Shown piece after piece: positions 1 to 64,000 of a stretch of DNA of 64,000 nt. The notes under the pieces were generated by a model, which ran no database searches, was not told the origin of the DNA, and saw only the letters and a program-made list of their open reading frames with translations. Within the stretch, counting starts at the first letter, position 1, and each line of letters begins with the position of its first letter. The DNA comes from Paraspadella gotoi. Taxonomy: Eukaryota; Animalia; Chaetognatha. The DNA is taken from NCBI GenBank assembly GCA_051294375.1, contig CM119269.1, forward strand, positions 9,794,782 to 9,858,781, given 5' to 3'. Position numbers and translations under genes: made by a program.

Positions 1-45
1 CGAGGACGACGACAATGACGACGATATTTACTATGTCGACGATTC

Positions 46-715
46 TGACGATTAAGATTTGTGATTGCCAAGAATTGATTCTATTGATTGACGGATTAAG
101 ATTTGTGATTGCCAAGAATTGATTCTTGATTGACGATTAAGATTTGTGATTGCCAAGAATTGATTCTTTGATTGACGATTAAGTTTGTGATTGCCAAGAA
201 TTGATTCTTTGATTGACGATTAAGATTTGTGATTGTCAAGAATTGATTCTTTGATTGACGATTAAGATTTGTGATTGTCAAGAATTGATTCTTTGATTGA
301 CGATTAAGATTTGTGATTGCCAAGAATTGATTCCTTGATTGACGATTAAGATTTGTGATTGCCAAGAATTGATTCTTTGATTGACGATTAAGATTTGTGA
401 TTGCCAAGAATTGATTCTTTGATTGACGATTAAGATTTGTGATTGCCAAGAATTGATTCTTTGATTGACGATTAAGATTTGTGATTGCCAAGATTTGATT
501 CTTTGATTGACGATTAAGATTTGTGATTGCCAAAGATTGATTCTTTGATTGACGATTAAGATTTGTGATTGCCAAAATTGATTCTTTGATGACGATTAGA
601 TTTGTGATTGCCAAGAATTGATTCTTTGATTGACGATTAAGATTTGTGATTGCCAAGAATTGATCTTTGATTGACGATTAAGATTTGTGATTGCCAAGAT
701 TTGATTCTTTGATTG
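46..715. repeat. 42-bp tandem minisatellite, about 16 copies
   Basis: Unit GATTAAGATTTGTGATTGCCAAGAATTGATTCTTTGATTGAC repeats head-to-tail with few changes; it explains the 14-aa periodic ORF 96..656. Confidence 0.95.
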
Positions 716-1343
716 AAAATTACCCAAGAGCAGATGTGAATATTTTTCTATCGAGAGATTACATGGGGTTGTTTTTCGCTTTTATTTTTATAATGAATAC
801 TAAAGTAGATACAATGTCGTAATACAGCAAATACGGTAAATAACGTCAGCAATCAATAATATCAATTGGTTCTGATCGCATTATTTCTATCCTTTTTCCT
901 TGTATTCCTCCTCTCTTCCTTCTTTCCTCTTCCTTCCCTTCCTCTTCTCTTTTTCTTTCATTTTTCCATTCCTCTTTCTCCTATTCCTCGTTTTTATTTT
1001 CTTCTATCCTTCTATTCTCTTCCTTCTCTTCCTCTTCTCTATTTTCTTCCACCCTCCTTTTCTCTTTCTTCTCTTCTTCTTCTTATCTATTTTCTTCAAT
1101 CCTCCTTTCCTCTTCCTTACTTTCCTCTTCTTTTTTCCTTTCTTTCCACTTTTCCTCCTCCTTTTCTTTCTCCCCTCTTTTTATTCCTTCCTCCTTTTCT
1201 CCACATTCTATTCCTCTCCTTTTTTCCCTTCCTTACTCCTTTCCTTTTCCTTCTCTTCCTCTTCTCTAATTTCCTTTTCTTCCTCCCTTTCTTTCTTTTC
1301 CTTCTCTTCCTCTTTTCTTTTCTCCTTATCCTCTCCTCCATAC

Positions 1344-4300
1344 TTCGCCCCGACTCTAAAATTTCGCCTCCAAATTTCCGCCAATCGATGTCGAAATTTC
1401 GCCGCCAAAGCGACGCCGCCGATCAGCGCTGCAGAGGCCGACAGCGCCGCTGCGGTATCTCCGCTGGATCCTGCGCCGCGGGACGACGGCTGCGGTGCGG
1501 CTACATTTGGAGATGAAGCAGCCGCCGCTGCCGACGCTGCCGACGCTGCCGCCGCCCCTGACGCTGAAATTTCTGATTCGGATGTCGAGTTCAATGCAGG
1601 CGTCGAATTGTCTTTGCCTCTTGGTTTTGCGTTAAGGTCCTTCAACGTTGTGTTTGCTTCTAAAGTTTTGTCTATTTCTTGTTCTGTTTTGGTCGGAGAA
1701 ATAGTTGCCATTCCCGTCGTTGCCATTTCCGGCGACGATGCCACTTTCTGCGCCGCTACCATTCCCATCGAAGCCATATCTGGCGACGTTACCACTTCCT
1801 CCGGCGTTGTTGCCACTTTCCTCTTCGTCTCAACTATCGTCGTTGCCTTTTCTTCCGTCATTGTCGCTCTCGTCGTCGTTGCCACTTCCACCGAGGTTGC
1901 CACTCCATCCTTCCCTTCTTCCTCTCTGGCCACATCAACGATTATTTCCCCGAAATTCGGCGTCACTCCGAGCATCGCGTAGTCTTGGTGGTCGACGTCG
2001 CATCGAAGGACGTTTCGCCCGGGCTTCAATTTCGGCGTCGTCGCCGTCGTCGTCGCCTCGAACGTCTCTTCTCCGAGATCTGGACGTTTACGGAGATCGG
2101 GTGCCACCTCTGACCCGAATGGGACGCCGTCATGGGTCAGAATGAAACGCGAGGCCGGGCGGGAAGTGACGCTGCAAGAGATGGTGGCGTTGGTGGCGTT
2201 AGTGGCGTTGCCGAATACAATCGACGCTGTTGGGGAAGTTCCGTCGGAAAGAGAGACGTTAAAGCTAAGGAAGAAACGATAGGAGGGGACAAAAATTATG
2301 ACGCTTAAAGCGAATAAACGTATTAATTAATTCATTAATCATTCATTAGTTCATTGATACATTGATTTATTAATTCATTTATCATCCATCCGTCAAAACG
2401 TCAATCAATCGGTCCAAACACCCATTTTTCCTTACATCTAAGTATCAGAGAGAGATTAATCAGTCCAATTAATCAATCAATACATAATTCATCTACAACA
2501 AACTAAATGAATTAATTGCTTAATTATATATTTAACTTGAATTAATTATTAATTAATTAGATGTACCGTTATCAGATTGTGGTGCAGATCTCCCGACATT
2601 CGTTCTGCTCAAACTGTTTTATGTTAGCAACGTGTTATGATCTGTTAAGATCAAAAAATTGAAAAGTCAGAAAACAATTACCAAGATTATCAATGTATTA
2701 TTTAATTACTTCTAATTATTGTAGGCAGATCTGAAAATTGTTTTGCTCAAACTGTTTTTATGGCAAAATTGAAAAAACTTAAATTATATTCTTTTTTCGA
2801 AACGCTTTCATTCTTTCATTCTCCTCATCATTAGTCCTATTTATTATTCATTGATACAATAGGGACCATGTATAAAAACAGTTTCAGTTGTTTCACAATA
2901 AGGCAACTCGTTAAAAACAACTTAATAAAACATCTTAAAAGCAACGTGAAAATGTTCAACATTGCGGCTTTGCACTTTCCTCATTTCAAATATTAAATAT
3001 AAGCCAGATATTCGCTTTCTTCTTTTGTATCACTCGTCGGTGTTGCACGTTCGCGTCACGAAATCGGGAAACTTGGGCACTCGGATGTCAAAATCTCTGC
3101 CTTCGAGACGTAGAATTTTTTGTTTCCCAAAAAAATTAAAAAGCGAACCTACAGCTTTATATAAATTTAATTTTGTACTAATTTTTTTTGAAACATCATT
3201 TGGCCGAGTGCTTAGGGCGAGCCGGATTCACGGTAGCGAAAGGTTTCGCGTGTTCAAATCTGGCTGAACTTCTTTTACAATAAGTTTGAATGTCCGCAAA
3301 AGTGGTCCGTAGAGCAATGGCTTACCCGAAAGGGGAAGTTAGCCTATTGAGTACTCGATAACAAGACAGAAAATCTCTTTTTGAAAATTATACATTTGTA
3401 CTCGAGTTACAGAGCTTGCCAGTCTCAGAAAATTCTAGACGGATGCTACTGTACTCTTTCTTTCAAAAGTATTTAAAAAAATGACAACTGTTTTTATAAC
3501 TACGCCCAATAACAATCTTGTTAATAAAAAATTCGGCAAAAGGGAGTACATGCACTTATTTCTATTGTATTACTCAGATACTTAAAGTTCCATAAATATA
3601 TAACTTAGATAGAATAATATTGTTTGTCATTTAGTAGACATTATCACTTTCATATGTATCCACAACATCGCTAATACAGTTGATTATATGATTATTAAAT
3701 ATGTCCATAAAAGAACCTAATTAAGAGAAAGATTGAATTTTTATCAAATTGGTTGAAAAAGTTTGTCCGACCTACGCTCATTGAGAATAAAGGTTTTTGC
3801 ATCGAAAATCAAAATATCCAAAAAATAAAAATAGGCCCTAGAAAAGATCGAAGGCCAGAGGCTGATTTTTTTAGAATTGCAAAATTGTTTCCTATAACTC
3901 GAAATCCATTATTCCATCAAGTTTAAATATTTTTTTCATAAAATATCAATCAATTTATTTTTTATTTAATTAAAATGTTTTATGATGTTGGTTATTTGTT
4001 TGAAAGAATTGAACAAAAGTCGCAAAAATATAGTAATTATAAAGAGTTTTTTGAAACTATCCTTTAAATATTAGAATAATTAGACACATAGGGAAGTAAG
4101 CAGAGAAAAATCTTCCCATCCATAAAAAAATTGTTAAAATTGTAATTGTCATATTGTTATTTAGATTAATTGACTAATTACATACGAATGAATTCATATA
4201 CAATGAAAAATGATGGTCTCAAATTGAAATAATTCCTCTTGATCTCGGTTAATATTTAGTTATCGTTAAAAGTTTGTGTTTGTAATGAATGATTCAATCA

Positions 4301-7300
4301 TTCTTTTTGCATTTATTAAAAGCAATGTCACATTTGGTAAAGCGTTCGACTCATAATGCTTCATCTTTTTTACTATTTTTGATCTAGTTAGCTTTTTTGT
4401 TGATGGGCAAGGGTATGGTCAGACACAGTAAATGTTCAGTATATATATCGCACATATTACAAAAGTTAATCAATTAATTTGGCTTAGAAACATTTTAAAG
4501 GGACAAAATCAGCACGTGACCGTTTCGCCACGTTATTTTTCATCATTGTGTCTTACAAAACTTTAATTCCGCTGAGTTAATTTTTTTTTTCTTAAACGAA
4601 CAAAAGGAATCCATAACTTTCTATTATTTTTATAAATTTCTGGGGAAAAAACATATAATGAATTACATTAACATTGGGATATTATGAAAGTAATATGTCT
4701 TGTGAAGCCTGTGAGAGTTAAATAATTAAAAAATTCGCCCTAATTTATTATTGAAAAATGACAGTAAAGTGAACAATTGACTGTCTTTCCGGCTCATTTC
4801 AGTAAAACATCCCTGTTGTCTAGCATAAAATAATGTTTACTTTTTGCTGGTGGAAAAGAAAGATAAATACTTAGGCTGTGATGGGGTGAATAATATTTTG
4901 TAGAATTTTGTAAACATGCTTTAATATCAAGACAAGCAAATATTTAAGTTAAATAAAAATTTTTTATATATTTCTTATCCAAAAAACTTTAAAGTTTTAC
5001 TAGAGTACAATTTAGCCTTTTTCCTTTCAGAATCACTAAAAAGAATTTAATTTTCATTTATTTTTATGGGGTTTCATTAAGTTTTAAAATGCATTATAAT
5101 TTTGATTAGTTTGACACTCACCTGTAAAGAGGTTTCAGCAAAAAATAATTCTAATATTGTAATCTTGTATTGCCCAATGATTATGGCTTCATTTTGGTAC
5201 TATTGCCATCCCTGTTCTTTGTTCCTTCAAAAAGATATCAGGAAAAAATCATTTTTTCTCTTCAACCTTCCTTTTAATTTCTATTAAATAAAAATTTCAT
5301 GTTGTCAAAACCAGACCAATGGACTTGACCACGTTGGTTTACTATGAAGAGTTTGGTCAATAATGAAAAGAAAAATTTGGCAAGCCCTTGAGACAAGAGG
5401 CTTTCTAAATCTCATAATTCGAAGTAATATTTATAATGTTAACATACCCTAGCCCCGTTAACAATTTTCGAAAATCAAAATTTCCCGTTCATTTCTATAG
5501 TAAAAACAAAGGCTTGAAAATTCTCCGGAGATGACTAGTGCATTTCCCCTGGCTTGTTTGATATTCAAATCCTTTATCAAATGCCATAAGACGAATTTGG
5601 CTGCTCTTAAGATATAATGCTATCGGAATCGTGTGTTTTTACAACTGTTTTTTATCCGAATTTCTGGCAATCTCGTTTGCAATTTGGGTAGTCAGATTTT
5701 AACGGAAAATCTCTATTAAAAAAATGTTGAATTTTTTTTAAAGGAAGATACTCGTCTAGAATATTGGAAAGAAGACTGGAACAAAACCGATGAAAATTTG
5801 AACACCACCAAAAAACCTATATTATAATGGAGATAAAACGTAACGAGATACGGTGACTACATCTGTTTTTGTAGATAATATTGAAAAAAAATAGCCGTGA
5901 AGTTAAAAGAGTCGCTCTCGCCCATCATATTTTAGGTAAGGGGAAGGCTTATTAATGGATGAATGGTTTGTATGTAAAGGAAGGACANNNNNNNNNNNNN
6001 NNNNNNNNNNNNNNNNNNNNNNNNNNNNNNNNNNNNNNNNNNNNNNNNNNNNNNNNNNNNNNNNNNNNNNNNNNNNNNNNNNNNNNNATATTCGGATAGC
6101 TTAACCAGAGTAATTCTTGAAAACTTCAGAGGTTCTTCTTATAAAATCTTAATATTTCCAAAAAGGACAAAAATGTAAAANNNNNNNNNNNNNNNNNNNN
6201 NNNNNNNNNNNNNNNNNNNNNNNNNNNNNNNNNNNNNNNNNNNNNNNNNNNNNNNNNNNNNNNNNNNNNNNNNNNNNNNNNNNNNNNNNNNNNNNNNNNN
6301 NNNNNNNNNNNNNNNNNNNNNNNNNNNNNNNNNNNNNNNNNNNNNNNNNNNNNNNNNNNNNNNNNNNNNNNNNNNNNNNNNNNNNNNNNNNNNNNNNNNN
6401 NNNNNNNNNNNNNTATGGTTTTTTTTGGCATTTTCCTTCTTTTAAAGAAAACAGTTGATGTCAAATTTCTAAACAATATTTTTACAACTGTGTTTCCTCC
6501 ATCGTTCAAAATTTCAAATTATCGTCGTTGTTTCTGTCGATCTTCATCCCGACTGATGAGACACACCCAGCAAGCCAAAATTTTTTTATTGTAAAAGTAG
6601 TGTAGGGAAAGATAACACTAATTCCTAACCCTAATCCCTAACCCTAATCTCTAACCCTAATCCATAACCCTAATCTCTATCCCCTAATCTGACCTCATCC
6701 CTAACCGAAACCCTAAACAAATAATCCTCGTTTTTGTCGATCCCGATGCTGACTCTGAGTCTTCCAGCCATGAAGAAAATTTAGCTTTCTTAACCACTTC
6801 AAAATCGCAGTTAAAAAAATAATTTACTTAGTAAATGGTTCTTATCGAAGTGTTAAAAAAAAATTAATTTGAAAATCATTTTGGCTTTACTCATTTTGCG
6901 GATCGTTGCGGATGAAATCCCGCAACACATTTCAAGTCATCGTTATTAAATATCTTTATCATTATATTAATTTTAGAAATCGGTATTAGTGGATTCCCTT
7001 CATGGTCATTCCCTATATAATTTTAACGCTAGTTTTCAAAAACTCAGAATACCAGTTAAAACATTTTTGTAGGAAACAAATTGTATTTAAATATCCTATG
7101 CTAAGGTATGCCGTAGTCTGTTTTTAAGTATAGATTTTAAATAAAATAAATAAAGTAAATTCATCACTAAAGTTCCTGGGAAATTAAGCTCTCGAACCAA
7201 ATGTGAGGTCTGTACAATTACGATGAACAAAGGCCTTATATCTCCTAAAGAAAATGATTTTGACAACTGATATTGCTTGCAGAGCGGTTCGATGATATAT

Positions 7301-10300
7301 CCCTAAATAATTATAAAAGCATATTATATTTTTTTTGAGATTCGAACTAACTCCTTATTTCCTGACTAAATAAAATAAAAATTATTTCTGATGATCAGTT
7401 GGCGCGGGCTTAATTCAAAGCGTTCTCGAATAATATGCAAAATTTAAAAAAAAAACAGTCCCAAATAAAAACTTATTAAAAACAAAAATCGTCGCACAGT
7501 GTCCTTGTGGAGTCCCAAATGCTAAAAAAATATTTTTTTAAATTTTTTATATTTTGATTATTATAATATCCCATACACCCTTATATATAAAAATATTCCT
7601 ATTATTAAAAGTATATTTATAGTGTTAAGAATAAATTTTTTCTATTCAATCCGAGAAAGGTAATACTATATATCTAAAAAGATGTATATTTATTTTGTAT
7701 TAAAAATTATTTTATAATTAAAATTAGCTATATTTTTTTAAACTGCCCGATACATTTTTTTTTATGTATTGATATAATTAAAAAGAATAAGATTTAAAAA
7801 TAAAATTTTAATTTTTAATAAAATATAAATAATTATATTAATATAATAAATCAAAATAATTTTATTTTAGTATTTTAATAGTAAAATAATAATAATAATA
7901 ATAATAATTAATAATAAAAAATAATAATAATAAATAAAATATAAATATTCATTTTTTAATTATATATTTTTTAGATTAAATTATTTTTATTTATTATTAT
8001 TTATATATTATAATTATATATTTTATTAATATTATATAATCTGATAATAATATATATTTATCTATAAAAAATAATTTTATTTATTTATTTTAAAATTATA
8101 CAAAATTATTTTTAAATTATTTTAATATTCAAATAAATTTTAAAAAAATTATTTTTTATAGTTAATAAATAATAAAAAAATTATTTTTTAACTGAGCGGA
8201 TTTTTCTAAAAAATTCAGGCCTAGGATCGCCACTGTGCGCCGGTTCTAAAGCTTAGTACTACGCATAGTACTAATCTTTGTTGGATCAAAACGAGCTCGA
8301 TTTTAACCGAAAGTTGATCGGTTTAAAGAGCGATTTTTGCGATTGCGCCTTTTATTGGCGATTACTTTTGAACAGATTGTCGGATTAAGATGAAATTATG
8401 CATGTAGATAATGTTTGCAATTGTTTATCGAACGCTACCAAATTTGATATAAAACAATGAGTTGTTTAGAAACGATGCTCATCCCCATATAACAACCGTC
8501 AACCTCTTGAAAGTAGGAAAAGTGGCAAGAATCAGGGCTTTTCCACTGGGCGCGGTTGTAAAAGCTTGCACAGCCTTCTGTGGATGTTTGCAAAAGGTTA
8601 ATGCTGCTGAGAGTAGATTTTTTGAATAGATTGTATTGTTTATTTTTATTTTATATTTGTACCAATTTTTATTATATTAAGTGAAAAGTTTGATTTTTTT
8701 TCAACAACAAATTTTTTATTTTTAATAAAAAACGGACATGTTTCAGCTTTAATTTCAGGCCCTCATCAACGTTTCACAATTTGTAAAATTATTTTGTCAA
8801 AATTTTGTGCAAAAGTAGAGGGAGAGAGAGTTAGTAAGAGGTTTTCCAACACAGAGTTGAGAAAAGTTTAGTGGCCTGAGGTGATGAGAGGCTGATGGTA
8901 AGGACAGATATAGTAAATTTTAAAAAGAAGTGAAAAATGGTCAGAGAGAGAGAAGGTTAGTAACTGATAAGGGGGGCCAGCTTATTTTAAGCTCTATCTT
9001 GTTTTTTAAACTTTCCCTTTTTCATGCACTTAGCTATCCCTCTCTAATATGTTTTTCAAATTTTATTTTCTATTATCTCTTATTTATGAGTAGTTAATTG
9101 TTGACAATTAATTATTTATTCAGTCTAAGAATTGTAAATATATTAGTTATCAACCTTCTCTCTCTGCATATCTTTCTCTCTCTATATCTCTCTCTCTGAC
9201 CATTTTTCGTTTCTTTTCAAAGCTTATTCTATCTGTCCCTACCTTCAGCCTGTTCTCTCCTCTGACCACTATTATTTCTCAACTCTGTATTAAAAAAACT
9301 CTCTCTCTCCCTCTTCTTTTGCACAATTTGGCAAAATAATTTCAGAACGCTGAGGAAGATTTGAAATTAAAGCTGAAACATGTCTGTTTTCTTTTAAAAA
9401 TTTGTTTTTGAAACACAATCAAGCTTTTTCACTTAATTTTACTACACAACGAAACAAAAGGATTATCACAATATTATATTATAACATTAACGCATTAAAA
9501 TATTTGTTTTAATATTTTTCAAAAAAAGCTGAACCTGCCTTTTTTTTTATTCTGACTAAATTTGCAAAAAGCATAATTGAGTTTCTTGATTGAAATAAAT
9601 ATTCAAATCTATAGTAAACAAGACTTATCCTCTGATTAATATAAAAACACTTTAATTTTGATGAATCAATAATGTGAGTCAGTGGGGAAAAAAGTCTTAA
9701 CTCGAATTAATAATTTTTTTATATGTTTATCGTATTTTTGCTTTTTCTTTTGCTCACCATGCCTCTCACTTATTGTAAAATGCTTCAGTTTGATTTGTAG
9801 AGCTAGATAATATATTCATACAAAATTTCATTGAAATTAATTAAGTACTTGGGTCAAAACTGATTCTTTTTTAAAAATGTGTATTTTTTATTATTAAGCC
9901 TTTTAAAATTATACCCTTTTGACCTCATTTATAAACAAAAACAAAATAATTAGGTAATAGAGTTATAATTATATTTATTTTGATTTAAAAATACAAATGT
10001 GCTGGCTAAATAACTGTTTTTTGTTAAAATTCTCGATCTGTTTTAAACCGGAAGTGGTTTGCGCAAAAAGTGGCGCTGAAAATCCATAAAGAGCAACCGG
10101 TAAATTTTTTTATGGTGATATTCGTTTTCTCCACTAAATTTGGCATAAGAAACTTTGCAAGAACCTAGAACTTTTAAAAATGTTTGATATTTCTGGGAGA
10201 ACTGTATTCCCTTACCTTTGGCTCCATACCCTAACCATAATTCTTAACCAAATTCATAATTCTTAACCCCACACAAAATTTTTAAACTCAAAAACTTAAT

Positions 10301-10668
10301 TTCGGCTGTATTGGGACGAATTTGGAAAAGAAGGCCAGTTTCTTTAATACAATAAATATTTTTAGCTAAACTCTACATCCGACTTAGACACTTTTCCGTA
10401 TACTAGTGTACTAGTAAAGTAATTCTGAATAATAAAAAATATCTAACATAACGCGTAATATTGCCATTCGTTGTTCGCTTTTAAATTTTAAAAAGTAGAA
10501 ACCTAACTGACATTTTCAATATCGATGCCCACGATTAACCTCCCTTGTTCGCCGCTGCCATGAAAGTTCCAATAAGCTTCTTTAGTGTTTTCTGAAATGT
10601 TGCACGAGATTTGCATCGTGCCATTGAGAGGCGCGTATTCGGTGGGAATACGGTTTGACGAGATAAAT

Positions 10669-10734
<66 letters not shown>

Positions 10735-11505
10735 AAGAAAGTCACGTTTCTTCTTGTGACGTTCACTCAAAAAGTCACAAGTTGCGATTTAATGTCAAGA
10801 TCGCGACTCACGAGACAAGAGTGAATGTTTTGCCCCCATTGGTCACGGACGAGTTGCGTCCGGGGAATCAGCGGAATTTTAAATAAAATAACTGGATAAA
10901 CACATTAAAATATAAATATAAATAAATATCTATATAAAAACAAAAAATAAGCTGAGTCTTAACTACAACCAGTTATGCCCCTCCAATATTTTTACATAAT
11001 CCTTTATCAGATTTTAGGCTTAATTTTTACCTGATGAATAATTACGCAGAAGAAAACAAAAAACAATCGCGGGGTAATTTCGAGTGACATCATGATGCGG
11101 TTTTGTGAAAGTGACGTAGTAAAAAGTTGTGTTATGTTCAATGCTGATTAACTTTCACGATTTAAAAGGTAAAAATCGCTGTGGTAAATTCGCTGTGGTA
11201 AAAATTGCTGTGTATGACTAAAAACCTGAGCTTCGAAAATAATGACGAAAAAAAACCCGAAAACCCGACGAGCGAAAAGTGTTTTTTAGCGAATTTAACT
11301 ACCATTTGTTTTGTTTTTTAATTTTCGAAAGAAAAATCGTAAAAACGTCAAAAGTTTTGAAAAAAAGCGTAAATTAAAAAGGTCTTTACGATAACAGTCA
11401 CGACGAGAGTTGTTGATGGATGCAACAATACCAATTTATCAACAGTAGAATACGAAGTATTTTAGCAATAGTCAACGTCAGTGGGTTTTTTATTGCCTTT
11501 CGCAA
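1344..11505 (-). CDS. Ig-superfamily type I membrane protein (signal peptide, Ig domains, Ser/Thr/Ala-rich stalk, TM); partial model
   Basis: Exon ~11402-11505 is signal-peptide-like (RKAIKNPLTLTIAKILRILLLINWYCCIHQQLS; reads TTG where ATG is expected). It joins in phase 2 to exon 10508-10668 (EYAPLNGTMQISCNISENTKEAYWNFHG, Ig C..W). Exon 1344-2264 has AG/GT ends and encodes ATISCSVTSRPASRFILTHDG...NVLRCDVDH, a T/S-rich stalk, hydrophobic AAALSASAALIGGVALAA and a basic KFRHR stop-transfer. Middle exons were not resolved, so linking these exons into one gene is inference. Confidence 0.65.
6623..6716. repeat. Degenerate (CCTAAC/CCTAAT)n telomere-like interstitial repeat
   Basis: ctaaccctaatccctaaccctaatctctaaccctaa...; similar short tracts at ~10230, ~17470-17550, ~51290-51360 and ~52555-52595. 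Confidence 0.6.
7495..8237. mobile_element. Non-autonomous Transib-like DNA transposon with RSS-heptamer termini
   Basis: Ends are CACAGTG (7495-7501) and CACTGTG (8231-8237); flanks CGTCG and CGCCG form a GC-rich 5-bp TSD with one mismatch; the interior is extremely AT-rich with no ORF. Confidence 0.7.
8730..8774 (-). ncRNA. Minimal type I hammerhead ribozyme (core variant UUGAUGA)
   Basis: Minus strand reads AAACG-UUGAUGA-GGGCCUGAAAUUAAAGCU-GAAA-CAU-GUC-CGUUU; stem I AAACG/CGUUU; palindromic stem III ACAUGU; core C3 is U. Confidence 0.65.
9345..9389 (+). ncRNA. Minimal type I hammerhead ribozyme
   Basis: GAACG-CUGAGGA-AGAUUUGAAAUUAAAGCU-GAAA-CAU-GUC-UGUUU; intact CUGANGA and GAAA core, palindromic stem III, predicted cleavage after C9384. 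Confidence 0.75.
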
Positions 11506-12368
11506 TCGTCTTCAAAGGCTAATGAGATCAATCCGAGCTTTAAACCTAACAACTCTCCCGATTAAAGTATATATGTACGCCCAACTTTTGTCTACATTAT
11601 AATTCGAGATTGTAGAGATGTCGAGGACGCATATCAACGCAATATTTTTATGTTTCTTTTCCGAGAAGTAAATTAAAAGTTCCAAAAAGGCTTCGAGTAG
11701 CGTTGTTAGCGTTGCTAAGCGACGGCACGTATTAATGTTTATTGCTTAATTGCTTATTTCAACCTCGTCACTTAAGGAGGATATATACTATATAATGAAT
11801 TTAAATTTTTATTTTGTTTTTCGTTCAGTGTTGAGTTTTAAACAATATTTTTTGTGAATCGAGAAAAGAAATTGAAAATAAAGAAAAGAAAATGAGAAAA
11901 GTCAGAGGCGTAAATATTTTTTTTTAAAATCAAAAGAAATTAATAGAAAAAAAATCAGTAATAAAGTAAAGAATAAAATTAAGTAATAAATGTCGGGAAG
12001 AAACTTTTGCGGATTAGTATTACTTTGTATTAGTATTACTTTTATTATTAGTATTACTTTGGTACGCAGGATTCTCCCCCTAACATAAACATTAGCAAAG
12101 TTAACTAACACTAATACTATTCTTTATCTACAAAGGTTTATCACATTTCCTAACAACCTCTGCCCCGAAATCCCAGCCTAAGATTCAGGAGTTGTAGCCG
12201 ACGATGTCTCGTCTCCTTCGCCCTTCAAAATCTCCGAAACTGACACCTTCGCTCTTAACTCACTTTCGCCCTTAAATGCCCGACTCAACCTCTGTCCTTA
12301 GATCCTTTGCCTTCTGAAACCATTTTGCCCTATAACGCCCTCCACCGCCCCACCTCTGCCCGGCTCAC

Positions 12369-13783
12369 CCTTTGCCATTCGCCCCCTTGGTGTGGTCATA
12401 AATGGGTCCAGTCCCGACGGAGAGCGTCTCCCCCGAGGCCCTCGTCCACTTGAGGTTCGCGTTGGGCGATTGAGTCCAGTCGCAGGAGGAGAATTCGAAG
12501 TCGCAGGAAATGTCCGGGGGTTCGTCTGGGGGTAGAGATGATGGAAGGGGGGAGGGTTGTTGTTGTTCATCTTGTTGTTTTTGTTGTTGCGAATGATGAT
12601 GTTGATGTTTTTGTTGAGGATATTGTTGTTGATTTTGTAGTTATGGTTGTTGTTAAAGTTGTTGTTACTGTTGATGATGGTGTAGTTGATGTTGTGGTTG
12701 TCGTTGTTGCTGAAGTGGTTGTTGTTAATGGGGTTGTTGTTTCAGATGTTGTTTATGAGGTTATTGTTGTTATTTTTGTTGCAGTTAAAGCTGTTGATAT
12801 TGTTATGTTGTTGTTGAAGCAGATTGAGGGATAAGGATTTTTAAAAAGCAAAACAAATATAAAGAAAAAAAAAACATTGCAAATTATGTAAATAAATAAT
12901 TATAAAAATTTATATGTACTGCTTCATCTCATCTTCATCATCATTATCATCACCATAATCATCATCTACATCATCATCATCATCATCATCATCATAATCA
13001 TCATCATCATCATCATCATATACTCTTTAGACGAAATTAAGAAAAGACAAGACCAAAAGCAACTAAAGTCACCGACCGAGCGGATTGCAGTTGGTCAACA
13101 GGATATCGTCAAAGGCGACGACAGATGCAGTTGATGGGGCCGGCGTCGTCGTCCTGGCAGGTGCAACGTCGAATTCCAGATGCCACCTGCCTTTCATGTA
13201 GTCGGCAAAGTCGCGTCCCAGGTAAACCGTCGCCTCCCGCCATCTTGAATTTTGAGGAAATGTGTGGGGAAACATTTTTTTTTTTAAATTCTAAATTAAG
13301 CACGAACTATTTAAAATTAGTCAATTAGGGAGCTGAAGAAAGCTTTAGTAGAAAATGATTGTCACCAAAAATAATAAATTCAAATTAAATTTAAATTTAT
13401 AATATATAATTATTAATTTATAATAATAAATAAATTCAAATTAAATTTAAATCTACGTCCTCCTCGAATTTCAAAATAAGATTCGGTTCATCCAATGTGT
13501 TGCGTCGTAGCGAAGTGAATTTATTTTCATGTGTATTTCTCGTCACATGACATGACATGACGCGACATGACATGACAACAATAACTGAGACAGAGAGAGG
13601 GCGAGGGAAAGAGAGACAGGAAGAGAGAGAGAGAGTGAGCAACAGAATTTAATTCCCTCAAATTCTTCCCGGATAATACAATGCATTTCATCTTTTTCGT
13701 TTCTATGATTTTCTTTGATTGAACAAGAAAACCTTTAAAGGCTTAAAGTCACATGGTTACAAAGTCACATAGACAGAAGAGAG

Positions 13784-13854
<71 letters not shown>

Positions 13855-14279
13855 AATTGAATTCCCTCAAGGTACAAGGATATTTTTACGTAATTCCTAT
13901 AGTAAACATTTTTGCTCAATTCTCATCTTCAACCTGACCAGTCCTGACCTCCATTCAACTCAACTTTTCACCAGCCTCCATTACTCGCCTATACATGTTC
14001 CGGTCGACCTTGCCAGACCAAGCCAGGTATCCATAGTACTGGTCAGTGTGCCAGATCCACAGTCGTATTTCATCGAAGATGTAACCATAAGCGAAATACC
14101 AAAAGCGCATCTCACACACAGAGGAGACGCGCGAGTGATAGATGGGACCTTCGAGGTAAGAGTTGGAGAGGAAGCTGTTTCCACCTGTTGGATGTGGAGG
14201 AGGCGAAAGATGGGTAGGGAGGGGTTGAGGAAATGGGGTGGTGAAGATAATTAGGGGTGGTGGTAATGTATAGGAGATG

Positions 14280-14366
<87 letters not shown>

Positions 14367-16421
14367 CTTTGTTTCAAACAGGGTCGAAACACGAATCTCT
14401 GGGTTGTGTAGCAGATTAATTTGTGAATTATTTCAAATGATATAGAGCTCCTCAATCTCATTTGCATATTGTCGTATTCTGATTAAGTTTTGTTTAATTT
14501 ACTTTCTAATGCCCTGAAGGTTTATTATTGATATGGAGCCGATCCATGGCTGCTGAGGGGATATATATATACGAAGCGCCTTATTCACAATTTTACTGTG
14601 GCAAATGAATATGTTGGTTTGTGGTTCCAAGCATCCTTCCATTTAAGCCACTTTTAAAAAGAAAAATTTAAATATAATCATAGTCATTTACCGTTTTCGA
14701 GATAAACGTAATAACCGGAGGAGTTTGACATCGTGTGATCAACCACTGGTGATTCTTTGTTCTGGTAACCTCTGTCCAAAAAAAAGGATCAATTAAGTAT
14801 TAAGTACTGATAAATAATAAACATTTCCATATTTTGCATTTGAATAAAAAAAATGAAAGTTAACAATTAATAACTAACTTTGCCCTGACGAACGAGTAAT
14901 CTCCGTAGGACTGATCTGTCCATCCCATCATTCCGTTTTGAAAATCTCCCGAACCGCAATCCTGGAGGCGAATATTGATAAAATATAGTCTACGTCAAAA
15001 TATTTTCATAAAGAGAGTATAGATATTTAAAGTAGTATTTATTAACTGTTTTAAAACATGTTTTTATTATTATCAGATTTTACTTCCAAATAAAAAAAAA
15101 ACGAGCAGCGAACAACGACAACAACAACCATAAAACAACAGCAGCAGCGGCAGAAAAAATATCAATAACACTAGCAAAAACAACAACGACAATAAGGAAA
15201 AAAATCAACAACGACAATAAGGAAAAAAACAACAACGACAACAACAACCTTCTCGTCCCGACCGTCGACGCAGTCTTTCCTAAAGTCGCACATCTTCGTC
15301 TTATTAAGGCAGACGCCGTCGCCGCAGTCGAGCAGATCCGCGTCGCAGGGCGGCAGCGTCGGTGGCGGCGTCGGCGGCTGTGGAGGCAGCGTCGTCCCTT
15401 TGGCCAAATTACATCCGGGGCCGAAGAGGATGTCGTCGACAGCGACGTCGCCGCGGTAGGCGTAGACAGAGGCGGAGATGATGATCTGAAGGAGAGGGAG
15501 GAGAAAAAAAAAATTGGAGGTAAGGAGAGGAAGGAAGGAAAGAAGGAAAGAGAGAAAAAAGAAAAAAAAATAAGAAAAAAAAAGGTGAAAATGAGCTGAT
15601 ATATACTAGAGTAAAAATGCGCGAGAATATTCTTTGATAATGATAATCTTAAGCATTTTCTGACGTTGACGATCGTTTTATCTTCACCTGGAAAGGCTTG
15701 TCAGAGGTCAGTGTGACCTTGGCTCGGTTCCACACCATCCCTTTGTGACCCCATTTGTGCCAGATTAGATTTCCGGCTCCATCACTGGTGGTTCGTTGGA
15801 AGATCTGAAAAAATAGAGAGAAGAAAAGATATTTAACATATTTAACCATTCACGCAGCGGTTCACAATTCACAGGTTTATGAGAAAACAAAACAAAAAAC
15901 TAAATGTACCTGCAAATCCTCGATGTGATCTCCGTTCATGTGATAGTGAAAGACCATGTAACATTCGGCAGCATCTGTAATTCGTAATTTCGAGTTAAAT
16001 GAGATTAAAGACGAAGTCTTTTTACATCAACGATTGATTTGATTAAAAAAAGGTTGATATTTAATCTCATTTATTTCTAAAAACAACTAAAACAATTTTA
16101 AATTTTAAGTTAAAACTTTGAATTAGTCAACGTTTACAATTTTTATATTTTTTTACATTACATTCTTAAAACTAAATTCACCTTTCTTATTGGTCGCTTT
16201 CCAAACGGGACTCAGTAACCTAGCAACGTCTCCTGATGAAATTAATGTGATTGAATATTAATGAACTAAATGCAAATAACTTGTGATTGTGAGGACTTCA
16301 TCTGACTCAAATCACGCAGATAACGTCGAATCACGTGACTAAAAAAGTCTGACCTGTTCTCGCGGGATAAGAAGTCTCGAGGTAGACGTAATGTCCCGTT
16401 TTCAAACCCGTCGTGTGGTCT
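12369..16421 (-). CDS. MAM and LDL-receptor class A repeat protein (MALRD1/MAMDC4-like), downstream exon block
   Basis: GT-AG exons at ~16353-16421 (RDHTTGLKTGHYVYLETS), ~16182-16233 (DVARLLSP), 15910-15975 (CYMVFHYHMNG), 15688-15803, 15248-15484 (GDVAVDDI plus LDLa CDFRKDCVDGRDE), 14878-14961, 14692-14771, ~14009-14184, ~13076-13245 and 12369-12525 (SCDFEFSSCDWTQ...GPIYDHT). The last MAM domain is incomplete in the window. Confidence 0.9.
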
Positions 16422-16680
16422 CTGTAAATGATAAGGAAGAAAATCAAAATCACATATTTATATTTGTTGTACCAATTTCATAATTTTATTACAGATAATC
16501 ATCTCACTACAACAGAATCACCGTGAATCTAAAAATTATCTTTTTCAATCGACGACTACAAACGACATTTAGGCTGCGATTTCGTCATCAAACTAAATTT
16601 TTTAAAAAGGAAGAAAAAGTCATTTTTGTATCGGTTTTTGTTCGTCAGTTTTTAAATTTTGTTTTAAGCTAAAGGAAAAA

Positions 16681-17914
16681 ATGGCGAAAGGAAAAGGAAA
16701 AAAGAAAAAAGACAAAGGACCAAAGAAGAGGAAACTTAAAGCTCCTCTCTTTTCTCTTTTCAACATGGAACTCTTGATGACGGGCAAGAAAATTCGTTTA
16801 TTAATTTATTAATCTATTCGTTCATTCGTTCATTCGTTCATTCGTTCATTCATTCCTTAATTCATTCACTCTTTCACTCATTTCGACCATTTTTAAATTG
16901 TTTCATTCATTCTTTAATCTGTTTATAGATTTTATCTCTCATTTATCCTCTCAGTGATTGATTCAATTATTCCTTCATTCACTTTTTTATATTCATTCAC
17001 TCCTTTCTTTAATCATTCATTAATTCATTCATTCATTCGTTCATTTTTGTCATTCAAACAATTATTTTTTTAATGAATATATCGATTGTTTGATTCATCA
17101 CTTCTTTCATTCATTCTTTCGTTCATTCCTTCCTACATTCTTTCATTTATTCATTCATTGATTCATTCTTGCATCGCTTCCGACAGAGTATCTCGACAAT
17201 TTCCACAAATGCGACAAGGAGAGCGACAAGGTGGAGGCCATCCCGAAGGAGATGTTCGGGAAAGCCTTGAGGATGTGCGGAGTCATGCCGTCGGAGAAAC
17301 TCATCGACCTGTTGGGCGTGAGTAAGAGGAAAATTCGGCACTATTTTACGAAAGCGACCCATTCCTGTTCATAATCCCTGAAAGTACTTTTGATCCAAAT
17401 ATTTAACCCCAATATCTTATTAATTATTAAAAGAATTAATAACCCTAATACTTGGTTTTAATTCTTGACCCTAACCTTATTACTTGACCCTCACTTATAA
17501 CCTAACTTAAACCCTAGCCTTAATCCCCTAACTAACCCATATCCTAACCTCTATCTCGAAAACTTCCTCTTTTTAGGAACGCATAGAAAAGCAACAGCCA
17601 ATCATGACTCCACCTCCTTCCGACGACGAGTGGGAAGATGAAGAAGAAGAGATCGTTTTTACTGAAGAGGAGATGGCGATCAGAGCCGCGTTGTTAGCGG
17701 GAGAGAGTAAGGGGTTTCTTTGTAGGGGAGAGGGTAATCAAGGGGGGCAGAGAGGGGGATAGTACGGAAAAATCAGGGAGGTAGAGTAAAGGGAGATTTG
17801 AGAGAATTATGAGGGCCAACTTAAAGGTATTAAAAAAAAACATGGGAGTAGAGTAGTTGGCTTGCCGGATGGGATTACTTTTTACATAGAAGGTACAAAA
17901 ATGACCTACATTTT

Positions 17915-17972
<58 letters not shown>

Positions 17973-20307
17973 TTTTTTTAGTTTTTTTTAATATTAATAT
18001 AGCCAAAATAAATATTAGTTTAATATTAAGTTAAAAATTTTGATAAAGGTAAAGGTTAACGATTTTTATTATGGATTGATTTAAATATTTAATAAGAGGT
18101 TTAGATTATAATTAATTTTGTTTTCAAAATTTGGAACAGAAATAGGGCGCTTTCAGAAAGTAAAGCCAAAACGGACAGAGAAAGAGACTGCTAGGAAAAC
18201 ATTGGTATGAGACCAGAACAATAATCGAAAAAAAAAGTATAAATAACGACGCTAAATGTTGTTTTTCTCTCAATTACCTTTCTATTGTTTTGTATACAAT
18301 AAATACTGTTTGTATTCTATTCCCGTTTTAATTTTGCTATTTTCTTTCACATCCGTATTTTCACTTATATAACTTCCTTTAACATCCGGGTGACAGCGGC
18401 GACTGAAATAATAAAAAAGAAGAAGAAGAAGAAGAAAAGAAGAGAATCAGATGAGGAGGAGGATGAGGAGGAGGAGGCGGAAAGAGTTGAGTATTAAATT
18501 CGCTTCCGTTTAGTTTTACTTTTATATATTTTCTCTTCTTTCTTTTTTTTTTAATATAATTTTTTTTCTTCTTTCTTTTGTCCCCTTATCATCGTCTCTG
18601 CTAATATATCGCTTTACTCCAAAAATCTGTCAAAGGGTAAAAGGGAGTAAATTTTATTGTCTTTCTCTCTCTCTTTCCCTCTCTCTCTCCCTCTCTCTCT
18701 CTCTTTCTCTCTTTCTCTCTTTCTCTCTTTCCTCTCTTCCTCCTCTCTTTCACTTTTCTCTCTCACTCTCCAACCTTTTCTCCGTCTTCCTCCTCCCACT
18801 CTTTTCTCCCTCCCTCCTCCCTCTTCCTTTAATCTCTCACTCTCTCCCTTTCCTCCTCCTCTCCTTCCTCCCGCTCACTCTCCCCCACTCCGCTCCAGCT
18901 CCGCCTGGAAGAGGAGCAACGCCTGGCGGAAGAGAAACTCAGAGAGGAAGAGGAGCGACAGAGGAAGGAGGAGGAGGAGGCGGCCAAGAAGAAGAAGCCT
19001 CCGAAGAGAGACTTGAATTGGCCAGAGTCGAGGAAGAAGGAAGAAATAAAGAAAATAGCGAAAATGAAATTGAGATTCAAAAGATTCATTAAATGGAGCT
19101 GAGTTTTTGTCGGAGTAGGAGGAGATTGGAGAGAGAGGGAGAGGGGAGAGGAGGGGGAGAGGAGAGGGAGGAGGAAGGGAGGAAAGGAAGGGAGCGAGAG
19201 AGAGAGATTTGATTTGATTTGATTTTGATTTAATATGCTCAAAATGTGAATGTTTAACACAGAGAGAGAGAAAAGAAAGAGAAAAAAACCCTTTTTTTAG
19301 GTAATGTGGTGCTACGCGACGGACACTCAATACACGGGAGAGGACATTCTTTGGGCCTTCAGGACTCTTGACCCCAAAGTAGATTACGAGATGGAACCGG
19401 TGAGTCGAAAGCATGTCACCATAATTTCACTGTCATGTCAAAAAAGAAGACTGACTTGCCATATCAGTCGGATTGTTTCATATTCTTTGTTAATGATGAC
19501 AAAGTTGATGACAAAGTTCATTTATAGATTCGTGCCGCTATTGCCACGGTGTCACGTCAGTCTTAATGTTCCACTCGAATCCTGTCACGCTCTTTGTCAC
19601 CCCCAACAGGTGTGGCCCTACGGCGCCGACGAGCCTCTTGTACCGACAGACGAGATCGATAACAAAATCTGCGCCGGTTTCCTTATTGGCAGACAGGTCC
19701 GTTCATATCTGGGTTCAATCACTTCATCTGCGATCTTATTGCTTCATTTAGAGTAAAATCGCTTTATTTAGTGTATAATTGCTTTATTTAGGGTATAATC
19801 GCTTTTTTGGGGGGTTTAATCGCTTCCTTTGGGATCTAATCGCTTTTTTTAGGGTAAAATGGCTTTATTTAGGGTACAATCGATTTATTGGGGATTTAAT
19901 CGCTTTATTTGGGAGTCTCTTAGCTTCATTTTTGGTCTAATCACCTTTCAGGTCTCATCTTGTGATTTCGGGTCAAATTGTTTCCTCTGATCAAGTTTAT
20001 TTTTCAAAATTTTGACATTTAAAACGTTTTATTGTAGCTTTCAATCATTTGATTTTCACAATATTAATTCGTTTTTGTTTATTTCAATTTTATTATTTAC
20101 AATCCTATTTGATTCTTCGATTTTTTTCGACCTTCCTCGCAGGAGAGATTCCTCGAGAAAGAGTTGAAGAGATTTCTCAAAATGGCAGACTTTAAAAAGG
20201 AGGGAATCTTCAGCTACAAGGAGATGGTTGAAGACTACAACAAGGAAGCCAATTACAGGATGGGGGTCCCGCCTAAGAAGAAGAAAATAAAAGTGAAGGA
20301 AACATAG
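16681..20307 (+). CDS. Calmodulin-like EF-hand protein A with Lys-rich termini and a charged insertion; nested antisense in a MAM-gene intron
   Basis: Exons 16681-16783 (GC donor), 17187-17317 (EYLDNFHKCDKESDKVEAIPKEMFGKALRMCGVMPSEK), 17577-17706, 18397-~18485, 18899-~19114, 19301-19399 (GEDILWAFRTLDPK), 19610-19696 and 20143-20307 (ERFLEKELKRFLKMADFKKEGIFSYKEMV). Aligns by eye with calmodulin helices; indels occur near 19096. Confidence 0.8.
19700..19960. repeat. 20-bp degenerate intronic minisatellite
   Basis: Unit ~AATCGCTTTATTTAGGGTAT, about 10-12 copies. Confidence 0.8.
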
Positions 20308-20686
20308 GGGAGAGGGAGAACGAAAAGAGAGAGAGAGAGTGAGACAGAGAGAGCGAAATAATAACAATGTGAAATATTCGCTATACGATCCCAATCATCT
20401 ATTTGACTACCGACGAAAAATTACAATATAAATCCAAACTGTTTTCCTGGAATTGATTTTTGATTTACGAAATTAGTCTAGCGATTACAGTCAACGTAAA
20501 CACTATTTTTTCCGGTCGAATAAAAACTATCTAATTTTATACTCGTCAGTTTGGTAGTTTGTAAAGTTTAAATTTAGTAGACGCCTTTAAATAGTTTTTA
20601 AGCTCGTTTTGAAAAGATAAGCAATAAAAAGAAAAGAAAAGAAAAGAAAGAAAAGAAAAAGAAAAGAAAAGAATAGAAAAGAAAAG

Positions 20687-20795
20687 ATGCCGCCGAAAAA
20701 AGAGCCGAAAAAGAAAAAACAAAAAGGACCAAAAAGAAGGAAATTAAAGAGACCAAAGTTTTCACGTTTCAACATCGGACTTTTGTACTCTGGTA

Positions 20796-20848
<53 letters not shown>

Positions 20849-23800
20849 AATTGACTCCCCCACAGAGTTCCTGGAGAATTTTCACAAATGCGACAAAGAC
20901 TCAGACAAGTTGGCGGCGTTGCCACTGGAACATCTGGCCAAAGCGATGAGGATGTGCGGATTAACTCCGACCGAGAGACTCGTTTCTGTTATTCAGGTGT
21001 TCTCATCTTGTTCATTCTTTTCTTTTCTTTCTTTTCTCATCTTTTCTTTTCTTTTCTCATCTTTTTTTTCTTTTATCATTTTTTTTATCTTTTCTTTTCT
21101 TTTCTCATCTTTTCTTTTCTTTTCTTTTCTTTCTTTTCTCATCTTTTCTCATCTTTTCTCATCTTTTTTTTTCTTTCTTTTCTCATTTTTTCTTTTCTTC
21201 TTTTTTCTTTTCTTTTCTTCTCTTTTCTTTTCTTTTCCCTTTCTCATCTTTTTTTTCTTTTCTTTCCTTTTCTTTTCTTTTTTTCTTTTCTTTTTTTCCT
21301 TTCTTTTCTGTATTTTTTTTCTTGTCTTTTTTTCTTCTTCATATATTTTAAATTCTCTTTGGTCATCCAATTTCATTTATTTTCTTTATTCTCTTCTCCT
21401 GTATCCCAACTCTATCCCTTTTTCTTTCTCTTTTCTCTGCTCCTCTTTCCCTAATATCCATCTTCCGTTTGTCTTCAACCCACTCCTCTCTCCCACTTTC
21501 TCATTCTCACTGCTCCTCTTCCCCACTTCCCCCCTTTCCCTTCCGCAGGAGCGAATAGAGAAGCAAGGAGCCGCTCGAGGACGCCGGAGCCCTTCCTCCG
21601 ATGAGGAGGAGGAGGAAGAGGAAGACGAAGCGAACTTGGCTGGAAGGGGAAGGCTGGAGCTTTTGAAGGAGTGAGGACGAAAATAGTAAACAATATCAAA
21701 CAATCAATTAGATCTGTGAAATACAAATGAATAAATCAATCAATTTACCAAAAAGTCGAGACTTAATTAATTTACACGCAAAAAATATCAATTGGTAAAA
21801 TTAAATACTCATTAATTAGGACCTAAGCTCTGACGAAAAAAGTCAGGTTTTTTAATATATCTTTGACCGGCCAATGTAGAATGATGCAATAATTGCTATT
21901 TTTTAAGTTTCAAAAAAAACTGGAACATAAATATAGAAAAATATTAACCTAAAATCTTCGGAAAATCCACCCCTTCTTTGGAAGATTTTCGCGCATATAA
22001 GATTTTTTCCGAATCTGACTCCCGGTTGAAAATCTTAGAATTCCGAATCGTTAGCTCCTCTTTCACCTTTTACTTTAAATAAAAAATTTCAGCAAAATGG
22101 ACTAATTCACTTTAACATGATCGTATCATATTTAAAATAACCAAATAAAATGTAAAGAAAAATTTTGAGGAGCCCTTCAGACATATTGCTATCGGATTCC
22201 TGAATTCGAAGTTTATTGTAAAATGACAACATACCTTAAATGCTTGACATTGTATTGAAGTGAGAAATCACTTTATTTTATATATAAAAATTGCGTCAAA
22301 AATATTTTCCCAGAGCGACCAGTCATGAATGCGAATGGTTCGATGTCAAAATGATGGTTATTTGTCAAGAGAAAAAAATGCGAGCCCTTCAGATGTAACA
22401 GGATCGGAATCGAGTGTCTTTTCAACAATCTGTTTTACCTGAATTTTTAAGGGCGTTGACATTATTTGGTAGTCAGATTTAACGAAATCTCCATTGGAAA
22501 AAGTCTTCCTCGATTTCTAAGTAACGAACGTAGACTCCTACATTAATGAAGTAAATCAGTCTTTCAGCCATTCAACAACAAATCAACCTACCAATCAATA
22601 AAAAAAATAAATAATCAATCAATCAAATCAAATTTCAGCTCCGAGTCAAATCCTAACGCGACTTGAAGAAGAAGAAGAAGGAACAGAGAAGGAAGACGCG
22701 CGACTTGGAGACGGGAGAGGAAGAGGGGAGGAAGAGGGAGAAGAGGAGGAAGAGGAAGAAGAGGAGGAGGAGGAAGACGAGACGGTCTGGACGAGGCAGA
22801 GAAGAGGAGGAGGAGGAAGGCGAGGAGGAAGAAGAGGAAGGAGGAAGAGATGAAGTGGGCGATTGAGGAAGCAGAAAGGCTGAGGCTGGTGAGGATGATG
22901 AGTGATGATGATGATGATGATGATGATTATGATCATGGTGATGACGATGACGAAGACTAAATAAAAAAATGTCGATTATGTAATCAAAAAGGGAATCGCT
23001 ATCGATTTCTCCTTTTTGCTCAATCATTTCCGGGAAAAAAATAGTTAGGAGAAATGTGTCGAAAATCGGTTCCGGAATACACTACTGGACAAATATGTTT
23101 GAAATTTTGTATATATAATTCTTGGTTGGAGCGTCAGAGAAGCATAGTAGTCACTAGAGAGACAGATGTGCGAGCGCATGAGCCTTGTCGAAGTAGTGTA
23201 TCTGAACGACGAACTCCTCAATAGCTCGGATGCTTAAATACAGCTGAGTGGGTTCAGCGGCTGCAGTCAGCTGTAGGTATACGTAGCTCACCATGAAGGC
23301 AAGAGAGCGGACGATCTAACTGCTGCCGGCGCCACTTCCGACAGTAGTGCCCTGCTCTCTCAGGGGGTTCGATATATCAACAGCATCCTCGCATCAGTCG
23401 CTCGCGATGCCAGTCGTCAGCTGCTCGTACTCAGCGGCGTAGACTAGCGTGTCTAGTGGAGCTCGGTTCTATCGGGGCTCAGAGATATTTATGTAGTGTT
23501 TTCATACAGCCGGCCATTTAACATTGACCGTGTGAGCGATCAATAGTGTAGCATATTAAATACAATGTCGTGAGGCTGGGCAGAACGATCTCGGTTTGAA
23601 AAACGTGAATCATTCTCATCATGAAGCCTTCAGTATTTGTCAGAATACTCGTGTGCAACCGCAAAGAAATCTCGGGCCCGTGTTTTATTAGAAATGATCA
23701 CTTTTCTTTCTTTCGTAAAATGTAACCAATTGTACTTCGTTCGACATTCTGTCGGCGAACAATCTTGGTAGTTGTTAGCCGTGGCTCCGAAGGAAACGTT

Positions 23801-26800
23801 TCCCTTAAATATTATTTTTGTATTGTTTACCTTATATATTATAATAGATATTACAAACCCCTGTGTTTTATATAGGCCAAAGAGAATTTTGTCAGAAACT
23901 ATCTCGAGCTAGAGTATAGTGACATGGTGGCATCGCTTTGTTTCGGTCCCACGTTTCTGTGCGCATACCGCTAACATTAAGTGGGTGGGGTGTGTGATAT
24001 TTATATGTATATTTAAGTGATAATTATAAGTAATTAAGTGGGTATTCCCCGGGGTAAAGGCCTCACATCATGCGCGTGTAGATGTAAAAACTCGACCCTT
24101 CGCTTCACGTGAAGCGAACGTCGACGTAGACGTTAATACGTATGAAAAAAATAAATTGGGTTAGAGGATAACCTGGTTTCCCCTGCATATTGACGAGAAT
24201 GCGCTATAGGAAATTTTCTCTCGTCCGCTATATATGACGTTTTGTCGAATGTAGGGCAGAAATATTTTTTAATAAATATTGACCTTTCGATTTTTTTTAT
24301 TAATTTTTTTTTACACGTTTCCGGAGGGTCCGAAGGCCTCCAATATCAAAAACGGACTGTCTAATTTTACTAACGTTGTCAGCTCTCCTCCGTCACTGTC
24401 GAGAATAATTTCTTTTTGTCGCCTGGAGATTTTGAAAGCTTGCGAATTTTCGCGTTTTCCTTTCTTGCCGGCGATAGCAACGATTTTGATTCTTTTGATT
24501 CAACTTCGATTGTGGACGGTGTTTCGCGGCCGAACCGTCTCTCTATTTTGTTATACGGCCTCGAGATTTTGCCTCCGTTTGCCGACGAAATAATGATTTC
24601 CTTTATTTTTTTTTCTAGACTCTCTCTCTCACATACGTCGCCTCCGCTTTTTCCGAAGAATTTCGACCCGTATTTTACGAAGTGAATTCTCTCTTGCCGG
24701 AGCCCTCGAGTCAAAACTTACTTTTAAACGCGAACGGAGCCGCGCGAGGCCGGAATTATGAACTAATCGCCTTTTCACGCTTAGTTTTCCTTTGCGGAGC
24801 TTCATAGCGCGATTTTTCTCGTTTAACGCGGGTGGAAGAGCGTTTCAAATGGATGTGATTATTTTAAGGATCTAAAGTTTGAAGTTTCAGTTGAAAACAA
24901 AAGGCGAAATAGCACGTCCTCGATCAATGGAATAATTTTATTTTTCGTTAAAGTCATTTACAAACGGATTCGAAACTGTTTTAAACTACGTGGAGTCTGT
25001 CCCTCTACGGTTGATTTTAAGAAAAATAAAAGAATTCCTCAACGCCGGTCTCGATCCTGCGACTTTCATCTCGGACCAATTTTCCCACGAATCTGATTTT
25101 AAACTAATTTTCATTGATTCGAAATTAAGTGTAACAACCGTTTTAACTGTCTTTTCTTTGCGATACTAATTCTAAACAAAAGTAAATAAACAAATCTTTC
25201 TATAATAAAAATTCTAGTAGCAACGATACGTTTGGACTAATTTTCGACGCTTAACGCGACTCAATGAGATTCACGATGCACGCATCGTGCGTTCAGTCTA
25301 TCTACGTCGTTATTCTTGCTTGAAATTCCGATGGATGCATCGACGCTAGAAAATCGAAAAAATAAACAACTCACGACATTCCGATGCATCGCATGGCCTT
25401 TATGCTTCATTCAACAATACCGTTAAAAATTTAACGTGATTCTAATGAGAAGAAGCTCAACCTTTCAAGTTTAAGAGACAAATTAAGTAACATGAATTCA
25501 ATTCTGCAAGAATGCCTATGACTCCTTTTTTTTTCACGAGAACGGGGTAATGAGATGAACGGGATCTTTTGAAAGACGACGACGACAACGATCGTTCTTA
25601 ATTTGGCGTTTATTTTGGGAACAACAAAACAAGAAAAAAAGGAAGAACTAAACTAAACAAAAAAAAGTAAACTTTTCGTCTTCCATTCTATTTCAAATCT
25701 CACATATGGATTTCAAACTCTCATATCTCGACTCTCAACTCTCCTCTCCTCAATCTTCACGAGGGCCGGAGCCTTTCGCCTCACACACGTTTCTCACGGG
25801 CTTGCGAATGCGACTTCTTAACTACGTCTGGGAAAAAGTCGCCAACCGACCCGGCGACGAGCCGCCGGGCTTCGCCGATCACCAAGATTCGGTTCGCAGG
25901 CTGCAACGAACGGAACAGGAGCGGCAGCTATCAGCAGCGAGGATCGACGACTTTGCTGTGCTGGATGCGCAGCAGCAGTCAGCGTCCTTGGTCCTCTTTC
26001 TCTTCACGCTGAACGGAAGAAAAGCAGCATTGGCGACAGCTGCAGCCGACGGGCAACGGTCAAAGAAAAGTTACGTCTCTTTCTGGATCGAAAGCAGCAG
26101 AGCAGTGCAGTCTCTGAAAGACGGCTGGAAAGAAATACACGACTTCTTTTCCGGGCCGATCGTGAGAAAGCGGCGAGCGCGGCGGGCGCCGCAACGCCGA
26201 CCCCTTTTCCCTGGGATCAGGTGCAGAGTGCCCAAACGATTTTTAATGAACTTTAAAGTTTTAAATTGACTTTAAAAGAATCGATGACCATGTCATTAAA
26301 ATGCGAATAATATCATAAGATATGTCACTAGTAGGGGCTGTTTTAAAAACGCGCAACTTTAATGATCTATTTTAAAATTTTTTTTTGATACCGGTATTGT
26401 AAGGTGAAACGTATGTAAGTGATGTTACATTTTGAAGGATATACAAATGGTATAGGTAATAGCAAATGGCCTAGAAAGAATGATAAGTTTTGAGTTAGAG
26501 ACATTTTGACAAAATTATTTTAAGATAAGCTTTAACAGTTGTGAGTTAGGTTAGAAGCATGCGATTTTTTAAATATTATTATATATTTAAAATCATTTTA
26601 TATAATTATTTTAATTCTATAGTAAATAGAGTGGATATTGTTTAAAAATAAAATAATTTTTGAAACTATGCAATATATTATTAGTATATAATAATATAAA
26701 GATTGTTATCTTGACAAGATTATTTGTTTAATTATATTTATCTATAGTTTATTTACTGGTCTTTGAATAAATGTAAAATGTATATATATATATGTATATA

Positions 26801-29800
26801 TGTATATATATATATACTATTTGTATATTGGAGTTAATTATATTTTTTATATAAAAGTATATTCTTTTATTCTGTAATATAAGATTTTTTTTAGAAGCAT
26901 CAATCTTCATTACCTATGCTTTGATTAATATTTTAATGGCGTTGTGTGTTTAATATTAAAAGAAATAATAGTAATATTAATTAAATATATGATAGACAAT
27001 TGGAATTATATATATTTACAGAAGAAGTGATCAAATTTTGATCCGCCTTAATGAATACAGGGTGAAATTAATAAAAACGGTTAGTGAATAAAATGTGTTT
27101 ATATTGAATTCTTATATAAAATTATTTTATGTAATATAGTATATTAATGTACTGTGTTATGGTTTGGAAATATGGAAAAAGATGAAACGTTAAGTAATGT
27201 GTCTTTTCTTTGTAATGAAAATCTTTGTTAAGCCTTAAAGGGTAACTACTGCCATCATTAATTTTGGCTATGATTTATGATTCATTCAAATTTAATTTGG
27301 ATGAACTCTTTCTGTTTTTCATTAAGTGATTTGGTTATAAATAGGTGATTCTATCATACTTTTTTTAAAGTTGTTAGAAGATAGTTTTATATTTCTAAAA
27401 TTTTAAGAAGAATGTAATTTGGAAGAAGGGTGAAAGGTGAAGGTTTAACTATTAAACTAAAAACAATTATTCTTAAAATTTTAATTATTTTAAACTGTTA
27501 ATTAAATAAGAAGGGCAACTAATTTAGAGTGTAACCTTGTAGTATTGCAATAGTTGTTTGTTACATTAAAACATCTCAATGCTTAGCTATGTATGATAAA
27601 TAACTTTAATATGTTAAGTATGTAAATGAATAATTTTAGTATTAAAATATACTAATAAATGATAAAATGTTAGAATATCCTAATCCAATATGTGATATAT
27701 ACATAGGATTATACTATGAATTGGTACAACCAATATGACATCATAATTCACTTGGAATTTAACTAAACACAAGTAGATGCAACCGTTTTTCAAAACTCTC
27801 CTTTTCTCAAAAGTCGGAATTTGCGTGATCTTTATACCACACGGACATAATTAGTTTAAAGTCATTGTTGGGAAAATTGTGTAAAATTAACAAATAGATA
27901 ATATATAATAATAGGACTGGGGTACTTCATGCCCCTATTGAAGGTGATGTTGTTTTATCACGGATGCTCAGAAAGAAGCTCTGTCCTGATGAAAAGAGAA
28001 TGAATTTGTTACAGCACTTCTCTAAGATTTTGATATACCAGTCTGTTTTTATTCCTTCGTTTTAAATGGCTGCGGATGCAGCTAACAAGGTAGTTGCCCA
28101 GAGATGAGGTGCCTGTGGCCCCACTGCTGGAATGTTTTTTGTAACCTAGTCATATTATAAATCTCATGGTGGTATTGTCCACTTCAAGTCTTTCTCTAGT
28201 AACAAGAGGAAAGTCATGAATAAGGTACTTTGAGGCGGGTAAAAAAGGGCCCTTTGGGCAAATACTTAAGAATGTAGATATAAGTTTGGAAAATTCAGAA
28301 TCTATTTTGGGGGTGTCTACGACTGAGGCTACCACTGGGCGAGTGTCCAGGGCGGAAACCCTCTGGGTTGTATGCCGACATCTAAACCACGGTGGTGATG
28401 TTAAAATCGGGCGTCTAGCTAGACAGTATAAACTCGACTCAAAATGAAAGGTCCAAATCAACGGTTTCAAATGCGTCTCTTATACCTGTGTGTTATATGA
28501 CTGCACAGGTGATTCTCACTGCACTTGCTGTTGTGATTTACTGCATTTGCATCTTATAAAAATCCTACTCCCAATCAAATTTCTTCTAATGCGCATGATG
28601 ATAAAGAAAAAGCGCTATTTCGTCTTCTGAGGAGATCCTCAGGGAAAAGGTTTTTAGAGATTACAGATGTGAATATAAGGATATCACAGTTTGCCTGAAA
28701 CGCCGGCACCGCGTTTCTTACAAAGATAAAAGTGTTACAAGCAGAAATCCCTTCCATGTTTAAGTGAAGTTATGGATCTCTTGATCCGTCTAACTACGCA
28801 GACAAGAATGAATGTCTGTACTAGATTCGTTAAACTTACTGTGCTAAGGCATATTTCTCTATTTAGCATGAATGAACAAGGTAATAATTTACAGAATTTT
28901 TGTGAGAGAAAGGTATTCTCCACATTTTCTGGAACGAACAAGATATTAATTTACAGAATTTTTGTGAGAGAAAGGGATTCTCCACATTTTCTGGTTCTGA
29001 TTGACAAAGACTTCCTGTTGAAGTCCATCTGGAGAACATGATAATGGACACTGTTCGGCCCAGACTACGTTTAATAATGATTGCTCTGAAGTATACACAC
29101 CAGGATGATAGACTGGTTAAGGAAAAGATTAAAACTTGCATGTCTGTTATGCAATTGCTCTGCCCTACTGAGTTCCTAGTGGAGTGGCATGACAGTGGGA
29201 ATGACGTAATGAAAATTTTTGTGGGAGGGTAGTGAGTGATTAATAGGAAATTAAATTTTATATTTACTTGAACAATAAGCAACATTTCTTCGTTTGTTTT
29301 CCTAATGTTTTCTCTTAAGGAATCCACAGTTCCAGGATCCACCACATCGCTCAAAATGACGGCAGATAGCGCGCGACAAGCTCACAGAAGTGTGGGCCAC
29401 AGGTTTTTGTATAAAAGAGGTATAAAACCCTGCGCAGGATTAGAACAATGTACATGTTACGGTATAGTTGACATAGAACTGTCACCTTGATGCTGTTGTT
29501 GAAACTAACGAATTAAATTCAGAGTCTCTCCACTTAATACAAAAGTGGAAACTCATGGATACAGGATCGCAGCTATGGTATCACGATAATTTTCAATTTT
29601 ATAAAAGTTATAATGGGAAGAATATTTTGGATTAAAATAAAACTCAGCTGAGAACCTCGGTAAGATTTAAAATAAATATTTATGGTTATATTATGACCAT
29701 TTTTTGAAGAATACAGAGGTGTTAAATAAAATATTTGTTTACAACTGTTTTTGTGCTTTTCCTGTTTATATGCTGCACATCCCTAACGTTGCTTTTCCAT

Positions 29801-31244
29801 ATATACTCTTTCAACGCCTTGACACGCGTTGAGTTGTTGGTCTTGTTCTTTTGTAAAGAAAAGAAATTTTAAAATTTTATCGTGGAATAAATAAGAAATG
29901 CAGTTACTTTTCAAATTTAATTTTGTTATTCATAATGTAATAACAATGTTAGGAATGAATAATTTAAAATGTCAGTTATGAGTGATAAAGTACTGGTATT
30001 GATGATAATAATTAAATAAAATGATATTTTATTTTCTTTTGATGCATTAATTTTTTTTGAAAGAAGGGAGCCTAGGAATTTTTTTCGTTTGCGTCACGAG
30101 TTTGAATCTCGAAGGAGAAAGAAGAAAAAGACGAAACCAAAAGAGATCATTTACGAATCAATATCCACTTTTGTTTTTTAGAAACGAAACATATTATAGT
30201 CACAAACTAAACCCAACTCATTTAAAAAACGTTAACAAACTAAAAAGTAAAAAGTTAAGATATCCCTTAACCATAATAAATAAATAGAAAAAATATACCA
30301 AATTAATATCAATTTATATATATGAGTATTAAATAATAAAATTCAAATATCTAAAATAGTGTAAAAAAGGAAATTTTTACATTTTCATATTTTCTCGATC
30401 TTATCACTTCCCAATAAAATTAAATATTTAAATAATAAAATTTTAAGATTTGAAATAGGGAAAAAAAATAATTTTATTTTTCATTATGACATATTCTTCC
30501 ATTCTTTCTCCATCACTTTCCCAATTTTTGTCTTCTCGTTTTTCTCCTCTCTCGCTCCCCCCCACAACCTTTCCACTCCACTCTCTCCGCTCCACTCTCT
30601 CGGCTCCACTCAGGAGGAAGAGGAGCGGGTCCGCCGAGAGGAGGAGGAGGAAGAGGGCGACTCCGACTGGAGGAGGAAGAGAAAAAAAGAAGAAGCCAAA
30701 GAGAGAATTGATTTTTCCTCATTCGAGAAAAAAAAGACGAAATTAGGAAAAATCGCGAAGATGAAGATTCGATACAAGAGATTCGTTAAATGGGATGAAT
30801 TTTCAAAGGTTTGGGGGGGGGTTTACTGGGGTGCACGGGGGGTGAGGGAGGTGAGGTGAAGGTTTGGGACAGGTGGAGGATGGTCCCTTGTAGGGGAAGT
30901 TTGTAAGGTAGTAAAAGGAAATTTGAGTTAAAGTGAAGTAAATTAAAGTAAAATATAGTAAATTAAAGTAAAGTACGGTATTTAAAGTAGGATGGTAAAT
31001 GAAACTAAATTCATAACGCGGAGTAAAACAAAACACTCGATTTCAAAAAGTAGGAAAAAAAATGTTCGAGTCAGATTTAAAATGGAATCTGTACATCAAA
31101 AAAAAAAAACATTTAAAAATTGAAGGCGATTCAACTTTATGTGGATAAACAATACACTGGTCAAGATATCCTCTGGCTTTCATGACGCTGGATCCGAAAT
31201 GGGATTACGAGTTGGAACCGGTGGGTGAATGTAAATAGGGAATC

Positions 31245-31278
<34 letters not shown>

Positions 31279-31799
31279 TTAACGACAGGTCGGCCTATGG
31301 CGCGGATCAACCTCTGGTTCCGACGGACGAGATCGACAAACGCGATCGTTCATTGGTTCATCATGAATCGACAGGTGACCAATCAGATCAAAGACGAACC
31401 TTCCTTAAGGGAACCCAGTGATAAAAATGATATTCATCAAGCTTAAGGGTCTATCATCAAAGGAATTTGAATGGTGATAGTCACTAAAAAGTTAAACAAT
31501 TAAATTTCTATTAATCGTTTCGTCCGTTTATTTGTCCAAATTTAAAATTAATCTAATTTAAAATATCATATTTAATTTGTTACGCCTTAATTCTGAATTT
31601 CTAAAACTAGAGCCCCATTGTCTTAACTTTTACAGGAACGGTTCTTAGAAAAAGAGGCGAAACGCTTCATCAAACTGGCAGACTTCAAGAAGGAGACTTT
31701 CTTCAACTACAAGAGTTAATCAGCGACATGTGCTACGAGGCCAACTATGACATGGGTGTGCCCAAGAAGAAGAAGAAGCTGGTGTCAAGGAGACCGTGA
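20687..31799 (+). CDS. Calmodulin-like EF-hand protein B (tandem paralog of A)
   Basis: Exons 20687-20792, 20866-20996 (131 nt, same length as in A), 21549-21670, 22639-~22888, 30614-30808, 31126-31220, 31289-31374 and 31636-31799; same exon layout as A and both end ...PKKKK..VKET*. Several frameshifts, probably assembly indels. Confidence 0.75.
23638..30070 (+). mobile_element. Non-autonomous LTR-type element (5' LTR, PBS, PPT; 3' LTR missing)
   Basis: LTR 23638-23924 bounded by TGTCA...TGACA; PBS TGGTGGCATCG at 23925 (complementary to a tRNA-Leu 3' end, one mismatch); PPT GAAAGAAGGGAG at 30059-30070. The flanks are joined without the insert at ~33745-33755. No recognisable gag/pol. Confidence 0.7.
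25706..26269 (+). CDS. Hypothetical 187-aa ORF inside the LTR element
   Basis: ATG-initiated, GC-rich, not low-complexity; no recognisable domain. Confidence 0.3.
   Translation: MDFKLSYLDSQLSSPQSSRGPEPFASHTFLTGLRMRLLNYVWEKVANRPGDEPPGFADHQDSVRRLQRTEQERQLSAARIDDFAVLDAQQQSASLVLFLFTLNGRKAALATAAADGQRSKKSYVSFWIESSRAVQSLKDGWKEIHDFFSGPIVRKRRARRAPQRRPLFPGIRCRVPKRFLMNFKVLN
31409..31484. mobile_element. Terminal fragment of the Kolobok-like element (also 35096-35168)
   Basis: TTAA-GGGAACCCAGTGATAAAAATGATAT...GGTGATAGTCA matches one end of 51607-52489. Confidence 0.75.
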
Positions 31800-32134
31800 G
31801 AAGGAGGAGGAGGAGGAAGACGAGTCTGCGATGAAGAGTCTGTTTTCATGAGCTGATTTTTTTTTAAAAAAAGTGTGTCAAATGTAAATCTAAATGTGAT
31901 TGTTAGTAGTAAAGTTATTAGTAAATAAAATTTTATCTGCCGTAAATTATAGAATGTCCGAAATTGCTTCTGCTTTTAATTTTTGTTGGGGGGGTAGCAT
32001 GAGCTCTTTATTAACCCACAAACGTCACCCCGCCCTTGGAAAACGCCGCATTGATACAACGCCGAGGACCTCTCCACGCCAACGCCGGAATTGACGCCAC
32101 GTCATATCCATCTCGAACCAGCGTCACTTCCCAC

Positions 32135-34930
32135 CTGTGCGGCCCCGTGTCAAAAGACGAAGTGGGTCCCTGATGCCAAGTCCAAGTCTAAATCATCGGC
32201 GTCGTCTTGGGTCCAACCGCCGAGTCCGAATTCAAAATTGTCGCGCAGAGGAAAGTGGAATGCATTGTTTGGGAAGTTCGTCCCAGTAGTCACCGCAATC
32301 GTCTGGTTTTAATGAGGGAGGGTTGAGAAAAAATAAGAAGTTGGGGAGAAAGGAGGGAAAAAATACGTCATTTAAATATCGATTAAACGATATCACAAAA
32401 TTATGATGATCAATCATGAGTTTTTTTATGTCCCACGACACGAATTGAAAAGGTCGGACGGTCTCGTTTGCCAACGCAGAGGGAAGTCATTAGACTGTGG
32501 ATGGAACACAACGCCTGGGATGGTGTGTTCCCCCTCTGAGCCAAAGGTACGACCGTGAACGTGAGGTGGTGTGAATATACCGCCACAGTAGTAATCTTTT
32601 GACGTCATAATATGTTCGACGAACTTTTTTTTTCTTTTTAATATATAGATATTAAATAAGCATTAGAAAACCATTCAGGCCGCGAACACGCCATTCTCTC
32701 ACCCGTATAGTCGCAAAGACGATCGACCGCCACGCAGGATCCGCGCGTGCAAGTTTTCTCCCACGGGTTGCACTTTTTTCTGACGGGCGGGAGGGGCGCA
32801 GTCGAAGAAGGAAAAGTCGTCCAGGCCGAAGTCCGCGCGGGCACCGTACAGTTTTTGGGCCTTAGTAGGGCAGGCGGGGGAGGAGAGTATTGTGGGATGG
32901 AATGAGGTGAAATGATAAGGAAAGGGATAAAGTCATAAGGGAAGAAAGTTAAATTGGGACGGTTCGACAAGTCAACTTATCATCTAATACCTTGGCCAGG
33001 ATGCAATTCAAAACTGACACGATCCAAGAGAGTAAACGACAAGATGCAAGAGTTAACCGATGTTATGTTTAACCATAATGTGTAACCATTCGCATACAGC
33101 TATATCGACCTGTTATAGTGGTGCTTTCATCTGTTATAAAAAACTTAATCTATGTTTAATTTTTAAAAGTGTTCTCTTGGCGGACCTTTATCAGAGGTTT
33201 CTTAGATCATTCACTTGCAAGGCCAACCCTATTTAATCGAATAATTCACATCGCCATTAATTACCTCACCAATAATTAATTGATTAATTGACCTTACCGT
33301 TAACTTGAATCCTAAAAGGTTTTCCACTCGCCCGATGTAGATTCTCCAGATTCTCCAAGTTTTGTCTCTCCATCCGTCGAAACATCTTGAAGAGCAGCAC
33401 CGAGTCGTGACCTTAATTCATTTGTATTAAAATGTAAAAAAAATATTAGAAAAAAGTCTTAGCTTTAAAACAAAATACAACAACAATATATTGGCTCTTC
33501 AAAACCTAAGACAATTGAAATCCCTCGCAATATAAAAAAATCTGCCAATCTCTCACCGGAAATGTTCATATAAAATCTTAAAGTATCCAATGTGGAATCC
33601 ATATTGCTGAACCANNNNNNNNNNNNNNNNNNNNNNNNNGAGTCAACCTTCATGCCAAATTTTATCAAATTCGATTGAAAAGTTTGTGCAGAACCGATTC
33701 TCGGTTTGAAAAACGGTGTATCATTTTCTCATATGAAGCCTTCAGTATTCAATTTTTTCGTTTGCGTCACGAGTTTGAATCTCGGAGGAGAAAGAAGAAA
33801 AGACGAAACCAAAAGAGATCATTTACGAATCAATATCCACTTTTGTTTTTTAGAAACGAAACATATTATAGTCACAAACTAAACCCAACTCATTTAAAAA
33901 ACGTTAACAAACTAAAAAGTAAAAAGTTAAGATATCCCCTTACCATAATAAATAAATAGAAAAAATATACCAAATTAATATCAATTTATATATATGAGTA
34001 TTAAAATAATAAAATTCAAATATCTAAAATAGTGTAAAAAAAGGAATTTTTACATTTTCATATTTTCTCGATCTTATCACTTCCCAATAAAATTAAATAT
34101 TTAAATAATAAAATTTTAAGATTTGAAATAGGGAAAAAAATAATTTTATTTTTCAATTGACATATTTTCTCCATCTTTCTCCATCTTTCTCCATCACTTC
34201 CCAATTTTGTCTTCTCGTTTTTCTCCTCTCTCGCTCCCCCCCCCACAACCTTTCCACTCCACTCTCTCCGCTCCACTCTCTCGGCTCCACTCAGGAGGAA
34301 GAGGAGCGGGTCCGCCGAGAGGAGGAGGAGGAAGAGGAGCGACTCCGACTGGAGGAGGAAGAGAAAAAGAAGAAGAAGCCAAAGAGAGAATTGATTTTTC
34401 CTCATTCGAGGAAAAAAGACGAAATTAAGAAAATCGCGAAGATGAAGATTCGATACAAGAGATTCGTTAAATGGGATGAATTTTCAAAGGTTTGGGGGGG
34501 GGTTTACTGGGGGTGCACGGGGGGTGAGGGAGGTGAGGTGAAGGGTTTGGGGACAGGTGGAGGATGGTCCCTTGTAGGGGAAGTTTGTAAGGTAGTAAAA
34601 GGAAATTTGAGTTAAAGTGAAGTAAATTAAAGTAAAATATAGTAAATTAAAGTAAAGTACGGTAATTTAAAGTAGGATGGTAAATGAAACTAAATTCATA
34701 ACGCGGAGTAAAACAAAACACTCGATTTCAAAAAAGTAGGAAAAAAAATGTTCGAGTCAGATTTAAAAATGGAATCTGTACATCAAAAAAAAAAAACATT
34801 TAAAAATTGAGGCGATTCAACTTTATGTGGATAAACAATACACTGGTCAAGATATCCTCTGGCTTTCATGACGCTGGATCCGAAATGGGATTACGAGTTG
34901 GAACCGGTGGGTGAATGTAAATAGGGAATC

Positions 34931-34964
<34 letters not shown>

Positions 34965-37900
34965 TTAACGACAGGTCTGGCCTATGGCGCGGATCAACCT
35001 CTGGTTCCGACGGACGAGATCGACAAACGCGATCGTTCATTGGTTCATCATGAATCGACAGGTGACCAATCAGATCAAAGACGAACCTTCCTTAAGGGAA
35101 CCCAGTGATAAAAATGATATCATAAGCTTAAGGGTCTATCATCAAAGGAATTTGAATGGTGATAGTCACTAAAAAGTTAAACAATTAAATTTCTATTAAT
35201 CGTTTCGTCCGTTTATTTGTCCAAATTAAAATTAATCTAATTTAAAAATTATATTAATTTGTTACGTTTAATTCTGAATTTCTAAAACAGAGCCCCATTG
35301 TCTTAACTTTTACAGGAACGGTTCTTAGAAAAAGAGGCGAAACGCTTCATCAAACTGGCAGACTTCAAGAAGGAGACTTTCTTCAACTACAAAGAGTTAA
35401 TCAGCGACATGTGCTACGAGGCCAACTATGACATGGGTGTGCCCAAGAAGAAGAAGAAGCTGGTTGTCAAGGAGACGTGAGAAGGAGGAGGAGGAGGAAG
35501 ACGAGTCTGCGATGAAGAGTCTGTTTCATGAGCTGATTTTTTTTAAAAAAAAGTGTGTCAAATGTAAATCTAAATGTGATTGTTAGTAGTAAAGTTATTA
35601 GTAAATAAAAATTTTATCTGCGTAAATTATAGAATGTCCGAAATTGCTTCTGCTTTTAATTTTTGTTGGGGGGGTAGCATGAGCTCTTTATTAACCCACA
35701 AACGTCACCCCGCCCTTGGAAAACGCCGCATTGATACAACGCCGAGGACCTCTCCACGCCAACGCCGAATTGACGCCACGTCATATCCATCTCGAACCAG
35801 CGTCACCTTCCCACCTGTGCGGCCCCGTGTCAAAAGACGAAGTGGGTCCCTGATGCCAAGTCCAGTCTAAATCATCGGCGTCGTCTTGGGTCCAACCGCC
35901 GAGTCCGAATTCAAAATTGTCGCGCAGAGGAAAGTGGATGCATTGTTTGGGAAGTTCGTCCCAGTAGTCACCGCAATCGTCTGGTTTTAATGAGGGAGGG
36001 TTGAGAAAAAATAAGAGTTGGGGAGAAAGGGAGGGAAAAATACGTCATTTAAATATCGATTAAACGATATCACAAAATTATGATGATCAATCATGAGTTT
36101 TTTTATGTCCCACGACACGAATTGAAAGGACGGACGGTCTCGATTTGCCAACGCAGAGGGAAGTCGTTAGGACTGTGGATGGAACACAACGCCTGGGATG
36201 GTGTGTTCCCCCTCTGAGCCAAAGGTACGACCGTGAACGTGAGGTGGTGTGAATATACCGCCACAGTAGTAATCTTTTGACGTCATAATATGTTCGACGA
36301 ACTTTTTTTTTCTTTTTTATATATAGATATTAAATAAGCATTAGAAAACCATTCAGGCCGCGAACACGCCATTCTCTCACCCGTATAGTCGCAAAGACGA
36401 TCGACCGCCACGCAGGATCCGCGCGTGCAAGTTTTCTCCCACGGGTTGCACTTTTTTCTGACGGGCGGGAGGGCGCAGTCGAAGAAGGAAAAGTCGTCCA
36501 GGCCGAAGTCCGCGCGGGCACCGTACAGTTTTTGGGCCTTAGTAGGGCAGGCGGGGGAGGAGAGTATTGTGGGATGGAATGAGGTGAAATGATAAGGGAA
36601 AGGGATAAGTCATAAGGGAAGAAAGTTAAAATTGGGACGGTTCGACAAGTCAACTTATCATCTAATACCTTGGCCAGGAAGCAATTCAAAACTGACACGA
36701 TCCAAAGAGAGTAAACGACAAGATGCAAGAGTTAACCGATGTTATGTTTAACCATAATGTGTAACCATTCGCATACAGCTATATCACCCTGTTATAGTGG
36801 TGCTTCATCCTGTTATAAAAAACTAATCTATGTTTAATTTTTAAAGTGTTCTCTTGGCGGACCTTTATCAGAGGTTTCTAGATCATCACTTGCAAAGGCC
36901 AACCCTATTTAATCGAATAATTCACATCGCCATTAATTACCTCACCAATAATTAATTGATTAATTGACCTTACCTTAACTTGAATCCTAAAAGGCTTTTC
37001 CACTCGCCCGATGTAGATTCTTCCAGATTCCCAAGTTTTGTCTCTCCATCCGTCGAACTCTTGGAAGAGCAGCACCGAGTCGTGACCTTAATTCATTTGT
37101 ATTAAAATGTAAAAAAATATTAGAAAAAGTCTTTAGCTTTAAAACAAAATACAACAAAATAATTGGCTCTTCAAACCTAAGACAATTTGAAATCCCTCGC
37201 AATATAAAAAAAATCTGCCAATCTCTCACCGGAAATGTTCATATAAATCTTAAAGTATCCAATGTGGAATCCATAATTGCTGAACCAAAAATCCATCATG
37301 CAACCCGCGCCGGCGTGTTGGAAAAGGGGACTCTCCAACACGGCCACCTGATGTTGAATTGGAGGAAATTATTGTTATCGTTTTCGGAAGGCAATGAAAG
37401 TACTCTCCCGTCGCGTTCTCTCCTCGACCCCCCCCCTCGTCAACTCACGTCGTCGGCATGACCCAAATCTCCGTGAGTCGCGAGGTAAGTTCCAGAGGAG
37501 TCGCCAATTTTGCCGAGGGTGTGGTCGGAGTCTGGACCCGTGAAGTTGGTCGTGGTTGGACCCACTTGAGTGGACCATTTGAAGGGGCCTTTGCTGGTGT
37601 CCTACAGAGGGGGTGGAATTGAAGAAAAAAAGAGAAGATAGAGAAACGAGATAATGGGAAAAAAAATTTGACGAGAACATACATGCATATAAATTATAAT
37701 ACAAACATGTATTTCATCGTTATACAGCGTAAGGGAAAAACAATTTCCGTTTTTCCAGATATTTCGACATATTTTTAAGTCATCGTAAGTAAACCTAATA
37801 ATTATGAAGAGAGAAAANNNNNNNNNNNNNNNNNNNNNNNNNNNNNNNNNNNNNNNNNNNNNNNNNNNNNNNNNNNNNNNNNNNNNNNNNNNNNNNNNNN

Positions 37901-38275
37901 NNNNNNNNNNNNNNNNNNNNNNNNNNNNNNNNNNNNNNNNNNNNNNNNNNNNNNNNNNNNNNNNNNNNNNNNNNNNNNNNNNNNNNNNNNNNNNNNNNNN
38001 NNNNNNNNNNNNNNNNNNNNNNNNNNNNNNNNNNNNNNNNNNNNNNNNNNNNNNNNNNNNNNNNNNNNNNNNNNNNNNNNNNNNNNNNNNNNNNNNNNNN
38101 NNNNNNNNNNNNNNNNNNNNNNNNNNNNNNNNNNNNNNNNNNNNNNNNNNNNNNNNNNNNNNNNNNNNNNNNNNNNNNNNNNNNTGATGCAATCGACTTC
38201 GAAGTCGCAGACTTTGGAGGCGTCGATCGTCTGGTCGCCGCAATCGATTCCGCCGCCGCCGCCGGTGGAGGGACA
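32135..38275 (-). CDS. MAM/LDLa protein, middle exon block (partly duplicated)
   Basis: Exons ~37448-37601 (DTSKGPFKW...GPDSDHT), 37230-37347 (VAVLESP...CMMDFWF), 36974-37087, ~36381-36538 / 32703-32860 (FGLDDFSF plus LDLa) and ~35815-35980 / 32135-32302 (DDCGDYWDE...DTGPH), which continues into RDHTTG at 16421. An LDLa exon fragment lies at 38185-38275. Confidence 0.85.
34295..35480 (+). CDS. Duplicate copy of the 3' exons of calmodulin-like gene B
   Basis: Same exons as 30614-31799 with fewer frameshifts; ends KLVVKET*. Confidence 0.75.
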
Positions 38276-38830
38276 GGGTTATTCCTGTCATTATTGTTGT
38301 TGTCAGAAAGTCGACAGCTCTGGAGGGGATGCATGGGACATCCTGCTTCTCTATCCTACATTTTCATTAATCACAAGAATTGCATTCAGATAAACTGGGC
38401 GGCCAAAAATCCGTAGTCACTATCATTTGTTTTAATTTTTAGGGTTTCTAAATATATTCCCTTTTTTCTTCTATCATAAACCGTTTATGTGCTGTAATAA
38501 CTTGAAGTTAGTCCCATTAGATCTGGACCTCCCTGTAATAACTAGACCAAAAGCACCAGGACTTTTCTCCAAACCGTAATTGCTTACTTAATAACCCTTT
38601 CCACGAAAAAAGACCCTACAAGCGCCGCTACTCAAAGAGCTCTTCAATGCTTCTCCATTCGGACGGCCTCCCTTTGCCCTCTCATACCCCACCAAAATTC
38701 CGACGGCCCTCTTCCCTTGCCCTCCCCCCACCAAAATTCCATTCACCGATTTCTGAGAATTTCGCTTCCAAAACATCGAGAATTTTTCCGCCCAACGAAG
38801 CTTTAGGCGTCATCATGACGGATGTTGGTA

Positions 38831-40491
38831 TCACGGGGCAGGTGTCGGCTTGGGTGTCGGCTTGGGCGAGGGTTCTACTGGCTTGGGTGTCGGCTTGGGT
38901 GTAGGCTTGGCGAGGGTTCTACTGGCTTGGGTCTCGGCGTCGGCTCAGGTTTCGGTTTAGCTTCTTCTGTCGGTTTTTCTTTTAAAACAAAATATTAAAA
39001 ACGATATAATATTGTAATATAAGTATCGCAGCAATAAGTTGAAAGTGTTTCTTGCAGTATACTGTATCATACAGTTATGTGAACTTCGACCTACCCTCTC
39101 TCCTTCCAGCCTTCTCTTTCTTGAAAAACACAAATAACAATATTTTAATAATTTAATTTATAGATATTTCCTTAATTCATAAAATAGAGTTCTATACAGT
39201 TCTCCCTTCCCCTCCCTCCTCACTTTTCCGGTTCGTCCGGCACGCTCTCGTCCTCATCCTCGTCGTCGTCTTCCTCGTCGTCGGCGTCGTCGTCGTCCTC
39301 GTCCTCCGTTCCTTCGTCCTCATCGTCGTCGTCGTCGACCTCAACGTCCTTTGGCGTCTTCGTCGTATCCGACGTCTCCGTATTTTTGAGTCTTTGAGAA
39401 AAGAATCGATGAATTCAGTTTGAGAGAGAAAAACCCGAAGAGTCTTTGTCGCCGGCTACGAAGATGGCGCTGATGTCGTCGTCCTTGAGGAGAGGATGAG
39501 ATAAAACAAAAGGCGAGCGGAAGGAATTGAAGTTAAATTTTGGACCGATATTAAGCAAGAGATTAACGTATTCTTCTCATGAAATATTATTAAAAATTAT
39601 TAGATAATACAAAAGTCTTTTAAAACTCAAGACAAATATAAAAAAAATATTTGACAAGGATAGGAATAATCGTCGAAAGCAATAAAATGCAATAGTCACA
39701 TGGACGTTCGCATTTATCACATTTGCATATTTCAGTATTGATGTTTTATCCGACGCGAAGCATAATTGTGCCTTTAAGGTATAGATTATGATAAACGACT
39801 ACAAATAAACTTCAATGAAATTTGGTATGAAAAATTTTTATTAAAATTTATGCTTAAACTCCTGAAAACAATTGTTAAAGGAGTTTCTTCTGAGGTTTCT
39901 TCTGATGATAAGGCTAATTGGCTCTATTTATACAACAAGTGAAAAAACGAAATTGAATTTCGACATCCGCGACACAATTCTTAAATTCGTAACAAAAATA
40001 TAAAATATTAATTACGAAATTCCGAGACTATATCGGGGAATCTTACTATGTATATTCTGTTATAATGATTTTTTTTTTCTACTAATATCGGGTTCGAATA
40101 CGTCGTTCGAAGATCTAGTCTAGTAAAAAAAAGCCAATCAATGAGATAATATTAAAAGCCTCTAACCGATTCTACGACTCATCAAGTTAGCTGAATGAAA
40201 TCCCCACCTCATGACTACGTGATCCCATATGATCTGGTGAGCGTATCCTTAAACTTCACCCGCCGCCCTTACCTACTCTTCACTCACCGTCAATCCGATA
40301 GACTTCATCGCGACTTTAAACTCTTCCCTGTCGAGTCTAAAGTCTCGATTCCGCGTCGTGTTTGGCGAAGGCGCGCAAGGCCACGCCCACGACGCCGGCG
40401 CGGCAGAATTCCACGACGTCGAGGCGTCGTTTGCTCGAGCGTCGATAGCGTTGAGGACGCGGGCGTAGAGGTCAACGTCGATCTGTGGAGA

Positions 40492-40568
<77 letters not shown>

Positions 40569-41081
40569 GGAAGGAGAAAAGGAGTGAAGGCAGCTTTTAG
40601 AATCCATCGAAAAAATATCTTCTATTCGCTAAACCTGTAGACTCGTTACGGTCTGTCAAGTCTAAACATTGTCACCTTGGGATTCTCAGCACTTCTCTTT
40701 CCAATGTCTTCTTTAAAAACTGTCAGCAATTCTCTCTCCACTGTCATCTCGTTTGTCACCTTCAAAACTATCTGCGCTTGTCTCTTCACCATCATATCTT
40801 TTTGTCACCTTTAAAACTGTCAACACTTTTCTCCACCGTCATTTCCTTTGTCATCTTCAAAACATCTCAGGAATTCTTTCCACCGTCTGTTGGAGACGTG
40901 AAGAGGATCCGTCAAAGACTCTGAACTTACCCATGTGACATTCACATTCACACCGTCATCTCCTTGGTCACTTCAAAACCGTGAGCGCCTCTCCAACGTC
41001 AATCGTATCGTCGTCGTCTTGATCCATCGATTCGAAGGCCGCCTCCATCTTCTCCAAGACGCGTCGACCGATGACGAACAT
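38831..41081 (-). CDS. Calmodulin-like 4-EF-hand protein C with an acidic tract and PKPT-repeat tail
   Basis: Exons 40954-41081 (MEAAFESMDQDDDDTIDVGEA), 40288-40482 (LDVVEF...ALRAFAKHD...RLDREEFKVAMKSIG), 39224-39483 (DISAIFVAGDKDSSGFLSQTEF plus D/E tract), a possible micro-exon at ~39094-39119, and 38831-38978 (KPKPEPTPRPKPVEPSPKPTPKPTPAP*). A possible extra 5' exon lies at ~41513-41532. Confidence 0.75.
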
Positions 41082-41194
41082 CTTCGGGGATTAATTAATA
41101 AATGAGATGAATTAATTAATTTAATTAATGCGATTCATCGGTTAGATAGAGTGTGGCTTTAGTAAACGAGTCATTTGTTAAACTAATTAAGTTT

Positions 41195-41360
41195 AACTCT
41201 ATATTTGGGCTGTATGTTGACTTGGATATAACGATATAGCGTATCGGATCCGGGGCTTTGAAACCTGGGTTGGGGTTTTACGCGCTCCCAACGCTTGGCT
41301 GAAGGGCATCTACCGGGTAGGGATCGACCCCGGTAGCTTAGGGTCAGGAGATGATTCCTT
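41195..41360 (-). mobile_element. Degraded relative of the repeat at 52940-53170
   Basis: Shares TTGGG...AAAACCCCAA-c-CCaGG-TTtC-AAaGC-CCcGG and TACAGCCC segments with that element; tRNA-like head. Confidence 0.45.
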
Positions 41361-41722
41361 CAATCAATTCATTTAATCACGATTCAGGAAACCACGATTA
41401 GGATGAACTGGGCAATGCCCGCTACATTTACTGGTAAAAGTCACGTGGACCAATAGGATATTTTAAATTATTGATAATAAATTAAAATGGACAATGAAAT
41501 ACTCGTACTCACGTCCTCTTCGTGTCATCCATTCTGGTTCAGAATTGATGACCTTAAAAAACAGATTATAAAATCCGAAGTTTAAATTCGAAATTTATGT
41601 CGTAAGGCGAACGGAAAAATCAGCGCGGAATTTTGACGAAAAACGAGTTTATGAAAAAACTAACCGTTTTAACGCAATTGAGAAATTCTGTTGAAACCTG
41701 ATTCAAGTTAGAGAGAGTCGGG

Positions 41723-41787
<65 letters not shown>

Positions 41788-41897
41788 AGAGAGGAGAGAG
41801 AGAGAGAGACACGAGAACCACTCGAGTAAATCTGATTGGTTGTCCCGTTTCGAGCCGCATCAAAGGTAAGTTGCTCCGAGTTCTCGAATTACCTTAC

Positions 41898-41973
<76 letters not shown>

Positions 41974-42479
41974 ATTTGAGGAGGTATTTTTAGTATTTAA
42001 GGGTTCTATACTGCAGCAACCGACGCAATCTGAACTGTATTAATTTTAATTACACAAATATTTAGAAATCTTTAGAAATCTTTAGAAATCTTTACAAATC
42101 TTTATAAATCTTTGTGAAACAAAATTTTTCAAGGAAATTATTATTTACTTGGTTCCTTCCTCCTCTCCCTTTATCCTTTTCTTCTCCATCTTTCTCTCCT
42201 CCCTCCATACTTCCCTTCTCTCCCTCTCTCTCCCCTCCCCCCTCTTTCACCATTTTACCTCTCCACCACCACTCCATCTAATTTTAATTACATAAATAAT
42301 ACAGACTTTTAGACTCATCCTTATTTAGCCACACTTTGACAAAACAGAAATACAAAGACGACCAAAAACTAATAATTTCTTTTAGTCTCGCTTTTAGAAA
42401 TTCAATACTTTCGTCACTTTCTAATCTCTTTCTCTCTTCTCTTCCTACCCCCTCCCCCCTCCACTCCCCCCTCATTCAG

Positions 42480-54299
<11,820 letters not shown>

Positions 54300-55307
54300 N
54301 NNNNNNNNNNNNNNNNNNNNNNNNGGGGCGAAAAGAGAGGGGGAAGTAATTAAAAGAGAGGAGAAAAGGAAAAAAAAAGATAGAGGGGAAGTTGAGATGA
54401 GAGAGGACGAAAAGAGAGTAAAGAAAGAGGACGACTCACCGATGATTTGAATCACGAAATTTTTTGTTGAGTGAAACTCAACAGCAGCTTCTTTCCATTC
54501 GGTGCCCATGGATTTGTTTTGGCTGAGAAAACAAAAACAAAGTTAAGAAGCNNNNNNNNNNNNNNNNNNNNNNNNNNNNNNNNNNNNNNNNNNNNNNNNN
54601 NNNNNNNNNNNNNNNNNNNNNNNNNNNNNNNNNNNNNNNNNNNNNNNNNNNNNNNNNNNNNNNNNNNNNNNNNNNNNNNNNNNNNNNNNNNNNNNNNNNN
54701 NNNNNNNNNNNNNNNNNNNNNNNNNNNNNNNNNNNNNNNNNGGAAGAGTAGTAAAGGGTCTTCATCCCCAGTCCAGAGAAAAGCCTTCAGCGAACCAATT
54801 GACTGTCCGTTCATGTGATAAGCGAATTGAAGGCAGCCAATCTTCATGGGAGTGTAAACCGTGGAGGCGAACCTGGATGATCAATCAATCAAACAATCAA
54901 TCAATCAATCAAACAATAAAAAAACCCAAATAATTTACCAAACAGCGATTATATCAAAAAATTAACCAATCAATCAAACATTTAAACCATCGTTTAAAAC
55001 GATCAATTAATCTGACACTAAATCAATCAATCACCTAATTAATTATCTTTATCATTTAAACAATATGTTAGTCAGTCAGTCGGTCAATGAATAAACCGAA
55101 CAATCAGTCANNNNNNNNNNNNNNNNNNNNNNNNNNNNNNNNNNNNNNNNNNNNNNNNNNNNNNNNNNNNNNNNNNNNNNNNNNNNNNNNNNNNNNNNNN
55201 NNNNNNNNNNNNNNNNNNNNNNNNNNNNNNNNNNNNNNNNNNNNNNNNNNNNNNNNNNNNNNNNNNNNNNNNNNNNNNNNNNNNNNNNNNNNNNNNNNNN
55301 NNNNNNC

Positions 55308-55529
<222 letters not shown>

Positions 55530-58272
55530 TCACCCCGTCTATAAGACTCATTGAGTAATACCATCAGCTCATAACCATGAGGTGTACCGGGAATCGTTAG
55601 GACGGCCGTAAACCGCCTTGGGGGCCCGGAAAAACCCCAAGCCTGGTTCCAAGCCCAGGGCACGTTCAAAGGCTGCTAGAGGCGGTTAAAGAAGTTGCGG
55701 ATAGCGCTCTACAGCCCCACTTAGCGCCTTGCACATTTTTAAGTTTAATAATGAGGTTAAAGATGAGGGATAAGGAGTAGGTTGTGGATTTTATTTAGGT
55801 TTTGGTTAGAGTTATGGTTTAAGCTTTAAGGTTAAAAAATAAAGCTTAGTATTATGGTGGACTAAAATCCACCAACCGTTCATCAAATTTTTTCAAATTA
55901 TCTAAATTTTATTTTATTTATTAAAGTTTATTTATTAATAAAATTTTAATCTCTTAAATTATATATTTCCTAAATTTCTTCTTTCTTTTAATTTTTCTCT
56001 TTTGTTTTATTCATTATCTCTTTATTAATCCCACAAACTTCACCCCCCTCACTTTTTTAAAAACTCCTTTTCATTTTTAATACAACTCCTATTTACCTCT
56101 CCACTCCACTTCCAATTTTACTCCACTGTCATAAATCCATGCCCTCTTAACCACTTCACCTTCGCCACCTGTTCTTTCCCTTTTCAAAAATACTAATTTT
56201 TCCCTTATTCCAATTCCGATTCTAAATCATCTATCTTCTTCTTTTTTCTCAACCTCTCCTTTATTCCTAATTCAAAAATTTTCTTTTCTCATATTAAATT
56301 TTAAATTTTCATTTTTTTTAATTCTTCCCATTATCTACATCACCTTCCTCAATCATTTCCTTTTTTAATTATTTTTTATGAAAAAAATAAGATAGTTTTT
56401 AAACGAGTTATTTAAAAATACGTCATTTAAATATCATTAAACATATATCACAAATAATTATATATCAATCATGAGTTTTTTTTATCTTCCACTACAATTT
56501 AAAGTCGTACGTTCTCCATTTCCAAACGTCAGAATGGAAGTCCATTAGTACTGTGGTGTGTAAACACACGCACTGGTATGTTTTTTTCCCCCTCTTTAGT
56601 CCCAAAGTTTACGTACGCTTAAGCTTTATGTTGTTTTTTATACACGCTCACAGTTAGTTAATCTTTTAACTTCATAATATGTTTCGTACGTAACTTTTTT
56701 TTTTTTTTTAATATAGTATATTAAATAATCATTAAAAACCATTCAGTCCGCAACACCCATTCTTCACCCTTATAGTCGCAAATAGGGGTACGATCGTACC
56801 GCCACGTCATTATCCGCCTCTGTCAAGTTTTTTCTCCCACGTGTTTTCACTTTTTTCTACGGTCGGTAGGGTTCCAGTATCGAAAAAGGTAAAAGTCGTC
56901 CAGGTCTAAGTCCCGTCGTCTCAACGTTTACAGTTTTTGGTTTTCCTTATTAGTTGTCACGGGGGTTTTGGATGGTATAGGTGAAGTTAAGTATGTCTAG
57001 AGATAATTATTTAAATTAGAGTTAAATTAGTCATCTTAAATATTCTAAACCTGAGATTTATACTAAACTAATCATTCTACCTTATAACATTCAATTACAC
57101 GATCCAAGAAATTAAACGAAATATGCAAGAGTTTAACCGATGTTATTTTTAACCATTAATGATTAACCATGCGACATACAGCTATTATCACCTCTTTATA
57201 TTTGTCTTCACCTTTATAAAAAACTAATCTATTTTTAATTTTTAAAGTTTTCTCTTCGGTACCTTTATGAATTTTCTAATTCAATCACTTTCAAAGCCAA
57301 CCCTAATTATATCGTAATAATTCACATCGCCATTAATTACCCTCACCAATAATTAAATTTGATTAATTTCTACCTTACCTTAACTAAATCCAAAATCTTT
57401 TCCACTCGTCCCTATTGATTCTTGTCCAATTCCAATTTTGTCTCTCCATCCTTCAACTCTTGGATAACTTCCACATTCTGTACCTTAATTCATTTGTATT
57501 AAATTAAAAAAAATATTAGAAAAAATCTTAACTTTAACAAAATACAACAAAAATAAATCGTCTCTTCAACATAAGACAATTTAATCCCCTCCAATATAAA
57601 GAAAAATCTGCCAATCTCATCACCTTAAAATGTTCATATAAATCTTTAAAGTTAATCCCAATGTGTTAACCATAATTCTGTAACCCAAAATCCATCATGC
57701 AACCCGTCCCGTCTGTTTTAAAATGTACTCTCCAACACGGCCACCTGTATTGTTGAATTGTAGGAAATTATTTTTATCGTTTTCGTCTAAGGTTCAATTA
57801 ATTACTTCTCCCTTCGTCTTTCTCTCCTCGACCCCCCCTCGTTCAACTCACGTACGTCAGTCTCATTACCAACTCATGATTCCCGGTCTCGTATTAATTT
57901 CCAGGAGTAGTCGCTATTTGTCCAGGGTGTGTTTTCGTATCTTACCGTGAAGTTTGTTCGTGTGTTTACCCACTTTTATTGACGATTTAAGGGGCCTTGT
58001 CTGGTTCCTTAAAAGGTGTTAATTGAAAAAAAAAAGTAAGATAATGGGGAAAAAAAAATTTGACTAAACATACATTCATATAATTATAAATACAAAACAT
58101 TTATTCATCTTTATACAGACGTTAAGGGAAAAACAAATTTCGTTTTCCCAATATTTCGACATATTTTTTAGGTCATCGTAATTAAACCTATAATTATGAA
58201 AGAGAGAAAAAGTGAGAGAGAGATTGAGAAAGAGTGTGTGGTGTGAGAGGGAGATGAGAGAGGAGAGAGAGG

Positions 58273-58324
<52 letters not shown>

Positions 58325-58760
58325 TACCGCAATACAAAGAGTTACGATAACTTATATTCCAGTGTATTGACAAATCTCCCATTTATGAAATCTTTCTCGT
58401 TCCAATCCCTTATCTCTTCTCCCCTCTCTGCCCTCTCCCATCTTCCCACTCTCTCTGCCTCTCCCCCTCTCTGCCCTCTCCATCTCCCATCTCTGCCTCA
58501 CTCCCATCTCCCCTCTCTGACCCTCTCCAATCTCCCCCTCTCTGCACTCTGCCATCTCCCCCTCCTACTTGCCCCTCCCATCTCACCCATCTCTGCCTTT
58601 TCATCTCCCCCCTCATATCCCCCCTCTCTCCCCTCTCCCATTCTCAACCTCTTTATGCCGCTCTCCATATCCCCCTATCTCCCTTCCCATATCCCCCTCT
58701 CTCCCTCTCCCATCTCCGCATTCACTCCTCCCTCTCCCCTCTTCCCCCTCCCCTCCTCAC

Positions 58761-59362
58761 CTTCCACCCGCACATCCCCGATCCCGCGTCCTCAAAGTCG
58801 CAGGTTCCGCAGAATCTCTCGTCGGTTCCGTTGATGCAATCGACTTCGAAGTCGCAGACTTTGGAGGCGTCGATCGTCTGGTGCGCCGCAATCGATTCGG
58901 CCGCCGCCGCCGGTGGAGGGACAGGCGGTGGGGGAAAGCAGAAGGTCGTCGATGGCGATGTCCGATGCGAAGTCGGTGCCCACTTCGCCTGGGGGGGGTG
59001 GAGGGAAGGAGGGGGGAGATGAGGAAAAGAGAGAGGAGATGAGGAAAGTAATAAAAAAAATTTGCATTTAAGGAGGTGGGGGCGAAAAGAGAGGGGGAAG
59101 TAATTAAAAGAGAGGAGAAAAGGAAAAAAAAAGATAGAGGGGAAGGTGGGGTGAGAGAGGACGAAAAGAGAGTAAAGAAAGAGGACAACACATTTTGCAT
59201 TGTGTATTTTTCAATCAAAGTCACAATGTTAATGTGAGAATTAACTGACTCACCGATGATTTGAATCACGAAATTTTTTGTTGAGTGAAACTCAACAGCG
59301 AGCTTCTTTCCATTCGGTGCCCATGATTGTTTTGGCTGAGAAAACAAAAACAAAGTTAAGAA

Positions 59363-59407
<45 letters not shown>

Positions 59408-62187
59408 ACTGGAAGAGTAGTAAAGGGTCTTCATCCCCAGTCCAGAGAAAAGCCTTCAGCGAACCAATTGACTGTCCGTTCATGTGATAAGCGAATTGAA
59501 GGCAGCCAATCTTCATGGAGTGTAAACCGTGGAGGCGAACCTGGATGATCAATCAATCAAACAATCAAAAAACCCAAACAATTTATCAAACAGCGATTCT
59601 ATCAAAAAATTAACCAATCAATCAAACATTTAAACCATCGTTTAAAAACGATCAATTAATCTGACACTAAACCAATCAATCACCTAATTAATTATCTTTA
59701 TCATTTAAACAGTATGTTTGTCAGTCAGTCGGTCAATGAATAAACCGAACAATCAGTCAAATTAATATTTAACCAACAAATCAAACAACTAACCAATAGA
59801 TCAACCAATAAATCTCACCAAGCAACGCCGCCGGGCTGTTTCCCAGACGCCTCAATGTATAGTAAGTGTCCTTCCGCCGGGTGGCCGATCGTGTATCTAC
59901 CGAGGGACCAAGTCGCGCCGGAAGGGGTCTCCCCGAAGTGGACCGTCCAGTCGAAGTCGTCCAAGTCCTGCAAGAAGGATGATTTATGGTCCATTATTTT
60001 TCAAAAGCGACTAATTTTAAACTTAAATTCAGAAATATGTTTGTTTTGCAGTTGGCATTGCAATACGTTCAGTAGTTCACCCCGTCTATAAGACTCATTG
60101 AGTAATACCATCAGCTCATAACATTAGGTGTACCGGGAATCGTTAGGACGGCCGTAAACCGCCTTGGGGGCCCGGAAAAACCCCAAGCCTGGTTCCAAGC
60201 CCAGGGCACGTTCAAAGGCTGCTAAGAGCGGTAAAAGAAGTTGCGGATAGCGCTCTACAGCCCCACTTAGCGCCTTGCACATTTTTAAGTTTAATGATGA
60301 GGTTAAAGATGAGGGATTAAGGAGTAGGTTGTGGATTTTTATTTAGTTTTGGTTAGAGTTATGGTTTAAGTTTAAGGTTAAAAAATAAAGCTTAGTATTA
60401 TGGTGGACTAAAATCCACCAACCGTTCATCAGGTGGCCATTGGTGCCGGAGGCAAGTCATTCGCCTCCCAACCAAAGGTCCGGGGTTCCAGCCCGGTGCC
60501 GCCTAGCAGTTAAGAGGGACGGGGCGCTTAACCCGCCTGTAACACGGTGTTACAGCCTGATCCGAAGCTCAGGGACTGCTTATATGAACGGTTCTTGTCC
60601 ANNNNNNNNNNNNNNNNNNNNNNNNNGGTGGCCATTGGTGCCCGGAGGCAGTCATTTCGCCTCCCAACCAAAAGGTCCGGGGGTTCTAGCAGTTTAAGAG
60701 GGACGGGTGCGCTTAACTCGCCTGTAACACGTGTACAGCCTGATCGAAGCTCGGGACTGCTTATATGAACGGTTCTGTCATTAAACACTTATCAAGTAAT
60801 TACTGTCTCTTCAGTATTATGGTTAGAGACTAGGGGTTAAAAATTATGGATTAGGGATAAGGATTGATTAATCTTTTAGAAAAAAAGATAAAATTAGATA
60901 TTTAAGTCAATTTGAAGTTTAAGGGACCCAGTGATAAAAATGATATTCATAAGCTTAAGGGGTCTATCATCAAAGGATTTGAATGGGTGATAGTCATTAA
61001 TTTTTCTTTGCACGGGAAAGTTGGCAAAAAAATTGCCTATCTCTATATTGTACGGAACAAAAATTTAATAATTATGAAAAAAAATTTAGTTGAACCCGTA
61101 CCTAAATATTTATTATAATCCATTATTTTATTTTTGCATTAGAAAGTATTTTTTACTAAATTCCAATTCTTTTATTTTTTACTGTACAAAGCTATAATTT
61201 TAGGTTTAAGCCTCATTGAACAAAGCTTTACAAGACTAATATTTTTTATATTTTTATATTTACTTAAAAGCAGACAAAATCAAATCTTAAATTCTTATTC
61301 TTACAGAAACAAAACTGTAATAATTATTAATTATATTCATATTCATCCCTTAAATGTATAATTAAACTATATTGATTCCTAATTATAACAATTAAAAATT
61401 AGCAAAGTACAGAATCTTTCTCTTTCTTTTATATTTATATTACTTCAAAGAATTTTTATTTTTCATCCAATTAACAGAATCATTTGAAAAGAAGAGTTTA
61501 AATAAAAATCAGTCGATACCTTAAATTTTGATTCATTCCTAGTTTTTTTCTTATTAAAATTTTTGTGATAAAGCCTGAAAATCTTTTTAAAATTAGATCT
61601 ACCCTTTTTTGGAAAAAAAAAATTTTAAACTGAAAAAGATTTTCTTCTTACCAATTTTTTAAAGAAAATTAAAGCGTCGCTGATTTATCGAATTTTTTAC
61701 TACTTTCCAAATGATTATAGAAAGCAAAAATTATATGATCAGAACCAGCTTAAGTTAAAGGTCAAACGTTATGTTTTTCAGCTTTTTACCCCCCCTGTTC
61801 ACTTGGTCCCCTTAAGGATTAGCAATATTTTTCTTTACCTGAATGTTGTGCCAGAGACAATATTCATCCTCAAAATTGCAGTAGCCAGAAGGAGGACATT
61901 CGCCCTCAGCGATAAATACGTCATCCAGTCCTGAATATTTATTTAAAATTAATTAATAAATATAAAACAGTTTTAATGGTTGGAGATCGATTGAATTAGA
62001 ACTTACTCAAATATAATTAATATTTATTTTGTCGTATCCCTTAATTTAATTTTAACCTTAAAATTTAACCTAAACTGTAAACATGTTCTTAACCTAATCT
62101 TGAACCCTAACCTGATCCTAACCCTGACCAAATAAACTTACCGATGTATCCTCTTGGTCCAAGTCCGATCTCAGCCTCGAATTCGAT
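58761..62187 (-). CDS. MAM/LDLa protein exons, minus-strand copy linking the upstream and middle blocks
   Basis: Same exons as 51226-54299, plus the complete exon ~58761-58988 (GEVGTDFASDIAIDD...KVCDFEVDCINGTDERFCGTCDFEDAGSGMCGWK), which continues into DTSKGPFKW. Confidence 0.8.
60505..60580 (+). ncRNA. Twister-like ribozyme fold (P5-type permutation, atypical P1/P2)
   Basis: AGCAGUU-AAGA-GG-GA-CGG-GGCGCU-UAA-CCC-GC-C-[UGUAACA cgg UGUUACA]-G-[CCUGA U CCG AAGC UCAGG]-GACUGCU; T1 CCG/CGG and T2 GC/GC are possible. Confidence 0.55.
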
Positions 62188-63381
62188 CTGGAGGAGGAGG
62201 GGGAAGATGAGGAGAAGAAGAAAAGAAGAGAAGAGGGAGAGGAGATAGAGGAAAAGGAGGAGGGGGAGCCACGGAGAAAGGAGAGAAAAGTTAGGGTAGC
62301 GCGTATGAGAGAGGAAAGAAAGATAGAGGAGAGAGGAAAAAAAAGGTCAGCTTAATTTAACTTCCTCGTTCAGCCAATCATTTCGTCTCTATAACCCGAC
62401 GCAGCTGATTGGTCGAAATACAAAAACCTTAGAAAATCGAAATCGACACTCGGAATGCTCGTTCCGTCCCCCGCTACGTTAATTTTTCATTTTACATTTT
62501 CAAGTTATTATTAGGTCTTAGTTACTTTATTTTTTAAACAATTTTTTTTCTCTCGGTTTTAAGATTTTAAGGTTTTTAAGTTTCGAAAACGTAGTAATTT
62601 GAGCGATAACAGAGAGCGAGATAACGATAGCTAGAGAGGGACAAGAGTCGCAATGCCTGGCGAAGCAGAGCGCGAAGCTTGGGAGGAGGCCTGGCGATGC
62701 ATCTGCAAAGGAATTCCGAGGAGAAGAAGACGGACGATTGCAGCATCTGGATGTCAGAGTATTATTGCAAATCTGCAATGAATTGGGTGAGAGAGAGAAA
62801 GAGAGAGAGAGAGACTCATATGATGTCTTTCAAAAATCTTGATTTTTGTTTATTCAAATCATTGACATATTTCGCGATGAAAATGATGAAAATGAAGACG
62901 ATATGGTGGACTAAAATCCACCAACCGTTCGTCAGCCGGCCATTGGTGCCGAGGCAAGTCGTTCACCTCTCCAACCCCAAAAGGTCCGGGTTCTAGCCCG
63001 GTGGCCGCCTAGCAGTTAAGAGGGACCGGGCGCTTAACCCGCCGTGTAACACGGTGTTACAGCCTGATCCGAAGCTCAGGGACTGCTTATATCAACGTTC
63101 TTCGCTAACACATAACAATTATCACTATCTCCTCAACGATGAACACAATGATTTCGATGATGCTGAGGATTTATTTTCCTCGCCAGAGAAGAAATTCGCA
63201 CAAGAAAGGAAAACAACAGCGAAACTGAAGAAGAAGAAAAAGAGAAGAATTCGATGAACGCGAACAAACACAAGCAATCGGCGAGTGAGCAGCAAAAGGT
63301 GAGTCGGTCGCTCTCTCTCTCTCTTTTTGCAATAAGACTCCAACTCCCGTTCAAATTATCGTTTATCGTTCTCTCTCTCTC

Positions 63382-63449
<68 letters not shown>

Positions 63450-64000
63450 ATCAGGCGCCAAGAAGATAGAGGGCGCGCCACGACATGGACGCTCTCCTCT
63501 CCACGGCGGAGAAATCCCTCATGAAAAGAGTGCAACTTCGAGGGAAAAGAATTTCGTGGGGAAAACTTGGTTCATGGGATTTCCAGGGGGAACTTCCTTC
63601 CCGCCAATGAGGGTGAGTTTGGGAAACTCTCTCTTTTCTGTCATTAACACTTATCAATACTTACTGTCTCTTCAGTATTATGGTTACAGACTAGGGGTTA
63701 AAATTATGGATTAGGGATAAGGATTGGATTAATCTTTTAGAAAAAAGATTAAAATTAGATATTTAAGTCAATTTGAAGTTTTAAGGATTAGCAATATTTT
63801 TCTTTACCTGAATGTTGTGCCAGAGACAATATTCATCCTCAAAATTGCAGTAGCCAGAAGGAGGACATTCGCCCTCAGCGATAAATACGTCATCCAGTCC
63901 TGAATATTTATTTAAAATTAATTAATAAATATAAAACAGTTTTAATGGTTGGAGATCGATTGAATTAGAACTTACTCAAATATAATTTAATATTTATTTT

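What the first reader, a model, noticed from the sequence alone, without database searches (positions are those of the whole stretch)
55578..55668. A second, sequence-unrelated repeat carries the same twister-like architecture with compensatory changes
Seen: family 2 reads CGU-UA-GGA-CGGCCG-UAA-ACC-GC-C-[UUGGGG..CCCCAA]-G-[CCUGG U UCC AAGC CCAGG]-GCAC. The spacing is identical to family 1 (A, 3 nt, 6 nt, UAA, 3 nt, GCC, P3, G, 5-bp P4, 8-nt loop). T1 covaries (GGA/UCC vs CGG/CCG), the first P2 pair covaries (A-U vs C-G), P3 and P4 differ in sequence but still pair, and the 6-nt linker is again a palindrome (CGGCCG). Inference: a conserved RNA motif shared by different tRNA-headed repeats in this genome. 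This copy has U at the general-base G position and an alternative pairing UAAACCGCC/GGCGGUUA, so it may be inactive. The same locus appears at 52940-53170 (-) and 60048-60276.
Basis: partly seen in the sequence, partly recalled or inferred. Interest (0 to 1): 0.75.

Follow-up and report, generated by a model that had tools for sequence, protein, structure and literature searches.

The report
Twister ribozyme relic in solo LTR
This intronic repeat is a decayed copy of an abundant animal repeat family whose other copies keep the hallmark bases of the self-cutting 'twister' RNA in a compact form shared with a second family, so these repeats, likely the end pieces of tiny retrotransposons, are predicted to cut their own RNA, while this copy likely cannot.

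Summary
The motif is real (55594-55659) and far beyond chance. In 4 of 4 sequencing runs, 94-97% of family depth has G at the general-base site 55598. No variant of 3% or more appears at 38 of 38 core positions, against 27 of 88 positions around them. Families 1 and 2 align without gaps outside P3, and 6 of 7 changed pairs are compensatory.

Corrections:
- The three 'copies' are one locus repeated in near-identical blocks, likely an assembly artefact.
- The two cores are probably homologous, not unrelated.
- The element looks like a 237-bp solo LTR (TG...CA, TTTT flanks) in an intron of a MAM/LDLa gene.
- This copy has lost its B box, and a strengthened alternative pairing is predicted to block the core.

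It is a type-P5 twister variant with a bulged 3-bp P2 and a self-complementary 6-mer in place of P1; Rfam score is below threshold. Best reading: a Helenus-like mini-retrotransposon LTR working like a plant retrozyme, with twister in place of hammerhead. Cleavage, circles and paired LTRs are untested here. The scan already reported this system four times on other DNA of this genome.

The parts
55499..55735 (+). Family-2 element, 237 bp, TG...CA ends; likely solo LTR, decayed copy
   Evidence: Ends; a contig in runs X1, X2 and X5 (3 of 4) skips 55500-55739 (table 5)
55495..55498 (+). Left 4-bp flank TTTT (candidate target-site duplication; weak in T-rich DNA)
55736..55739 (+). Right 4-bp flank TTTT
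55540..55590 (+). Remnant of tRNA-like head: anticodon-loop-like CTCATAA at 55568-55574 (Met-like, read by eye); A-box region diverged from abundant copies; about 28-30 nt with a B-box-like motif missing between 55583 and 55588
   Evidence: Loose ends and table 5c; pattern recognition is from my own knowledge of tRNA promoters
55594..55602 (+). P2 3' strand (55594-55597, bulge at 55595), general-base position 55598 (U here, G in other copies), A55599, T1 strand GGA
55603..55608 (+). Self-complementary 6-nt linker CGGCCG in the place of P1
   Evidence: no variant of 3% or more
55609..55617 (+). UAA with predicted cut between U55609 and A55610; P2 5' strand ACC; T2 strand GC
   Evidence: Position by analogy with twister (PMC8501958 passages)
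55617..55641 (+). P3 stem-loop (variable in sequence, pairing kept)
55642..55659 (+). P4 (5 bp) and L4 U-UCC-AAGC, with T1 and T2 partners
55681..55687 (+). Strand that pairs with 55611-55617 in this copy (blocking fold); its C55683 is G in 94-99% of family depth
52936..53172 (-). Same locus again (99% identical, inside an inverted duplicated block)
60047..60281 (+). Same locus again (97% identical, inside a duplicated block)
60399..60601 (+). Family-1 element (tRNA-Gly(CCC)-like head 60431-60505; intact twister-type motif 60505-60580), cut by an N gap
   Evidence: (relaxed ARAGORN)
52601..52820 (-). Family-1 element, duplicate of the 60.4-kb locus; P2 variant CUC keeps pairing as G-U
62902..63112 (+). 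Second family-1 locus (duplicated at 50289-50499, - strand)
55307..55418 (-). Host exon of a MAM/LDLa-domain gene; the element lies in the intron upstream of it, antisense to the gene
   Evidence: Pfam MAM E=5e-4, below curated cut-off; a 7800-nt contig of run X9 leaves the window at 55421

Best explanation
The stretch is a decayed copy of a high-copy repeat whose other copies keep a compact, circularly permuted (type-P5) twister-type motif behind a tRNA-like head; it is likely a solo terminal repeat (LTR) of a small non-coding Helenus-like retrotransposon, and intact copies are predicted to self-cleave. Inferred cycle: RNA polymerase III starts at the tRNA-like promoter in the 5' LTR and reads into the 3' LTR. 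[quoted passage not shown] A helper Gypsy-type element would reverse-transcribe and integrate it with a 4-bp duplication, and LTR-LTR recombination would leave solo LTRs such as this one. This copy is likely dead: U at the general base, a broken third P2 pair, a deleted B box and a strengthened blocking fold. Shown: motif, family conservation, covariation between two families, TG...CA ends, decay of this copy. Inferred: LTR status, Pol III transcription, cleavage, circles, helper.
For: Family majority has G at 55598 in 4 of 4 runs (0.944, 0.950, 0.966, 0.938). 0 of 38 core positions vs 27 of 88 other positions in 55590-55715 carry a variant of 3% or more (Fisher p=2e-5; minor variants only 0 of 38 vs 19 of 88, p=8e-4). 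6 of 7 pairs that differ between families change on both sides; the seventh is this copy's private U55594. P3 varies but keeps pairing (55621/55637: G-U majority, A-U minority, G-C here). Family 1 folds into P3, P4 and P5 with z=-2.28. TG...CA ends, TTTT flanks and an empty-site contig; family-1 loose ends also read TG at the 5' end (3 of 4 runs) and ...CA at the 3' end. Animal Helenus have tRNA-like LTRs, 4-bp duplications and Gypsy-like primer sites (PMC10886601). Natural twisters tolerate P1 and P2 defects, while G-to-U at the general base lowers mean cleavage from 0.76 to 0.34 (PMC11662667 section 32). Family-type sequence is present in run X9, which covers the host exon but not this locus's unique intron; a weak hint of transcription.
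Against: Rfam Twister-P5 scores 16.5 bits against a threshold of 37.6 (E=0.42) and aligns the 5' half wrongly; family 1 gets no twister hit at E<=10. P2 5' strand is 3 nt where Rfam and Schistosoma twisters have 4, and P1 cannot form as a normal hairpin. Nested folding never predicts P2 (probability 0.0) and in family 1 pairs the T1 strand and general base with the P2/T2 strand instead. Only two independent families were compared, so the shuffle counts are not probabilities. Reads need an 80% match and shared words, which favours conserved-looking cores. No paired LTRs, primer site or purine tract were seen for either family in this window; the two family-1 loci show no target-site duplication by eye; TTTT is a weak duplication and the empty-site contig has 4-5 extra bases. 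The tolerance data are for type-P1 twisters only.
Confidence: 0.55

Rival explanations
1. Active twister in a tRNA-headed non-LTR repeat (SINE or Schistosoma-type non-LTR retrozyme), copied by a LINE enzyme; the TG...CA ends are incidental.
For: tRNA-like head followed by a ribozyme, as in schistosome hammerhead repeats that carry a tRNA (PMC4918200 section 10). No paired LTR, primer site or purine tract seen here; family-1 loci lack target duplications.
Against: 36-48 nt lie upstream of the tRNA-like head, which SINEs normally lack (own knowledge). No A-rich or simple-repeat tail. TG...CA ends in both families. Copies are dispersed, not tandem.
Confidence: 0.14
2. LTR element with an active twister that only trims the RNA ends or limits read-through, with no circular intermediate.
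For: Schistosoma T-variant twisters define the 5' end of Perere-3 RNA (PMC8501958 passages). Nothing here shows circles.
Against: A cut in both LTRs leaves a unit-length RNA without a terminal repeat, which ordinary strand transfer needs (own knowledge); plant LTR retrozymes solve this through circles (PMC4918200 abstract, PMC7761336 passages).
Confidence: 0.14
3. The fold is twister-derived but no longer catalytic, and is kept as a dimerisation or packaging signal; the 6-nt palindrome acts like a retroviral dimer-initiation site (recalled analogy).
For: Short bulged P2, no true P1, Rfam below threshold; GC-rich palindrome conserved in both families.
Against: The catalytic G, the A after it, UAA and AAGC are held in the family majority, which a non-catalytic role would not need.
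Confidence: 0.12
4. Chance resemblance or a DNA-level signal: the P4 loop of family 2 (GTTCCAAGC) mimics a B box, and the rest is pattern-fitting.
For: Whole-region folding of this copy is no better than shuffles (z=0.94 and -0.15).
Against: Descriptor almost never fires in shuffles; 0 of 133 public pattern matches pass the pairing test; long-range T1 pairs change on both sides; family 1 lacks the B-box mimic.
Confidence: 0.03

Closest known systems
Twister ribozyme type P5 (Rfam RF02684, clan CL00120)
   Same: Order P2 3' strand, G-A, T1 strand, P1 region, UAA, P2 5' strand, GC, P4 with U-NNN-AAGC loop; T1 and T2 pseudoknots; P5 closing the ends (clear in family 1).
   Different: P2 has 3 bp plus one bulge instead of 4 bp; P1 hairpin replaced by a self-complementary 6-mer; P3 present; 5-bp P4; score 16.5 vs threshold 37.6.
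Helenus TRIMs / TRIMp3 (Kojima 2024, PMC10886601)
   Same: Short LTR with TG...CA ends and an internal tRNA-like sequence; 4-bp duplication in animals; solo LTRs reported for fungal families.
   Different: The paper's main text has 0 occurrences of 'twister' or 'chaetognath' and 'ribozyme' only in a reference. Five short motif searches of its supplement showed no twister-like LTR. By eye Helenus-2_SyJa/SyUm LTRs carry a hammerhead-type core after the tRNA part. Paired LTRs, primer site and purine tract not seen here.
Plant LTR retrozymes (Cervera, Urbina, de la Pena 2016, PMC4918200)
   Same: Non-coding LTR element with a small self-cleaving motif in the LTR and a 4-bp duplication; predicted circular RNA cycle.
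   Different: Hammerhead, not twister; about 350-bp LTRs; no tRNA-like promoter in the LTR; plants; circles shown there, not here.
Schistosoma T-variant twisters of Perere-3 (Liu et al. 2021, PMC8501958)
   Same: Twister with weak or absent P1 in an animal retroelement.
   Different: Type P1, 4-nt P2, at the 5' end of an autonomous non-LTR element; P1 varies with the target site, whereas here the P1 place is a fixed palindrome.
Dimer-cleaving minimal hammerheads (newt repeats; Penelope pseudo-LTRs), as reviewed in PMC7761336
   Same: A helix too short to form in a monomer, completed in a dimer: the model for the palindromic linker.
   Different: Hammerhead class; no natural dimeric twister appeared in my searches.

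Membership tests
Twister ribozyme (type P5) | U|A-A at the cleavage site (general acid A) | tested here: met
   55609-55611; no variant of 3% or more in 4 runs; same in family 1
Twister ribozyme (type P5) | General-base G followed by A, in the family majority | tested here: met
   G in 94-97% of depth in 4 of 4 runs; G in family 1
Twister ribozyme (type P5) | General-base G in this window's copy | tested here: not met
   U55598 in all three assembly copies
Twister ribozyme (type P5) | T1 (3 bp) and T2 (2 bp) pseudoknots to L4 | tested here: met
   T1 has 2 of 3 pairs changed on both sides, T2 invariant
Twister ribozyme (type P5) | P4 hairpin with U-NNN-AAGC loop | tested here: met
   5 of 5 pairs, one changed on both sides
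Twister ribozyme (type P5) | 4-bp P2 | tested here: not met
   3-nt 5' strand; 3 bp plus one bulge in the family majority and family 1; P2 defects tolerated in type-P1 twisters
Twister ribozyme (type P5) | P1 hairpin closing L1 | tested here: not met
   6-nt self-complementary linker with no loop; P1 reported dispensable
Twister ribozyme (type P5) | Rfam RF02684 gathering score | tested here: not met
   16.5 vs 37.6 bits; none for family 1; none at gathering level in the window
Twister ribozyme (type P5) | Self-cleavage at U|A | not testable with these tools
   Only contigs available; no pile-up of ends listed, which contigs cannot show
Helenus TRIM | LTR with TG...CA ends | tested here: met
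   55499 TG, 55735 CA; family-1 loose ends
Helenus TRIM | tRNA-like sequence with A and B boxes inside the LTR | tested here: inconclusive
   B-box-like motif in other family-2 copies but deleted here; family 1 called tRNA-Gly(CCC) only at a relaxed ARAGORN threshold that also gives spurious calls; no Rfam tRNA hit
Helenus TRIM | 4-bp target-site duplication | tested here: inconclusive
   TTTT/TTTT at 1 of 1 family-2 locus, in T-rich DNA; none seen at 2 family-1 loci or at the 41-kb relic
Helenus TRIM | Two LTRs around an internal part with primer site and purine tract, under about 1 kb | not testable with these tools
   No genome held; not present in the window; reported for other families of this genome in unchecked notes
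LTR retrozyme | Hammerhead ribozyme in each LTR | tested here: not met
   Motif is twister-type; no hammerhead hit in Rfam scans
LTR retrozyme | Unit-length circular RNA | not testable with these tools
   No raw RNA reads offered

The most novel reading that the evidence does not exclude
These animal mini-retrotransposons use a natural dimer-dependent twister: the palindromic 6-mer that replaces P1 pairs between the two LTR copies of one transcript (or between two RNAs), so cleavage and circle formation happen efficiently only in full-length elements, while solo LTRs in host introns stay quiet. It would be the twister counterpart of the double hammerhead, in a Pol III-driven LTR retrozyme of an animal. 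For: the linker is invariant in family 2, self-complementary in both families, and its two central bases swap together (GC vs CG) although they cannot pair within one hairpin; 4% of 6-mers in the two elements are self-complementary with G-U allowed. Against: only two families; cofolding gave 0.27 (family 2) and 0.00 (family 1) for the intermolecular helix in a model without pseudoknots; a 2-bp mini-hairpin or no P1 at all may suffice.
Probability: 0.25. Interest if true: 0.85.

Novelty: new variant of a known kind. Interest (0 to 1): 0.58.

Why it matters
LTR retrozymes are described from plants with hammerheads, and twisters in animal retroelements from non-LTR elements. A twister behind a tRNA-type promoter in animal LTRs would show that the cut-and-circularise strategy arose with a second ribozyme class and in animals. 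It would give twister a defined role and add a compact architecture that Rfam misses. The palindromic P1 substitute makes a dimer-gated twister directly testable with a short transcript. The particular copy at 55.5 kb is only a relic, useful as a natural negative control.

Tried and rejected
No genome is held, so no genome-wide copy set or joint covariance model could be built; three distinct window rows are too few for a model, and none was built.

Public collections: viral contigs gave 13 matches, none with full T1 and P4. Metagenomes gave 0 for the specific pattern and 120 for the loose one, 0 of 120 passing; that scan stopped after 43 of 64 parts. Prokaryotic genome contigs were not scanned.

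No RNA holder was on record. X9 is only a guessed RNA run, and contigs show neither strand nor ends.

Cofolding gave no support for the linker dimer in family 1; the model cannot form pseudoknots.

My early idea that family 1 is a Helentron-type non-autonomous element (inner inverted repeat plus terminal hairpin) was dropped after the TG...CA loose ends, but not excluded. Relaxed ARAGORN calls of tRNA-Tyr over the motif were rejected as threshold noise, since the called anticodons fall at non-equivalent places.

Sequence look-ups of both families among earlier findings found 0 look-alike windows, so I cannot say whether they are the families described there.

Literature searches listed no paper whose title or abstract start describes a twister in an LTR/TRIM or a dimeric natural twister. 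I read listings and selected passages only, one search showed 20 of 6085, and subscription papers are mostly missing.

Full report
OBSERVATION. The quoted string is at 55595-55663. A pairing-aware descriptor finds 4 hits in the window (55642, 60188, 60556 on +, 52677 on -). It finds 1 hit in total in 300 dinucleotide shuffles of the window and 0 in 20000 shuffles of the element. Three more copies (53029, 50339, 63063) fail strict spacing through single-base indels. As an outside control, a loose pattern matched 13 viral and 120 metagenome stretches, and 0 of 133 had both full T1 and full P4.

THE THREE COPIES ARE ONE LOCUS. They sit in blocks that include the host exon and both flanks: 55307-55885 matches 52787-53368 (inverted, 98%) and 59853-60431 (95.6%). 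There are 1-9 substitutions and 11-23 gap columns per pair, mostly in homopolymers, and the region has N gaps. I read this as assembly duplication (inference); a recent real duplication is not excluded. Either way there is one insertion. The host is a spliced MAM/LDLa gene on the minus strand (three Pfam hits, all under the curated cut-offs), so an animal.

FAMILY TEST. Nine runs of one organism hold the stretch. I laid 4 of them on 55307-55900 and 4, two of them new, on 60140-60601, at 80% likeness. Depth over the 5' half of the motif is about 520-580 times that of the exon in three DNA runs; the tool warns that this is no copy number, so I take it only as 'many copies'. At 55598 G makes up 0.944, 0.950, 0.966 and 0.938 of the depth. 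Table 3 is complete. It lists no variant of 3% or more at 38 of 38 core positions (55599-55617, 55641-55659), against 27 of 88 other positions in 55590-55715 (p=2e-5). Caveat: matching favours conserved stretches. Position 55594 is G in 83-95%, which gives P2 a third pair around a bulged base, as in family 1. P3 varies and keeps pairing. For family 1, 66 rows's variant table were not shown; among the 40 shown, only two P3-loop positions (60544, 60545) fall in its motif.

BETWEEN FAMILIES. The cores align without gaps outside P3. Of 18 named pairs, 7 differ between 55.5 kb and 60.5 kb. Six change on both sides (one in P2, two in T1, two in the linker, one in P4); the seventh is this copy's private U55594. 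Sliding the partners destroys the signal. With two independent families this is strong but not a statistical proof. With 36 of 66 columns invariant, the cores are probably homologous; the rest of the two elements shows no significant match.

THIS COPY IS DECAYED. It differs from the family majority at 11 positions in 55590-55715, one of them the general base. About 28-30 nt with a B-box-like motif are missing between 55583 and 55588 (tables 5c and 7). C55683, which is G in 94-99% of family depth, completes a 7-bp pairing with 55611-55617, predicted at 0.80-0.95, that hides the P2 and T2 strands. In natural type-P1 twisters G-to-U at the general base lowered mean cleavage from 0.76 to 0.34 (PMC11662667, section 32 read whole), so residual activity is possible but unlikely given the blocking fold.

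WHAT THE ELEMENT IS. After the lead from earlier notes I looked for LTR marks. The element runs from TG at 55499 to CA at 55735 with TTTT on both sides. A contig in 3 of 4 runs skips 55500-55739, with 4 other letters between; it may be an empty allele or a paralogue of the repeated flank. Family-1 loose ends read TG before 60399 in 3 of 4 runs and end in ...CA at the 3' side. Against: TTTT is weak, the two family-1 loci show no duplication by eye, and no paired LTR, primer site or purine tract is in the window. Solo LTR of a Helenus-like element is therefore likely (about 0.75), not shown.

MECHANISM. Shown: motif, conservation, covariation, ends, decay. Inferred: Pol III transcription from the tRNA-like head; a cut between U55609 and A55610 in intact copies; release of a unit from LTR to LTR; ligation to a circle; copying by a Gypsy-type helper. 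In run X9, a guessed RNA run, the exon is covered and unique intron bins are at zero, while family-type sequence is present with G at 55598. This is a weak hint that family members are transcribed and says nothing on strand or cleavage. Rough odds: fold under selection 0.9, cleavage by intact copies 0.75, whole cycle 0.55. The linker self-duplex is -10.7 (family 2) and -8.3 kcal/mol (family 1). Cofolding without pseudoknots gave 0.27 and 0.00 for that helix, so the dimer model stays open at 0.25.

COMPARISON. It works like a type-P5 twister and like an LTR retrozyme. Formal membership fails on the Rfam threshold (16.5 vs 37.6 bits), the 4-bp P2 and the P1 hairpin, so I file it as a twister variant. 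Helenus membership is incomplete.

PAPERS SEEN. PMC10886601: main text parts 1-3 of 6, a term search, supplement parts 1 and 9 of 11 and a five-motif search; the unread parts hold other animal families, and line breaks can split motifs, so a twister in a published Helenus is not excluded. PMC11662667: section 32 and passages. PMC8501958, PMC7761336, PMC10085705, PMC6154101: passages. PMC4918200: abstract and section 10. Roth 2014 and Lunse 2017: not read (recalled, or seen as reference titles). Eight searches listed no description of a twister in an LTR/TRIM or of a dimeric natural twister.

VERDICT. A real, selected twister-type motif in a second repeat family; this copy is a relic. New variant of a known kind; interest 0.58. 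The scan noted the same kind of system four times on other DNA of this genome (unchecked notes).

Noticed in passing
window 41205-41428 (-): Decayed relative of family 2: similar TG start, B-box-like motif, P3- and P4-like hairpins kept, but the half with G-A, T1, linker and UAA is unrecognisable; no target duplication.
   Followed up: partly
window 30080-37287 and 49766-64000: Long near-identical direct and inverted blocks around 25-N gaps; in the three blocks compared, differences are mostly homopolymer indels. Likely long-read gap-filling artefacts, so copy counts in this window are unreliable.
   Followed up: partly
window 55499-55735, 60399-60601, 62902-63112: Within each duplicated block the inserts lie antisense to the MAM/LDLa host gene: 3 of 3 distinct loci, too few to test.
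   Followed up: partly
window 55627-55666: Depth over P3/P4 is about 4-10 times that over the 5' half of the motif in the three DNA runs, so further related families probably share the 3' half.
   Followed up: no
window 60399-60430 and 60586-60596: Family 1 has a short hairpin at its 5' end and an 8-bp inverted repeat enclosing the tRNA and twister parts, which would close the LTR RNA into a rod.
   Followed up: no
PMC10886601 supplement, Helenus-2_SyJa-LTR and Helenus-2_SyUm-LTR: A hammerhead-type core follows the tRNA-like part, seen by eye; the paper's main text does not mention it.
   Followed up: partly
window 47633-47714 (-): Ordinary tRNA-Ser(GCT) gene.
   Followed up: no
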